Shown: positions 1-64,000 of the stretch, one piece after another
Position numbering within the stretch: position 1 is the first letter of the stretch
Layout of the letters: each line of letters opens with the position of its first letter
From: an uncultured Planctomycetaceae bacterium
Lineage (GTDB): Bacteria; Planctomycetota; Planctomycetia; Planctomycetales; Planctomycetaceae
Length of the DNA: 64,000 nt
Direction: 5' to 3'
NCBI GenBank assembly: GCA_963815195.1
Contig: CAWFGE010000019.1
Span: 32,001-96,000 of the forward strand
Program-made: the position numbers and the translations under genes
The notes under the pieces: generated by a model
The model's input: only the letters and a program-made list of their open reading frames with translations
Databases searched by the model: none
Told to the model about the DNA's origin: nothing

Positions 1-1259
1 GGCAAAGGCAACTCGAAGTGCAGCAGGCTCGGCTGGAGGAAGAAGATCAACGGCTTACCGTGCGCCTTGCCGAATTGGACGCCCGGCAGAAGAAGCTCGA
101 TCGGGACCGTGAAGTCTTTGCCGAGCATCAGAAGAAATCCAGCCAAACCGTGCGCCGCGAAGCCGAGCTGAACCGGTTGGCGGCGGATCTCGAAGAACGC
201 CAGGCATCGCTTGGCCGGGAACTTCGCGCGGCCGAAGAGAAACTCGCGGAACTCGACCGCAAACGAGCCGTGATGGAAAGCCTGGCGGCGGAGCAATCCC
301 GCGTCCAACAAGATCTTCTCAGCGAGCAGCGGACGTTGTCGGATCGCCGGCGGGAGTTCGAGCAGGAAGACGCCCGAACCGCCAGGCAGTTCCAAGAACT
401 CAAACAGGAACGTCAGCGGATCGCCGACGAGCAATCCGTCCTGGCCTATGTGCGGGCGTCACACGAAGCCCAGGTCGAGGCGTTCGAGGAACAATGCCGA
501 AACGAAGCGGCCCGCCACAAGGCCCGGAACGCTGAGATCGAAACCGAAGAAAACGAGCTGACCGAAATCCGCCGTCAACTCGAAGCCGGCGTCGCAGCGT
601 TTTCGGAAGACCGGGCGGACTGGGATCGCCGCGTTCAGAATCTCGCCCAGGCGGAACGGGATGCCCAATCCGAGCTGATCCGGATCGCCGATGCAGAAAA
701 CGCCCTCCGCCAGGATCGGCAGGAACTCGAACACAAGCGCCAAGAACTCTTAAGTTGGGAAGCGGAACTCCAAACCGCGGCCGAGGCTCTCAAGGCGTCC
801 CGCGCCGCATTTGAGGCAGAGCGGGAGCAACACAGCGTCCAAGCGGAATCGCAATCGGAGCAATTCGAGACCCAGCGCGAGTCCATCCAGGCGGACCTCG
901 ACCAACTCGTCGAGATCCGCCAGGAGCTGAACGCCGTCTCGGAACGGGTGCACGTCGACCGCTTGGAGCTGGCCGCCGAAGCGGACCTCGTAAAGACCCG
1001 GCGGAACGCGCTGGAATCCGCCGAGGCGGAATTGGAAGACCGCATGAACCAGCTCGAGGCGGCGCTCGAGGACTTCGACCTGGAACGCCTGGCCGTCAAC
1101 CGCCGGCAGGAAGAACTCGATCAGATCGCCGACCAAATCCGAGCAGAGCGAATCGTTCTCCAAAAAGAGCAAAAGGAACTCGCCCGGCTTCGCAACGAAC
1201 TCCGCCGGCAATCGGCCGTCGTCCGGCCGTTGGGCGCGGCCAAGGGATTGCAAGATTGA
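1..1259 (+). CDS. C-terminal part of a long coiled-coil protein, 5' truncated by the window
   Basis: Frame open from the window edge to TGA 1257-1259; E/Q/R/L/A-rich heptad-like sequence throughout. Confidence 0.8.
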   Translation, partial: QRQLEVQQARLEEEDQRLTVRLAELDARQKKLDRDREVFAEHQKKSSQTVRREAELNRLAADLEERQASLGRELRAAEEKLAELDRKRAVMESLAAEQSRVQQDLLSEQRTLSDRRREFEQEDARTARQFQELKQERQRIADEQSVLAYVRASHEAQVEAFEEQCRNEAARHKARNAEIETEENELTEIRRQLEAGVAAFSEDRADWDRRVQNLAQAERDAQSELIRIADAENALRQDRQELEHKRQELLSWEAELQTAAEALKASRAAFEAEREQHSVQAESQSEQFETQRESIQADLDQLVEIRQELNAVSERVHVDRLELAAEADLVKTRRNALESAEAELEDRMNQLEAALEDFDLERLAVNRRQEELDQIADQIRAERIVLQKEQKELARLRNELRRQSAVVRPLGAAKGLQD

Positions 1260-1309
1260 CGGCCAGGCGCGACAGTACGACATAGGCTCTCGATTCTTTT
1301 CTGCGAGGA

Positions 1310-2419
1310 GTGGTTCGTATGTTGCGAGACGTCAAGCGGCACATCCGGTTCGCGCGGCCGTTTACTCGGCGAACGCGGCCCGGCGCGGCACCGGGGGTGA
1401 TTCAAAGCCTCCCGGATGCCCCACCCACGGAAATCCGGGCGATCCAATTCGGCCCCGACCAATATTCCGACAAGATTCTCGAATCCCCGGACGAGATCGA
1501 AGTGCTCGTCGGCCAATCGCCCGTCACCTGGGTCAATGTCAACAGGCTCGGCGACGCCGAGACCATCCAACACATCGCGGCCATCTTCGGCTTGCACGCG
1601 CTGGCGGTCGAGGACGTGGTCAACGTGCATCAGCGGGCGAAGCTCGAATCCTACCACGACCATCTGTTTCTCGTCGTCCGCATGCCGTCGTCGAATGCGG
1701 AACTGCATTACGAGCAGGTGAGCCTGTTCATCGGGAAAAACTTTCTGTTGACCTTTCAAGAGGAGCCTGGCGATTGCTGGGACCCCGTCCGCGAACGGCT
1801 AAAAAGAGGCCGGGGGAAAGTCCGCGAGCAAGGCCCGGATTATCTGGCGTATTCCCTGGTGGATGCCGCGTTGGATGCGTATTTCCCCGTGCTCGAAGCC
1901 ATCGGCGAAGAAGTGGACCGCCTGGAAGAACGCGTGTTGTCCCGGGCCGATTCGCATTTGATAACGGAAATCCACAGCGTCCGGAGGGATTTGCTGTTGC
2001 TAAGGCGATCGCTGTGGCCGCACCGGGAAGCCATCAATTCCTTGATCCGCGACGACCATCCGCTGATTACGATGGAGACCCGCCTGTATCTTCGCGACTG
2101 CTACGACCACGCCGTGCAATTGATCGAAGTCAGCGAGATGTACCGCGAGATGTGCTCCGACCTGCGGGACTTTCATTTCTCGCAATTGAGTTGGCGGATG
2201 AACGAAGTCATGAAGGTGCTCACAATCATCGCCACGATGTTCATCCCGCTGAGTTTCATCACCGGGCTTTATGGAATGAATTTCGACCCCAACGTCTCGC
2301 CTTGGAACATGCCCGAGGTGAAATGGTATTTGGGTTACCCGTTTGCCTTGGGTCTGATGCTGTTGACCGCGGGCAGCTTTCTGTACTTCCTCTGGCGCCG
2401 CGGCTGGTTGCGGGACTAG
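1310..2419 (+). CDS. corA: Magnesium/cobalt transporter CorA
   Basis: HALAVEDV...QRAKLE, NEVMKVLT and the YGMNF signature followed by MPE and two C-terminal TM helices. Confidence 0.95.
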   Translation: MVRMLRDVKRHIRFARPFTRRTRPGAAPGVIQSLPDAPPTEIRAIQFGPDQYSDKILESPDEIEVLVGQSPVTWVNVNRLGDAETIQHIAAIFGLHALAVEDVVNVHQRAKLESYHDHLFLVVRMPSSNAELHYEQVSLFIGKNFLLTFQEEPGDCWDPVRERLKRGRGKVREQGPDYLAYSLVDAALDAYFPVLEAIGEEVDRLEERVLSRADSHLITEIHSVRRDLLLLRRSLWPHREAINSLIRDDHPLITMETRLYLRDCYDHAVQLIEVSEMYREMCSDLRDFHFSQLSWRMNEVMKVLTIIATMFIPLSFITGLYGMNFDPNVSPWNMPEVKWYLGYPFALGLMLLTAGSFLYFLWRRGWLRD

Positions 2420-2456
2420 CCCCCCCTTTCGTGTTTTTCGTTTGTTTCGTGGTTCC

Positions 2457-3518
2457 CTACCGTTCGGCAGCCAGCTCTTGACGAATCCGCAAACCCACGG
2501 CGGGGTCGAGCATCGCGGCCGTGGCGATGTGGACCGACTCGGCACCGGCTTTCAGATATTCGCGGACGTGCTCCGCGGCCCTGGCCCCGCCCACACCGAT
2601 GATGCGGGTTTTAAGGCCGCGATCGGCAATCAATCGGGCAAATATGGCCGCTTGCGCAATGGACGCTTCGCGGGTCGCCTCGCCGCAGATGCCCCGCTTC
2701 TGGCCATCGAATAGTAGATTTTTCGTCGCCGGGTCTTTAACGGTCGCCGCCACGCTGTTGGTCATCGCCAGGGCATCGACAAAGGGGGCCAGCGCATCGA
2801 GCAGATCGTCCGCGGCCTCGGCGTTTTCCACATGGCCGATCTTCGCGATGTAGGGAACCGACGGAATCGCTTCCCGAACCATGCCCGCGACCACCGCGGC
2901 ATCTCGGGGATTCTGATAAAGCTGCCCGTCGCAGGTGGCGACGTTCGGGCAGGAGAAATTCGTCTCCACACAGTCCGCCCCGCTCTCGGCCGCCCACTTC
3001 GCACACTGGGCATAATCCTCGGCGAGCTGCTCCAAAGTCCAACCCGGCTGAACCGTCCCCACGACCGACACCGAGAGCAGCTTTTCCTTGGGGAGACGCT
3101 TTCGCGTCCATTCCACATCTTTTCGCCAAGAGTCCGGCTCCGCGGAAGGCATCCCGAACGACACCGCCCAACTGCCGGTCGTTTCGTCCGTCATCGGCAA
3201 GGTTTCTTCGGTCCCATGGAGTTGCCCCGTGACCACGGGCTGCAAATTGGGCAGCGGATAGCACGCCCGCCGGCTGCTCCGCGTCGTCTTGTAGGTCAAG
3301 ACATCAAACCCGAGCGAAGCGTAATATAAAATCCATTTCCCATTTAAGAGCGGCCCCGCGGGCATCCCCAACGGCGAACCCACCCGCCGGCCGCAAAACG
3401 TCCACTCCCCCGGCACCTGCGGAACATGAACATGGACTGGCTCCGGCGCGTGGTCGTAATTCCATTGATAGGTTTTTAATGGATCGTAACGCGGAAGTTC
3501 GTCAGGTGAAGTCTGCAT
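2457..3518 (-). CDS. Dihydroorotate dehydrogenase-like FMN oxidoreductase
   Basis: PLGMPAGP, YKT, ETNFSCPNV and IIGVGG motifs of the DHODH/DPD TIM-barrel family. Confidence 0.75.
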   Translation of the reverse strand: MQTSPDELPRYDPLKTYQWNYDHAPEPVHVHVPQVPGEWTFCGRRVGSPLGMPAGPLLNGKWILYYASLGFDVLTYKTTRSSRRACYPLPNLQPVVTGQLHGTEETLPMTDETTGSWAVSFGMPSAEPDSWRKDVEWTRKRLPKEKLLSVSVVGTVQPGWTLEQLAEDYAQCAKWAAESGADCVETNFSCPNVATCDGQLYQNPRDAAVVAGMVREAIPSVPYIAKIGHVENAEAADDLLDALAPFVDALAMTNSVAATVKDPATKNLLFDGQKRGICGEATREASIAQAAIFARLIADRGLKTRIIGVGGARAAEHVREYLKAGAESVHIATAAMLDPAVGLRIRQELAAER

Positions 3519-3572
3519 TTCATCTTATCCATAATAAATGAACGGCCGGTGAATCCCAACGTGGTTTTTTTT

Positions 3573-3777
3573 TACCGCGTAGCGGTTGCATAACAAAGCC
3601 CAGGGTCGCGCAGCACACCCTGGGTAATCGGAATCACAAAATCCCTTTACGCCGAAGGCGTTACATAACACTTTTGTATAACGCCTTCGGCGTAATCCGA
3701 TGATTTCCAACCGAAACCCAGGGTGGCGCGGCTGCGCCGCTTACCCTGGGCTTTGTGATGTAACGCCTTCGGCGTAA
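3573..3777. repeat. Composite palindromic REP/REPIN-like intergenic element
   Basis: Nested inverted repeats: CCCAGGGT...ACCCTGGG twice, TACGCCGAAGGCGTTA and its reverse complement three times; the whole element is an imperfect palindrome. Confidence 0.8.
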
Positions 3778-3827
3778 AGATTTTGTAGCCAATCCTCATT
3801 AAGGATTTGCGCAGGAAACAAATCTTC

Positions 3828-4946
3828 TTATCGTTCAGAATGCCGCAGGATCCGCGATCGTGATCGATCGGTTGAGCGACTCTCACCAAGTTGCACTCCC
3901 GGTGCGGTTTGTTGTCCGGCGGCGAAGACCAACGCCGGGGCGACGACGCTTCCAATCTCGCGGTTGTGATAATAAAACACCCACGCGTGCTCGGTACGGA
4001 TGGCCCAGGTCACGTCCCATTCCGTGAGCCGCGACGCGAGCGGTCCCATCAAGAAGCGGTCGCGGGGCGAAAAGCCGACGCGGCCAAGCGCCTGCTTGCC
4101 GTAGAACGTGCGGATGGGATAGAGATTGAGCGCAAAGTCGGACTGGTTTCGCATGTTGAGCAGCCATTCGGTCACCCACAAAGCCTGCCCGTAGCGCTCG
4201 CCGGGGTTGAGCCAGTTGCGATCCATCGCCGCCGCGACGAGCACCGCCCGGTACGACCGCGTCTCGACGGCTGGGCAACGAAAGTTGCAGCCGGGCACCG
4301 CGCCGCCCGCGAGCAGATGCAAGGTCGAGGCGACCACGCGGGCTCCGAAGCTGTAGCCGAAAAAACTCACCCGGGCGTTGGCGGGAAATTGCGAAACGAG
4401 TTTGGCCAGGTAGCAGCCGTTGAACTCCGCCCGCTCGCCCCGCGCGGTGATGCTGATCGGGGGCAGCGGCGTCTGCTCGTCGTCGCTCGGCCAGGTGTAG
4501 AACACAACCTGCACCGGCAGGCCCTTCGAGCTGGCGCGAATCCATTTCACAATCTCAGGGGCCACGCGGTGCACATCGCGAAAGGACGTCCGGTCGCCGT
4601 GAATCACAAAGCAAACCGGCACATTAAAATTGAGCGACGCCAGAAACGCGGGTTCGGCGATTCGGGTCAAGCGGTTGGCCGCATCGGCGGCGAAGTAATT
4701 CAAGGTGCCCCGCGGGCAGCGGGTTTGCTGACGCTGACAACACGCCCGGCTGCTGGCGATCCAATACTCAGCCCCCGGCAATGCTTGCGGAGCCGACTCG
4801 ACCGCCGGGAATTCCGGCCCATTGCCAGCAGGCGTTTGAGCAAACACGGACCCAGCGGACAGCGCAATCCCCATGCCGAGAACGGCGCGAACCAGTAACG
4901 ATCCGCACCGATCCATCGGTCGTTTTGATTGGGGACGGGTCCACAT
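3828..4946 (-). CDS. Secreted alpha/beta hydrolase-fold protein (DUF900-like)
   Basis: Signal-peptide-like N-terminus, FVIHG, VFYTWPS and a GYSFG nucleophile elbow; exact start uncertain. Confidence 0.7.
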   Translation of the reverse strand: MWTRPQSKRPMDRCGSLLVRAVLGMGIALSAGSVFAQTPAGNGPEFPAVESAPQALPGAEYWIASSRACCQRQQTRCPRGTLNYFAADAANRLTRIAEPAFLASLNFNVPVCFVIHGDRTSFRDVHRVAPEIVKWIRASSKGLPVQVVFYTWPSDDEQTPLPPISITARGERAEFNGCYLAKLVSQFPANARVSFFGYSFGARVVASTLHLLAGGAVPGCNFRCPAVETRSYRAVLVAAAMDRNWLNPGERYGQALWVTEWLLNMRNQSDFALNLYPIRTFYGKQALGRVGFSPRDRFLMGPLASRLTEWDVTWAIRTEHAWVFYYHNREIGSVVAPALVFAAGQQTAPGVQLGESRSTDRSRSRILRHSER

Positions 4947-5046
4947 GATCGCCTCCGAGGGGCCGAAGACGGTCGTCCGGCTGACCGAAACGGCTTGCCG
5001 ATCCTGGCAAGTAAGTTTACGTCACCTGATGTAAAAATGACAAAAC

Positions 5047-6027
5047 TTAGAGCAAACTTCGGGTCAGAACATCGCGAGCTTTCTCAAAATACGGTTGCCA
5101 CGGAATCTCCGGATTTTCCTGTTTCAAACAGTCGCGGACTTTGGTCAACGTGTTCCGGGCCATGTGCGGGCAGCGGTTGCAGGCGCAGGTCTCGCCGGTC
5201 GACGCCATGATGCCCGGCACCGGCACGAAGCTGTGCTGCGGAGCCGCTTTTTCCAAGGCGTGGATCATGTTCGCTTCCGTGGCGACAAGGAACGTCGAAG
5301 GTTCGGAAACCGACGCGACGTACCGCCGCATCTTCTCGGTCCCGCCGATAAAATCGCTGATTTCCAAAATGTTCTGCGGGCATTCGGGATGCGAAATCAC
5401 CTGGCTGCCGGGATGGTTCCGTTTCGCCCGGTTCAAGTCCTGAATGCTGAAGACCTCATGCACCATGCAAGAACCGGGCCACAAAATCATGTCCCGGCCG
5501 GTGACCTCCATCAAATACCGCCCGAGGTGCCGATCCGGCACGAACAAGATTTCCTTGCCTTCTGGAAGTTGTTCGATAATCTCGCGGGCGTTGCCGCTGG
5601 TGACGATCCAATCGCACAGGCTTTTGACCGCGGCGGAGGTGTTGATGTAAGCGACCGTCAGAAAGTCCCGCCTCTGGTCCCGCAGCGCGGCCTGGTAGCT
5701 CGCCAACTTGTCATACGGGCAGCTTTCCGCGAGGGAGCAGCCGGCGAGCAAATCCGGCAGAAGCACGCGTTTTTCGGGGTTCAAAATCTTCGCCGACTCC
5801 GCCATAAAATGCACGCCGCTGAACACGATCGTGCTCGTCGTCACGCGGGTCGCATCGCGGGCGAGCTGCAAGCTGTCGCCGGCAAAATCGGCGATGTCCT
5901 GAATCTCGCCATCCACGTAATAATGCGCCAGAATGGTGGCGTCCTTTTCCTTTTTGAGGGCCTCGATTTCATCCATGAGGGCCAACGGATCTTCCGCGGT
6001 GTCGAGGGTCAAAAAATCAGTCGCCAT
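5047..6027 (-). CDS. nadA: Quinolinate synthase NadA
   Basis: ILAHYY, GDSLQL, GVHFMAE, AGCSLA, YINTSA, GSCMVHE, HPEC and CPHM motifs. Confidence 0.96.
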
Positions 6028-6079
6028 GATCCGCTCCTCTCACCCGGCCGCTCACGCGGCTCGGATCGCCTATAAAAAA

Positions 6080-6141
6080 ATCAGCCGCAGGGCGCTAGCC
6101 CCGGTTTTTGCGATAACCGGACGCTAGGCGTTCCGGCTGAT
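6080..6141. repeat. REP-like palindromic element
   Basis: ATCAGCCGCAGGGCGCTAGCCCCGGTT ... AACCGGACGCTAGGCGTTCCGGCTGAT imperfect inverted pair; left arm resembles the 34-bp tandem unit and the arm at 41647. Confidence 0.6.
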
Positions 6142-6378
6142 CTGAAAACTCCTGGCCTTCCCATTCCCGGGGCTTCGCGTGAATTTTACACTAAGTTTTC
6201 GCCGCGAACACTGCCATTGTCGCGGGTATGGTGGAGAAATCAACGCAACGCCGCTAAAAAGGGTGTGAGGGCCTGTGCTTAGAGCGATTTTTCCGTCAAG
6301 GTTTGCGCAACGGGTCCCCGCGGTATCGGCTTTTGGACACTTTTTGATCTGCGAATTTCCCTCCGGAGAGACCCCCGC

Positions 6379-7206
6379 ATGAGCGAGCAACCCTTAAGAA
6401 TCCTGGCGATCGGCGCCCACCCCGATGATTGCGATTTGACCGCCGGGGGCGCGGCGGCGCTTTGGAAACAGTCCGGGCACGAGGTGCGGTTTGTGAGCAT
6501 GACCAACGGCGAGTCGGGGCATCATCAAAAATCCGGGAAAGAACTCGCCGACATCCGCCGGCAGGAAGCCGCCAACGCGGGGAAGGTCCTCGGCATTCGT
6601 TATGACGTGCTCGACAACCCCGACGGGGCCCTCACGCCTTCGCTGGAAAACCGCAAACAACTGATCGGGCTGATCCGCGAATACGGTCCCGATCTCGTGC
6701 TGACGCATCGGCCCAACGATTATCATCCCGATCACCGCTACACGTCGCTTTTGGTCTGCGACGCGGCCTACATGGTCACGGTTCCGCCCGTGGTGCCGGA
6801 GGTTCCCGCGCTGCGAAAGAACCCGGTGATCTGCTACATGATGGATAATTTCCAAAGGCCTTATCCGTTTTCGCCGACGGTCGCAGTGGACATCGAGCCG
6901 GTGATCGAAAAGGTGGTCGACATGCTCGACTGCCACAAGTCGCAGTTCTACGAATGGCTGCCTTACAACAAATTCTTCCCGGAGCCTCCGCCGGACGATC
7001 CCGCCGCCCGCCGGGATTGGCTGGGCAAGCATTTTCGCAGCCGCATCGCGCATTACGCGGACAAATATCGGGAGCTGTTGATGTCGACCTACGGCCCCGA
7101 GCGCGGCCCGGCGGTGCGATACATCCAGGCCTTCGAGCCCTGCGAATACGGATCGCCCTTGACCGCGGACGAACGCTGGCGGCTGTTTCCCTTTTTGCCG
7201 CGATAA
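6379..7206 (+). CDS. PIG-L/LmbE family deacetylase
   Basis: GAHPDD, TNGESG, RRQEA, HPDH and HKSQ motifs. Confidence 0.92.
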   Translation: MSEQPLRILAIGAHPDDCDLTAGGAAALWKQSGHEVRFVSMTNGESGHHQKSGKELADIRRQEAANAGKVLGIRYDVLDNPDGALTPSLENRKQLIGLIREYGPDLVLTHRPNDYHPDHRYTSLLVCDAAYMVTVPPVVPEVPALRKNPVICYMMDNFQRPYPFSPTVAVDIEPVIEKVVDMLDCHKSQFYEWLPYNKFFPEPPPDDPAARRDWLGKHFRSRIAHYADKYRELLMSTYGPERGPAVRYIQAFEPCEYGSPLTADERWRLFPFLPR

Positions 7207-7408
7207 TGCGGCCCGACGGAACGGAACAAATCCCCCTTCCCGAAAAAATCGAAAAGGCCGAAAATTGGGCTTGCCTTTGGTCAACTTTCTGCGATTATTG
7301 GGAAGTCGTTTTCGTGCTGACGCGGCACGAAGGTTGTCAGCCTGTCAGGAGGCCGGATTGGTGAGCCGGTCGAAGCAGGGCGTTTTAACCAAGAAAGGAG
7401 GTGGTCAA

Positions 7409-7453
7409 GTGGAATACGACTGTAGTAGCCAACAACGAGGTGGTTCCGCCTAA
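7409..7453 (+). other. Candidate 14-aa micropeptide ORF (MEYDCSSQQRGGSA, GTG start) or part of a small RNA
   Basis: AAAGGAGGTG at 7394-7403, 5 nt upstream of GTG 7409; lies in an otherwise gene-free interval closed by a terminator. Confidence 0.45.
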
Positions 7454-7580
7454 CCAGACAGCCGGCGGGTTGTCCTCGAGGCAACCACCGACTCGTAGGA
7501 TCGTCTCTTTTCTTGCGTCCGGTTTGATTCAGCAACCCTGAAATCAGCCGGTCAACAATCGATCCATCACGAGACACAAG

Positions 7581-7628
7581 CAGAACCCGATGCCCCTTTG
7601 ATGCGGGCATCGGGTTCTGTCTCGTTTT
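7581..7628 (+). terminator. Rho-independent terminator
   Basis: 15-bp perfect stem CAGAACCCGATGCCC / GGGCATCGGGTTCTG followed by TCTCGTTTT. Confidence 0.8.
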
Positions 7629-7656
7629 AGAGACCCCGTTTCGTAGCGGCGCGTCC

Positions 7657-8041
7657 AGCCTCCGGCCTTTGAATGTGAGCGGAAGGCGCTAGCCTCCGGC
7701 CTTTGAATGTGAGCGGAAGGCGCTAGCCTCCGGCCTTTGAATGTGAGCGGAAGGCGGCTAGCCTCCGGCCTTTGAATGTGAGCGGAAGGCGCTAGCCTCC
7801 GGCCTTTGAATGTGAGCGGAAGGCGCTAGCCTCCGGCCTTTGAATGTGAGCGGAAGGCGCTAGCCTCCGGCCTTTGAATGTGAGCGGAAGGCGCTAGCCT
7901 CCGCCCTGAGTCTTTGAATGTGAGCGGAAGGCGTCAGCCTCCGGCCTTTGAATGTGAGCGGAAGGCGCTAGCCTCCGGCCTGAGTCGATGAAGGGAAATC
8001 CCCACAAAACTCCAGGCCCGCGGCTAGCACCTTGCCGCTCA
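7657..8041. repeat. Tandem array of nine ~34-bp units (AGCCTCCGGCCTTTGAATGTGAGCGGAAGGCGCT) ending in an inverted partner arm
   Basis: TTTGAATGTGAGCGGAAGG occurs nine times between about 7668 and 7965; CAGGCCCGCGGCTAGCACCTTGCCGCTCA at about 8013-8041 is an imperfect reverse complement of the last unit. Confidence 0.95.
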
Positions 8042-8114
8042 TTTTTGTGAAAACTCGCCGCCCCTCCGTCGTATCAGGGATTAAGAAATCCTCACCTACA
8101 AAAACGACGGAACA

Positions 8115-8669
8115 ATGGACCCCAAACGGCAAAAACACATCAGCAAGTTTTTGAGCCTCGTCTTGCGGCATCAGCCGGAATGGATCGGCATTCAACTCGA
8201 TGCCCAGGGTTGGACGCCGGTGGACGCGTTAATCACCAAAGCCCAGCGCCACGGAACGCTGTTCTCCGAGGCGGAACTCCGGCAGGTGGCGGCGGATTCC
8301 GACAAACAGCGATTCGCCTTCAGCGACGACGGCACACAGATTCGGGCCAACCAGGGTCATTCAGTGACGGTGGACTTGGCCCTCGAACCGGCCGTTCCGC
8401 CGGAGGTGCTGTATCACGGCACCGTGGGAAAGTTCTTGGACAGCATTCGCCGGCAAGGTTTAAGGAAAGGGCAGCGGCATTACGTGCATCTTTCGCCCGA
8501 CGAGGCCACCGCGACCAAAGTCGGCTCCCGCCGTGGCCGCCCGGTGATTCTGCAAATCGCCAGCGGCCAAATGCACGCCGACGGCCTCGTGTTTTATCTC
8601 TCCGCGAACGGCGTCTGGCTCACCGACCATGTGCCGCCCTCGTACATGACTTTTCCCTCACAGGACTGA
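8115..8669 (+). CDS. kptA: RNA 2'-phosphotransferase (Tpt1/KptA family)
   Basis: SKFLSLVLRH, DKQRF, IRANQGHS, LYHGT, RHYVHLS and NGVWLT motifs. Confidence 0.96.
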   Translation: MDPKRQKHISKFLSLVLRHQPEWIGIQLDAQGWTPVDALITKAQRHGTLFSEAELRQVAADSDKQRFAFSDDGTQIRANQGHSVTVDLALEPAVPPEVLYHGTVGKFLDSIRRQGLRKGQRHYVHLSPDEATATKVGSRRGRPVILQIASGQMHADGLVFYLSANGVWLTDHVPPSYMTFPSQD

Positions 8670-8807
8670 TCGGTCTCCGCGAGATTTTCTCGCCGATGGA
8701 GTTGAAGATGGATGAGGGAAGATAGAGGATAGAGCAGAAACGCCGCATTGAAATGCGATCCTCCATCGGTCCTCATCAACCATCGCAGAGAAACCCGGGA
8801 GTCCCAC

Positions 8808-9372
8808 GTGAGCCGCGCCGACGATTTGGCCTTGATGCGGGAATACACGAACAGCGACAGCTTGCGAAAGCACATGCTGGCGGTGGAGTCCGCGATGCGG
8901 GCTTATGCGCGGAAGTTGGGCGAGGATGAGGAGAAATGGGGCGCGGTGGGGCTGCTCCATGATTTCGATTACGAGCGCTGGCCTGATCCGCCGGACCATC
9001 CGCTCAAAGGATCGGCGATCCTCAAAGAGCGCGGCTATTCGGACGAGATCATCTATGCCATCAAATCGCACGCCGACTACCTGCCCGACTGCCCGCGGGT
9101 GTCGCGGTTGGACAAGGGGCTTTATGCTTGCGACGAGCTTTGCGGATTCATCATGGCGTGCGCGTTGGTGCGTCCCACCCGGCTTGAAGGGCTGACGGCG
9201 AAGAGCGTGCGGAAGAAAATGAAGGCGCTGACCTTCGCGGCCGCCGTCCATCGCGACGACATCGTGCCGCGGGGCGGAGGATTTCGGCATGGAGTTGAAC
9301 GAGCACATCGAGTTTTGCATCGCCGCCATGCAGGGGATCGCCGGCGAACTGGGCCTCACGCCGGAATGCTAA
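8808..9372 (+). CDS. HD/HDIG-domain metal-dependent phosphohydrolase with an apparent +1 frameshift near 9267
   Basis: SLRKHMLAVE, GLLHDFDYE, AIKSH and LYACDELCG motifs; removing one C in GTGCCGCGG gives the C-terminus RGAEDFGMELNEHIEFCIAAMQGIAGELGLTPEC-stop. Confidence 0.8.
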
Positions 9373-9402
9373 AACACCGGGTCTATCGCCCTGCGATTCT
9401 GG

Positions 9403-9510
9403 CTCTTCCGGCGAATCGGGGGGTAGACGTGGATGATCTTTTTGTGTGATGATCAATGAATGGAATGATGGATTTCACCTCCCCTTTGGGCCCTTTGGGG
9501 AGGTGAAAGA
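9403..9510 (+). repeat. ~110-bp dispersed repeat with a terminal hairpin, copy 1
   Basis: Near-identical reverse complement at 38109-38220; ends in a TTTCACCTCCCC-loop-GGGGAGGTGAAA stem. Confidence 0.9.
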
Positions 9511-9579
9511 CCGTCGTCGTTGCCCCTCATTCCCCGGAAGAACCTTAATTCTTTAACCCCCAGGAAAACCAACAGCCGA

Positions 9580-11730
9580 TCAAGGCACGCTCTTGAGGTC
9601 GCAGGACAGGCCGCCGGCGGCGGGGACGTAGGTGTGGCGGACGTAGTCCATCACCATGCGGTCCGCGTTGAACCGCCAGCCCAACGAGCGGACGGCGTGC
9701 TTCATGCGGAAGATCCACTCCTGCGGCAAGTCGTCGGCGTCGCGGACGTAGAACAGCGGAATGACTTCGTTCTTGAGCACGTCCATCAGGAACTGGCCGT
9801 CCCGCTCATCCTGGATTTCCACACTCGAATGGGTCCGGCCGGTGCCGATGGCAAAACCGTTCTTGCCGTCGTAGGCTTCGGCCCACCAACCGTCCAGGAC
9901 CGAGCAGTTGAGTCCGCCGTTCAAAACGACTTTCTGGCCACTGGTTCCCGAAGCTTCCAACGGCCGGCGAGGATTGTTGAGCCACACATCGACGCCTTGG
10001 ACCAGGTGCCGGCCGAGGTTGATGTCGTAATCTTCCAAGAGCACGATCCGGCCTTTGAACTGGGGATTTTCGGTCATCTTGTAGATCCGCTGCACGATCC
10101 GTTTGCCGTTCTCGTCGGCGGGGTGGGCTTTCCCGGCGAACACGAATTGCACGGGGCGTTTGGAATCGTTGATGATCTGGCCCAGAAAGTCGACGTCCTT
10201 GGCGATCAGGTCCGCGCGTTTGTACGGAGCAAACCGGCGAGCAAAGCCGATGGTCAGGTAATGCGGGTCGAGAGCTTCGGAGAGTTCCGCGATCCGGGCG
10301 TCGCTGTCGCCGCGGCGCTGGGCCTGCTTGACGAGTCGCCGGCGGGCGTAGTTGATGAGCCGGTTTTTGAGCGATTGGTGGGTTTCCCACAACTCGGCGG
10401 GGGTGACGGCTTGAAAGCCCGCCCAGACTTCCGGTTCGCCGGTGCGGAGAAACCACTCGCCCGGCAGCATGCGGTCGTAGATGTCGCGCATCTGGCCGGC
10501 GAGCCACGACGGAACGTGCACGCCGTTGGTGATGTGCCCGATCGGGATTTCTTCCTCGCTCCGCCAAGGCCACAGGCTGGCCCACATCCGCCGGCTGACG
10601 ACGCCGTGCAGACTGGAGACCGCGTTCGCCCGCCGGCTGAGCTTGAACGCGAGCACCGTCATGCAAAACGTTTCTTCGGGGTTCTGCGGATCGACGCGGC
10701 CCAGTCCCATAAGGCCCTCGTGATTGAGGCCCAATTGATCCGCGAGCGGCCCGACGTGCTCTTCGATGAGATCCGCGGTGAAGCGGTCGTGGCCGGCCGG
10801 GACGGGCGTGTGGGTGGTAAAGACCCCGGCGGCGGCGGTGTCGCGAAGGGCCTCATCGAAGGACAGGCCGTCTTCGTGCATCCGCATGCGGACGACTTCC
10901 AGCGGAGCAAACGCGGAGTGCCCTTCGTTCATGTGGTACACGCTGGGCTGAATGCCGAGGGCCGCGAGCGCCCGCACGCCGCCGATGCCCAGGATGATTT
11001 CCTGCCGAATCCGCGTGCGGTGGTCGCCGCCGTAGAGCCGGGCCGTGAGCCGGCGGTCTTCCTCGGGGTTCTCGGGCACGTCGGTGTCCAGCAAATAGAG
11101 GCGAATCCGCCCCACGTTGACTTGCCACACGCGGGCAAAGATCGATTGGTTTCGCGTGTGGACGGAGACCATCACCGGCTCGCCTTTGGGATCGAGGGCC
11201 GGATGCATCGGCAGGCGGGCGGTGTCCACTTCGGTGTAGGATTGCTGCTGCCAGCCGTCTTTATCGATCTGCTGGGAGAAATATCCCTCGTCATAGAATA
11301 AACCAATGCCCACGAGGGGCACGCCCAAATCCGAGGCGCTTTTCAGATGGTCGCCCGCCAGGACGCCCAGGCCGCCCGAATAAATCGGCAGCGACTCGTG
11401 CAGCCCGAACTCGGCCGAGAAATACGCGGCCGGCCGCTGGCCCAAAATCCCCGCGTGGGTCGTGCCCCAACTGTCGGTGGATTCCATATATTCCCGCCAG
11501 CGGCGGTAGGCGCGGTTGATCCGCGAATGAATCACCAGTTCCCGCACCCGCTCTTCGAGCTTGTCCGGCGGATATTCTTCCAGAAGCTGCACCGGGTTAT
11601 GGGCCAAGACCGACCAGCGGGTGGGATCGATGGATCGAAAAATCTCGGTGACCTCGGGCTGCCAGCTCCACCACAGATTGCTGGCCAGTTCCGTCAGTTT
11701 TTGGTGCGCGGTCTTTTGTTTGGCTGCCAT
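9580..11730 (-). CDS. glgP: Alpha-glucan (glycogen/maltodextrin) phosphorylase
   Basis: [40 protein letters not shown] and the [12 protein letters not shown] motif. Confidence 0.96.
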
Positions 11731-12049
11731 GGAATTCCATCCCGTTGATGTTGCGAAGGCGAGCGCACAGGCTCAGGGAAGCGCAAAAAACTCCCTTTCC
11801 CAAGCCTCGAAGTATATCGACTCTGGCGGGAAGGTCGAGAGACAATCGAAAATGTTCCTCCAGTTTTTCCGCCTGGGAGAGTTGCATCCGGGCACCAGAA
11901 ACCGCACGATGCAAGGGAACTTTTCGGAGAAAATCGCGAGATTTCCTGTTCTCCGCCGGAGTGAATTATAGCCGCTTCGTCCGACGGAATAACCCGAACT
12001 TTTTTCCGGGAACGCTCCAATTCCGTGTTTTTTTCCCACGAAAACTGCT

Positions 12050-13534
12050 GTGAGGTGCCTTATGTCTAGTGCAAATTTCTGGATTTTTGTCTGCTCGATG
12101 CTCCTCGGCCCTTGGCTTTCCCTCGCTGCGAAGGCGGAGGTTGGTGAACAACTCAGCCCGGCTCAACAGGCGGCGGTCGAGTCCGTCGAACAGCACAAAT
12201 CCCAAATCCTCGACACAAATCGGAGAATCTGGGAGCACGCCGAGTTGGGGCTTCAGGAACGCCAATCGTCCGAACTCTTGATGTCCCAACTGAAAGCGGC
12301 GGGGTTTGAGGTGAAATCCGGACTTGCGGGCATGCCCACGGCGTTTGTCGCGGAATACGGCTCCGGAAAACCGGTGATCGGGATTCTCGCCGAGTACGAC
12401 GCCCTGCCCGGGATGTCCCAAAAAGTTTCGCCCGTCCGCGATCCCTTGAAAGCCGACGAACCGGGCCACGCCTGCGGGCACAGTGGCTTGGGTTCGGGCG
12501 CCTTGGGGGCCGCCCTAGCCGTGCGGGACGTGATGGAAAAGCAAAAGCTCCCCGGCACACTCAGGCTCTATGGAACGCCCGCCGAGGAAACCGTCATCGG
12601 CAAAGTCTATATGACCCTCGCCGGCGTGTTTAACGATCTCGACGTGTGCCTGCACTGGCATCCCGCGACAAAAAACCAGCCCTGGGCCGGCAGTTCCAAG
12701 GCGCTCATCTCCGCGAAGTTCACGTTCAAAGGCCTTTCCGCCCATGCCGCGGGCAGTCCGGAAAGCGGCCGCAGCGCGCTCGATGCGGTGGAACTCATGA
12801 ACGTGGGCGTCAACTACATGCGGGAGCACGTCAAGGAGGATGCCCGGTTTCATTATGTGATCACCAACGGCGGCGGGGCTCCGAACGTCGTCCCCGCCGA
12901 GGCCACCGTCTGGTACTTTGTGCGGGCCGACGCGCATGAAGACGTGGAACGCTATTACGATTGGATCAACGACATCGCCAAAGGGGCGGCCCTCATGACG
13001 CACACGAAGATGTCCGTCCAAATCGACACCGACTGCCACGAGATCATTTCCAACCAGGTGCTCTCGGAGTTGTTCTATCAAAACCTCAAAGCCGTCGGCC
13101 CGCCCAAGTTCACCGAAGAAGACCGCGCCTTCGCCCGCCGATTGCAGGAGCCGTTGATCGAGCAATTCGGGACCAAGTTCCCGCTGGCGATCGATGAAAC
13201 CGTGAAAACCGTTGCGGAGTCCAACAGTCCCAGCAAAGGCTCGACCGACGTGGGCGACATCAGTTGGTACGTGCCCACCGGCGGACTGCGGACGGCGTGC
13301 TTCATGGCGGACAGCCCCGGCCACAGTTGGCAAAATGTGGCCTGCATCGCCTCGCCCATCGGAGAGAAAGGGATCGTGTACGCGTCCAAAGTCATCGCGG
13401 CGACGGCGATTAAACTTTTGGAATCCCCCGAAACCGTCGCCGCCGCCAAACACGATTGGCAAACCCGCATGAAAGACCGAAAATACACGACGCGGATTCC
13501 CAAAGGCCAAAACCCGCCCAAACAAATCCGCTAG
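12050..13534 (+). CDS. Secreted M20 family amidohydrolase (AbgB-like)
   Basis: Signal peptide; LAEYDALPG, GHACGH, GTPAEE, GRSALDAVELMN and GSTDVGDISW motifs. Confidence 0.9.
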   Translation: MRCLMSSANFWIFVCSMLLGPWLSLAAKAEVGEQLSPAQQAAVESVEQHKSQILDTNRRIWEHAELGLQERQSSELLMSQLKAAGFEVKSGLAGMPTAFVAEYGSGKPVIGILAEYDALPGMSQKVSPVRDPLKADEPGHACGHSGLGSGALGAALAVRDVMEKQKLPGTLRLYGTPAEETVIGKVYMTLAGVFNDLDVCLHWHPATKNQPWAGSSKALISAKFTFKGLSAHAAGSPESGRSALDAVELMNVGVNYMREHVKEDARFHYVITNGGGAPNVVPAEATVWYFVRADAHEDVERYYDWINDIAKGAALMTHTKMSVQIDTDCHEIISNQVLSELFYQNLKAVGPPKFTEEDRAFARRLQEPLIEQFGTKFPLAIDETVKTVAESNSPSKGSTDVGDISWYVPTGGLRTACFMADSPGHSWQNVACIASPIGEKGIVYASKVIAATAIKLLESPETVAAAKHDWQTRMKDRKYTTRIPKGQNPPKQIR

Positions 13535-13693
13535 GCGAGCGGCCGATGGTCCATTCGCTTGAGCTTCGGCAACCCGATCGCGGGCACAAGGACGACTGCT
13601 GGCTTGCCCGCCCCATCCAGATACATTTCAAAATACCGCCGGGATCGGTTATCCTGCAGTCGCGATGTTTTGGGGTTTTTGAGGAGTTATCAG

Positions 13694-15040
13694 ATGCTGA
13701 AGATCGAAGGCAATTCGGTTCGGCTTTGTGATGGGCTGCCGCGGCGGTCCTTTTTGCAGATCGGCGGCTTGGCGATGGGGGGACTGGCATTGCCGCAGAT
13801 CCTCGCCGCGGAGGATCGGCAAGGCAGCGCTTCGCCGCACAAAGCCGTGATTATGATTTTCCTGGCGGGCGGACCGCCCCATCAGGACATGCTCGATCTC
13901 AAGCCGAACGCTCCGCAAGAAGTCCGCGGCGAGTTCGACCCGATTGCCACGAGCGTCCCGGGCATTCAGATCAGCGAACTCATGCCCCGCGTCGCGAGCC
14001 GGATGGACAAGTTCGCGATCATCCGCTCGCTCGTGGGGGCCGAGGGCCGGCACGATTCGTTCGAGTGCTGCACCGGGCATCACTTCGCGGGCAGGCAGCC
14101 GCAAGGGGGCTGGCCTGCGATGGGCTCATCGTTGTCCAAGCTCTTTGGGCCGGTCGATCCGTCCGTGCCGCCTTACATGGACCTGTCGCAGAAAATGGCC
14201 CACGATCCGTGGAACGTCAAAGGTCCGGGGTTTCTCGGAATGGCTCATGCGCCGTTCCGCGCGGATGGGGAGTCGATGAAGAACATGCAGGTCAGCCGGG
14301 ATGGAACCGCAAGGCTCGACCGCCGCGCTTCCCTTTTGGCCGAACTGGACCGCTTTCGCCGCGTGGCGGACGCGCGGTTGGACTCCGGCGTTTACGACAC
14401 CTTCACCGAGCAGGCCTTGGGCGTGCTCAGCTCATCCAAGCTGGTCAAAGCCCTCGATCTGGAACAGGAGGACCCGGAAGTCCGCGCTCGTTATGGGCAG
14501 GACGATCCGAATGTGCTCGGATATTCGCTCGAAAAGGGCTATCAGGCGCTGATGTCCCCCTTCCTGCAAGCCCGGCGGCTGGTGGAAGCCGGCGTGCGCT
14601 GCGTGACGTGCAGCTTCGCGCATTTCGACTGGCACGGCAACAATTTCGGCAGTGCCCGCAAAGTTGTTCCGCTGTTGGATCAGGGCGTGGCGGCCCTGGT
14701 CGAAGATCTGCACGAGCGCGGTCTCGATCGAGATGTGACAGTGCTGGTGTGGGGCGAATTTGGACGAACGCCTAAAATCAACGAACGGGCGGGGCGGGAC
14801 CATTGGCCGCGAGTCCATGCGGCCCTCATGGCGGGCGGAGGCATGACGACCGGTCAGGTCATCGGCTCGACAAACCGCCTGGCGGAAGAGGCCGCAACTC
14901 GGCCCGTTCCGATGCAAGACGTGTTCGCCACGGTTTATCACAATCTCGGGATTGATGTCGCCCAAACGACAATTCCCGACCACAATGGACGCCCCCAATA
15001 CCTCGTCGAGCGGCATGATGTGATTCGCGAGTTGGTTTGA
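13694..15040 (+). CDS. DUF1501 domain-containing protein
   Basis: RRSFLQIG, IFLAGGPPHQDMLDLKP, ARRLVEAGVR and VWGEFGRTPKIN...GRDHWP motifs. Confidence 0.92.
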   Translation: MLKIEGNSVRLCDGLPRRSFLQIGGLAMGGLALPQILAAEDRQGSASPHKAVIMIFLAGGPPHQDMLDLKPNAPQEVRGEFDPIATSVPGIQISELMPRVASRMDKFAIIRSLVGAEGRHDSFECCTGHHFAGRQPQGGWPAMGSSLSKLFGPVDPSVPPYMDLSQKMAHDPWNVKGPGFLGMAHAPFRADGESMKNMQVSRDGTARLDRRASLLAELDRFRRVADARLDSGVYDTFTEQALGVLSSSKLVKALDLEQEDPEVRARYGQDDPNVLGYSLEKGYQALMSPFLQARRLVEAGVRCVTCSFAHFDWHGNNFGSARKVVPLLDQGVAALVEDLHERGLDRDVTVLVWGEFGRTPKINERAGRDHWPRVHAALMAGGGMTTGQVIGSTNRLAEEAATRPVPMQDVFATVYHNLGIDVAQTTIPDHNGRPQYLVERHDVIRELV

Positions 15041-15126
15041 GGCCGCGGGGCGATGCCTTTCTAAGAGGGAGCTTGCTTGAACCGGCGGACTCCCTACCAA
15101 ACTGTGATAGAAAGCTTGTCACCCCT

Positions 15127-15426
15127 ATGAATCCAATTCTCAAGAGCGTGTGCTACGCGGTTGCCGTGCTGGGGCTGGGATTTCACGGCTTGTTTTCTGA
15201 TACGGAAGAACCGCCGACACCGCCGGTCAAAACGCTGATTCTTCCCGGTGAGTCGTTCCTCGTCGAGGGCCGCCCGGCGTTCATGTTGCTGCCGCCCCCG
15301 GATAAGCGACAAGACCCGCAGCCGTGGATTCTGTACGCCCCCACCCTGCCGGCCTATCCCGACAGCCATGAGAAATGGATGCACGAGCAGTTCCTCCAGG
15401 CAGGCGTGGCCGTGGCGGGGATTGAA
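15127..15426 (+). pseudogene. 5' fragment of a secreted alpha/beta hydrolase, truncated at the edge of the accessory region
   Basis: Signal peptide then PWILYAPTLPAYPD...QFLQAGVAVAGI; coding-like sequence ends at about 15425 and the frame runs on antisense into the WD40 gene. Confidence 0.6.
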
Positions 15427-15507
15427 GGTGGCAGAACACAAATATCAGATCAGATCAGACTGCGCAAGTGGCTTCAGGTTGTCGCTAAAGTTGCGTGGTG
15501 TCCACTG

Positions 15508-18500
15508 CTACGGTTCCGGTCTTCCCATCTGCGGACGCCCAGACGTGAGGTGGTTCGGGGCGAGCTTCTGGAGTTGAATTGTGTCCCAAACGCGCACAAA
15601 CCCGTTTTGATCCACGGTGGCCAGAACGCGTCCGTCGGCCGAAAGACACATGCACGACAGCGCGTTGTCCGAGGTGACCACGAATTTGCTCTGTTCCGGG
15701 TTTGAGATTTGCCAGAGGCGGACTGTGCGATCCATTCCCCCCGAAATCAGTTTGTCCCCATCGGCAAGGAACGCGATGTCAACAATCTCGTCGGCATGAC
15801 CGGCCAACATCGCGATTTCCCGGCCGGTTTCCGCATCCCAGACGCGGATGACAGGGTCTCCAAAACCTCCCGCCCCGGCAATCCGCCGGCCGTCCGGAGA
15901 AAAAGCCACAGCGGTCAGTCCCCACTTATGACCTGCCAAAGTCTGCTCGCACGCTCCGGTTTCGAGATTCCATAGTCGCACGGTGTTGTCCCAACTGCCG
16001 CTGGCTAAGCGAATCCCGTCTGGCGAAAACGCCACGCTACTGATGACGCTGGTATGCCCCTCAAGAGTCTTCGCGAGTTCGCCGGTCTTCGCGTTCCACA
16101 GGACCAGTTTCTTTCCGGCCCCGCCGCCCGCGAGCCAACGGCCATCGGGAGAATATCGGATGCATTCCACGCCGCCTTCCAGCGGAGCCAACGCAATGAG
16201 TTCGGCCCCGTTTGCCGCATCGTAAACTCGGATCGTTTGCTCGCGGCTGGCAACGGCGATTTGTTTCCCATCCGGCGAAAAGGCGACCGTTGCCCCTTGG
16301 CCGGTGGGCGGGAGTTCGAGCCGCGTGTTGCCGTTCGTCACGTCCCATATCGAGATCTGTGCCGAACCCGTGGCCCCGGCAATGGACTGCCCGTCCGGTG
16401 CAAAGGACATCGAGCGCACATACTTCGTGGTGGGTTGAAACTCCTTGCGGAGGAGATTCCCTTGTGCCGCGGCGGTTTTGGACTGGGCCTGAACCAATTC
16501 GCGGCTGGCCGCGTGCCAGAGTTTCAGTTGCCGGCCTACGCGATTGGCGGACCGCAGGCCGCTGCCCGCCGCCAGCGTTCGCCCGTCGTGCGAAAAAGTC
16601 ACGGAGTAAACGACGCCGGTATGCCCACCCAACGTCAGCAGAAGCTGACGGCTTTTCAAACTCCACAATTTGACGGTGCCGTCCCAACTGGCTGTGGCCA
16701 ATGTTCGGCCATCGGGCGAGATGTCAAGCCCGTAGATCACCTCCTGATGTCCTTTCAGAACGGCCTGAAGTTTCCAATCCGCCGTGGCCCAGATGCGGGC
16801 TGTGCGGTCGTGGCCGGCGGTGACGGCGAATTTCGCATCCGGCGTGAACGCCACGTCTTCCACGTTTTCCGTATGAAAACCATCTTTCCCGGATTCGAGG
16901 TGCGCGACCAATCGGCCGGTGGCGAGGTCCCAGACTCGCAAATCCGTGGCAGGCGGGCCTTCGCGATGGCAGCAACCGGCCAACCACTTGCCGTCGGGCG
17001 AAAAGGCCAAGGCCCGAATGGTCCTCCCGGAGCCTTCGAACCGCTTCATTTCGTTGCCGGTTTCCACATCCCAGAGTCGCACCGTATTGTCGTGGCTGCC
17101 GGTCGCCACAATCCGTGAATTGGGTGAAAACGCCAGCGACCACACGGCGTCATAATGAGCCTGGATCGTGTGCAAAACCTTTCCCGTCACCGCGTCGCGG
17201 AGGACGAGCTGACCGCCCCAGGCAATGGTGGCCAGCTTCGTGCCATCGGGCGAATACGCCGCCAACGCGTCCGGCCCGAGCACCGGGTACCTGGCGAGTT
17301 CTTCGCCCGTCGGCACATCGATGATGGCCGCTCCGGGCGAGCTCGCCGCGATCCGGCGGCTATCCGGTGAGAAGGACAAGGAATAGACGTTGGCGCCCGT
17401 GCCGGAAATCGTCGTTTCGGTCAATCGGCCATCGACGTACCACAACCGCGCGGTCCGGTCCCAACTTCCGGTGGCGAGAAGTTCGCCGTCCCGCGAAAAA
17501 TCGAGGGCAACCACATAACTTTCATGTCCCAGGAACGAGTGGATTTCAGTGACTTGCTTCAGGTCCCAGAGTTTGACTTGCCGGTCCCAACTGGCCGATG
17601 CCAATCGATCGCCGGTGGGCGAAAAGGCCACCGCGGTGACGCCCACACGATGGCCCCGCAGCCGATTTTGGAGATGAAGCTCCGCAGCATCCCAAAGGAG
17701 GATCTCAGCCGGTCCGTCCCATTTGCCCGCGCCGGTCGCGAGACGTTTGCCGTCCGGGGCGAACTTCACCGACCAGACCGGGCCGGTGTGGCGACGCGAA
17801 GTTTGCTTTTGAGCACCGCTTGCGACGTCCCAGGTCCGCAGCACGGCGTCCCAACCGCCGGCGGCCAGCCGTTCTCCATCGGGAGAAAAATCCAGCGAGA
17901 GAATCCCGCCGCTCGATCCGCTTAATGTCCGCACACGGTTGCCGTTTATCGCATCCCACAAGACGACTTCCCCGAAACGCTTTAGGCCCGAAATCCAAAT
18001 CAGCCGAGTCAGAGGCGTGCCGCCCTCTCCTTCATACCTCGCCGTGCCGGTCGCCACGGTTTTTCCATCCGGCGAAAATGCGACCGCCATGACGGTCTCG
18101 GGCATTGCGGTTGATGGTTCCAACGCCGAAAGCAATTTCGCATTAGCCGGATCCATCACGACGGCCCGCGCCAGATTTCCTTCGCCCTGTCCGCCGATCG
18201 CCAGACAATTTCCGTCGGGCGAGTAGTCGAGCGACCAGACCTCGTGGAATCCCGAGCGGAGCGAGCGTTCGGGTTTTCCGGTGGCGACCTCCCACAGAGT
18301 CACCCCGCCCCCCGCGCCGCCCGCGGTCGCCAACTGCCGGCCGTCGGGCGAAAACGCCACCGCCCGGACGGTGTCGGCCAAGGCCAGCACTTGCCGCTCG
18401 CTATGGCAAAGCTGCCAGAGGTAATACCACTCGAATCCCCGCAGATCCGTCTGACCTTGGGTCGGAACGTGATGATTCAAAAGCTCGAGCACCCGCTCGA

Positions 18501-20240
18501 TGTTGGCCGCCTGGAACTCGCGCTGCGCGAGCTGGATTTCACTGGCATAGAGATCCTGCCGGCGCTCGTCGGCCAAACGGTCCGCTTCCTTGCGCAGCCG
18601 CTGTTCCTCGCGCCGGGCCTTCTCGGCGACATCCCGCGCATCTTCAGCGCGTGCTTGGGCATCGACGGCATCTCCCAGAGCGGTTTCCCGATCGGCCGCC
18701 ACCTCGCGGTATTCCGTGGCGGCCAGCACGGATCCGAACGTCACCGCCAACAAGAGGGCGGCAATCAATCCGCAGAGGGATGCGATCGCCGGATTTCTCC
18801 GGGACCAGCGCGTCAGCCGCTCCACGCGCGAAAGCCGTGCGCCCGAATCGGTTCATCCGCCAGGAATCGCTCAAGATCGGCCCCCAGTTCCCCGGCGGTT
18901 TGGTAACGGCGATTGGGATCGAGATCAATGGCTTTTTGCACGATCGTCGCCAGGTCGCGCGGAATGGCCGAGTTGATATGCTCCAAGCGTTGGGGCTCAG
19001 AGCTTGTGACCTGCGAAATCAATTTGTGCCGGTCCTTTTCGCCAAACGCCGGACGCATGGCCAGGAGTTCGTAAAGCGTCAGTCCTAAGGAATACACATC
19101 GCTGCGAACATCGGTTTTTCCTTCAAAAGCTTCAGGCGGCATGTAGCGCAGTGTTCCGAGAATGTCTCCGGTGTGGGTGATGTCTTGTTGGTCGGCGGCT
19201 TTGGCGAGGCCGAAATCCGTGACCCACACCGTACCTTTCAAATCCAAGAGCAGGTTTGAGGGCTTGATGTCCCGGTGCAAGATTCCCTGCTCATGCGCAT
19301 ATTCCAAGGCGTCGGCCACTTGCCGGCCGACGCGGGCGATGCTGTGCCAATACGTCGCGTGTCGGCGGTCGCCCGACGATTCCGGCGCCCGTGTCGTTCC
19401 AAGCAAGGGAAGACTGGCTGAGGAATCGGAAATCTGGAACGTATCCGACAGCCGTTCCACCGTCGAAGGGGATTTCTCGGCCGGGAGACTTGCCGGAACC
19501 GCCGTTTCCAACGTCACGCCGGAATGGCCGCCGGACACCGCTTCGCCCAACACGGTCGGGGCCAGTTGTCCGCTCATCAACGAACGGGACACCATTTCCA
19601 CCGACACGTCCCGCCTCCGCTCAATCTTCAGTTCGGCCGTCGGCGGGAGGTTTTTCTGTTCGGCGGAATCGGACTGCAATTGCAGGAGCTCTTCAATGAC
19701 CTGGTCCAACCCCAGCCCCTGAATAAACTGCATGATGTAATAGTGCACGCCGTCCTGTTCCCCGACGCCAAACACCGGAACGATGTTCGTATGATGCAGC
19801 CGGGCTGCGGATTTCACTTCGCGATCGAATCGCCGGCGATGCTGCTCGTCGAGCAGCATTTGCTGGGGCAGTACTTTGAGGGCGACGTGCCGGCCCAGCG
19901 AGACTTGTTCCGCCTCGTAGACGATGCCCATTCCGCCACGCCCAATTTCACGAAGGATGCGAAAGTCTCCGAGTTGCTTGAGTTCCGGATTTCGCAACTC
20001 AGCCAACCCAGGCGGCGATGAGTCGTCAAACGATCGCACATCCTCCATTTCGACCAGAAGCGGAAACAACTCCCGAATCTCATTCGCCCATTCGGGATGC
20101 TGTTTCGTGTACTCGGAGAGAGCCGGCCGTTCTCCCCGCCGGAATCGTTCCACAAACTCGTCCGCCAGCATTTCCACCGGATTGCGAATTTCGGATTCGG
20201 TCATCGCTTGCCTCACAGGAATGGTTCGTGGATCGGTCAA
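15508..20240 (-). CDS. Membrane-anchored Ser/Thr kinase with many C-terminal WD40 repeats, split by a 1-bp frameshift near 18835
   Basis: IGRGGMGIVY, HRDIKPSN, DFGLAK and GTLRYMPPE in 18813-20240; ADEPIRA joins to VERLTRWSRRNP, a TM helix, LRGFEWYYLW and over 15 GH...WD repeats in 15508-18825. Confidence 0.9.
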
Positions 20241-20881
20241 TGGGTTTCCCCGCGGGCTTCCTCCAGGATTTCCTTCATCCGCTTGAGCGCCCGCACGTAG
20301 CGATTGCTTGCCGCGGCTTGGGAGATTTCCAGCACTTTCGCCGCCTCCGCATTGGTCAACATCTCGAAATGCCGGAGCGTCAGCACCTCGCGGTCAATCG
20401 GATCCATCGCATTGAGCGCCTCTTGGATTTGCAGCTTCGACTCGGCCCGCATGGCGGCCCGGCTGGGTGAGGTCATTTTCCCAAGCAATTGGGCGGCCAA
20501 GGCAAACGAGGTCGCCTGCGGCATGGGGCCGCGATAGATCGAAACGTCGCGGCCGGCGTCGCGTTGTTGCACGCCGAGATGATGCCGATGCAAATCCGTC
20601 AGCTTCTGGCCCACGACCAGGCGCAGCCAAAGGAAAAACGGCAGGTTCTCCTTCTCCGAAAAAGACGGCAACCTGCGGCTGGCATCCAGATAAGCGTCTT
20701 GCAGGACATCGGACGGATCGACCCGGCCTTGGAGCCTGCGGTCCAGACGCAATCGGACCATCTGCCGGAGACGCTTTCGATACCGGTCGAACAACTCCGC
20801 CAGAGCCGCCTCTTCGCCGGCCTTCGCCTGGACCAGCAGATCGTCCAAGTTGTCGCTTTCCGCATTCATGATGACTCCCAC
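20237..20881 (-). CDS. ECF sigma factor, kinase-associated type
   Basis: RLRQMVRLRLDRRLQGRVDPSDVLQDAY (sigma2) and DREVLTLRHFEMLTNAEAAKVL (sigma4); stop overlaps the kinase start. Confidence 0.93.
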   Translation of the reverse strand: MGVIMNAESDNLDDLLVQAKAGEEAALAELFDRYRKRLRQMVRLRLDRRLQGRVDPSDVLQDAYLDASRRLPSFSEKENLPFFLWLRLVVGQKLTDLHRHHLGVQQRDAGRDVSIYRGPMPQATSFALAAQLLGKMTSPSRAAMRAESKLQIQEALNAMDPIDREVLTLRHFEMLTNAEAAKVLEISQAAASNRYVRALKRMKEILEEARGETH

Positions 20882-20939
20882 ATCAGGATACCCGAGATGG
20901 GAGGACGATCATAAACAGGAACTGTGCATTTTTTTCAAC

Positions 20940-21105
20940 GGTTTGCGGGCCATAGTCCCACAATCCGCTCCGCGTTCCTTCAATCTTCACCAACCGCTGA
21001 TCGATCTTCTGTCGCTGGCCCGGACGAGGGCCAACCGTCTCGAACGATGCCTCGTCCACACGCGAGCCATGATAGATTTTGCCGGTCGTCAGGGTCTTAT
21101 AGCCG
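20940..21105 (-). pseudogene. Internal fragment of a sulfatase-like gene
   Basis: GYKTLTTGKIYH matches the sulfatase GYxTxxxGKxxH motif; no start or C-terminus. Confidence 0.5.
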
Positions 21106-21301
21106 CCCAGAAGAGGATCACCGAGAAATCGCGGTCCACCCGCGACGGAGCGTTGTTGATTTCGGATTCGGAAGCCAGGAGCTGTGTTAGACTGGGCGGC
21201 AATCCTGCGGCGAGTGCTCCCAGGCTGAGCCCGCCGATTCGGAGCCATTCCCGCCGGGTGATCGGGCCAGGGGACCAAATGTCCTTCGATCGTGGCTGCA
21301 C
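21105..21301 (-). pseudogene. N-terminal fragment of a DUF1501-like gene
   Basis: TRREWLRIGGLSLG...SVILFWA parallels the N-terminus of the intact DUF1501 at 13694; ends abruptly. Confidence 0.6.
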
Positions 21302-21572
21302 GAACCAGTTCCCCCGCGTTTAATGATTTTTAGCATGTTCCAATACGGCATGCTACCCGATCGGTTGAGAACTTGACAATCATGGGCACATAGGCAGCTG
21401 GCTCGGCCTGATCGTCTTTCTGAATATCGAACTCCATGAGTCTTCCCGCACATAATCAAGTTGACATGCACTCGAACACTTGAAGTGAAGAACCTCTTAA
21501 CAGTAAAACTCGTCATTGACATTCATTTTAGGTTCTACAATAGCAACCGCTTTGAAAGAAAGGTTTCGGGTG

Positions 21573-21950
21573 ATGGCGAAAAAAGGGGGAGTCAACCGAA
21601 CGGAAAAAGTTCGCGAGTACATGCTGGCGAATCCCGATCAGACAAATGCCGAGGCGTTCCGCGGACTCGAGGCCCAGGGAACCCATGTGTCCCACAGTCT
21701 GATCAGCCAGGTGCGGAAGCAAATGGGCTTCCCGCAGGGCGGTAGCACAAAAAAAAGGGCCGGCAAGAAGAAGGCCAAAAAGAAAGTCGGCCAGAAAAAA
21801 ACATCGATGGCTCAACCTGCCTCAGCACCGACTGCCCGGGGACGGGCCATTACGGCAGAAGATCTGTTTGAGGCCAAAAAGTTGGCCGACGATTTGGGCG
21901 GGCTGGAGCGGGTACGAGAGGCATTGGATGCTTTGGAGCGGTTGCGGTAG
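21573..21950 (+). CDS. Small basic putative DNA-binding (nucleoid-associated-like) protein, 125 aa
   Basis: Helical N-domain (NRTEKVREYM...SLISQVR), Lys-rich linker (KKRAGKKKAKKK), C-domain GGLERVREALDALERLR; followed by a hairpin. Confidence 0.75.
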   Translation: MAKKGGVNRTEKVREYMLANPDQTNAEAFRGLEAQGTHVSHSLISQVRKQMGFPQGGSTKKRAGKKKAKKKVGQKKTSMAQPASAPTARGRAITAEDLFEAKKLADDLGGLERVREALDALERLR

Positions 21951-21967
21951 CAAAACCCAGAAGCCGA

Positions 21968-22009
21968 AATGACAAAGCCTCACGCGTTTTGTGGTGAGGC
22001 TTTGTCATT
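21968..22009. terminator. Hairpin, likely a bidirectional terminator between convergent small genes
   Basis: 16-bp perfect stem AATGACAAAGCCTCAC / GTGAGGCTTTGTCATT. Confidence 0.7.
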
Positions 22010-22026
22010 CAAGGACAAAGAAAGGC

Positions 22027-22185
22027 TCATGCCGATTTTCGCAGTCGAGCCAACTCATCCAGGGCGAGTTTCGCTCGCTCAACCCCGCCCATCTTCTGCA
22101 CAAAGTCCTGAATCTTCAGAACCTCCTGTTCCGCGATCCCCTTTTTGCCCCTGATGGCGTTTTGTTTACTCTTTCCTTGTTCCAT
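22027..22185 (-). CDS. 52-aa protein homologous to the C-terminus of the neighbouring basic protein (absent from the ORF track)
   Basis: MEQGKSKQNAIRGKKGIAEQEVLKIQDFVQKMGGVERAKLALDELARLRKSA; GGGAGG RBS 5 nt upstream; GGVERAKLALDELARLR aligns with GGLERVREALDALERLR. Confidence 0.75.
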   Translation of the reverse strand: MEQGKSKQNAIRGKKGIAEQEVLKIQDFVQKMGGVERAKLALDELARLRKSA

Positions 22186-22344
22186 TTGAGCCTCCCATTG
22201 GATTTCGATAACTCCCTAATTGCCATCTCTATCATCGGCAGGCAAAGTTACGCTATTCCACCAGACTTCCCCACCTGCCGCTCAGGAAACTTGGTGAAAC
22301 TGTTCCACCAAGAAAGGAACGTCTTCCAAGCATTTTGACGGCCG

Positions 22345-22600
22345 CCGACTTGAACCCGTTCTTCGCCCGATTGCCTGAGGGAACGGCGGTCTGGTTTCCG
22401 GCCGGGGCCAAATACCGGATCGACGGGACCTTGCTGCTGGATGAAGAACAACCTCACCCTTGAAGGAACGGCGTTCTGTTTCGTGCCTTTGATCGCGGTG
22501 AAAACCACAGCAAACAGGAGAACTACACCGACTGGAAACAGACCCGGAATCGCGCCCATTTCCGTATCGTCGGCGGGCGGAATGTTGCGTCCGGGATGTC
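22345..22600 (+). pseudogene. Frameshifted fragment of a pectate-lyase-like beta-helix gene
   Basis: Pieces in different frames read AVWFPAGAKYRIDGTLLL, NNLTLEG and RNRAHFRIVGGRNV. Confidence 0.45.
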
Positions 22601-22717
22601 GAAGTGCATGGGGCGCGTCCTGACGGTGCTTGCCAAAATTCTTGCCACCAAGTGCGCTTGCCAGTAATGGCAAATGAAAAAGCCTCGCAAGTCATTAACC
22701 TGCAAGGCTTTAAGTAG

Positions 22718-22792
22718 TGGACGATACTGGACTCGAACCAGTGACCTCCACGATGTCAACGTGGCGCTCTAACCAAACTGAGCTAATCGTCC
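22718..22792 (-). tRNA. tRNA-Val(GAC)
   Basis: Cloverleaf with GGACGAT/ATCGTCC acceptor stem, CCACG-TTGACAT-CGTGG anticodon arm and TTCGAGT T-loop. Confidence 0.97.
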
Positions 22793-23104
22793 GCTGCTTC
22801 GGGATTATTTTGGTGTATTGGGAAATCTATGTCTTCCCGCGGGGAATGTCAAACCCGAACGAACCTCGATGGCACAATTTGCGTCTTGAGGAGACGCCCG
22901 CGACCGATGCGGGCTTGCGGATGCGGGTTGATCATGAGTTTGTGAACCGTGATTCTGTTGGATCGCCAACGTCGCCACTCCATGACCAACAAACGGTTGC
23001 GGGACGGCGGGAACGGCGGTTGACGTTGTTTGGCGGCGTCCGATATAACCGAATCCGTTTCCCTTTCTCTTTTTAAGTCGCGTTTTAGATCGCGTTTCAA
23101 CATC

Positions 23105-25330
23105 ATGCTGGAAATTGAACTCCCGGACGGAAGTCGCAAAGAATACCCGGAAGAATCCACAGCGCTCGACGTGGCCGAGAGCATCAGCGGGCGGTTGGCC
23201 CAGGAAGTCGTCGCGGCGGAAGTCGGTGGGGCGGTTGTGGATGCGATGCGGCCGCTCCAAGACGTGGCCGGCCCGGAGCGGCCCGTCAAATTGACCTTGA
23301 TCACCCGCTCCAACCGCGGCGAGCGGGCGGCGGAACTCGATCGAAAGGCCTTGGGCGTCCTCAGGCATTCGTGCGCCCATGTGATGGCCCGGGCAGTGAT
23401 GCGGCTGTACCCCGGCGTCGGGCTGGCCTTCGGTCCGACCCGCGGGCATGGCTATTATTACGACTTCGATCTGGAAACCCCGATCAGCGAGGAGGATTTT
23501 CCGAAGATCGAAGCCGAGATGAAGAACATCGTCAAGGACGCCGAGCCGTTTGAAAGGTTCTCGCTGCCCCGCGAGGAAGCTGTGCGGTTCTGTGCCGATC
23601 TCCAGCAGGAGCTCAAAGTCGAGCACATAAGCACTGGCCTCGCGGAGCATGGGGATTTGAGCTTCTATCGGCAGGGCGAGTTTGTCGATCTCTGCCGGGG
23701 GCCGCATGTTCCCGACGCGGGAAAGATCAAAGCCTTCAAGCTGCTGTCGGTGGCGGGGTCGTATTGGAAAGGCGACGCTTCGGGCAGACCGCTGCAGCGG
23801 TTGTATGGCACCGCGTGGTTCGACAAGAAGGACCAAAACCGCTACCTCGAACAACTCGAAGAAGCCAAGAAGCGCGACCACCGCGTGCTCGGCAAGAAGC
23901 TGGGGCTGTTTAGCATCTCCGAAGAGGTTGGGCAGGGGCTGTGTTTGTGGTTGCCCAAGGGGGCGACGGTGCGGGCGATTCTGGAGGATTTTATCAAGCG
24001 GGAACTTTTGAACCGCGGCTATCAGCCGGTGTATTCGCCGCACATCGGGCGGGTGGAGCTTTACGAAACCAGCGGGCATTTTCCGTATTACCGCGATTCG
24101 CAGTTCGCGCCGATATTCGGCCATTCCGCAGGGCAGCTTGTGGATACTTGGATCCGCATGCTCGATCCGAAAGACGAACTGCCGGCCCCTTCGCCCGAGG
24201 ATGAAGAGAAGCTCTTGGATGCCGCGCGCGTGCTGGGCTTCGATGTGAAAGACATGAAACTCGCGGCTTCGGCGGAAGATAAAATGGCCGTCCTCAAAGC
24301 CTGGCAGAAGCAGCAGGAGCGGTATCTCTTAAAGCCCATGAACTGCCCGCATCACGTGCAGATGTATAAAGCGATGCCCCGCAGCTACCGCGACTTGCCG
24401 GTGCGGTTGGCGGAGTTTGGGACCGTGTATCGGCACGAGCAATCGGGCGAGCTCAACGGCATGCTGCGGGTGCGGGGCCTCACCCAGGATGATGCCCACC
24501 TGTTTTGCACCCAAGAGCAAGTCGAAGACGAGTTCCGCGAAACCTTGGAGCTTGTCAAGTTCGTGTTGAACAGCGTCGGCTTGGAGGATTACCGCGTGCA
24601 GTTGTCCTTGCGGGATCCGGAAAGCGATAAGTACGTCGGCAGCGAGGAGAACTGGCAGCGGGCGGAATCGGCGCTCAGGAACGTGCTCACCGATATGGGC
24701 ATGTCCTTTGAAGCCCGCGAAGGCGAGGCGGCGTTTTATGGTCCCAAGGCCGACTTCATGGTCCGGGATTGTTTGGGCCGGGAATGGCAGCTGGGCACCG
24801 TGCAGCTCGATTACAACCTGCCGGAGCGGTTCGAGCTCGAATACATCGGCCAGGACAACCGCCCGCATCGCCCGGTGATGATCCACCGCGCCCCGTTCGG
24901 TTCGATGGAGCGGTTTGTGGGCATGTTGATCGAACATTTCGCCGGGGCGTTTCCGTTGTGGCTCGCGCCCGAGCAAGCCCGCGTGCTGCCTTTGTCGGAT
25001 AAGTCGCTCGATTACGCCCGGCAAGTCGAACGCCAGTTTCGCGAAGCCGGCTTCCGCGTGACCACCGATGCGAAAAGCTCGAAGGTCCAGGCGAAAATCC
25101 GCGAGGCCCAGTTGGAGCTGATTCCGTATATGCTCGTCGTGGGACCGAAGGAAGCCGAGGACGGAGCCGTCGCCGTCCGCGACCGCATCGAAGGCGACCT
25201 GGGCGCGATGCCGATCGCGGACGCCATCGCCAAACTCCGCCAGGAAGCGGCGGGCCGCGTCGTCCGGCAAGTCGTCAAATCCAGCTTCGCCAGCCTGGAA
25301 GCCGCGGGCGGGGAAGCGAACGAATACTGA
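23105..25330 (+). CDS. thrS: Threonine--tRNA ligase
   Basis: TGS domain, [50 protein letters not shown] and [13 protein letters not shown]. Confidence 0.98.
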
Positions 25331-25497
25331 CCGCCTGCGGCGGCATGACCAATGACCAAGCACCAATGACAATGTGGTATGATCCATCGGCCGGTTTGGT
25401 GCGTTTTTCATTAATGACAGCCCAAGCCGGCGACTTGTCGTCGGTCCGACCGCGAGCGGTCGGCTTGGGATAAATCGACTTCTCCCGCGCAATCTCT

Positions 25498-28400
25498 ATG
25501 TCCATTGCTTCTCCTCAATCGCAATCTGCTCCCCTGACTGAGGCCGAGTTGAAGCGGCGGATTGATGAGGTGGAGCAGCGGCTCACGGCGTTCCGGCGGG
25601 AGCAGGAGTCCCGAACTCTGACCCTCCCCCAAGAAGCGGCGGAAACGTTGGCGGAGATCGAGCAGGAGGTCATCGAGCTCGCGGGGCACTTAATTCAATC
25701 CGGAGCCCGGTTGGACGGCAATGCGCTTCTGGCCGATGTCCAGGGGCTTCAAGCTCTTTGCGAGCGGCTGGGATTGGATTCCGCCGCGATCGCCGCCGCG
25801 GAGTTGACGTTTGCGGATTTGGAATATACCGCGGAGGCTTGGAAGGAATCGCTGTCGCCGATTCTGCAAAACCCCGAGCCGGATGCGTGCTTCACGGCTC
25901 TTGTGCAGACGACGGCTTACGAACTCGAAGCGGAAAGCCACGATCCCAATCGCATGACCCGGCAGACGGTGTTCGCGGAGATCCGCCAGGACCTTCGGCA
26001 GGCGTTTCGAAGCGCAATCGAAAGAGACGCCGCCGAGTTTGGAGACCCGCAATCGCTGGGTGCGGGATTTGATCGACCGGGCGGATTTGACGCTCACCAG
26101 CGTGGACAGCCTGCCCAGCGACCGGGCGGCGATGCAGCTCGAAATCGTCGCCGAGGATTTGCGCTGGCATTTGGAGCATGTGGAAACCCGCCGAAGCAGC
26201 CGCCGCCGCCGGCTCAAGCGGAAGCTGTTCCAACTCGAAGCCGAGCGGCAGGAACGCGACCTGCAAGCCCGGCTGTACCAGAAGTTCGGCCGGCCGTTGG
26301 TCAAGTGGATGGATCGCTTGATCCTGTTTTTGATCCTCGCAGTCGTGGGGTTGATTCTCGTCGACAGCTTCAGCGATCTCTCGGAGCGCACGAAGATCGC
26401 GCTTTACATCTTCGACGGCACGGCGTGCTCCATTTTCCTGTTGGAGTTTTTCGTCAAGCTCGCGATGGTCCGCCGAAAGTGGCTGTGGTTCTGGCGGCAT
26501 TTCTTCATCGACTTTGTGCCCTCGGTTCCGATTGGACTTCTGGTGATCCTTCTGCCGGGAGCGGCCGCGCGGGCGATCAAGTATGTGTTTCTGCTCCGGT
26601 TCGCGAGGTTTCTGCGCGGGTTCGGTTTGATGGCCCGCGGGTTTGATCGGTTGGCCCGGCAGTATGGGCATGTGCTCAATCAGAACGTGATCCTCTATCC
26701 GACCCGCGAGGAACTCGACAACTCCCGCAGCCGATTGCCCACCCATTGCGCCCGGCTCGTGCGGTTGCGGGAGCAGGTGCATCAAAGTTGGGGAGCCTGT
26801 TTGACGAACATGCCGGCCGCCGACCGTCCCGCGGCGGTGGGCCGCCGATTGGCGATGTTTTCCGAAGCCTTGGCCCAGCGGCGCGAGCGGGAAACGATCT
26901 CGGCGTTGGCACCGCGGGCGCCGGCCCGCGAGATCGCGGCGGAGGTGTTGATTCAGCATCTCTCCACAATGACGCCCCAAGCCGCGGAGGTCGGGCTGGG
27001 ACCGGAACTGGTTATGCAACTTGCGGGCGGCGTGCGGATGCTCGCGCGGGTGCCGTTTCGCTGGCTGCCGATCATTTCTTCGCTCGTGCCTCGGATCACG
27101 AAGGGCATGACCGATGCCGACGTCGTCGCGGCGGCGTCCCGGCAGACGGCCCGCGTGGTCCGGCGGTTTCACAACGCCTACTTCTGGTTCGCCGACCTTT
27201 ACGGCACCGTGACGCCGTCGCAGTTCGTGGACCGGGTGGGCGGGATGCTCGTCAAAAGCTCGTTTCGGCCGGCGTATCGCATGCTGCTCTTTGGCGGTTT
27301 GTATGGCCTGATCCTATTGCTGTTGAGTGTCGTCCCGTGGCTCAGCGAGTTGGAATCGTTCAAAAAATACTTTGAACGCTTTGTCGGCGACGTGGTGTTG
27401 ATCGTGGGCAGCGTTTCGTTTTTGATTCTGGGCCTGGGCTGGTGGCTGCAGCGCGTGGCCCGGGAGGCGACGGAGTTTTTCGAGCGCTCTGCGCAGGCTC
27501 AGTTTTTGTCGCTGACGGAAATTATCCGCAGCCGTTATTTGGAACGCGACGCCGAGCTGCTCTGCGTCCGCGTGTTGGGACCGGAACGCCAACTCATGCT
27601 GCCCGAAGAGCCGATGCCCGAGGAGGCCGAGGTCCAGCAGGTGCTCGGGCGGATTCACCAGGCGCTGGTCGAAGCCCACTTGGGTTCGGGCAACGGCGGC
27701 GGCTGGCGGGGGCTGGATACCGTGATGCTTCTGTACCGCGACTGGCTGGACGGGGCGATTCTTCACGACAACGACACGCGATCGACCAGCCAGCTTCTGG
27801 GCAGCCCCGCGGTCCGACAAGTGCTGAGTTTGTCCTCGCGGATTCGGCCCAAAGAACTCAAGCAGCTTTACGCCCTCGATCTCGTCCGGCAGAAGTCGCT
27901 GTTTGGCGGACCTTATCTCTGGTTCAACTTCGTCGCCCGCTCGATCGCGCATGGGGCGGCGAACCTGATCATCGATTACAACCAGAACGCGATCCCCTTA
28001 AACGAAGTCCCGCACATCAGCGAGAGCCAGCGGCGGCATTATGAGAATTGGGCCGAGGGCCGAACCGAGAACAACGTCGCCACCGAAACCCCGGAAGAAG
28101 ACGTCGAGCGGGATTACGTCACCAATGCATTTACCGCGCTGCATTTTTTGGACTTCGACGAACAGCGGGATCGGGAAGTCGCCGAGCGATTCGGCGGCGA
28201 AGTGTTGGACCGATTGGTCCGCGACCGCAGCCATTTGATCCGCCGCATCTTCGGCACCTTCCCCATGCACGACCGGCCCAAGGAGCAGCGGGTCGTCAAT
28301 TTGTATTCGCTGTATGGCTCGTGGCTCTCCGGCGGGCGGGCGCTGTTTCTGCCTTGGTTCTTGTTTCTGCTCGGGCTCAAGCTGTTGGGAAACCTCTTGG

Positions 28401-29338
28401 TGTGGGTCGCGCGTTCGGTCGAGCAAATCCGCCGGCCGGAATCCCGCCGGGACAGCGGCGACGCGGCGAAGGCCCATTTCCTCACCGCGGTGCGAAAGAT
28501 CGAACGCATCCGAGGCCCGGTGGTTTATGCGAGCACGCGCCTGCGGATGCGGATCGATCCCGAATTCCTGAACGTCCCCTTGCCGGGGCAGACGCGAACG
28601 ATGCTGGGCGATGCCTCGATCGAACGCGACCTGCAGTTCTTGCATCCGGTGCCGGAGTTTCTCGACGAAGTCAACGAGCAGCGCCGCCGGGCCCAGGCCG
28701 ACATGGCCCGGCTCAATGGCTTGATCGAAACCGGCCTGCTCGAACGGTGCGCGAAACAGAGGGGATTGCCCGACGATGCGTTCCTGACGCCCGAACATTT
28801 GAGGGCCTGTGCGGTGGCGTATCTGGCGGATTACCGCGGCGTGCGGTCCAGGCTCTCGGCTCCGGCGATACTCGATGAAGTGGTTCGCCTCGCGGAGAGC
28901 GAACCCGTCCGGCCCGGCAAACGGATTCCGCATTGGCTCTTCAAGCGAAAGTTCAAACGCTATTGGGCGAAGCGGGGTTTCGGCGACCGCCACGCCCGCC
29001 GCTGCGCCTGGCGGGCGATCCTCAACAACCTCTGGGGTTCCGCCGACGCGTTGGCGGAGTGGTCCGAAGAAACCGAATCGTCTCGGAAGTCAAAATTGAA
29101 ACCTAACGCGACCTTCGCGGAGCGAAGGACGACCGCCCCGGAATTCTCTCCAAAGCGCGGCGAAGAACTCTTGGGCGAACTCTTGCTGCATCCCGGCCGG
29201 ATTTCCGAGCAGCTCGTCACCGTGCGGGCCATTCAAACCTTGGCGGTGATGGACGTGCTCTGCTACCGCGAACACATCTACCACCTCGGCCGCTACCACG
29301 AAATGGGCGACGCCGCCAACGGACTGTTGACATGGTGA
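25498..29338 (+). CDS. Large membrane protein with an ion-transport (S1-S4)-like domain; frameshift near 26021
   Basis: Removing one A in GAAAGAG joins 25498-26020 to the 26039-29338 ORF (about 1280 aa); IFLLEFFVKL, FFIDFVPSVP and LRFARFLRGF helices. Confidence 0.7.
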
Positions 29339-29393
29339 GACAAGGCGAGCGGCCGGCGTAAGCCGGCTGATTAGGCACAACAACCAAAGACGA

Positions 29394-31004
29394 TTACCGA
29401 TGGCGGTTCCAAGCGAGCATCAAAGGAGCCGCCGGGATCGGCAGCAGCGCGGCCAAAGCATAAAGGCACACGAGCGTTCTACCGCCCGCGTTCACAGGCA
29501 GCAGGATTTCTAAGAATGCCAACAGACCGATGGTCAAGACACCCAGCAGGGAAAGGGTTTGGCGGGAGATCAACTCCTCTCGCCACGCGGCGATGGTCCA
29601 GTCGATCGTGACGAGGGGGATCACGATCGCGGGCAGCCACAGGCCCGCCCTGGTCAGGAACCCGGCCCACTCTCGGGGAAGGACAAACTGCACAAACAGC
29701 AAATACAGCACCGGCACGCCGGCGATCAAACCGATGCCCCAGGCCATGACTTTTTCCCGCCCAGACCAGCCCAAAACGGCCATCCAACTCAGCCCGGTCC
29801 AAGCCGCCAAAAACGAACCGACCAGCATCAAGGGAATGGCGGCCATTCCGAATTCCGAGTTATGAATGTGCCACCCCAAATAGCGGTGAGGGTGGAGTTC
29901 CCGAAAGAATTCCGTGCAATACGCCGCGATCCCCACAACGAGAATGCCCCAGGTCAACAGCGTGCATTTGAAAGCATTCCAGAGCAGGCTGCGGGCCAAC
30001 TGGCTTGTCGTTACCGGCCGCGTGGAAAGAAAAGGCATCAAGACAAACTGAACCCGGTGCCGAAGATCAAGCCCCAACGCCACCCCGACGATCGTGCAGA
30101 TGAGGGTGGGAACGAAAAAGCTCAAACCGGCGAAGGTTCCAAGCACTTCTTCAACGTGAAGCTTCTCTGCCATGAAGTAATACAGAATGCCCATACAGAG
30201 CACAATCGTGCCCGATGATCCCAGCGAGTATGCGAGCCCGCGCCGCCAGAAGAACCAGTTAAGAGCTTGAGGGATTGTCGCCAGCCTCGGCACGCGGCGG
30301 CTGACGTAGTTGTCGGCGATGTCTTCCGGTTCGTTCGCGCCGGAAAACCCGCCGGATTCATGCCGGGCCAGCGACAACCCGCGCAGGCCCCAGAACACGG
30401 CGACGACGGAAACGGCGAGCATCGTCGCCAGTTCCTCCATTGACGGAGAAAACCAGGGCTGCATCGGCTTATGAAAGCCTTCCGGATGAAACCGCCGGGC
30501 GAACCAGATCACGGCCCCGGGAATCAACGCGAACGCGGCGAGCAGCTTGAAGTACGTCGGCTTCAAGAGATTCCAATTGATGCACTGCGCGAGCAACGTG
30601 AAGCTGATGAAGAACAAAGTGGGCGCGAGGAGCGGCCAATACACTTCCAACAGAAAGCGATAGGCGAGAAGGATCAGCAAGTTCGTTCCCGCGATCGTGA
30701 CGACTCCCGTGGCCATCAGCCACGCCGCCAGCGCCCGCGTCGAGATCGGCCGGGCATACAGGTGTGGATAAATCTCCCATTGAACGATCAGCGTAAGCAG
30801 CGGGAGCACCAACACGGCGAGCAGATGGTACGTCGGGTTAAAAGCAAAGGGGCCAAGCACATCGGCCGACAGACTCTGGCCGTGCAGCCACAACAGCCCG
30901 AGAATCGCGAGCGGTCCGCCGACGAACAAGATCACGGTGACGTACCAGTAAAACCGGATTCGGCGGACATATTCGACGGTCAACACCCGGTAGAGGCTGG
31001 TCAT
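29394..31004 (-). CDS. Multi-pass membrane protein, probable ABC exporter permease
   Basis: About 12 hydrophobic segments; start overlaps the stop of the ABC ATPase. Confidence 0.75.
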   Translation of the reverse strand: MTSLYRVLTVEYVRRIRFYWYVTVILFVGGPLAILGLLWLHGQSLSADVLGPFAFNPTYHLLAVLVLPLLTLIVQWEIYPHLYARPISTRALAAWLMATGVVTIAGTNLLILLAYRFLLEVYWPLLAPTLFFISFTLLAQCINWNLLKPTYFKLLAAFALIPGAVIWFARRFHPEGFHKPMQPWFSPSMEELATMLAVSVVAVFWGLRGLSLARHESGGFSGANEPEDIADNYVSRRVPRLATIPQALNWFFWRRGLAYSLGSSGTIVLCMGILYYFMAEKLHVEEVLGTFAGLSFFVPTLICTIVGVALGLDLRHRVQFVLMPFLSTRPVTTSQLARSLLWNAFKCTLLTWGILVVGIAAYCTEFFRELHPHRYLGWHIHNSEFGMAAIPLMLVGSFLAAWTGLSWMAVLGWSGREKVMAWGIGLIAGVPVLYLLFVQFVLPREWAGFLTRAGLWLPAIVIPLVTIDWTIAAWREELISRQTLSLLGVLTIGLLAFLEILLPVNAGGRTLVCLYALAALLPIPAAPLMLAWNRHR

Positions 31005-31900
31005 TGGTCGATCTCCGCGGTTCGGGATCGCACGACGAAAATCTCATCGAGCGTGGGGCTGCTTTCCTCAACAATAATCGCCTGCTCCGACGACAGGCCG
31101 CGGAGGAACTCCTCCTTTTGGCCGTTGCAGTAAACCGTCCATTCGTGACCTTCCCCCGTGCCATAAAGCATGCCGGGCAGCGCGGGCATGTGTTGTTGCG
31201 ATTGCTCGAAGCGGACGGTCAACCGCGAGTGCGATTCCAGAATCGTCTCCAGCGGACCGCACAGCACCAGCCGGCCCTCGTGGAGCATGGCGACGTGGTC
31301 GGAGACCCGTTGGACCTCGTCGAGCAGATGCGACGAAAACAGAATCGTCCGCCCCTCTTCCGAAACGGTGCGGATGATCGCGGTGATGATTTCCCGCCGG
31401 ACGATCGGATCGAGCCCGGAGGAAGGCTCGTCTAACACCAGCAAGGGCGGCCGATGGGCCAAAGCCTGAAGGAGCAGGATTCTCGCCCGCTGCCCCCGAG
31501 ACAGCGATTTCACTTTCTGATCGGCCGCCAGTTCAAACATGTCCCGCAGCTCTTCCGCGAACGTGTCGTCCCAATCGGGATAAAACGGCTTCACGAACGC
31601 CAAGAGCTGGCCGACGGTCATCCAGTTGGGCATTTCGCGGTCTTCTGAGAGATACCCGATCCGCCCCAAGACGCCGACCGGATCGCGGACCGGATCTTTG
31701 CCGAACACCCGCACATCCCCAATTTGGGGCTGGTAAAGCCCCAGGATGTGTTTGATGAGCGTCGTCTTCCCGGCCCCGTTTTCTCCCACCAGGCCGAACA
31801 CGCTGCCGGCGGGGATCTCGAGACTCACATCCCTAAGCGCCGCCTTCTTCCGAAACGTGCGGCAGAGACCTTGCACGTCCACGATGATGTCGCCGTTCAT
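31001..31900 (-). CDS. ABC transporter ATP-binding protein (YtrB-like)
   Basis: GENGAGKTT, LSRGQ, LVLDEPSSGLDP and SSHLL motifs. Confidence 0.95.
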   Translation of the reverse strand: MNGDIIVDVQGLCRTFRKKAALRDVSLEIPAGSVFGLVGENGAGKTTLIKHILGLYQPQIGDVRVFGKDPVRDPVGVLGRIGYLSEDREMPNWMTVGQLLAFVKPFYPDWDDTFAEELRDMFELAADQKVKSLSRGQRARILLLQALAHRPPLLVLDEPSSGLDPIVRREIITAIIRTVSEEGRTILFSSHLLDEVQRVSDHVAMLHEGRLVLCGPLETILESHSRLTVRFEQSQQHMPALPGMLYGTGEGHEWTVYCNGQKEEFLRGLSSEQAIIVEESSPTLDEIFVVRSRTAEIDQ

Positions 31901-32304
31901 GATGGCTCCCCTTTAGGCGGGTGATCTTGAGGATACTTGAGATGCCGTTGTTTGATCATGTTGATCAGCACATCCAGCCCGACGGCCAATTGATGGGCCT
32001 CGGTGAGGAGCGCATCGATGCGTTCGTTAAGAATGCGATTTTTTTCCTTCCGCGAGAGCGGGGAACTGCCGTTGGCGACGAACACTCCCGAGCCCCGCCG
32101 CGTTTGCACGACGCCTTCGGACTCGAGTTCCCGATAGGCCCGGGCCACGGTGTTGGGATTGATCATCAACTGCTCGGCGAGCCGGCGGACCGAGGGGAGT
32201 TTTTCCTCGACCTCCAGCCGCCCCGACGCGACCAGGAACTTCACCTGGTTCACGACCTGCTGGTAATAAGGCGTGCCGTCGGCTTCGTTGACATAAATCT
32301 GCAT
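31897..32304 (-). CDS. GntR family regulator (YtrA subfamily)
   Basis: PYYQQV...KLPSVRRLA...INPNTVARAYRELE...RRGSGVFV with a short C-terminus; heads the ABC operon. Confidence 0.93.
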   Translation of the reverse strand: MQIYVNEADGTPYYQQVVNQVKFLVASGRLEVEEKLPSVRRLAEQLMINPNTVARAYRELESEGVVQTRRGSGVFVANGSSPLSRKEKNRILNERIDALLTEAHQLAVGLDVLINMIKQRHLKYPQDHPPKGEPS

Positions 32305-32323
32305 CTCGCGCCTCCAATACAAC

Positions 32324-32343
32324 TGTATTAACACAATAATACA
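32324..32343. promoter_or_regulatory. Probable YtrA-type GntR operator
   Basis: TGTATTA-N6-TAATACA inverted repeat 20 bp upstream of the GntR start. Confidence 0.65.
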
Positions 32344-32719
32344 ATAGGAGTCGCGATGTCAATAGCTGCGGATGCCTGATTTTTCGTGCACGAAGCGAGG
32401 TTGCCCGCACGATCGTCCAAGCCGAAGACGCTCTGAAGCCCTGAACAGTAGGCTAGAAAGAACCTTTTCAAAAATTCCCGTCTTTGAGGATTTCGGATAG
32501 AAGTTTGGCATTTGGCCCGGTAACATAACGGCAACCGGGATCGATGACATGTCCCATTTGAGAATATTGTCCTTCCTCGCAAAGTGTGCGGGAAAGGATG
32601 TTTTATCGGCGAAGAGAGCCCCTCGGTGTTTTTTCATAACGCCCCAGGGGCTTTTTTTGTTGACGCAAACCGTTCAAAAGTGGCGATGAGGAAGTGCCCG
32701 CAAATGCGGGAGAACCGAC

Positions 32720-33820
32720 ATGAAAAATCAAGAGCAAAATCCACCAGCCGTTCTGATCGTCGAGGATGACGCCGATGCCCAGGCCAACCTGCGGGATTTT
32801 TTGGAATCAGAGGGATACGAAGTACAATCCGCCCGCACGTTCCGCGAAGCGTTGAAACAGGAACGCCCCGACCGGTTTACCGCGATCCTGCTCGACCGGA
32901 CATTGCCCGATGGAAGCGGCGACGATCTGTTGCCCTACTTCCGAAAATCGGCTCCGCAAACCCCCGTGGTCATGATGACGGGCTATGCCCATGCGGACGG
33001 CGCGGTCCTGGCGCTCCGGCACGGAGCGGCGGAGTTTTTGCCCAAACCGTTCGAGCCGGCCATCCTCAAGTTCCATCTCAGCCGCATCCGCGAGCAACAC
33101 CGGATGCGGCAGGAACTGGCGGAATCCCAGCGGAGGCTGCTCCAGTCGGAACGATTGGCGGCGATCGGCCAGACGATCACCGTGATCTCGCATGAATCCG
33201 TTAACAAGCTTTCCACCCTCCGCCTGCTGTTCCACCTGTTGCCCGTGAACTTCGCCCACCGGGATCGCTGCTTGGAAATGATCGGCGAAGGCCGGCAGTG
33301 CGTGGACGACTTGATTCGCTTATTTAAGGACGTTCGCGGATACGCGGCGCCGCTTCACTTGGAAATCGCCTCCTGCGACCTGAGAACCATCTGGCGAAAA
33401 GCGTGGGCGAGCCTGCAAGCCACCTGGCAAGATCGGGAGGTCGTATTTGATGATGACATCGAGACCGGGAATGCCACTTTGATGGGAGATGCGTTTCGCC
33501 TGGAACAGGTTTTCCGCAATCTGTTCGAGAACTCTCTGGCGGCCTGCCCCACGGAGCCCGTCGTCATTCAGATTTCCTGCTCGCGCGGACGGAACGGCTC
33601 GCTCACCGTGGCGGTCCGGGATAACGGACCGGGCCTCCCCGAAGATGATCGGTCAAACATCTTTGAGGCCTTCTTCACGACAAAACCGGAAGGAACCGGC
33701 CTGGGCTTGGCGATCGTCAAGCGTATCATCGAAGCTCATGCCGGGACCATTTGCGTAAGCGATGAGACGACGCAGGGGGCGGAATTTGTCATGGCATTTC
33801 CGCAGGGAAACGGTTGTTGA
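32720..33820 (+). CDS. Hybrid receiver-histidine kinase
   Basis: [15 protein letters not shown] and PKP receiver motifs; SHESVN H-box, NLFENS, DNGPG and [13 protein letters not shown]. Confidence 0.92.
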
Positions 33821-33829
33821 TTTTCTAAT

Positions 33830-34801
33830 TCACCGCCCACGAGGCGATTCGCCGGCTTCGGACATCAACGGCGATCCCGCGGGCAGAATCACGGGAAGGC
33901 GGCTCTCGGCGATCTCGAATTCAAAGCGGGTCGCCTCGACCGGTTCTCCGTCGAGATTCATTTGAAACGGCTCCCGGGTTTCGAGCGTGAACGACTTGAA
34001 CTGATAATAATCCACGAACTGGCGGTCTTCGAGGTCCGGATTGGTCATCTCGTGATAAACCGCCCCCCAGCGGGGAAACTCCGCATCGCGCACCAAAACC
34101 AAATCGAGCAGCCCGTCATTGAGCAAGGCCTTCGGCGTCACTTGATAACCGCCGCCGCACTGCCGGCCGTTGCCCACGGCGACCAAGAGCAGATTGCCTT
34201 CCTGAAGATGATCCTCCATCGTCAATCGCGCCTCGTAGGGCCGATAGTTGATGGCGGTGAGCAGGCCCATTAGCGAATACGCGGCCCCGCCCAAGAGTTG
34301 TTTCATCTCGTCGGGCGTGTTTGCCGTGACTTCGGCCCCGAACCCGCCGCTGACGACGTTGACGAAATATCGCCCGTTCATCCGCCCGACATCCATCAAA
34401 CGGACCCGCCCGCCCGCGGCGAGTTTCAACGCTTCCAAGGGCGTGGCGGCACTCAATCCGCTCGCCGCCGCAAAATCGTTGGCGGTTCCCAAAGGCATCA
34501 CGGCCAAGGCGGTTCGCGGGGACGATTCGCCGGCGAGCATGCCGCCCGCGACTTCGTTCAGCGTGCCGTCGCCTCCGCCCGCGACCACCACGTCCACCGC
34601 GTCCTCCACCGCTTCCCGGGCAAAGCGGGCGGCATCGCCGGCTTCCCAGGTGACGCGGACGTCAACCGAAACGCCGGCTTCGCGGATGATTTCGATGGCT
34701 TCGCGCAAACTGGGGAATTTGGCCGTGCGCCCGTGCAGGACAAGCCGCAATCGCCGCTTTTCGGCAAGTTCTGCTCGATCGTCCATCAAATACTCCGGCA
34801 T
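33830..34801 (-). CDS. YegS-like lipid kinase (DAGK family)
   Basis: VRVTWEAGDA, GGGDGTLNEV, PLGTANDFA, GNGRQCGGG and NLDGE motifs. Confidence 0.9.
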   Translation of the reverse strand: MPEYLMDDRAELAEKRRLRLVLHGRTAKFPSLREAIEIIREAGVSVDVRVTWEAGDAARFAREAVEDAVDVVVAGGGDGTLNEVAGGMLAGESSPRTALAVMPLGTANDFAAASGLSAATPLEALKLAAGGRVRLMDVGRMNGRYFVNVVSGGFGAEVTANTPDEMKQLLGGAAYSLMGLLTAINYRPYEARLTMEDHLQEGNLLLVAVGNGRQCGGGYQVTPKALLNDGLLDLVLVRDAEFPRWGAVYHEMTNPDLEDRQFVDYYQFKSFTLETREPFQMNLDGEPVEATRFEFEIAESRLPVILPAGSPLMSEAGESPRGR

Positions 34802-34864
34802 CGCGCGTTCCCTCTCTTCGTCTTCGACGGAAAAACCAACGATTGCTCCGTGCAAAAAAGATGC

Positions 34865-35644
34865 CTATTGCGGCGGAACCCCCAGCGATTTGCCGCCGTC
34901 GATCGCAATCGCGGTCCCCGTGACCATCGCGGCCGCCTCGCAGGCCAGGTACAAAATCGCATCCGCAACTTCATCGGGCCGAATCATCCGCTGTTGAGCG
35001 CGGGCCAAGGGACTCGCCGAGATGAATTGCCGGATCGCCGCCTCGCGGTCCTCGGCCTGGTCCAGGTCGGCGTTCATCATCCCCGTGTCGCCCACAGGTC
35101 CCGGACACACGCAGTTGATGCGAATGCGGTCCTTCGCGTGGCAAAGGGCCAGGCTTTTCGTCATCGCCACCATCGCCATCTTGCTGAGGGAATACACCGG
35201 ATCATGAGCCCGGGGCAACAGGCCCGCGTTGCTGGCGGTGTTGACGATCACGCCGCCCCGCCCGGCATCGAGCATGTGCCGGATGGCATGCTTGGAACCG
35301 AAGAACGCCCCCTTGAGATTCGTCCCCAGGCAGCGGTCCCAATCCTCTTCGCTGACCTCGGTGATCTGTTTGACCATCCCGATCCCGGCGTTGTTGACGA
35401 GAACATCGATCCGCCCCGTCGCCTCGACCGCCTCGTCGATCAATCCGCGAATCGAAGTCTCCTGCCGCACGTCGCAAGACTTCTGGATGATGCCCAGCGG
35501 CCCAAACGCGGCTTCGTTCTGGTCATCGGGAGACAAATCCCCTACGAACACCTTCGCTCCCGCCTGGGCGAACTTCAAAGCCGTCGCCCGTCCAATCCCG
35601 CTCGCCCCGCCCGTCACGACCACAGTGCGCCCGTTAAAGTCCAT
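34865..35644 (-). CDS. SDR family oxidoreductase
   Basis: TGGASGIG, VNNAG, YSLSK and NCVCPG motifs. Confidence 0.93.
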   Translation of the reverse strand: MDFNGRTVVVTGGASGIGRATALKFAQAGAKVFVGDLSPDDQNEAAFGPLGIIQKSCDVRQETSIRGLIDEAVEATGRIDVLVNNAGIGMVKQITEVSEEDWDRCLGTNLKGAFFGSKHAIRHMLDAGRGGVIVNTASNAGLLPRAHDPVYSLSKMAMVAMTKSLALCHAKDRIRINCVCPGPVGDTGMMNADLDQAEDREAAIRQFISASPLARAQQRMIRPDEVADAILYLACEAAAMVTGTAIAIDGGKSLGVPPQ

Positions 35645-35705
35645 CGGAAGTGTTCCCCAAGGAATAAAAATCAATAACAGCGGAGACCCAACCCGAAGTG
35701 TTTTC

Positions 35706-36446
35706 TCATCGAATTTGCTTTATTACGAACGCCCGCAAGCGGTCATAATGCGGTTGAAACCACCGAACCGGCACGTCGAGCGTCTTTTTCATTTGTTTGA
35801 TTTCCTGTCGGAATGCGCTGTTTTTTAGGCTTGCGAGTTGATGAATCCGCAACAATGACGCGGGGTGGCGGTGTATGACGGCGGGCGTATTGTGCAAGGT
35901 AACAAACGGCAAGCGAGGCGTTTCCCAATGATAAGCGAGGATTCGCCTCCGCCTGTTCGGGGGGCACATTAAAGCCGCGCGCCGAAAACCGACGCAATTC
36001 GTTCTAAGCTGGTTGTCCAATACAGGGCGAAATCGAGCATAGTCAAAATACCAGGAATTCCAAACAAATCCCGGGACCCCGAGCGTATCGGGCAGCATCT
36101 CCCGGAGAGACGGTGCGAAGAAATCGTCGTCGTCACAGGGAACGATCAGCGAACCATTGGGCATTTTCGGGAATTCCCGCTCAAACGCATCAAGCCCCAC
36201 AATGAGTTTCGCCCCGCTGACCTTTTGCAAATTGGATAACGTCTCTTCCCGGATGCGTCTTCTGAATTCCCAATACGGGCATCGAAAGTTAGCGTTCCAA
36301 AAACGTTGAGTCTCGGGACTTAATGCAAAGCGGATGCCGGGCCCGGGCTTGTCCCGCATCGATTGTGTTTGCATTTCGCGTTGATCCGCGTAACGCATTG
36401 CGGTTCTGACAACGATGTAGAGTTCATATTTCATGAGTTGCTGCAT
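35706..36446 (-). CDS. Hypothetical protein, possibly glycosyltransferase-A-like
   Basis: 246-aa ORF in an AT-richer segment with an IVPCDDDDFF acidic motif. Confidence 0.55.
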   Translation of the reverse strand: MQQLMKYELYIVVRTAMRYADQREMQTQSMRDKPGPGIRFALSPETQRFWNANFRCPYWEFRRRIREETLSNLQKVSGAKLIVGLDAFEREFPKMPNGSLIVPCDDDDFFAPSLREMLPDTLGVPGFVWNSWYFDYARFRPVLDNQLRTNCVGFRRAALMCPPNRRRRILAYHWETPRLPFVTLHNTPAVIHRHPASLLRIHQLASLKNSAFRQEIKQMKKTLDVPVRWFQPHYDRLRAFVIKQIR

Positions 36447-36622
36447 CCGCCCCGGCGTTTCTCAGACGTCAGCGGAGAGCCAGACAGAAATGCGGTCCGG
36501 CTCTCCGCACTCCGCCCGCAACGAGCGTGTAAGCCGACAGTAAAGAAGAAAACGCCCCGGCGGAACCGGTTGCTCCATCGGGGCGAATCGTTTCATGATC
36601 TGTCAAACGACGGCCGCGTTTT

Positions 36623-37972
36623 TCACGCCTGGACGCCGGCCAGGTGCAGGCCGAAGCCTTCGCGGTATTCGCGTTTGATGAGGTGCTCGGAGTTGGGCAT
36701 GTTCGTGATCTTCATGTTCTTCGCATCCCATTCGACTTTTTGACCGGCTTTGAGGGCGACGTTCCCCAGGAGGATCGTTTCCGTCAAGCGGCCCGCGTAA
36801 TCGAAGTTCGACATGGCCGCCGGCCCGCCTTTGCACGCCGCGGCATATTCGCCGAAGTGGTCGTTGGTCCGGGGCAGCGTGGGTTCGGGCTTTTTGTAGT
36901 CGGCGTATTTGTCTTCGGGAAGCAGGTAGAACTGGCTGCCGTAGTCGTTGGGAGAATACAGCGTGCCTTTGCTGCCGATGACCAGCGAGCCGCTGTCTTT
37001 GAAGGGCTTGCCGTGGAGCAGTTTCTGATCGGGCCGTTTGCCGCCGTCGTACCAGGTGAATTTCACCGGCGGGCGGCCGTTGGATTCGGGGAATTGGAAC
37101 TCGATCCGCGAGTATTTCGGATAGGTTTCGTTTTCGACGATTCCCGACGATTCGACGGCTTCCACGGTGACAGGATCAAACAGGTTGAGGGCCATCACCG
37201 CCATGTTCGCGGTATGGCAGGCCATGTCGCCTAAGGCCCCTGTGCCGAAGTCGAGCCAGCCGCGCCATTTGAACGGATGGTAAACGCCGTTGACGTAAGG
37301 CCGCTTGGGGGCGGCTCCCAGGAACAAATCCCAATGCAGGTATTCGGGGACCGGATCTTCGCCGTCGGGCCGGCCTTGGCCTTGCGGCCAGATCGGGCGA
37401 TTGGTCCACACGTGGACTTCGCTCACATCGCCGAGCGCCCCGGCGCGGATGATTTCCACCGCTTCCCGCAGGCCGGCATGGGCGGTGCCCTGGTTGCCCA
37501 TCTGCGTCGCGACTTTTTTCTTCTTGGCAAGTTCCCGCATCATCCGGGCTTCATACACGGACCACGTCAAGGGCTTTTGGGTGAAGCAGTGCTTGCCCAG
37601 ACTCATCGCCAGCGTGGAGGCCGGGGCGTGCGTGTGGTCGGGCGTGCTGACGGTGACCGCGTCGATCTCCGTGCCCATCTCTTCGAGCATCTGGCGGTAA
37701 TCGGTGAACTTTTTCGCTTTGGGAATCCGGACGGCTTTTTGCTCCAGGCGCTTTTCGTCCGCATCGCAAAGAGCCACCACGTTTCCGAATCGCACGGCCG
37801 AGTCCGTGTCGCTGCTGCCTTTGCCGCCTACGCCGATGCAGGCGAAGTTCAGCCGTTCCACCGGCGAGCGCTCCTGGGCTTCCAACGATTGCGTGCTCAG
37901 CCACCAGGCGGCGGCCCCGGCACCGAGTGCCGACTGTTTGACGAAATCGCGACGTGTCGTTTTCTGAGTCAT
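36623..37972 (-). CDS. Tat-exported Gfo/Idh/MocA family oxidoreductase
   Basis: TRRDFVK Tat motif, [27 protein letters not shown] and GALGDMACH. Confidence 0.93.
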
Positions 37973-38108
37973 GTTGCGTCCTCCAACTAGGGTTCCCGCC
38001 GCGAAAAACGACGGAGCACAAAGAACAAGACCTGGACAAGGTTGATTACCCGACATCATACCAGACATTGTTCCTGCGCCTAGGAAACGGGCATCAGGCG
38101 TGTGTGCT

Positions 38109-38220
38109 CTTTCACCTCCCCTTGCTTGGGGAGGTGAAATCCATCATTCATTCCATTCATTGATCATCACACAAAAAGATCATCCACGTCTACCCCCCCC
38201 CCCCCGATTCGCCGGAAGAG
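38109..38220 (-). repeat. ~110-bp dispersed repeat with a terminal hairpin, copy 2
   Basis: Reverse complement of 9403-9510; differs in hairpin loop, G-tract length and a short indel. Confidence 0.9.
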
Positions 38221-38318
38221 ACAAAAATCTCGCATCGGCCGCCCAGCCCTCCTTGGAAAAAATGAGGGCCTATCGCAAATGGATTGTGTGACTCCAGACC
38301 CCGTCATCCCAACGAGAG

Positions 38319-39202
38319 TTACTGCTTCAAACGGTCGATCAGGTAGTCCGTCGAGCTTTTGTACTTGGGATGCGACTGACCGGGATGCACGAGGACCACA
38401 TCGACACCGACGTCTTTAAGTCGTTCCGCGAGTTTGATGCCCATAATTCCCGAATGTGTGGGGTCTTTCGGCGATGCCCCGACGACGGGAACCTCGCCGC
38501 GGTAGAACAGACCAATCGGCGGGTCGTCTTTGGAAACGTGGGCCATCGGAGAATACTCTTTGATCCAGGGCAGAACTTTCTCGCGGTTGTCGATCAGGCT
38601 TTGAATGTTCGGCAACCCGAACGCGTGCGCCCGTAGCTGTAGTTGGGCATCCATTCGCGAAGCTCCTTTGGATCGAGCGAGACTTGGGCCCCATTGACGG
38701 CGGCACAGTCGAGGCGGGTCGATTCTCGCGCGATGGGATCGTCACTGTTCGGATCGGCCAGGTCATCGTGAAATGCCAGCCAAAGCGAAGAACATGTGCC
38801 CGCCGACCCGCCGGTGGCCCCGATCCGTTTTTTGTCGAGGTTCCATTCCTTGGCTTTGGAGCGAACGAATTGCAAAGCGCGGGCCGCATCATGAAGCGGC
38901 GCTTTGACGGGTGGTTCCACTTTGTCTTTGACGCCGTTTTGCACGTAGCGGTAATTGATGGCGACAACCGAGATGCCCTGGTCCAAAAACGGCTTCGGAT
39001 TGGTTTTCTTGTCGCCCGCTCGCCAGCCTCCCCCATGAATGTAGAACACGACCGGAGTCGGTCGATCCGAGTTTGCGGGGTAAAAATCCAACACCTGTCG
39101 CGGATGCTTCCCATAGGCCACATCCTTCAGGGGTTTGAGTTCCTCCGCAAAGCACTCAGGCACCACAAAAACAAGGCTGAGCATCACGAGAATTGACTTC
39201 AT
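38319..39202 (-). CDS. Secreted alpha/beta hydrolase (esterase/lipase); frameshift near 38630
   Basis: YIHGGGW, AINYR and GGSAG in 38594-39202; C-terminus (SKDDPPI...DPTHS) in the 38319-38654 frame. Confidence 0.85.
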
Positions 39203-39248
39203 CTGGCCGGTTCCTTTTCAAAGAGTTTGACATTTCCAGAGCAAGAGT

Positions 39249-39842
39249 TCAGAACTTCCCCGGATTTCCGGGTCTCCGATTTCCCATCCAGCTTGCCGAT
39301 CCGAGGGATAAAAGGCAACCGACCGCGAAGTCGCTTGCAACATCATGGCGCCGACTCAGACTTTTCTCCAACAGAAACGAACTTGTTGGATTTGGTGTCT
39401 TAGCTTCCTGGGCAAGAAGATTTTCTGCGGCCGTAGGCGAATATGTCCGTAGTTGCATCGATTTGGTGCCATCGGACCAGATTTCTTGTGGTCGTTCCGT
39501 CCTCTCAAGGCGACACAAATGGTCCGTTGGGAGAAGTCTGGATTTGAGGAATTCTGAAATGCGTTTCCAAAATGCGGTTTCTAAAAATCGATCGTCTTGA
39601 ACAAAACAAACCTTTTTTATGCGATCCTGGTATTCACCCAAGACGGCAATGGCACCGCCGATATGATCGTTGTGGCTATGAGAGACCACCAATCGCTCAA
39701 CAAACTCTACACCTGAACGACGCAGAAACTGCAATACGATTTGGTCGTTTTGAAGGCCGCAATCGATCACGATTGCCCGGCGCTCTCCAAGCAAGATGAC
39801 TTGGCATGTGCCCTGGCCAGCATCGAGAAAGAACACTTCCAT
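39249..39842 (-). pseudogene. ComEC/Rec2-like metallo-beta-lactamase-fold gene, probably 3' truncated
   Basis: FFLDAGQG, VIDCG and SHSHNDHIGG motifs; AT-richer; recognisable similarity ends after NPTS. Confidence 0.65.
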
Positions 39843-39914
39843 CCAGCGTTCCTCGAAAGTTGCCTATTTACCACCCAGCTTCAGGCAGATTCTTAGTGGA
39901 ACCAAGCACATCAT

Positions 39915-40047
39915 GAACCAGGCGGTCATATTCCGCCTTGGATTCCTCGGTGCCGTGCGGCCCCAAGTCGAAGTCGCGGCCGTTGATCGTGACGACGGCC
40001 AAGCCGGAGGGCTTGTGATGGCGGTACTTCGGGATGCGTTGAGACAT
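39915..40047 (-). pseudogene. N-terminal remnant of a tyrosine integrase
   Basis: MSQRIPKYRHHKPSGLAVVTINGRDFDLGPHGTEESKAEYDRLV resembles planctomycete integrase N-termini; starts just 3' of tRNA-Phe. Confidence 0.7.
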
Positions 40048-40164
40048 GGCGGCGGCCTCCAATCGGTAATCCGGTAAGCTACCGGATTATCCGTGGCTTT
40101 TGGCCGCTCCGCCTGGGTGGAGCGGGTGAGCGTCAATAACGCCCTCAGCAAGATTTCTGAAAAG

Positions 40165-40237
40165 TGGACAGGGGGGGAATCGAACCCCCGACACCAGGAT
40201 TTTCAGTCCTGTGCTCTACCAACTGAGCTACCTGTCC
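40165..40237 (-). tRNA. tRNA-Phe(GAA)
   Basis: Cloverleaf with GGACAGG/CCTGTCC acceptor stem, CAGGA-CTGAAAA-TCCTG anticodon arm and TTCGATT T-loop. Confidence 0.97.
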
Positions 40238-40322
40238 AAAATGCTTATTCAAAGGTATTTTTGGTGTTTCGATCAATCAGGGCCAAGACGCCACCTAAAC
40301 CCTTTGAGCAGGAGGTGATGTC

Positions 40323-40642
40323 GTGGGCAATCCTATCAAAAAAACTCCGCAACGCAAGTACGCAAACCCCAAACCTCCAAAACCGTATCCGGGATTTCCG
40401 CTCTTCCCCCATGCGTCGGGTCAGTGGGCCAAAAAGATCCGCGGCAAGCTGGTGTACTTCGGCGTCTGGGCTTCACCCGAAGCCGCCCTCGAACGACTCA
40501 ATCGCGAGTGGCCCTATCTGAAAAATGGTCGAACCCCACCCCCCGAACACATTTCGGAAGCGGGCTGTACAGTGCGGGAACTCTCGAACGATTTCTTATC
40601 CAGCAAGAAAGCGAAGCTGCTGGCTGGCGAACTTTCTCCGCC
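40323..40642 (+). pseudogene. N-terminal remnant of a second tyrosine integrase
   Basis: KPPKPYPGFPLFPHASGQWAKKIRGKLVYFGVW...TVRELSNDFL...GELSP, then an abrupt switch to unrelated sequence. Confidence 0.7.
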
Positions 40643-40663
40643 GCAAGCAGCGGGTGCCGGATG

Positions 40664-40763
40664 GTCAGAAGACCGCCGTGTTGGCGAGCGTGACCAACAA
40701 GGGATGATACCGCCACGTGCCTTTGTAGGAGATGTCCATCCCGGCTTTGCACTCGCCCGTCGG
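40664..40763 (-). mobile_element. IS1380-like transposase fragment
   Basis: Translates as [28 protein letters not shown], matching the IS1380 GxxGYHPL region. Confidence 0.6.
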
Positions 40764-40778
40764 TCGGGGCTTCCGGCG

Positions 40779-41624
40779 TCAGTAATTTCCGACGGGCTGA
40801 TTGTCGTTGCGTGCGCCGAGTCTTTGCCAGGTTCCCATGGCCGAGCCGACGCCGTCCTGGGCGTTGATCGAGTCGGAAAGAAACTGCACGCTGCCGTCGG
40901 CGAGTGCGAAGTGGGCTCCGCCGGTATGTTGGCTGCCGAAGGCGTTTTGATCTCCCGAATTGATCCGCGTGAGATCGGCCGTCTGGCTCATCAGAAAGTT
41001 GCGGTTGGTGTCGGGGTGATTTGTCGAGCCGCCCCAGATGAAACCCCGGTGACTGAAGTAATCCCGCTCGCCGAATAGGAGCGTGTTGCTGGTCCCGTCT
41101 GACATCTGGATGCTGCTGTTCTGATAGAGGGTGCCGTTGCCTACGGGATTGGAGAGGTTGCTGCCCATGATGCCGATGTAATTGGAAATTCCGATTTCCT
41201 TTTTTGCGTTGACTTGCGGTTTCGACTTGTCATTCCATTCGGGATGGGAGTCGGACGGGCAGTGGAATAGCGCAAGCGTGGTGCGGAGCCGGCTGAGCAG
41301 AGTTCCGTTCGCGAGGTCCATCGTTCCGGACGGTCCCAATGTCTCAAAAAGAGGACGCTGGTCGACGTAGGGCAGGAGCATAGTTCCCCAACCCCAGCCG
41401 GTGTCCACAACATAACCCGACGGAAACTTTCCATGGGCGTCGTGGTAGTTGTGCATCGCCAGCGAGAGTTGCTTCAGGTGGCTTTTGCATTGGGTGCGGC
41501 GGGCGGCTTCTCGAGCCGCTTGAACCGCCGGCAGCAACAGCGCAATCAGCACGGCGATAATGGCGATGACGACCAACAATTCAATCAGAGTGAAGGCCCG
41601 GCGTTTTGTTCTAGGACTTGTCAT
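40779..41624 (-). CDS. DUF1559 prepilin-type protein
   Basis: AFTLIELLVVIAIIAVLIALLLPAVQAAREAARRTQC, CPSD and the C-terminal HTGGAHFALADG (H-X9-DG) motif. Confidence 0.95.
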   Translation of the reverse strand: MTSPRTKRRAFTLIELLVVIAIIAVLIALLLPAVQAAREAARRTQCKSHLKQLSLAMHNYHDAHGKFPSGYVVDTGWGWGTMLLPYVDQRPLFETLGPSGTMDLANGTLLSRLRTTLALFHCPSDSHPEWNDKSKPQVNAKKEIGISNYIGIMGSNLSNPVGNGTLYQNSSIQMSDGTSNTLLFGERDYFSHRGFIWGGSTNHPDTNRNFLMSQTADLTRINSGDQNAFGSQHTGGAHFALADGSVQFLSDSINAQDGVGSAMGTWQRLGARNDNQPVGNY

Positions 41625-41646
41625 GGCACAGTCCCCATTGATACGC

Positions 41647-41676
41647 GTGAGCGGCAAGGCGCTAGCCGCCGGTTTT
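41647..41676 (+). repeat. Single arm of the REP-like family
   Basis: GTGAGCGGCAAGGCGCTAGCCGCCGG resembles the tandem unit GTGAGCGGAAGGCGCTAGCCTCCGG. Confidence 0.6.
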
Positions 41677-41774
41677 GTTCTTCACGTCGCGCCATTGGGG
41701 GGCAGGAGTTCAACGCGGTAATTCAATGAAACCGAGACAACCATAAAATCCCAGGCGTCTTTCTGCCACTGTTG

Positions 41775-41783
41775 TGGTATAAC
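41775..41783 (+). promoter_or_regulatory. Candidate extended -10 promoter of the ECF gene
   Basis: TGGTATAAC (TGn-TATAAC) 40 bp upstream of the TTG start. Confidence 0.4.
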
Positions 41784-41822
41784 CGGTGGCAGGGGGTTCC
41801 CCCGATATTTGAGGCCACGCCC

Positions 41823-42392
41823 TTGCCCGACGTCACCCGCATCTTGTCGCAGATTGAAGCCGGTGATCCGTCGGCGGGAGAGCAACTCTTACCGCTGGTG
41901 TATGACGAACTGCGAAAGTTGGCCGCGGCCAGGATGTTTCAAGAGAAGCCGGGGCAAACGCTGCAAGCGACTGCATTGGTGCACGAGGCTTATCTCCGGT
42001 TGGTGGATGTCGAGCAGGCCCAGCATTGGAACAGCCGAGGGCATTTTTTCGGGGCGGCGGCCGAGGCCATGCGAAGGATTCTGGTCGAGAACGCCCGGAG
42101 AAAAAGCGGACCCAAAGCGGGTGGCGTGCATTGCCGAATGGAATTGTCGGAAGTGGCGGTGGAAATTCAGAAACGTGACGTGGATCTGATCGCTTTGAGC
42201 GAATCGCTCGACAAGTTGCAAAGCCAGGATCCCCGGGCCGCGGAGTTGGTCAAGCTGCGTTTTTTTGCCGGGTTGACCCGGCGTCAGGCGGCAGAGGCCC
42301 TCGGTATATCTGTCGCAACGGCTGATAATGACTGGGCTTACGCAAAAGGTTGGCTGAAGGCGGAACTTGCGGGAACATTCGGCTCCGGATGA
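41823..42392 (+). CDS. ECF sigma factor, kinase-associated (TIGR02999-like)
   Basis: DVTRIL, LLPLVYDELRKLA, TLQATALVHEAYLRL, AAEAMRRILV and VKLRFFAGLT motifs. Confidence 0.95.
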   Translation: MPDVTRILSQIEAGDPSAGEQLLPLVYDELRKLAAARMFQEKPGQTLQATALVHEAYLRLVDVEQAQHWNSRGHFFGAAAEAMRRILVENARRKSGPKAGGVHCRMELSEVAVEIQKRDVDLIALSESLDKLQSQDPRAAELVKLRFFAGLTRRQAAEALGISVATADNDWAYAKGWLKAELAGTFGSG

Positions 42393-42496
42393 AAAGCTGG
42401 CTTTTTTCCAAAATCTCAAGAATTCGTTAGAGCTTTTGCCGGCCATTCTCGCACTGACTCACAGAACTGTGTCAAAGCGGGAGGTGCAGGCGAATC

Positions 42497-45400
42497 ATGG
42501 CTGGCGAAATCCTCGACGAAAAAGCGATCTTCAACGTCGCCCGGAAAATCGATTCGGAGGAGGCGAGAGCGGAATATCTGCACCAGGTCTGCGGGGCCGA
42601 TGGAAATCTGTTTGAGCGAGTGGACACGCTGCTCCGCGCGTACGAAGAGCAGGCGAGCTTTCTGGAATCGCCCGCCGCCGATAGCTTCTCTCCCACGATT
42701 GATCAACCGCCGTTAGAAGAGCCCGGCACGCAGATCGGCCCCTACAAGTTGCTGCAACAGATCGGCGAAGGGGGCATGGGCGTGGTCTATATGGCCGAGC
42801 AGTCCGAGCCGGTGGAACGGCGGGTCGCCCTGAAGATCATCAAGCCCGGCATGGATACTCGGCAAGTCATCGCGCGGTTCGAGGCCGAGCGGCAGGCGCT
42901 GGCGATGATGGATCATCCCCACATCGCCAAGGTGCTCGACGCGGGCGCGACCGACAGCGGCCGGCCGTATTTCGTGATGGAATTGGTCAAAGGCGTTCCG
43001 ATCACGCAATACTGCGACGAACGCCATCTGACGCCGAAGCAGCGATTGGAGTTGTTTCTTTCCGTGCTCCTGGCCGTTCAGCACGCGCACCAAAAAGGCA
43101 TTATTCACCGCGACATCAAGCCCACCAACGTGCTGGTGGCGGAATATGACGACAGGCCGGTGCCCAAGGTGATCGACTTCGGCGTGGCCAAGGCCACCAG
43201 CCAGAAGCTAACCGAGAAGACCATGTTCACGGAATACGGGCAACTCGTGGGCACGCTCGATTACATGAGTCCCGAGCAGGCCAAGCTCAACCAGATGGAC
43301 ATCGACACGCGGAGCGACATCTATTCGCTGGGCGTCCTGCTCTATGAACTGTTGACGGGCGACACGCCTTTCGATCGTACCCGCCTGCGGTCCGCCGCTT
43401 TTGAGGAGATGATGCGGATCATCCGCGAGGAAGAGCCGCCCAAGCCCAGCACCCGGCTCAGCACCAGCCAGATGTTGGCTTCCGTTTCCGCCAATCGCAA
43501 CACCGAACCCAGAAAACTCAGCACGCTGGTCAAGGGGGACTTGGATTGGATCGTGATGAAGGCCTTGGACAAGGACCGGGGCCGGCGTTACGAGACCGCC
43601 AACGGCTTCGCGGCCGACCTTCAGCGGTATCTGGACAACGAACCGGTCGAGGCTTGCCCGCCGTCTGCGACATATCGGCTGACAAAGTTCGCAAGGCGAA
43701 ACCGGGGCGTACTGTTGACAACAGCGGTTATCGCGCTGGCCTTGGTCTTGGGAACCGCAGTCAGCACGTGGCAGGCCATCCGCGCGATCCACGCGGAGAG
43801 CCAAGCCCGAGACAACGAGACACGCGCAATCGGCGAGGAACGTAAAGCCAACGCCGAAAGAGAACGGGCGGCGGCCAGCGAAAAACAAGCCGAGGCCGAT
43901 TTCCAAAAGGCGCTGGAAGCCGTCGATCGCATGTTGTTCCGCGTCGCGGATGATGCGCTCCGCAACGTGCCCCAAATGGTGCCAGTGCAAGAGAAGGTTT
44001 TCAGGGATGCCGTCGAGTTTTACGAAAAGCTGCTCGCAGATCGTCCCCGTGATCCTAAGTTGCGTTTTGCAACCGCGATGGCCTGCAAGAACCTTATCGG
44101 ACACGATAAGGTTGGCAAACCCCAGAAAATGCTGCAACGCGCCCTGGAAATACTTAACGAACTGCATGAGGAATCGCCTGAGGACTCGGAGGTTCGGCAT
44201 GCTCTCGCGCATTGCTATAACTGGCTGGGATGGAAGGGTGGGGACAGTCTCATTTCAGCGGAAAATTGCCATCGCCGTGCAATCGAGTTGATGCTTCCAC
44301 TGAAGGACTCACGTCCCGAAGACCTGGCACGCAGCTATGGGAGCCTCGCAGTGAATCTGAAGGCACAACGCCGGTTCGATGAGGCCGAGCAGACGTTTCG
44401 AATGGCGCTGGAGTTTGGCTCCGATGACGGGCAGGTTTACCACGGACTGGCGCTTTTGCTGGAACGGGTCGGACGCGTTTCGGAAGCGATCGACGCCATG
44501 AATCGCGCAATTGATGCAGCGCAAAATTCCATCCACGACTCCTCCAAATGGAGAACAAATGCTGAGGAAAGACTCGCTTCCGACCATTCTCACCTGGGTA
44601 GCATGCTGATTCGTGCCCAGCGACCGGAAGAGTCCCTGCCGCATCTTCTGAAGTCTCAACAGATTTATGAACGTCTGGCGCGCGACTTTCCCAGTTTGGA
44701 CCGATTCAGCGGCGCGTTAGACCGGTCACGGGCTGCGTTGGTGGGGGCCTACCACACACTCAAGAAAGATGAAGCTGCTCGGCAGATCCTGGTTCAACTC
44801 CAACCCAGCACGGCGCAGGAATATCTGACACGGGGTAATCTGCGCAAAACGCTGGGGGAGATGCCAGAGGCTCTCGCCGACTACGACAAGGCCATTGAAC
44901 TCGACCCCGCGAATGCCAAGGCGTATTTACAACGCCAGCTTCTCCATCAGGAATTGGGCCAATTCGATCAGGCTGTGATCGATCTGACGCACAGGCGCGC
45001 TCTGATGCCGGAGAGATCGGACATTCACAACAGTCTCGGCGTCGCCCTCGACAAAAAGGGAGATCTGGACGAGGCCATCGCCTGCTACGAAAAGGCTATC
45101 GAACTTGATCCGAATTACGCTCTAGCGCACAGCAATCTCGGCGCCGCGTGGGCGAAGAAAGGATTGCATGACAAGGCCATCGCCTGCGACAAGAAGGCCA
45201 TCGAACTTAGTGAGCAATTGGTCGCTGATTTTCCCGAGAATTCGAGTTACCAGGGGAGTCTGAAGAAGTGCCACGACTCGTTCGCCGTCAACGTTCGGAG
45301 AGTGGACCCGATCGAGCGGGCGGAGCAAGTCCGTCTTGATGCTCTCGCGTTTTACGAGGCGTTGGCCAAACAGTTTCCAAAGCGTTCCGCCGCGCATCGT

Positions 45401-46705
45401 GCGCGAGAGGCCGCCATGCGTGAGAGCCTGGCCGAATTGTTGAAAACGACGAACCGACCTCAGGAGGTCGAGGAGCACTATCGCCGTGCTCAGGCGATCT
45501 GGCAGCAGCTCGTCGTCGAGTTGCCTGAAAAGCCAGAGTACGCGGTCCGTCTCGCGGTCGGCGACACTCGGCTAGGAAAATGGCTTGCCGCTCAAAGTCA
45601 TTTTAAGGCAGCGGAGGCGGCCTACCGTCAAGCGGTTCAAGGATATGAGAAACTCGCCAGGGAATTCCCCAAAAGCAGCGGTTACCAGATCAATCTGGCC
45701 GATTGTCACACGGATCTCGGCGATTTTCTGGCTCGCTCAGCCCGGCTTGGCGAGGCGGAACAATCGCACCGGCAGGCCGTCACGTTGCTGGAAAAACTGG
45801 TTGTGGATGACCCGGGCAATTCTGCCTATCGGGCCAGGCTGGCCCACAAGCAAAACTGGCTCAGCGGCGCGCTCAAGGCGTTGGGCCGCGACACGGAGGC
45901 CGAAGAGGCGATACGACAGGCCCTATGGACTTTCGAGAATCTCGCCGCCGAATTTCCAGAAGTCGCCGATTACCGCTACAACTTAGCTTGGGAGCATCTT
46001 TACCTTTCTAATCAGATGTTGGCTGCCAGTCGGACTGCCGAGGCGGAAAGGGAGAATGCTCAGGCTCTCGATCTGTTCGCGGCCGTCGCCGCCGAGGCGC
46101 CTACGAACGCCAAATACCGTGCAGCATTGGCGTCTACTCATCACAGATTGGCAATGCAATTTTTGGCCGGCCAGCGGTTCGAAGAGGCCGCGAACGCTTA
46201 CGGCCAAGCCGTGGATCTTTCGCGGCAACTGGTCGCCGATTTTCCCACGAAGTCAGAGTATCCCAAGAGTCTCGCTCTCAACTGCAACAATTTGGCTTGG
46301 CTTCTGGGAACGTGTCCCGAGGCTGGCGTCCGCGATGCCGTCCGAGCGGTTGAGCTAGCCGCAAAGGCAGTCGAGTTGGAGCCGAAGCAGGCGATGTATT
46401 GGAACACGCTTGGCGCGGCCGAGTACCACGCCGGCAATTATCGCGACTCCATAAAAGCGTTTGAAAAATCAACTCAGTTAAGCGCCGATCAACCCGAGAA
46501 TGCCCGCAACACGAGCTTCGATGCCTTCTTCCTGGCCATGGCCCACTGGCAACTCGGCGAGAAGGACGAGGCCCGCAAGTGGTACGACCAGGCCGTCGCG
46601 TGGATGGAAAAGAACAGGCCCAAAGATGCCGAACTGCTCCGCTTTCACCAGGAAGCCGCGGAGTTGCTGGGCATCGGTGACACGAATCCCGAGACGAAAA
46701 AGTAA
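42497..46705 (+). CDS. Membrane-anchored Ser/Thr kinase with C-terminal TPR repeats
   Basis: IGEGGMGVVY, HRDIKPTN, DFGVAK and GTLDYMSPEQ; TM helix after RRNR; many TPR-like repeats. Confidence 0.95.
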   Translation: MAGEILDEKAIFNVARKIDSEEARAEYLHQVCGADGNLFERVDTLLRAYEEQASFLESPAADSFSPTIDQPPLEEPGTQIGPYKLLQQIGEGGMGVVYMAEQSEPVERRVALKIIKPGMDTRQVIARFEAERQALAMMDHPHIAKVLDAGATDSGRPYFVMELVKGVPITQYCDERHLTPKQRLELFLSVLLAVQHAHQKGIIHRDIKPTNVLVAEYDDRPVPKVIDFGVAKATSQKLTEKTMFTEYGQLVGTLDYMSPEQAKLNQMDIDTRSDIYSLGVLLYELLTGDTPFDRTRLRSAAFEEMMRIIREEEPPKPSTRLSTSQMLASVSANRNTEPRKLSTLVKGDLDWIVMKALDKDRGRRYETANGFAADLQRYLDNEPVEACPPSATYRLTKFARRNRGVLLTTAVIALALVLGTAVSTWQAIRAIHAESQARDNETRAIGEERKANAERERAAASEKQAEADFQKALEAVDRMLFRVADDALRNVPQMVPVQEKVFRDAVEFYEKLLADRPRDPKLRFATAMACKNLIGHDKVGKPQKMLQRALEILNELHEESPEDSEVRHALAHCYNWLGWKGGDSLISAENCHRRAIELMLPLKDSRPEDLARSYGSLAVNLKAQRRFDEAEQTFRMALEFGSDDGQVYHGLALLLERVGRVSEAIDAMNRAIDAAQNSIHDSSKWRTNAEERLASDHSHLGSMLIRAQRPEESLPHLLKSQQIYERLARDFPSLDRFSGALDRSRAALVGAYHTLKKDEAARQILVQLQPSTAQEYLTRGNLRKTLGEMPEALADYDKAIELDPANAKAYLQRQLLHQELGQFDQAVIDLTHRRALMPERSDIHNSLGVALDKKGDLDEAIACYEKAIELDPNYALAHSNLGAAWAKKGLHDKAIACDKKAIELSEQLVADFPENSSYQGSLKKCHDSFAVNVRRVDPIERAEQVRLDALAFYEALAKQFPKRSAAHRAREAAMRESLAELLKTTNRPQEVEEHYRRAQAIWQQLVVELPEKPEYAVRLAVGDTRLGKWLAAQSHFKAAEAAYRQAVQGYEKLAREFPKSSGYQINLADCHTDLGDFLARSARLGEAEQSHRQAVTLLEKLVVDDPGNSAYRARLAHKQNWLSGALKALGRDTEAEEAIRQALWTFENLAAEFPEVADYRYNLAWEHLYLSNQMLAASRTAEAERENAQALDLFAAVAAEAPTNAKYRAALASTHHRLAMQFLAGQRFEEAANAYGQAVDLSRQLVADFPTKSEYPKSLALNCNNLAWLLGTCPEAGVRDAVRAVELAAKAVELEPKQAMYWNTLGAAEYHAGNYRDSIKAFEKSTQLSADQPENARNTSFDAFFLAMAHWQLGEKDEARKWYDQAVAWMEKNRPKDAELLRFHQEAAELLGIGDTNPETKK

Positions 46706-46875
46706 TCAACAAGTTTGTGCCGCGCGAGTGAGCGGCAAAAAAAGTGACCGGTGAGGATCGAGCCGCCAAGCACCGCCCTCACCGGTCGGAACCCGTCCCC
46801 GGCGATCGGTCTGCGCGCGGGGGCATGGTCTATCCCATCTTATCGCGGACCGCTTTTCAGCGGGAGAGAAAGATC
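46691..46875 (+). repeat. Structured leader repeat, copy 1 (overlaps the kinase stop)
   Basis: GAGACGAAAAAGTAATCAACAAG...GACCGGTGAGG-loop-CCTCACCGGTC-GGAACCCG...CGGTCTGCG...CGCGGACCG...CGGGAGAG then ATG. Confidence 0.9.
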
Positions 46876-48024
46876 ATGTCCAAAACATTTCGAGTGCTGG
46901 CTTTGAGTGTCGTCTTGCTGGTGTTCGCGGCAACGGTGTCCCATTTCGCGGAGGCCAAGGGTAAGCCCGGCGGAGGAGGCGGCGACACAACCGGCTATTC
47001 CATTACGGAGCTTACGCCCCCCGCCGGCTTTGACTCAAGTTATGCCAACACTGCCAACGATTTCGGCGAGGTGGCCGGCGACGCCGGTGCTGACGGCTTC
47101 GCACACGCCGCCTATTGGAAAGTGGACTCGGCCGGCCAACTCCTTTCGGCCGTCGCCTTGCCGCAACTGTTCAATCGTGCTAGCCGCGCCTTTGCCATTA
47201 GCAATTCCGGCGACGTGGTCGGCGGGTCCGACGTAGGACTCGATAACGCGGGCGACAGCATCTCTCACGCGGTGCTCTGGAGGCTCGATTCTGCGGGCAA
47301 CGTCACGAACACGACCGATCTGGGCACGCTCGGCGGCGACTACATCTACAGCGGTGCCAACGGCGTCAATGATTTTGGCTACGTCGTGGGATGGTCCCAG
47401 GTCAAAGTAGCGTCGCCCGACGAGGATCCCATGCCGCGGGCGGTGCTGTGGATCGTGGATGGCGACGGCAAACTGCTGAAGGTCGCCGCCCTGGAAACGG
47501 CCGACAGCTATGCCAACGACATCAACAACAGCGGGCAAATCGTGGGCCGAGCCTTCGACCATGCCGCCTTATGGCAGATCGACGTGGAGGGAAACGTGAT
47601 TTTCGCGACGGATCTGGGCACGCTGGGGGGCCGGAACAGCGAGGCTACGGCGATTAGCGAAACCGGTGACGTGATCGGCTACTCCGAGATGGCCGACGGA
47701 GAAGAACATGCCTTCCGGTATCGCAATGGCGTGATGGAGGACCTGGGCACGCTCGGCGGCACAAGCAGCATAGGCAACGGCGCGAACGGCAATGGGCAGG
47801 TCGTCGGCAGTTCGACATATCCCAGGAGCCAAAACTCGTTCGACCGGCACCCTTTCCTTTGGCAGAACGGCGCGATCTCCGACCTGAGCAAGGCGGGCGG
47901 CCGCTCATGGGATCTCTCTCGTGCTTCAGCAATTGATGCGGGCGGCCGGATTGCGGGGACCGGCACGCTCCAGCTCAACGGAAACACCTGGAAGACCCGC
48001 GGATACCTCTTGACCCCCCAATAG
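46876..48024 (+). CDS. Secreted protein with HAF-type extracellular repeats
   Basis: Signal peptide; repeated DLGTLGG...A.(G/D)(V/I)N..G.(V/I)VG...HA(F/V) units. Confidence 0.88.
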   Translation: MSKTFRVLALSVVLLVFAATVSHFAEAKGKPGGGGGDTTGYSITELTPPAGFDSSYANTANDFGEVAGDAGADGFAHAAYWKVDSAGQLLSAVALPQLFNRASRAFAISNSGDVVGGSDVGLDNAGDSISHAVLWRLDSAGNVTNTTDLGTLGGDYIYSGANGVNDFGYVVGWSQVKVASPDEDPMPRAVLWIVDGDGKLLKVAALETADSYANDINNSGQIVGRAFDHAALWQIDVEGNVIFATDLGTLGGRNSEATAISETGDVIGYSEMADGEEHAFRYRNGVMEDLGTLGGTSSIGNGANGNGQVVGSSTYPRSQNSFDRHPFLWQNGAISDLSKAGGRSWDLSRASAIDAGGRIAGTGTLQLNGNTWKTRGYLLTPQ

Positions 48025-48063
48025 CATCCGTGGCTGGCCCCGCTGGCTTATGAAGCAACACAT

Positions 48064-48242
48064 GAGACGAAAAAGTAATCAACAAGTTTGTGCCGCACGA
48101 GAGCGGCAAAACAAGTGACCGGTGAGGATCAGCCGCCAAGCAAGCCCTCACCGGTCGGAACCCGTCCCCGGCGATCGGTCTGCGCCGAGGGTCTGGTCAA
48201 TTCCATTCTACCGCGGACCGTGTTTCAACGGGAGAGAATACG
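48064..48242 (+). repeat. Structured leader repeat, copy 2
   Basis: Highly similar to copy 1 over its full length, including the GAGACGAAAAAGTAA start. Confidence 0.9.
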
Positions 48243-48249
48243 ATGTTTC

Positions 48250-49239
48250 GTGTATTCCGAGGTATGCTCCAAGAGGCTGACTAGCGAGGTTTGGCGAACG
48301 GCTTTATGCGTTCCGATGGCGATGATTTGTCTAAACCTCTTTGTTGGTTCGGCACAGGCCGGACCGATGTTCGAGGCCTGGACCGCGCACGGAACGTACT
48401 TCAATGACGATTCGCCAGTGACTGCGGTTGGCAGTTACTCTGCCATCAATCCCGACCTTACTTCAAGTATTGCACTTTCCGAGTTCGCGGTTGCGGGTGC
48501 AGGGTCCGTCAAATCGTTCTCTGAACTGACTTGGAACCAAACAGGCCCCGTGCCGGTGGGAACAGTTGCTGGCGCTGCGTCTTATGCCTACCTGAGACTT
48601 GACGATCTCATGATTACCGGGGGACCGACAAATTCCTATGTCCCCGGTGTCCTGAACCTGCACGTGAGTGGCGGCGTCGGTTCCGGCGCAAGCGCGACTC
48701 CGGAAGGCACTCCGAACCTTTCCGCGGGCGCCACGACGCACGTGGCCTTTTCCGCTGTTTGGGGCGGCGGGCCTTATGGCCAGGGTGGGTTTGGAGGGAC
48801 CATCGATACCCTGGTCGGTTCCAACGGATCGAACTCGACAACCACCTCGGGCATTTTCGACAACTTCGACGGCGATGAACTGGTGAAAAGCCAAGAGTTC
48901 TATCTCCTCGTTGGTAGCCCGTTCGGCTTGACTATGCGGCTCGACACAAACGTCCAAGGATTCGGTACGAGCTACTCCAACGGAACACAGATCGACGTGA
49001 CTGCCCTCGCTGACTTCGGGAATACGATCAGCTTTGCCACCGACGGCCCGGTGTTCGACCTTCCCGACGGCTACACCGTCAACTCCGTCCAAGGGCAAAT
49101 CGTCAACAACCGCTGGCTCGGCGGTGCGCCGTCAAGCCCCGTTCCCGAACCGAATAGCCTCATACTGTGTGCAATTGGGGCTCTCGGCCTCGCCGGCCAC
49201 AACTGGCGTCAACGTACACGCGCGACAAAGTCTGCGTGA
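48250..49239 (+). CDS. PEP-CTERM surface protein
   Basis: Signal peptide ending AQA; C-terminal VPEPNS, TM helix and WRQR basic tail; start uncertain because the ATG at 48243 is out of frame. Confidence 0.85.
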   Translation: MYSEVCSKRLTSEVWRTALCVPMAMICLNLFVGSAQAGPMFEAWTAHGTYFNDDSPVTAVGSYSAINPDLTSSIALSEFAVAGAGSVKSFSELTWNQTGPVPVGTVAGAASYAYLRLDDLMITGGPTNSYVPGVLNLHVSGGVGSGASATPEGTPNLSAGATTHVAFSAVWGGGPYGQGGFGGTIDTLVGSNGSNSTTTSGIFDNFDGDELVKSQEFYLLVGSPFGLTMRLDTNVQGFGTSYSNGTQIDVTALADFGNTISFATDGPVFDLPDGYTVNSVQGQIVNNRWLGGAPSSPVPEPNSLILCAIGALGLAGHNWRQRTRATKSA

Positions 49240-49252
49240 TCGCCTACCTAAC

Positions 49253-49377
49253 GCCGGCGAGGAACAGCCGCCAAATAGGCCCACACCGGTCGGAACCCGC
49301 CTCCGGCGCATGGTCTGCGCGGGGGGTCTGGTCAACCCCATTTTACCGCGGACCGTATTTCAACGGGAGAGATAGAT
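49253..49377 (+). repeat. Structured leader repeat, copy 3 (5' shortened)
   Basis: CCGGCGAGG...CACCGGTCGGAACCCG...GGTCTGCG...CGCGGACCG...CGGGAGAG then ATG. Confidence 0.88.
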
Positions 49378-50475
49378 ATGTCCAAAACATTTCGAGTGCT
49401 GGCTTTGAGCGTCCTCGCGACGATGCTCGCGGCGACGGTGTCCCATTTCGCAGAGGCCAAGGGTAAGCCCGGAGGTGACGGCGGCGGCGGGGACACGGGG
49501 GGAGGCACGATTTACTTTAGCAGCAATCCCGGCGGCTTCAGCACGATGGATTCCAATGGCGGCTCTAGAACCTCGCTGGGGATCCACTCCGGTGAGCCGA
49601 GCTTCGAACTGCACAGCGGGCAACGCTGGTACGTGAATGTTCGCGAATTGGCGACCGGAGAGACCTACCCCAACGGGTTGCCCCGGAGTGAACTATTCGC
49701 CTTTAACGAAGGCGGGGCGGTCGTGCAATTGACTAATCAACCTGACCTGGAAGTCTGGTGGCAAGGGTACCGCTGGACTCCAGGGGATAACACGTCTGCG
49801 GGCGATCAGCATGTCTCGTGGACAGCGCGGCGCTGGGAAACCACGACCGACCCCATGACCGGCCAGACTGTGTTTACGGGCAATGTGGTTGATGGAGGCA
49901 TCTACCGCGCAGAGATCTCATTCGCGTTGGGCGAGCCGGTCCTACTCGAACAACCTCCTGTTCCCGTGGTGGCGGTCGAATTGGTTTCCTCTCAGGGTTT
50001 CTGGGAAGCCTATGAGGACGGTCCGACGTTCGCTCCGAACGTGCACTTCCATTCCTGGAGTCCCGGCGGAGCCTTCCTCGTCTACGACCTGCTGGACGAA
50101 CGCAACAAAGGGCTGTGGATCGCTGCCCCGAACAGCAACGATGAGCACCTTCCGGTCTCGTCGACTGGACGGAATCCCGAATGGTCACCGGATGGCGCTC
50201 TGATCGCCTATGATGGCTGGGACGGAATCGAAACAATCAATTTTGACGGCACGAATCCGAAGGCCATCATCTCTTCCACGGCCACGGTCTCCTTCTACGG
50301 GCCGCATTGGTCTCCCACCGGCAGCCACCTGACCTATTCCGCCTTCGATCATTGGTCCAAGCCGTCCGACCCGCTTCCCGGCCGAACTTACGTGTACCGC
50401 GCAACCGCCACGGGGGGTGGGAAGACGAATCTGACCAAGGATTTGAACTCAGCCTCCCCCAGAGCCTGGAGATAA
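49378..50475 (+). CDS. Secreted TolB/PD40-like beta-propeller protein
   Basis: Signal peptide nearly identical to that at 46876; WSPGG, PEWSPDG and PHWSPTG repeats. Confidence 0.82.
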   Translation: MSKTFRVLALSVLATMLAATVSHFAEAKGKPGGDGGGGDTGGGTIYFSSNPGGFSTMDSNGGSRTSLGIHSGEPSFELHSGQRWYVNVRELATGETYPNGLPRSELFAFNEGGAVVQLTNQPDLEVWWQGYRWTPGDNTSAGDQHVSWTARRWETTTDPMTGQTVFTGNVVDGGIYRAEISFALGEPVLLEQPPVPVVAVELVSSQGFWEAYEDGPTFAPNVHFHSWSPGGAFLVYDLLDERNKGLWIAAPNSNDEHLPVSSTGRNPEWSPDGALIAYDGWDGIETINFDGTNPKAIISSTATVSFYGPHWSPTGSHLTYSAFDHWSKPSDPLPGRTYVYRATATGGGKTNLTKDLNSASPRAWR

Positions 50476-50519
50476 TTCGATGGAACCAGGGTCTCCCCAA
50501 AATCTCTGACCCAACAAGT

Positions 50520-50612
50520 GAGACGAAAGAGCGCATGTCGCGGCGAAACAAGTGACCGGTGAGGAACAGCCGCCAGGCAAGCCCTCGCCGGTCGGAACCC
50601 GTTCCCGACAAC
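50520..50612 (+). repeat. Structured leader repeat, copy 4 (3' truncated)
   Basis: GAGACGAAA...AACAAGTGACCGGTGAGG...CCTCGCCGGTCGGAACCCG, then similarity is lost. Confidence 0.85.
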
Positions 50613-50644
50613 GCACGTCGAACGACGAATTATTTCTCTCGCTT

Positions 50645-50775
50645 GTCCGCGCCGGGCAATCTGGGGCCGGGCATGGTGATCGAGAATTCTCCCGGCAATC
50701 TGACCGGCGGAGCCAGCCCTGCCGCCCGGAATGTGATTTCGGGAAACGGCGTGGGGTTTTCCGGAGTGTTTTCGG
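50645..50775 (+). pseudogene. Fragment of a large extracellular beta-helix-repeat gene
   Basis: GNLTGGASPAARNVISGNG resembles the GNxIGG...ARNVISGN repeats of large surface proteins. Confidence 0.5.
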
Positions 50776-50777
50776 GC

Positions 50778-51295
50778 CTAGAGCTTCTTAATGACATGCA
50801 CGCTCGAGGTCAGTCCGGTTCGGGTCTTGGTCTTTCGCATTAAACGCATCGCGGTCTCGATGGTGTCGAACAGCATGCCTTGGCAGGCCCGCGTGACGTG
50901 CGGAAAGAACCGCCGCTCGATCGGGTTATATTTGGAACAATAGGTCGGATAGTGAGCGACCCGGATCGGCAAGCCAATTTCCCCAGCCAATGCCTCCAAA
51001 TCCTGCTTGAAGATATGGTGTCGATAGTTGTTGCTGCCGCCCGCGTCACAGAGCCAAAGGATTTCCGAGGCATGGGGATAATGCTGCCGGGCGATTCGCT
51101 TCCAATACCAGCGGAAGCTCTCGCAGGCGAATTGGCTGGTCTCATGCGAGGTGCCCAGATTGATGTGTCCATGATTGCGCTTCAAATCGTAGATACCGTG
51201 CGGAATGAGCACGCCGTCGGCCCAAGCGTCTGAAACACATTCCGCATCCGCTCTTCGATCTCAGGGTCATACTGATGAAAATACTGAAATGCCAT
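50778..51295 (-). mobile_element. Internally deleted ISAzo13-family transposase pseudogene
   Basis: GGAGG RBS then MAFQYFHQYDPEIEERMRNVFQTL joined out of frame to IPHGIYD...CDAGGSN...HYPTYCSKYNPIERRFF. Confidence 0.85.
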
Positions 51296-51563
51296 CAATC
51301 CGTTCCTCCGTGGCAAACTTAGTCCTGGTGTCATTCTCCATTTCAATTATAACAAGAATTTCACAGTTGTTTTTTCACCGATCCCAATGGTCCGCACAGC
51401 GGATCCTACTTGGCTTTCGCGCCACCACGAGCCTTGTTATGCTCGGTCTGAGATCAGAAACACCGCTAGGAATAAGTTGATGCCGAATCGCCAGCAGGAT
51501 CTTCGACCGTGGCATGCCACACGACCGTCACGAACTCTCGAATACCCGTAGGAAGACTACGCC

Positions 51564-54365
51564 GTGGATGTACTAATCGGAGAGAAACTACACCAACTTC
51601 GTGCAGACGACATCCTGCGGCTATTGGGAACGGACGCCGAAAGAGGGCTCGACATCCTGGAGATCCAGACGCGTCAGACGCGGTTCGGCCCCAATCTCAT
51701 TCCCGCCGCGAAAGGACACGGACCGTGGATGCGGTTCTTACTGCAATTCCACACACCCTTGGTGTACATCCTGCTGACGGCGGCGGCGATTACGGCACTT
51801 TTGCATGAATGGGTCGATTCGGGGGTGATCTTTGGCGTCGTCCTCGTGAACGCTGTCATTGGATTCCTACAAGAGTCCAGTGCCGCGAAAGCACTGGCGG
51901 CGCTGGCTCAGACGACGTTGACCGAAGCCAGCGTATTGCGTGCTGGCGAGCTGCGGCGAATCTCCTCCACCGAGTTAGTGCCCGGCGACATCGTCTTTTT
52001 GCAGTCCGGCGACAAGGTGCCCGCGGACCTACGGCTATTTCACTGCCGAGACCTTCAAGTCGATGAATCGGCTCTGACCGGTGAATCCGTCCCTGTAAAC
52101 AAACAAGTGGACGTGATGGCTGCTGATGTTTCGCTCGCGGAGCGCCGCAATCTGGCCTATACATCCACTCTTGTGACCTACGGTCAGGCGCGGGGCGTGG
52201 TCTTCGCGACGGGCGCGAGCACAGAGGTGGGGCACATTTCGAAGCTGATTTCCACTGCCGACGTGCTGGAGACGCCGCTGACTCGCAAGATCGCGAAGTT
52301 CAGCCGTCTGCTCATGGTAGTGATTTTAGGATTGGCTGGCGTGACGTTTCTGGTAGGTTGGTTACGCGGGCAACCGGCGTTCGAGATGTTCATGGCTGCA
52401 GTGGCGCTGGCGGTTGGAGCGATTCCAGAAGGGCTGCCGGCGGCGGTCACGATTACGTTGTCGATTGGCGTCGCGCGGATGGCCCGTCGGCGAGCCATTA
52501 TCCGTAAGTTACCCGCCGTCGAGACTCTGGGAAGCACCACCATCATCTGTTCGGACAAGACCGGCACACTCACGGTCAACCAAATGACCGTGAGTGAAAT
52601 CCTGGCGGGAGATTCGCGGTATGAAGTCTCCGGCAGCGGCTATGGCCCCCTTGGCGAGATCAAAAACGTGAGCGAATCAGGCCCCGCCCTGGCCGACAAC
52701 ATCGCTGCACGGGAATGCTTACTGGCGGGCCTGTTGTGCAACGATTCTGCGCTGGCCGAGAAGGCGGGACGGTGGGAGGTTCAGGGCGATCCCACGGAAG
52801 GCGCGTTGATTGCCTCAGCAGCGAAGGGGGGCCTGGACCAAAAGGAATCGTCTGCACGTCTTCCGCGGATCGACGTGATCCCGTTCGAGAGTCAGCATCA
52901 GTACATGGCGTCGCTGCACGAGGGCGAGTCCGCAAAGGGGCGAAAACTGTATGTTAAGGGCGCGGCGGAGGTGGTGCTGTCGAAATCGGTGGCCATGCTC
53001 GACGCGAGTGGTCGCGAGGCTCCGCTGGACGCCGCCGCGGTGCAACGGCAGCTTGAGAGCCTGGCCGTGAAAGGACTGCGGGTGTTGGTGCTGGCCTCAG
53101 CCGACCTGCCGGGCGACACGCAGTCGATCAACCATGCCGACGTGAATGAGCTGACATTGCTGGGGTTGCAGGGGATAATCGACCCGCCGCGCCCGGAAGC
53201 GATCAGCGCGGTGCGGGCCTGCCAGTCGGCTGGAATTCACGTCAAGATAATCACGGGCGACCATGCGCTGACCGCCCAGGCCATTGCCCGACAGCTTGGA
53301 CTGAATGGGCGGGACGCGGCCGAGCCCGAAGGCCCACTGGTACTGACCGGCCGCGATCTAGCGGAGCGATCCGATACCCAATTGATCGACACTGCGGATC
53401 AGGTGGCCGTGTTTGCGCGCGTAACGCCCGAACAGAAACTTCGGCTGGTCCGCGCGCTCCAGGCGGGTGGCCACATCGTGGCGATGACTGGGGACGGCGT
53501 GAATGATGCACCGGCGCTCAAACAGGCCGACATCGGCGTGGCCATGGGGGTCGGTGGCACCGAAGTCGCCAAGGAAGCGGCCGACATGGTCCTGACCGAC
53601 GATAACTTTGCGACCATCGAGGCGGCCGTCGAAGAAGGGCGCGGGGTCTTCGACAACCTGACCAAGTTCATCGTTTGGACTCTGCCCACAAACATGGGCG
53701 AAGGCTTGGTCATCCTGGCGGCGATCTTCGCCGGCACGACCCTGCCAATCCTGCCAGTGCAGATCCTGTGGATCAACATGACCACGGCAGTGCTGCTGGG
53801 ATTGATGTTGGCCTTCGAACCAAAAGAGCCCGACATCATGCAGCGGCCACCGCGCGATCCCAAGACGCCTATCCTCACCGGCGCACTGATCGGCCGCATC
53901 CTGATCGTCTCGGCGATTTTGCTCATCGGCGCGTTTGGATCGTTCGAGTGGGCACTTGGCAAGGGGGCCGAGTGGGGGCGGGACGAGGCGGCCAGCGACG
54001 CCCATGCCCGAACCGTGGCGGTCAATGTGTTCGTGATGGTGGAATTGTTTTACCTGTTCAATTGCCGTTCGCTGACGAAATCGATGTTTCAACTGGGCAT
54101 GTTCTCGAATCTCTGGATCTGGGTCGGTGCGGGGAGCATGGTGGCGTTGCAGTTACTGTTCACCTACGCGCCGTTCATGAACCGGTTCTTCCACAGCGCG
54201 GCGATTGGTTGGGACGCCTGGTGGCGAATCCTGCTGACCGCCGTGGTGGCCTATTTGATTGTGGGGCTGGAGAAGTGGGGTCGGCGGAAATGGGCAGATC
54301 GAGCGTCTGTTGGCGTCATTGCGGTTGCCGATTCCGAAATACGGTCAAAGGGGCCAAAGCGATGA
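51564..54365 (+). CDS. Cation-transporting P-type ATPase (type II, Ca2+/Na+-like)
   Basis: TGES, PEGL, DKTGTLT, KGA, TGD and GDGVNDAPAL motifs with multiple TM helices. Confidence 0.96.
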   Translation: MDVLIGEKLHQLRADDILRLLGTDAERGLDILEIQTRQTRFGPNLIPAAKGHGPWMRFLLQFHTPLVYILLTAAAITALLHEWVDSGVIFGVVLVNAVIGFLQESSAAKALAALAQTTLTEASVLRAGELRRISSTELVPGDIVFLQSGDKVPADLRLFHCRDLQVDESALTGESVPVNKQVDVMAADVSLAERRNLAYTSTLVTYGQARGVVFATGASTEVGHISKLISTADVLETPLTRKIAKFSRLLMVVILGLAGVTFLVGWLRGQPAFEMFMAAVALAVGAIPEGLPAAVTITLSIGVARMARRRAIIRKLPAVETLGSTTIICSDKTGTLTVNQMTVSEILAGDSRYEVSGSGYGPLGEIKNVSESGPALADNIAARECLLAGLLCNDSALAEKAGRWEVQGDPTEGALIASAAKGGLDQKESSARLPRIDVIPFESQHQYMASLHEGESAKGRKLYVKGAAEVVLSKSVAMLDASGREAPLDAAAVQRQLESLAVKGLRVLVLASADLPGDTQSINHADVNELTLLGLQGIIDPPRPEAISAVRACQSAGIHVKIITGDHALTAQAIARQLGLNGRDAAEPEGPLVLTGRDLAERSDTQLIDTADQVAVFARVTPEQKLRLVRALQAGGHIVAMTGDGVNDAPALKQADIGVAMGVGGTEVAKEAADMVLTDDNFATIEAAVEEGRGVFDNLTKFIVWTLPTNMGEGLVILAAIFAGTTLPILPVQILWINMTTAVLLGLMLAFEPKEPDIMQRPPRDPKTPILTGALIGRILIVSAILLIGAFGSFEWALGKGAEWGRDEAASDAHARTVAVNVFVMVELFYLFNCRSLTKSMFQLGMFSNLWIWVGAGSMVALQLLFTYAPFMNRFFHSAAIGWDAWWRILLTAVVAYLIVGLEKWGRRKWADRASVGVIAVADSEIRSKGPKR

Positions 54366-54384
54366 GATACGAAAAGCAAGGAGA

Positions 54385-55010
54385 ATGGACATGATAAAAC
54401 GCATTCTGGTGGGATTGGCGGGTACGACCTATACGCGCGTAGCAATTCAACGTGCCGTTACACTGGCGCAATCGCATGATGCTGAGGTGACGGGAGTCAC
54501 CATTCTCGACAGCAGTCGCGTTCGCCGTGATAGCATTGGACTGGTTAAAGCACCGAAGCGCGAGTTGATTCGCGCGGAGCGGCTGGAGATTGCTCGGTCG
54601 CAGATTCAACAGTCCGTCAACGATCTGGAAACTGCCTGCCAGAGAGCCAATATCAAAGACCGGGTCGTCGAGGAGTCGGGCGATGCATTCACGGCGCTAA
54701 TCGCTCTGGCGCGTTACCACGACCTGATGGTGTTCGGCCTGCGCAGTGTCTTCGAGTACGACTTTCTGACCGGCGATCCTGAATCGCTCTTGATCAGGTT
54801 GGTCAGTGCTGGAGTCCGTCCGCTGATTGCGGTATCGGAGAAGCACCGCAGTATCTCGCGCGTGCTGATCGCGTACAGCGGCTCAATGGAGTCGGCCAAG
54901 GCCATGAAGCGGTTCGTGCAAATGCGGTTGTGGCCGGACGCGGAGCTGCGTCTTTTCACGTTTCACCCCTCGAACGACAAGGCTCGTGAACTGTTGGTCG
55001 CCGCGGCGGC
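54385..55010 (+). pseudogene. Universal stress protein with tandem USP domains, 3' truncated
   Basis: IKRILVGL, ARYHDLMVFG and RVLIAYSGSMESAKAMK; second domain breaks off near 55005 and the frame runs on antisense into the protease gene. Confidence 0.7.
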
Positions 55011-55107
55011 GGTGGCTGGGGTCAGGCTGCCGGAACGGGTATTGAATCAGAAGGCAACGGTATCGGCAGCCTGCCCCCAGACGAGCCAATACGCACATCG
55101 CGAACGA

Positions 55108-55788
55108 TCATTCCGCGATCGGCTTTGCACGCAGGCAGGTGGGTTCGCTTTTCAAAGTTTGGCGGAGAAATGTTCGAATCGTGGCGACATCCGTGAACAG
55201 GCACAGCGGCTGGGGCATTTCGGGATAGCTGCTGATGATCCCGGCCAATTGATTGTCCCGCACCACCGCCCCGCCGCTCTCCCCTTGGATCGGCCGCTGG
55301 TTGACGGCGAGGGGATGGTACAAAAAATCCGTGGGGACGATTCTGCCTTCCGTCACGCGAACTTCACCCCCTTCGGGATAGCCCGCCATAAACACCACCG
55401 CATTGGGAGACAACGGCACGCTCGAAATCGGCAGGCAGCGAAGCTGCGGGATTTCGACCGGAATCTGCAATAAGGCCAGATCGATTCCATTTTCCCGGCG
55501 GGAGCTGACCAGATCGGCGGGAATCCAGCGATTGGCGATGTGGATCGCGATTTCATCCGCCTCGACCAGCACCGCATTCGGGCTGAGCGGAGCCAGCGTG
55601 TGGGCCGCGGTCAAAAACAAATGCCCATTTTCGGGCGTTGTCCCCAAATACACCGCCGACGCCCAGGCCGTGTAAGATCGACAATTCTGCAGGTTGCACT
55701 CGTGCATCGCCACGCGGAGCGGGACGACTTGGGCGAACGCGGACGAACTCAGCGAAGCGAAGATGAGCCACAAAACGACAGTACGCAT
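55108..55788 (-). CDS. Secreted trypsin-like serine protease
   Basis: Signal peptide; LTAAH, DLALL and GESGG catalytic triad motifs. Confidence 0.85.
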   Translation of the reverse strand: MRTVVLWLIFASLSSSAFAQVVPLRVAMHECNLQNCRSYTAWASAVYLGTTPENGHLFLTAAHTLAPLSPNAVLVEADEIAIHIANRWIPADLVSSRRENGIDLALLQIPVEIPQLRCLPISSVPLSPNAVVFMAGYPEGGEVRVTEGRIVPTDFLYHPLAVNQRPIQGESGGAVVRDNQLAGIISSYPEMPQPLCLFTDVATIRTFLRQTLKSEPTCLRAKPIAE

Positions 55789-55997
55789 AACGGATTCCTT
55801 TCCAGTTGGGCTTCAAAGCGAGGTTTTCCTGTCATTAAAATCGGCAAACTCGAAATCCGTTTATGACCCAAAACATTGGCGCTGGGCAAAATCTTTTGAA
55901 ATTCGCCGTCCCTGCTTGGTGAGCGTTTCGTTCAGGATTGATCCAACCCCTAGATTACATGGCGGGAATCATGGGGCTGAGGCCCCACGCTCGCCCT

Positions 55998-57344
<1,347 letters not shown>

Positions 57345-57902
57345 GGACTCCGCAGGGAAAAGTGCGGTTTGGGCCGCTTCCGTGGACTGCCCATCTATTC
57401 AAATTAGCTCCATTTTTGGGGGCGGGTCAAGTCGGGTTCTGGGGATTTTTTCTCCTCGGGGATTCCGGCGATTCCCTCGGGCGGCTATGCCGATTTTTGA
57501 TGAACTCTGCATACTTTCCCGCCTTCCCGGACAGTCAACTGGACAGTCCCTGTGGCGGCAATGTTCGCCCCTCAAGCGATTGCACCGGCAGAGAATGACA
57601 AAACGCAATTTCCGCTACAACTTGGCACGCAGAATGCTTGCGAACGGTCGGCCTTGGTTTCGGGTGGGGAAAAATCTGAAAAAATCCACTGCCCCGATGC
57701 CGGGACCACCGTATAATTACTATGGTACATTTTTCCAGTATCTCGCCTGAGTTCTTTTCGCATTTTCACTCAAGTTTTCCACTTCGCCCGGCTTCGTGGT
57801 GCTCCGAATTGGTCTTGGCGAACTGGCACTTTTTCTGCTAGAGTCGGCGGGTTTTGGCCCGGATTCGGCCAAATTTTCGCCGTTGGCAGGGAGATAGCCG
57901 AC

Positions 57903-60900
57903 ATGCCGCATTATGGGACTACAGTCCGTAACTCCCGGTCGAACAAGAAGTTCGGTCGTGGAGTTGTCGCCTCCGCCACAATGGCCTTGTTCGCGGGAGT
58001 GCTGTGTGCCTCCTGGTCGGTCCGGGCCGGAATTGTGCCTTCGGCCATGCTCTGGCTGGCTCCCGCGGCCGCGAATCCGCAGGCGGAGAAAACCGCGGCC
58101 ACCCAAGACGAAGCCGGGCCGTCCGCGGAAGAGGACCGTGCGATCAACTTATTGATGTACCGGGACCGGGACCGCGAGCGGTTGCTGCTGCACGCGGAAC
58201 ATCAATTCCAGGAAGGAAATCTGTCCGCGGGGCTCGAGGACCTGCAGCGGATTTTGGATTTCGAGGAAGACCTGTTCCTGCGGCGGAAGTCGGACGGGCG
58301 TTTGGCGAGCCTGCGGAGCGAGGCCTCCCGGTTGCTGGAGGGCTTGGACGCCGGCCGGTTCGCGGCTTACGAGCGGTTCGTCGATGCCGACGCCGACGTG
58401 CTGCTCCGCGAAGCCGTCCGCCGGCGGGATCCGCGGGTTTACGAGCAAGTGGCTCGGCGGTATTTCCATACCCAGCAAGGGTTTCAGGCGATGCACTGGC
58501 TGGCGACCCGCTGGTTCGATCACGGGCAGTTCAGCCTCGCCGCCCGGACGTGGGATGCCTTGGAAGCCGACCCGCGGCACCATCGCCGGTTGACCCCGGC
58601 CATGCGGGCCAAAGCCCGGCTCGCGCGGAATCTCGGTGGGAAACGAACGACAGAACCCCGGAAAATCATTCAGGTTGCAGACAGCAGCGTCTTCCCGGTC
58701 TCGGCGGGGGAAACGCGGTTGGATGTTTATCCGTCCCTTTCGTCTGGCGTCGAATCCCGCCGACCGCGCGCCTGGCGGATCTTCCAAGGCAGCCCGGACC
58801 GCTCGGAGGGGGCCGCCGCGACGACGCCGTTCTTAACTCCCTGCTGGACGGTGCCTTACGGAGAAACCCCCTCGGATGCCTTGACCGCGACCTTGGAGCT
58901 TTGGAAAGACCGGCAGGGCAAGTCGCTCGAACCTCTTGCCACGGCAGGGTTTCCGATTGTCGTCGGCCAAAAAGTCATCTTTCGGGATTTCCAAGGCATT
59001 CGCTGCGTCGATTTGGCCGACGGTGCCCAATTATGGCGCTACCCTTGCCAAACTTCTTTGCAAAACGAGCTGAATGCTTTGGATGCGAAGTTCGGCGCGG
59101 GGGGCGTGCATTCCTCGCGATCCAGTTCTTACGTCCAGTTGCAAGCGTCTTATGCAGCCAATTCCGTTTTGGGGCTGTTGTCGAGCGATGGGCAGCGGGT
59201 TTACGCAGTGGACCGGGTGGTGCTCGATGGATCCTCGGCGGAGCATGGCTCGCCGGACGAAAACTCGTCCCCGGTCGTCAAGCCGCGAAAGACGAATCAG
59301 CTTTTGGCCTTGCCCCTCTCCGCGGACGGCACATCCAAACCGCAGCCGGTGTGGGCGGTGGGCGGATTGGCGGATGCGGACTCCGCGGAGCCCGCGCTCG
59401 CCGGGCATTTCTTCCGCGGACCGCCTTTGCCCTTCGACAGCCGATTGTTCGCGATCACCGAGTGCCAAAATCAAATCAATCTCGTCGCCTTGGACCCGGA
59501 AACCGGCGGCTTGTTGTGGAAACAAGGCATCGCCTTTGCGGACGAAGCCTTCGAAGTCGATCACGGCCGCTATCCGCTCGCGTGCCCGATCGCGTTTGGC
59601 GACGGCGTGCTCGTGTGCCCCACGCAGACGGGGCTGTTGGTGGGCGTCGACGCCCTCACCGGCACGCTGCTCTGGTCGTATTGCTATGCGGAAGAGCTTT
59701 ATCAAAGCGACAAACGCGGCTGGCGGGAGCGGTTTCGCAAGTCGTGGGGCAACGACGGCTTTCCCGCCGCTCCAAAAATCTTCGGCCGGCGGGTCGTGCT
59801 CTTGCCGCGGCAGTCGGGCGAAATCCATTGCCTCGATGTGCGGACGGGCCGGCGGGTGTGGAAGACGGCCCGCGGCGACGGCGAATACATCGGAGCCGTC
59901 ACCGACGACCTGGTGCTGGTGGTGGGACAACGATATTGCCGGGGCCTTTCCGCGTCCACGGGCGAGCCGGTCTGGACCGCCCGCTACGGGATGCCGGCGG
60001 GTCAGGGCATTCTGGCGGAGGGGCAGTACCTGTTGCCATTGGAAACCGGCCGGATCGCGACGCTCGATTTAGAGACCGGGCGGGAAATCGGTTTGTCGGG
60101 TCTCCGCGGTGCCTCGAAGAATCCACAAACGCCGCCCGAATTGCTGACCGAGCTCACCGCCCGCGTCGGTTTGACTTCGCGGGAATTGCCCGAGGGCTGG
60201 CGGACGGGGAACTTGATCCCGGCGGGAGACCGGATCCTCGCTTCCGGGCCGGCGGGATTGATCGCCTTTCCGCAAACGGGCGACCTCTTGGCGAAGCCGG
60301 TGCGAAACCGGCTTCTCGCATCGCCGAACGATTTCCCGGCCCGGTTGCTCGCCGCGGAGCTTCAGCTCAACCTCGGCCAGTTTGCCGCCGCGAAAACGAA
60401 CCTCGAAACCGTGCTCGCGCCGGGAACGTCGCATCAACTTCGGCCGCACGGGGAATTCCTGTTGAGGGAACTCCTATTCCGGCAACTGGAAACGCAACCC
60501 GCCGATGCGCTGCCGTTGTTGGAGCAACTGGAAACCCTCGTTTCGTCGCCGGCGGACCGCGGGCGGTTTTCGATGTGCAAAGCGGAATATCAGATGCGGA
60601 CATTGATCCGTAGCGCCCGCGACCAGTTGCAGGTGGGCGATGCGGCGAGCGTGATGGAATCCGCCGAGGCCTTGGTCCGTTTGAACGAGGCCGGGGACTT
60701 GCCCTGGCCGCGAAATCCGAACCACACGATCTCGCCGGGCCAATTCGCGGCGCGGTTGATGAGGCGGGTCCGCGAGCAATTGGACCCCGCCCAACTCGCC
60801 CCGATTTCGCAGCACGTCGAGCAAAACTGTCTGGAAGCTCTCGCCAGTGGCGATCGGCGGCGGATGCAACGGTTCTTGACGCTCTATGAAAGCTGGCCGC

Positions 60901-62636
60901 AGTCGGCGAGCGTTCGGCAGCGATTGGCGGAGATGGCGCGGGACGCCGGGGAGTTTCAGCGGGCCGAGTTCCTGTGGCTCAAAAACCAGGGGAGCCGGGA
61001 CCCGGTCGTCCAGGCTCAAGCGACATGCGATTTGATGCAGCTTTGGAGCCAGTTGGGACTGTATTCCGAGGCGGCGGAACTCGCGGAGGAGTTGACGTCG
61101 CCTAAGTTCCGCGACCTGCCGCTGAAGAACGGCAAAACCGCCGGCGAATGCGTTTCGCAGCTTCCCAGAGAGAGCATGCTCGCCCGCGCGATCGGCCGCC
61201 GGCAGTTTCCATCAAAGACGCCGGGCCGGGTGTCGATCCGCGAGGACCGCTGGATTCCGGTCGACGAGGAACTGGTCGATGCCTTCGGCCAATATCGCCG
61301 GGAATTTTCCTTGGAGCCGGGCAGCACGTTTCAGCTTTTGGACAAAGGCTGGGTCGATGAGACCGGCGACGAACCCGAAACCCGCGTGGCGGTCATCGAC
61401 CGGTCCGCGGGCGTGATCGCCGGCAAAGTCCGCGTGCCGCTGCGGAACTCGTATCCTTCGCTGTCCAAAGGCGCCCACGTCGGGCACTTCTTCCCGGTGG
61501 GCAGCGTGAACCGCATGACCGGCGTTTCCCTGTTGGAGATCGCCGACGAAAAACCGCTCTGGAAAGTCAAGCTCGGCGACGGGGCGTCCCATCAGCACAT
61601 CCTCCGCGTGGGGCCGGCGGGACCGGGGTTCTGCGCGTTCCAGGGCCAGCAGGAACTGATCGTGCTCGATCCCGCCACCGGCGAAACGCTGTGGAAGCGG
61701 GCCGACATCGATCCATCGAGCGGCCTTGTCAGCGATCCTTACGCCGGTCTCTTCGGCGATGAAGAAGTCCTCGTGCTCTTCGCCGCCGACCGCTCGTCTT
61801 ATACCGTGTTCCAAACCGACACGGGCGAGGAACTCTACCACGGCGAATTGAAAGTCGATACCGGGCAGATCCGCAGAATCTTCGGCCGGAAATTGTTTTA
61901 CATCGCAGACGCCCCCGCAGGCCGGCGGATGCGGATTTGGGACTTCGGGGCGAACAAGCTGGTGTTCGACCAGCCGGCCGGTTCACGGATTTACACGGCG
62001 ATTACGCCGGAACATGAACTCGTCGTGCTCATCCCGCCCGTCATCGACGGCAAGCCCAATGAAGACAGCGACCAGCCCAGCCGCTTGCAGATTCTCGACG
62101 TGCCCGCGGACCGCGTGCTGCTTGATTTGGCTGTTTCCGCGGAGGACATCAAGAACCTGAATTACGTGCGGGCGTTTCGCGTCGGCGAGTCGTTCTACAT
62201 CAACTTCCAGCGTTCGGTGCAGATGCCGGTGGAACGGCTCTTCAGCTATTACGCCAGCGACGCCTTCCCGCCGGTCGAGAACATCCAAGGCGATCTCTTA
62301 GCAATCGAACCGGCGAGCGGTAAGGTGCTGTGGAAGCGGATGCTGCCCCAGCGGTCGGTGCTCAGGATGCCGCATCTCCGGCTGCCGTTTTTGGTGATGG
62401 TCAGCCGCGTCCGCGACCGCTGGCAAGGCGGGCGGCAGGGCCTGTTGGTGGAAGTCGTCGACGCCCGGACCGGCGAAACGATCGCGGAGAAGGACAACAA
62501 CTTCTCCGACCGCATCGTGCACCTCGCCTACGACCGCGAAGAAGGCCTCTTGGATCTTTACGGCCTCAAAACCCGCATCCGCGTAAGCTTCGGCCCGGAA
62601 ACGGCGAAGCTCCCCACGGAAGACGAGCCCTTGTGA
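57903..62636 (+). CDS. Large exported protein with PQQ-like beta-propeller repeats and TPR-like helices
   Basis: N-terminal hydrophobic segment; repeated (L/V)D..TG...W motifs; 1577 aa. Confidence 0.85.
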   Translation: MPHYGTTVRNSRSNKKFGRGVVASATMALFAGVLCASWSVRAGIVPSAMLWLAPAAANPQAEKTAATQDEAGPSAEEDRAINLLMYRDRDRERLLLHAEHQFQEGNLSAGLEDLQRILDFEEDLFLRRKSDGRLASLRSEASRLLEGLDAGRFAAYERFVDADADVLLREAVRRRDPRVYEQVARRYFHTQQGFQAMHWLATRWFDHGQFSLAARTWDALEADPRHHRRLTPAMRAKARLARNLGGKRTTEPRKIIQVADSSVFPVSAGETRLDVYPSLSSGVESRRPRAWRIFQGSPDRSEGAAATTPFLTPCWTVPYGETPSDALTATLELWKDRQGKSLEPLATAGFPIVVGQKVIFRDFQGIRCVDLADGAQLWRYPCQTSLQNELNALDAKFGAGGVHSSRSSSYVQLQASYAANSVLGLLSSDGQRVYAVDRVVLDGSSAEHGSPDENSSPVVKPRKTNQLLALPLSADGTSKPQPVWAVGGLADADSAEPALAGHFFRGPPLPFDSRLFAITECQNQINLVALDPETGGLLWKQGIAFADEAFEVDHGRYPLACPIAFGDGVLVCPTQTGLLVGVDALTGTLLWSYCYAEELYQSDKRGWRERFRKSWGNDGFPAAPKIFGRRVVLLPRQSGEIHCLDVRTGRRVWKTARGDGEYIGAVTDDLVLVVGQRYCRGLSASTGEPVWTARYGMPAGQGILAEGQYLLPLETGRIATLDLETGREIGLSGLRGASKNPQTPPELLTELTARVGLTSRELPEGWRTGNLIPAGDRILASGPAGLIAFPQTGDLLAKPVRNRLLASPNDFPARLLAAELQLNLGQFAAAKTNLETVLAPGTSHQLRPHGEFLLRELLFRQLETQPADALPLLEQLETLVSSPADRGRFSMCKAEYQMRTLIRSARDQLQVGDAASVMESAEALVRLNEAGDLPWPRNPNHTISPGQFAARLMRRVREQLDPAQLAPISQHVEQNCLEALASGDRRRMQRFLTLYESWPQSASVRQRLAEMARDAGEFQRAEFLWLKNQGSRDPVVQAQATCDLMQLWSQLGLYSEAAELAEELTSPKFRDLPLKNGKTAGECVSQLPRESMLARAIGRRQFPSKTPGRVSIREDRWIPVDEELVDAFGQYRREFSLEPGSTFQLLDKGWVDETGDEPETRVAVIDRSAGVIAGKVRVPLRNSYPSLSKGAHVGHFFPVGSVNRMTGVSLLEIADEKPLWKVKLGDGASHQHILRVGPAGPGFCAFQGQQELIVLDPATGETLWKRADIDPSSGLVSDPYAGLFGDEEVLVLFAADRSSYTVFQTDTGEELYHGELKVDTGQIRRIFGRKLFYIADAPAGRRMRIWDFGANKLVFDQPAGSRIYTAITPEHELVVLIPPVIDGKPNEDSDQPSRLQILDVPADRVLLDLAVSAEDIKNLNYVRAFRVGESFYINFQRSVQMPVERLFSYYASDAFPPVENIQGDLLAIEPASGKVLWKRMLPQRSVLRMPHLRLPFLVMVSRVRDRWQGGRQGLLVEVVDARTGETIAEKDNNFSDRIVHLAYDREEGLLDLYGLKTRIRVSFGPETAKLPTEDEPL

Positions 62637-62795
62637 AAAATGCTCCGCCACCCCGGCGGTTGATGAGTTTGGAGGCAGGGGTCGGTTAGCGGGAATCCTG
62701 AGCCGCGAAGCGGCGGCAACAGATGGCAGCCGGCGTCAGCCCGCAGAGCGTCTTCGTGCGCGGGCGTTACAACCAGACACGACATTGAGCCGCTA

Positions 62796-64000
62796 CTAAA
62801 ACGCCTCGTACTGCTTCGGGAACCGAATCACCAGCCAGCGGGCCGCGCAGTTCGTAGGCGGCGTGCCATTTGAGTTCCTCAAACACATCCCGGCGTTTTT
62901 TGTAATACCAATAAGTCGGCGCGGAATCGGCGATTTGCTTGTTGAGCAGTTTGAGCGCTTCGCCAGACCGCCCCAACCGCCGAGCCCGGCGAATGTGCAA
63001 CAGCACATAGTCGGTCTCGGTCGTATCCACCCAGCGGCCGAGCTCCGCGAAGTTCTCCTCAAAGGCCTTGTTATGGGCGGCGGGGTCTTTGATCGGATGC
63101 TTCGCAAGAACATCCGGCAGCTCCATGTAACCGAGTGCCCGCCCCTTGCGGTAGAGGGCGTCGATCAACTCCCCGCGCTCCTTCGCATAAACTTTTTGCT
63201 TCCCGGCGGCCTGGGCATCCTCGGGATTAACATGGGGACGATAAACCAGGTCGAGTCGTTTGGGATCGATCTTCGCAATCACCGCATCCGCGGCCTCGAC
63301 GACTTGATCCAAATGCTCCTTTCGATGTTCCGTCAAATCGAGAAAGTGCAACCTCGCAATCAACACCTCGAGATCGCCGGGACGCTCCTTGAGGATTTCC
63401 TGGGACAGCTTTTCAAATTCCTTTTTCGTATCGAACTTCGCCAGCGATTTCAGATAATCCAGCTTGGCTTGCCAAAGCGTTTCTTTTAAGGTCTTTGCGG
63501 ATTTGGGCGAGACCGTTGTTTCAGCTTTCGCTTGTTTGGCAACGGCGGGCTTGGCGTAAGCGATCGGATAACCGCCGGGCCGTTTGCCTTGGCCGAACTC
63601 TAAATCGTTGGTCTGGCCGAAACTCATGGTGCCGGTGAGGATCGTCGCGTCCTCCGGAACTTGACCGAACTCGCCCGCCGGCGGGGAGGCGAGATAGACA
63701 GAAAGTTTTCCACCCCTGGGCAAGAGCCGATTTCCAATGGAATGCTCGCCGCCGATCGCTGCGGCGCACGAAGGATAAAACGACAGCGAGATCGGTTTGG
63801 CCAGCGCGCGTTCCAGAATCACGGCTTTCGTCTCCAACTCTTTCAGCTTCGAAACGTCCTCGTGCCGGAATTGCAGTTGTAATACGTGCCGGCCCTTGCC
63901 GAGTTTGATCGGTTCGGGAAAAACATCGTCCGTCGCAACGAGCCGTTTGTTTTCATCGAAGAGCATCGCCAATTGGGAGCCATACGGGGATTCATAGAGC
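62796..64000 (-). CDS. C-terminal part of a tripeptidyl-peptidase II-like protein; frameshift near 62850; 5' end outside the window
   Basis: ESPYGSQLAMLFDENKRLV...KLGKGRHVLQLQFRHE resembles the TPPII central domain; true C-terminus probably RWLVIRFPKQYEAF-stop; catalytic S8 domain not visible. Confidence 0.7.

Follow-up and report, generated by a model that had tools for sequence, protein, structure and literature searches.

An unnamed pair of planctomycete genes, probably similar in action to a known silencer/modulator system

In the Enterobacteriaceae, H-NSB, or Hfp, and H-NST share tRNA-linked islands (serU, IE3, EARL); as described in PMC7074111, H-NST acts through heterodimers, and the short forms make up a clade of their own. 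In Bacillus, sRok is reported to occur nearly only together with Rok, and modulation through heterodimers has been proposed (PMC9757077). Nucleoid-associated proteins are defined in PMC11894785 as small, abundant DNA-binding proteins that act genome-wide with low specificity and structure the DNA, and those that PMC3440768 names for planctomycetes are HU/IHF (PF00216).

We analyzed a window of 64,000 nucleotides from an uncultured Planctomycetaceae bacterium, in which a basic 125-aa protein and a 52-aa relative of its C-terminal domain are encoded by convergent genes near a tRNA gene. Like H-NS or H-NSB with H-NST, the pair combines a predicted two-domain DNA binder with a short homologue that carries the interaction domain only, a role that we infer for its hairpin, and both systems are found at tRNA-linked islands. 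Unlike in H-NS, where oligomerisation is N-terminal and DNA binding C-terminal, the domain order is reversed, with the HTH at the N terminus and the hairpin at the C terminus; moreover, the predicted DNA-binding domain is a three-helix HTH present in up to three copies, and a separate acidic, chromosomal hairpin-only form exists. The resemblance to Rok and sRok is that of a smaller relative nearly confined to genomes with the main protein, whereas sRok, according to PMC9757077, keeps the DNA-binding domain and lacks the linker only, and Rok dimerises by its N terminus.

We found no match to PF00816, the H-NS DNA-binding domain with its Q/RGR motif, in either protein or in 94 family members, and no homology of the short family to the H-NS oligomerisation domain in Pfam, NCBIfam or PDB sequence searches. 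The Pfam and NCBIfam scans gave no match to Rok, and the family domains of the xenogeneic silencers Lsr2, MucR and MvaT (PF11774, PF05443 and PF22055) were absent among the 25 families listed for the 94 members or the 125-aa protein. The host genome encodes no recognizable H-NS (the control matched in E. coli), Lsr2 or MucR (controls matched); the MvaT genome search had no matching positive control.

Two convergent genes and the hairpin between them

The pair comprises the following features, in window coordinates:

21480..21509, plus strand: promoter-like motif TTGAAG-N18-TAAAAC 5′ of the long gene, a putative promoter by conservation
21555..21563, plus strand: ribosome-binding site of the long gene, AAAGAAAGG, from the sequence, with a similar purine tract in the other four aligned upstream regions
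21573..21950, plus strand: long gene P0001, 125 aa, pI 10.4, net charge +13
21597..21725, plus strand: predicted three-helix HTH (ArgR/Fur/Tc1-paired-like), residues 9-51, from AlphaFold and weak profile and fold matches
21729..21848, plus strand: Lys/Arg-rich linker, residues 53-92, net charge +13, predicted disordered (pLDDT 50-65)
21849..21947, plus strand: helix-GG-helix hairpin, residues 93-125, likely dimerisation module, from AlphaFold and a conserved apolar pattern
21968..22009, no strand: perfect 16-bp inverted repeat between both stops (arms 21968-21983 and 21994-22009), likely shared terminator
22027..22185, minus strand: short gene P0002, hairpin-only, 52 aa, net charge +5, pN/pS 0.12-0.24
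22191..22196, minus strand: ribosome-binding site of the short gene, GGGAGG, from the sequence
22229..22238, minus strand: motif CCGATGATAG 5′ of the short gene, possible promoter element by conservation

The Lys-rich long ORF is present and ends exactly as the first-pass annotation had quoted it, as does the minus-strand ORF of 52 aa, whose GGGAGG, rated there as a good ribosome-binding site, indeed lies 5 nt 5′ of the ATG. Upstream of type-A long genes, TTGAAG is found in four of five regions and TA(G/A)AA in all five; the promoter-like motif is absent from the sigma-70 scan output. Among nine aligned upstream regions of short genes, six carry CCGATG and the remaining three CCGATC, and the starts of these genes are likewise preceded by ribosome-binding sites. 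The convergence of both genes on one 16-bp hairpin, also noted at first sight, was borne out. For the RNA between the two genes, the folding energy is −28.5 kcal/mol (z −4.7), which 0 of 200 shuffles equalled or bettered, and the other five convergent loci that were folded have hairpins of −17 to −34 kcal/mol between the stops, so that a strong hairpin is found at 6/6 such genome loci. Their RNAalifold consensus is weak (−2.5 kcal/mol) because the two sequence types do not align, though each folds individually. The terminator scan did not report the inverted repeat. From 21930 to 22182 the sequence agrees, with 0 differences, with a 253-nt contig from a public DNA run, which may not be independent of the assembly; the public contigs leave 21463-21915 uncovered and are uninformative there.

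The short ORF, whose conservation had been proposed as a check, is a genuine gene under purifying selection. Its full-length relatives are 51-52 aa long and 65-83% identical, and over the last 36 codons of five type-A short genes pN/pS is 0.12-0.24 in all 10 pairs, with 47/27/194 differences at codon positions 1/2/3. The pN/pS values and the codon-position pattern rule out a chance or antisense frame. Four type-B short genes show weaker selection, with pN/pS of 0.17-0.96.

Given 94 sequences, AlphaFold predicts three HTH helices in the long protein (residues 9-19, 25-34 and 41-51, pLDDT about 90) and two helices in its hairpin (95-107 and 111-124, pLDDT 89-95); the short protein is predicted to be a two-helix hairpin, with no HTH in the ORF. 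Matches to the HTH are weak yet consistent, and would be compatible with any HTH regulator. Its profile finds Sleeping Beauty RED (5unk, E 0.0014) and ArgR (E 0.011) weakly among PDB sequences; Foldseek returns FapR, Pax, Fur and ArgR, all at E above 0.09; and the best fold-search match, again weak, is to Zur (Z 6.0, rmsd 3.6 over 61 residues). PF01316 and PF01498 are matched weakly by 10 and 14 of the 94 members, respectively, all under the curated cut-offs. The predicted three-helix HTH is of the kind seen in ArgR/AhrC (PF01316), in the paired-like domain of Tc1/mariner (PF01498, 5unk) and in the N-terminal domain of Fur. Unlike these proteins, the long protein has no predicted wing and no arginine-binding, metal-binding or catalytic domain, and its C-terminal hairpin is unrelated; it does not qualify as an ArgR member, PF01316 reaching E 0.0032 at best, under the cut-off, with no C-terminal ArgR domain. 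Judging from these models, the HTH and basic linker very probably bind DNA. Apolar residues occupy about 13/33 positions of the hairpin, which would exceed what two short helices can bury alone, and we consider it likely that the hairpin oligomerises.

The short protein, its relatives and its predicted partner

The first-pass annotation had described the short protein as a copy of the long protein's own C-terminal domain. The two tails are indeed homologous, with 18/49 identical residues by BLASTP (pairwise E 2e-6) and a profile-profile probability of 97% for the hairpins (E 8e-11, 36 columns), but the short gene is not a copy of its neighbor. Only 11/33 hairpin residues are equal between the two proteins, and an AU test on 41 sequences (2000 replicates, few by the program's own warning) rejected type-A short proteins and type-A long tails as one group (p 0.006), a single hairpin-only clade being compatible (p 0.22). 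In a FastTree phylogeny of 91 sequences, based on a short alignment of 32 columns, 35/35 hairpin-only proteins fell on one side with support 0.83. A recent duplication of the neighbor's tail is excluded by the identity, the tree and the AU test, and by these sequence comparisons the 52-mer belongs to an older hairpin-only sister family.

Using the short alignment on 301 genomes of the host's family, we found a second, larger hairpin-only group, made of acidic 48-aa proteins with RKAA-like tails. A hairpin-only profile search returned 76 proteins, 72 of them new, and 69/72 have a net charge of −5 or lower (median −10). The acidic 48-mer is the commonest hairpin-only form and occupies a fixed chromosomal site: 11/18 of its loci adjoin the same HlyIII-family gene, and at none of the 18, some of which reach contig ends, does a long gene lie within about 1.5 kb. 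A Phe at −5, a Glu at +3 and the tail are common to the basic and the acidic form, and 11/12 basic short proteins score higher with the acidic profile than with the long-hairpin profile, a comparison that the tail biases towards the acidic one. Unnamed 48-mers with a net charge of about −10 are found in genera g57, g77, g28, g51 and g8 (L075-L090, e.g., L076:1501-1644, minus strand), often directly 5′ of the HlyIII-family gene. The acidic 48-mer is thereby itself a candidate for an antagonist or a DNA mimic.

We modeled residues 86-125 of the long protein with residues 10-52 of the short one. The predicted complex scored 0.32, exactly the pass mark and by the tool's own grading weak support, against 0.00 for the best of three controls; three runs agreed in at least 90% of contacts, and the partner pLDDT was at least 69. 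The pass mark was reached by 116/157 solved pairs and 2/215 mismatched pairs, scores of 0.60 or under accounting for only 18/157 solved pairs and for both mismatches, and passes at such low scores are oftener wrong than right unless the complex is likely beforehand. Such an expectation is reasonable here, given the homology of the two parts and their largely apolar makeup. Two long-family members with two tandem hairpin turns (P0129 and L027:1342-1860) are a hint that one such unit packs against another. In addition, helix 1 reads E..K K..D in long and K..Q D..K in basic short proteins, a swap of charges that would favor mixed complexes. We consider it fairly probable that the short and long proteins form mixed complexes.

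Alternatively, the hairpin might dock on a third protein, such as RNA polymerase, a sigma factor or a protease adaptor, with the hairpin-only proteins serving as decoys or adaptors and having no need to contact the long protein, an explanation that we regard as rather improbable. It would fit the weak long-short score of 0.32 and the upkeep of the acidic 48-mers at their own locus (11/18), away from the long gene (0/18). It would also fit the RecQ-like helicase of genome G001 (L011:1483-2874, minus strand), which ends in a stretch resembling the same hairpin. The short proteins and their acidic relatives are stand-alone hairpins that lack the Lys present in 97% of 155 long hairpins, so that the short-protein surface may serve another partner. 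Against third-protein docking stand the 0.00 of all three controls, the tandem-hairpin proteins and the tight linkage of the basic form to the long gene.

Family distribution and the tRNA-Val context

The long family amounts to 449 clusters at 50% identity (full HMMER scan, E up to 0.001), of which 150 were detailed. Among 166 proteins, 104 consist of one HTH and the hairpin, 50 have two HTH and 5 have three, the others being 4 short proteins and 3 other layouts; there is nearly always one hairpin. A GRP motif, which we take to be reminiscent of AT-hooks, occurs in 44/166 and is missing from P0001. That the family is uncharacterised, as first suggested, was confirmed by the lack of any match above cut-off for the long or short protein in Pfam, NCBIfam, PHROGs and PADLOC, the last giving 0 matches for 7 proteins. 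In the ESM Atlas, the whole long protein retrieved unnamed planctomycete clusters only and the hairpin no usable named match. The PDB sequence search with the short protein gave nothing meaningful, and the fold search with its model gave no Foldseek match under E 6 and a best Z of 4.7, to a generic two-helix arrangement, which is not evidence of a new fold. There were 0 matches in 72,556 plasmids and 0 in viral contigs, the latter with one pattern of low sensitivity. Pattern scans with the short alignment recovered 2 loci in genome contigs and 1 in metagenomes, so few that these scans must be insensitive. We found no description of this family in the largely open-access literature searched. 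Long members from cultured strains (Crateriforma conspicua, Lignipirellula cremea and Thalassoroseus pseudoceratinae) are all annotated as hypothetical.

The long gene is present in 147/301 genomes of the host's family, in 79/201 genomes of the class and in 23/24 of one other family, counts that are lower bounds since only some candidates per genome were scored. At E 1e-6 the distribution is patchy (16/48 in the host's family, 10/49 in another), and the long protein is therefore not a universal nucleoid protein. There are several long copies in a genome; the host genome holds five intact and three broken ones, whose frameshifts may be assembly errors, and four of its long loci have no short neighbor. 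In another family of the class, L005 and L006 carry compact long-family genes of 98-100 aa without the basic linker, at a shared locus about 330-460 bp past the 3′ end of tRNA-Leu(TAG).

Stand-alone full-length hairpin genes occur in 24 genomes from eight genera (23 read, one by score only). In the co-occurrence survey that the first-pass annotation had suggested, they are almost confined to genomes with the long gene: 23/24 also have it, vs. 147/301 overall, as do all 8 genera, and the one exception is a genome that is 79% complete. As the genera are related, these are not 24 independent events. The reverse association is weak, 124/147 long-gene genomes being without a hairpin-only gene (23/147 with), and none was found outside the host's family among 300 genomes of the phylum. 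The basic short gene adjoins a long gene or its remnant at 10/11 loci: at six of them the two genes converge and the long one is intact, at one they diverge, at one the convergent long gene is frameshifted, and two have only the last codons of it; the eleventh, in another genus, has none. All but two of these loci come from one genus, and two in the host genome are a recent duplicate. This duplicate is a 1.3-kb block (C10:29612-30926 and C11:17787-19091, 96% identity) that lies beside two different tRNA-Val genes and contains a sulfatase-like fragment besides a type-B pair. The long genes can be divided into subtypes A and B, and the short genes divide correspondingly; both subtypes are present in the host genome.

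Such linkage could also arise if long and short proteins acted independently, each as a homo-oligomer, and were merely transferred together on one mobile cassette. The acidic relatives are unlinked to the long gene, and at L002, L004 and L007 an intact short gene sits beside a decayed long gene, as independent action would allow; however, the genomes concerned have other long copies or fragments in trans. Together with the 23/24 co-occurrence and a linkage that holds in two old subtypes, whether the layout is convergent or divergent, this leaves independent action only a slim chance.

Two further features lie between the short gene and the neighboring tRNA gene or at that gene itself:

22679..22711, no strand: imperfect inverted repeat of 14 bp directly after the tRNA 3′ end, resembling a terminator or an att arm, from repeat and terminator scans
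22717..22792, minus strand: tRNA-Val(GAC), an integration site in the host genus, as indicated by the integrase of congener G002

The pair had been placed in a tRNA-linked island. It does follow the 3′ end of tRNA-Val(GAC) at a distance of 532 bp, in a stretch of 54% GC (lowest 3% of 2-kb windows), and three congeners hold no close equivalent of the region at 15.1-19.5 kb of the window (bar one 200-bp match) or of the ECF gene. The 3′ end of this tRNA is where a tyrosine-integrase gene of congener G002 ends, and congener G003 has the same 40 nt after the tRNA. However, no integrase was recognized by eye among the ORFs listed for 12-34 kb of the window, and the genome holds no att duplicate of the tRNA-Val(GAC) 3′ end, so that the locus looks like a decayed islet; its borders are not fixed by synteny, because the congeners are rearranged every few kilobases. 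Of the six tRNA-Val genes of the host genome, three stand in large tRNA arrays and three are solitary; the solitary ones are all followed on the 3′ side by a pair in the same orientation, at a distance of 532, 969 or 1046 bp. Thus, 3/4 pairs of the host genome lie 532-1046 bp past tRNA-Val 3′ ends, and the 1.1-kb stretches past these ends make up only 0.07% of the genome. Partial 3′-end copies of tRNA-Val(TAC) and tRNA-Val(CAC) are found on C17 and C5, respectively; the C17 copy abuts an integrase-like gene (under the Pfam cut-off), with long-gene copies 7 and 14 kb off. Near further long copies we found tRNAs, integrases, IS elements, E1/E2/JAB genes or a reverse transcriptase. The cassette seems to move with elements whose integration site is tRNA-Val.

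Other observations concern the surroundings of these loci. On C17, L047 (370132-385784) is an integrative element with the partial tRNA-Val(TAC) copy, the integrase-like gene and HTH and AAA_25 genes, and in it the long gene occurs twice, once as a fragment and once frameshifted. On C14, prokaryotic E2/ThiF and JAB genes, presumably a ubiquitin-like or CBASS-type cluster, are directly beside the divergent type-B pair (L048:4974-7801). In the window, the pair is flanked by gene debris without a Pfam match, an N-terminal fragment with a twin-arginine-like motif (21089-21301, minus strand) and a short enzyme-like fragment (22335-22463, plus strand), both recognized by eye. In keeping with a planctomycete host, the window also contains a DUF1501 gene and an ECF sigma/Ser-Thr kinase pair: at 15508-20881 (minus strand), an ECF sigma factor is followed by a Ser/Thr kinase ORF and a WD40 ORF. 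The frames of the last two join at about 18813-18825, and a frameshift seems to have broken up a single kinase-WD40 gene here. A frameshift likewise seems to divide a membrane-protein gene into two overlapping ORFs of 382 and 1099 aa (25498-29338, plus strand), in DNA that congeners have conserved, and a 210-bp element at about 3569-3780 has many copies in all three congeners.

The island setting bears on two other explanations. In one, which we judge unlikely, the long protein is a sequence-specific HTH regulator of island or neighboring genes and the short one its dedicated anti-repressor or co-regulator, the heterodimer being the same and its action local rather than chromatin-wide. The likeness of the HTH to the DNA-binding domains of ArgR, Fur and transposases would suit such a regulator, as would the island location, the patchy distribution and the two cognate long/short subtypes within one genome. 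Against this, neighboring genes are not conserved across loci, the protein combines the absence of a ligand-sensing domain with long basic linkers and 1-3 tandem HTH copies, and the long gene is near-universal (23/24) in one other family. In the other, the pair is a toxin-antitoxin-like addiction module, in which the long protein harms by DNA condensation, the short one neutralizes it, and the island is stabilized. The location on an island and the survival of the short gene after the long one at three loci are what such a module might leave behind, but the genes are convergent and separately promoted, 124/147 genomes with long matches have no hairpin-only gene, four long loci of the host genome lack a short neighbor, and PADLOC matched none of 7 proteins, all of which make an addiction module very improbable.

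A possible mechanism and its meaning

We therefore return to the proposal of a nucleoid protein and modulator pair from an uncharacterised family. The family itself, the HTH with its basic linker, the conserved short ORF and the recurrence of the pair at tRNA sites support it in part; what has to be revised is the nature of the short partner, which represents a sister family that is mostly acidic and unlinked. With respect to the definition of a nucleoid-associated protein, the long protein has 125 aa, a pI of 10.4 and a predicted HTH fold. One to three tandem HTH, basic disordered linkers and usually one hairpin favor a bridging-type binder, whereas ArgR, Fur, transposase and Pax, whose HTH come nearest, recognize specific sequences and argue against a broad one. 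Like HU/IHF, the long protein is small, basic and a candidate chromosome organizer of planctomycetes; unlike them, it has an unrelated fold, and the host genome encodes two separate HU/IHF genes.

In the mechanism that we propose by analogy with H-NST, and to which these models lend an even chance, a dimerising DNA-binding long protein meets a hairpin-only partner that lowers its DNA-binding valency. The long protein would bind DNA broadly via its HTH and linker and join to itself via the C-terminal hairpin; the short protein, a hairpin with no HTH, would enter the complex and leave fewer HTH per complex. By the same analogy, the net effect could be that the long protein and its paralogues in trans bridge or silence less, a consequence for which we put the chances slightly below even. 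As the short protein is itself basic, with a basic tail, a modulator that stays on the DNA is expected rather than a pure inhibitor, stronger antagonism being expected of its acidic 48-residue relatives. With promoters of their own and one terminator in common, the two genes would allow the cell to set the ratio of long to short protein.

According to PMC3440768, the proteins that condense the planctomycete nucleoid are still unidentified, and only HU-like candidates are named there. Large, unnamed and laid out like a DNA bridger, with variable DNA-binding valency and putative short modulators of its own, the family offers a directly testable nucleoid candidate. It is a tentative and, in our judgment, doubtful extension of these results that planctomycetes own an H-NS-like chromatin or silencing system of independent and reversed build, tuned by acidic chromosomal and basic island-borne hairpin-only proteins. 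If true, tRNA-Val islands would bring a basic hairpin-only protein to reset the silencing of their own DNA, the family would be a candidate for the unexplained condensed nucleoid in part of the phylum, and the logic of a silencer with a truncated antagonist would have had an independent origin.

Follow-up and report, generated by a model that had tools for sequence, protein, structure and literature searches.

Organization of the locus

The analyzed window, a 64,000-nucleotide stretch of contig CAWFGE010000019.1 from an uncultured Planctomycetaceae bacterium, carries on its plus strand an ECF sigma factor gene (41772..42392; profile matches to PF07638 and TIGR02999), a gene for a 1402-aa Ser/Thr kinase with TPR repeats (42497..46705, likewise identified by profile matches) and, behind them, an array of payload genes, each preceded by a copy of the same structured leader. 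The sigma factor probably starts at 41823, and the ECF-kinase operon has a candidate housekeeping-type promoter with an extended -10 element at 41775..41783 (plus strand), proposed from the sequence; TAnnnT boxes resembling this candidate -10 are found before many related ECF genes. The label ECF217 was dropped for the sigma factor after profile and literature comparison, which indicated an ECF43-like protein; it has QATA at the position where ECF43 has QTTA.

Leader copy 1, together with a 45-nt upstream block (kinase tail plus spacer), occupies 46691..46875 on the plus strand, as delimited by sequence and structure model, and overlaps the 3' end of the kinase gene, beginning a few codons before the stop at 46705. 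Its parts are hairpin P1 (46746-46787, with the loop GCCGCCAAG at 46762-46770), hairpin P2 (46788-46830), the pseudoknot helix P3 (46808-46815 with 46844-46851) and the SD sequence (46862-46866). Copy 2 (48064..48242, plus strand; P1 at 48117-48156, P3 formed by 48177-48184 with 48212-48219, SD at 48230-48234) is 89% identical to copy 1 over 180 nt (E 9e-60) and includes the kinase-tail block, the first 33 nt of which are exact. Copy 3 (49254..49377, plus strand; 81-86% identity) begins at the first hairpin and lacks the kinase tail and the A-run; its P1 is weakened, and P3 and the minus-strand -10 box are kept. The truncated copy 4 (50520..50607, plus strand) consists of 9 nt of the tail followed by P1 and the start of P2, shares 93% identity with copy 2 across 68 nt and ends near 50607, with no pseudoknot, -10 box or SD in this interval. 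The sequence-only reading had placed the four copies at 46691, 48064, 49253 and 50520, and all of them were found there; it had also correctly described the start of copy 1 inside the kinase gene, the exact and partial repetition of the kinase tail in copies 2 and 4, and the gene fragment behind copy 4. An independent run of short reads yielded contigs almost identical to 46791-47352, 48160-48620 and 50440-50784, and none of the short-read contigs listed bridges the copy 2 junction.

Payload 1 (46876..48024, plus strand) encodes a signal peptide, a KGKPGG Gly linker and a HAF-repeat domain. Payload 2 (48243..49239, plus strand) encodes a PEP-CTERM-like surface protein that is frameshifted near 48275 in the assembly, leaving the ATG behind leader 2 (48243) out of frame with the PEP-CTERM open reading frame; this is likely a sequencing error, because one base at 48275 is absent from one short-read contig (depth 4). 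Payload 3 (49378..50475, plus strand) combines the signal peptide and Gly linker of payload 1 with a weakly TolB-like domain. A gene fragment (50608..50790, plus strand) that extends ∼690 nt further in a contig of a relative and, on the minus strand, a fragment of an ISAzo13-family transposase (50778..51212; PF07592) close the array. The assignments made earlier from sequence fared unequally: the HAF repeat scores above its cut-off (TIGR02913), the PEP-CTERM match falls just under its own cut-off (19.6 vs 20.7 bits), and the TolB-like match is weak and far under its own. Nor are the three surface proteins behind the leaders all unrelated, as had been assumed, given the 87% identity of payloads 1 and 3 over their first 109 nt, the part encoding the signal peptide and Gly linker.

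Sense-strand structure of the leader

The leader is a 140-base structured repeat that belongs to a planctomycete family. Its supposed novelty held against Rfam 15, whose covariance models gave 0 matches up to E 5 in 46500-51000 and matched only tRNAs at four related loci. Two covarying hairpins, P1 and P2, close into a sense-strand pseudoknot ahead of the ribosome site. Double-sided changes occur in 18 of the 33 pairs across 56 sequences, a level reached by 0 of 500 shuffles. Comparative evidence places the pseudoknot directly upstream of the SD, with P3 pairing kept at 99%; in a set not selected on P3, its wobble pairs favor the plus strand (G-U vs A-C, 23:4), and true double changes in P3 are few (4 of 752 cells). 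The inverted repeat GGTCTGCG/CGCAGACC is invariant. Folding of single copies gives weak z-scores in the window (-1.7, -1.7, +0.9 and -2.7), and pseudoknot formation makes the SD more accessible in just one of the three full copies. Pairing of the anti-SD, the presumptive "off" state, is likewise weak (z -4.1, inflated by kinship; median rank 0.41). Two other candidate features were dropped: a pseudoknot pairing the P1 loop with a GATGGC stretch, as GATGGC covaries with lower P2, and a conserved leader peptide, as an upstream ATG is found in 89 of 174 leaders, with frames distributed 36/27/26.

A predicted antisense RNA on the minus strand

The sequence-only reading overlooked a probable antisense RNA gene on the opposite strand. 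Judged from its conserved -10 box and terminator, the minus strand likely encodes an RNA of ∼92 nt. In copy 1 the predicted gene (46736..46842) has the -10 box TAAGAT (46842-46837), and the RNA would start near 46830 and stop at 46736, with the P1 hairpin and a U-run as its 3' end. The corresponding gene in copy 2 (48107..48210) has the -10 box TAGAAT (48210-48205) and a terminator-like site at P1, and the minus-strand box of copy 3 is TAAAAT (49345-49340). P1 has an A-run ahead of it in 83 of 114 leaders and a T-run behind it in 0 of 114. Wobble pairs in P1 and upper P2 are biased toward the minus strand (A-C vs G-U, 41:19 and 91:43, respectively). No -35 box is conserved on the minus strand of the leader alignments, and a sigma-70 promoter scan did not call the predicted antisense promoters.

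An explanation that we regard as unlikely, although it is the strongest of the rivals, is that the leader acts only in cis on the mRNA, as a riboswitch or a protein-binding, processing or stabilizing element, or that the opposing promoter works by transcriptional interference or attenuation and not by blocking the pseudoknot. The almost invariant P2 loop across the family and the weak anti-SD signal are consistent with it, as is the better preservation of P3, kept in 94 of 108 metagenome copies found by the leader 5' half alone, than of the -10 box: TAnnnT occupies one fixed minus-strand place in 57 of the 94 P3-keeping copies and is missing or shifted in the other 37. However, three features need a minus-strand RNA: the TAnAAT box, which keeps its place and varies freely at its third position, a terminator confined to the minus strand, and the minus-strand wobble bias of P1 and P2. 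Where a copy lacks a promoter, its array mates could supply the RNA in trans, the predicted copy-to-copy duplex within the window array reaching 63-87% of the cognate one.

Genomic context and the repeated unit

Planctomycetes encode many ECF/kinase pairs and many exported proteins. Among the 97 leaders with at least 5 kb of upstream flank, 86 have a same-strand kinase or ECF gene upstream (73 with ECF), against genome backgrounds of 3.5% and 0.4%, and 11 have neither. In the covariance-model set, 32 of 39 informative regions show a kinase or ECF gene upstream and 7 do not; in the source genome, leaders stand at 4 of 6 full TIGR02999-type loci. Export signals are found in 93 of 102 genes downstream of leaders, and the Pfam domains of leader-linked payloads across the family are propeller, lectin and adhesin-like. 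The expected enrichment of leaders behind ECF/kinase genes and before genes for exported proteins is thereby borne out, and the leader can serve as a marker of candidate output genes of planctomycete ECF/kinase pairs.

The sequence-only reading went further, taking the kinase 3' end, leader and payload as one unit stacked repeatedly, with the ECF factor turning on all payloads, a model that now appears improbable. It accords with the strong linkage to ECF/kinase pairs, with the exact tail in copy 2 and its 9 nt in copy 4, and with the activation of ECF43 factors by their kinase, as reported in PMC13147305. However, the upstream flank is repeated in only 1 of 17 comparable later copies (those in arrays starting no more than 150 nt from a kinase), namely copy 2 of the window, and is common to 7 of 54 later copies overall. 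The kinase-tail part of the model is refuted as a rule: the repeated unit is leader plus payload, without the kinase 3' end, and a single local duplication probably left the tail found ahead of copy 2. Nor was a conserved ECF-like promoter found in the leader; an ECF promoter there was dropped as a candidate, the GGAAC-N16-GTCT motif of the window occurring in 3 of 114 leaders, and transcription of the operon appears to begin from a promoter of the housekeeping type.

Distribution of the leader is patchy (22 of 120 family genomes and 16 of 149 class genomes). A strict leader pattern had 0 hits in 300 other genomes of the phylum; this pattern undercounts, because the covariance model finds the leader in 16 of the 149 class genomes. 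The leader had 0 matches in viral contigs and, over most of its length, no match in 72,556 plasmids. A syntenic copy of the window locus was not seen in three congeners.

Probable swapping and decay of array units

New in this analysis is the evidence of payload swapping at the leader. At the strain level, units are gained or lost with the joint inside the leader: in a relative's contig (X2-14), the kinase is followed by one leader and a homologue of payload 3, so that 46819-49328 is skipped, an arrangement seen in one contig at depth 3.5 that does not distinguish gain from loss. Three payload pairs (G032 a/c, G032 e/h and window payloads 1/3) have a common leader and signal peptide, with 30-36 N-terminal residues in common at 84-97% identity, followed by different domains. 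As anticipated, payloads vary between relatives, both in the relative's contigs and in the payload comparison. Only two homologues of payload 2 were found in 300 class genomes, both in one genome (G546) and both without a leader. Among ∼21 disjoint pairs sharing only the upstream flank, the 5' half of the leader is closer than the 3' half in 74%. Truncated copies come last in 18 of 42 arrays and first in 2. Of 49 array copies, 27 have their closest leader within their own array, so that local duplication or gene conversion is enough to account for many of them.

Site-specific cassettes, with the leader as an attC-like target of a recombinase whose gene lies elsewhere, would account for the sharp 5' boundary at the A-run, the presence of one site per gene, the polarity of decay and the invariant inverted repeat. 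However, none of the 36 PF00589 matches in the source genome lies within 30 kb of any array, the leader alignment shows no conserved AAC/GTT triplets of the attC type (as set out in the part of PMC4889954 on such sites), truncation ends are scattered over model columns 53-113, and swaps occur at the Gly linker too. We therefore consider such cassettes quite improbable, and general recombination is the likely engine, since integrase and attC signatures were not found. A MITE or other selfish repeat, already disfavored, would fit the multiple copies and patchy distribution and is highly improbable in view of the fixed polarity and spacing to the SD and start codon, the bias toward export genes, the RNA-type wobble pairs and the lack of terminal inverted repeats in the alignment.

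Proposed function

On balance, we lean toward a joint explanation in which a pseudoknot leader stands before export genes, an antisense RNA limits their translation, and the leader core is a homology block for unit duplication, loss and swapping. Transcription would read through from the ECF-kinase operon into the payloads, the pseudoknot would be the "on" state, and the ∼92-nt RNA made from the minus strand would block it, limiting payload translation. The conserved core probably provides the common homology by which leader-payload units are duplicated, lost and swapped, presumably through RecA-type general recombination. As any insertion at a leader falls ahead of the resident payload, the last unit would stay the oldest, an order that fits the decay at array ends. 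A bolder and clearly more tentative version is an integrase-free integron, in which each cassette has a single RNA element serving as recombination socket and as antisense-tuned translation switch, with loop variants akin to plasmid incompatibility groups. If this is true, planctomycetes could add new surface proteins, or new domains that follow a common signal peptide, to sensor-kinase/ECF operons already under dose-buffering control; if the leader drives payload exchange, variable gene arrays can be built without an integrase.

Comparison with known systems

In Rhs/CDI orphan modules, a common N-terminal sequence allows C-terminal domain swaps by recombination, and fragments pile up downstream. 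Unlike these modules, most of the payloads in these arrays are complete genes that each have a leader, and their domains are of the propeller, lectin and adhesin-like kinds, not toxins with immunity genes. Integrons and CALINs, as covered in the relevant part of PMC4889954, similarly have arrays of variable genes, a structured repeat for every gene, far-end decay and a common upstream promoter (likely here). In contrast to them, the arrays of the source genome have no intI within 30 kb, and the leader alignment lacks the triplets; the repeat precedes the gene and carries the SD and a likely antisense gene, and exchange looks homology-driven.

The sigma factor and kinase resemble the ECF43/Hanks-kinase pairs EcfP-PknT and EcfK-PknS, to the extent that PMC7826278 and PMC13147305 detail them, in the Sigma70_ECF domain, the Thr replacing the DAED motif and the TPR-repeat kinase at +1. 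ECF43 is listed as Proteobacteria only in the portions of the PMC7826278 supplement and PMC13147305 that deal with it, and no leader and payload array like the present one is described for ECF43 there.

The closest parallel to the leader itself is the Inc RNA/repZ switch of the I-complex plasmid ColIb-P9, for which the pertinent sections of PMC4705826 and PMC8383071 describe an antisense RNA from the leader and a pseudoknot before the SD. Both systems have a short antisense RNA (predicted here) from a leader region some 100 nt ahead of the start codon, a pseudoknot immediately before the SD and a CGCCAA/UUGGCG loop pair. However, the loop polarity is reversed: in ColIb-P9 the target mRNA carries UUGGCG, whereas in the planctomycete leader it lies on the predicted antisense RNA; the mRNA loop here is CCGCCAAG, and the pseudoknot uses the P2 loop, that of the second hairpin, and not the GGCG loop. 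There is also no conserved leader peptide frame here, and the switch would act on exported proteins encoded in multi-copy chromosomal arrays with no plasmid match, not on a plasmid replication initiator. The leader offers a candidate for a compact antisense-pseudoknot switch outside plasmids.

Leader copies and payloads in the window

All four leader copies claimed by the sequence-only reading (46691, 48064, 49253, and 50520) were found at these coordinates, far beyond chance. As that reading held, copy 2 duplicates the tail of the kinase gene (tail and spacer are identical over 33 nt) and copy 4 retains 9 nt of it; copy 3 lacks both the tail and the spacer, and copy 4 is reduced to those 9 nt and the first hairpin. 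Parts of copies 1, 2, and 4 are matched by contigs of independent short-read data, and the copy 2 junction is not spanned by any listed short-read contig. Payloads 1 and 3, the genes behind copies 1 and 3, had been described as unrelated; their first 109 nt proved common to both. The frameshift near position 48275 in payload 2 is probably a sequencing error.

The ECF sigma factor of the window belongs to PF07638/TIGR02999, carries a QATA motif, and has the kinase-TPR gene at +1; it fits the ECF43 description in the portions consulted of the PMC7826278 supplement and of PMC13147305. A TAnnnT box precedes the ECF start codon by ∼7 nt in several related loci (L013, L019, L021, L027, L049, L050, and others), a placement that suggests leaderless ECF mRNAs transcribed from a housekeeping promoter.

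At 40164-40620, a tRNA-Phe gene adjoins the start of a short ORF, which we take to resemble an integrase N-terminus; this ORF has no Pfam or NCBIfam match. Together with a transposase fragment at 50778, this pair gives the ECF-kinase array the appearance of a decayed island; no syntenic copy of it was found in three congeners. The window also contains a tandem array with a period of ∼34 nt (7617-8032) and an inverted pair (9397-9484 and 38128-38226) that matches over 56 nt at 96% across a separation of 28.7 kb and may be a dispersed repeat or an element end.

Distribution and genomic context of the leader

The leader covariance model has 15 matches in this genome (E value of 0.001 or better). 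Four of its six full TIGR02999-type ECF loci hold 2 to 4 leader copies each; those at C18 and C8 hold none. Weak, diverged leader-like matches at G000:C4:22669-24786, C15:172324, and C12:1113779, which have no ECF or kinase gene nearby, possibly represent a related subfamily. A pattern scan of GTDB yielded 127 loci, all metagenome-assembled, of which 110 are labelled Planctomycetota; the 17 assigned to other phyla may be misbinned contigs. The family is patchy, being found in 22 of 120 genomes of the bacterial family and 16 of 149 of the class.

The claimed link of the leader to kinase/ECF pairs and exported-protein genes is borne out on both sides. The window and 92 long loci (L012-L102 and L116) contain 153 unique leaders, 97 of them with at least 5 kb of upstream sequence; among these 97, a same-strand kinase or ECF gene lies upstream of 86 (genome background, 3.5%), an ECF gene upstream of 73 (background, 0.4%), and a kinase stop codon within 150 nt of the leader in 20 cases. 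As controls, opposite-strand kinases lie upstream of 16 of the 97 leaders and same-strand kinases downstream of 27 of 92. In 40 regions chosen from covariance-model matches for long flanks, a few of which coincide with loci of the first set, the upstream genes are ECF and kinase in 28, kinase only in 4, and neither in 7, with the flank too short in 1.

Downstream, simple sequence rules detect export signals in 93 of 102 payloads (59 LEDR-type, 31 Sec-like, and 3 prepilin). The Pfam search covered 70 of the 99 payloads from relatives and found propeller, FG-GAP, Calx-beta, lectin, and DUF1559 domains, with over half of the 70 having no match. A ∼160-aa secreted payload with the motif AGEQVPFKG recurs in L014, L019, L046, L056, L060, L064, L091, L094, L097, L098, L100, and L102; the two members scanned have no Pfam match, and the leader-led genes behind it differ from locus to locus.

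Leader structure and proposed switch

Covariation indicates hairpins P1 (loop CCGCCAAG) and P2, whose loop GGTCTGCG pairs with CGCAGACC, shortly 5' of the ribosome site (SD), forming helix P3 of an H-type pseudoknot. Of the 33 pairs, 18 vary on both sides across 56 diverse sequences, a count inflated by kinship and matched by no shuffled or slid control. Since the first search pattern included P3 and the -10 box, both were retested on 108 metagenome copies found via the 5' half alone: P3 is kept in 94, and a minus-strand TAnnnT (mostly TACAAT, TAGAAT, or TATAAT) occupies one fixed place in 57 of these and is absent there from 37. The leader alignment has no conserved -35 box on this strand. 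Wobble pairs point to the minus strand for P1 and upper P2 and to the plus strand for P3, and an A-run 5' of P1 (83 of 114 copies) would provide only the minus strand with a terminator. This layout matches a predicted antisense RNA of ∼92 nt spanning P1, P2, and the 5' arm of P3; the absent -35 box and the 37 copies lacking the TAnnnT at its usual place speak against it.

In 102 of 142 copies, no more than 60 nt separate P1 from the stop codon of the upstream gene, so the payload mRNA is likely a read-through product of the upstream operon. P3, once formed, would keep the pyrimidine stretch before the -10 box from the SD; binding of the predicted antisense RNA would free this stretch to reach it. 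The stretch does prefer its own SD region over those of other leaders (z = -4.1 for 180 leaders; control segment, z = 0.4). Because the effect is small, and mixed among the window's copies, the direction of control is the weakest step.

Array growth and payload exchange

The kinase tail had also been proposed as part of the repeated unit, which flank comparison refutes: the tail is common to only 1 of 17 comparable later copies, and any upstream flank is shared with the first copy by 7 of 54. Several observations point to exchange at the leader. Truncated copies close 18 of 42 arrays and open 2, and the last copy has the lower score in 31 of the 42. In data from another study, a contig with about 87% identity leads from the kinase through one leader into a payload 3 homologue, joined between 46818 and 49329; this joint is seen in a single contig at depth 3.5, in which gain and loss are indistinguishable. 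Copy 4, the preceding end of payload 3, and the fragment that follows, longer there than in the window, are covered by further contigs of that data set.

The clearest array found is that of genome G032 (L304, G032:C41:188001-208000, and L305), where eight leader-led Gly-linker surface proteins lie between two convergent ECF/kinase loci. In its payload pairs a/c and e/h, 30 to 34 N-terminal residues are 97% identical and the sequences behind the Gly linker differ; e resembles payload 3 and h resembles payload 1, so that N-termini track the locus and domains track the family. For leaders with only the upstream flank in common, the SD-proximal part shows background distances (0.451 versus 0.457) and the 5' part smaller ones, a trend seen in 74% of about 21 disjoint upstream-flank pairs versus 50% of pairs sharing only the downstream gene.

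Of 49 copies, 27 have their nearest leader within their own array and 22 have it elsewhere, and arrays therefore seem to grow by local duplication or conversion as well as by import. No tyrosine recombinase was detected near this genome's arrays (PF00589 matches, 30 kb) and leader breakpoints are scattered, which favours general recombination as the engine of exchange. In L090, leader 5' halves (7428-7501 and 15333-15407, minus strand) directly precede the ECF genes of tandem ECF-kinase-payload modules, and whole modules may thus also be stacked through the leader.

Comparison with known systems

No Rfam family matches the leader at the window locus or four related loci, and no description of it was found in the literature; supplementary motif catalogues of RNA screens, outside this search, could hold it. 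New from the window locus are the rejection of the kinase tail as part of the unit and evidence for the leader as a site of payload exchange too. On the sequence-based prediction, the leader would work like the Inc/repZ antisense-RNA/pseudoknot switch of I-complex plasmids (ColIb-P9) but differs from it in three defining features, namely, loop polarity, leader peptide, and plasmid target. The array resembles that of an integron, although without an integrase or attC triplets, and is presumably also akin to the orphan modules of Rhs/CDI systems.
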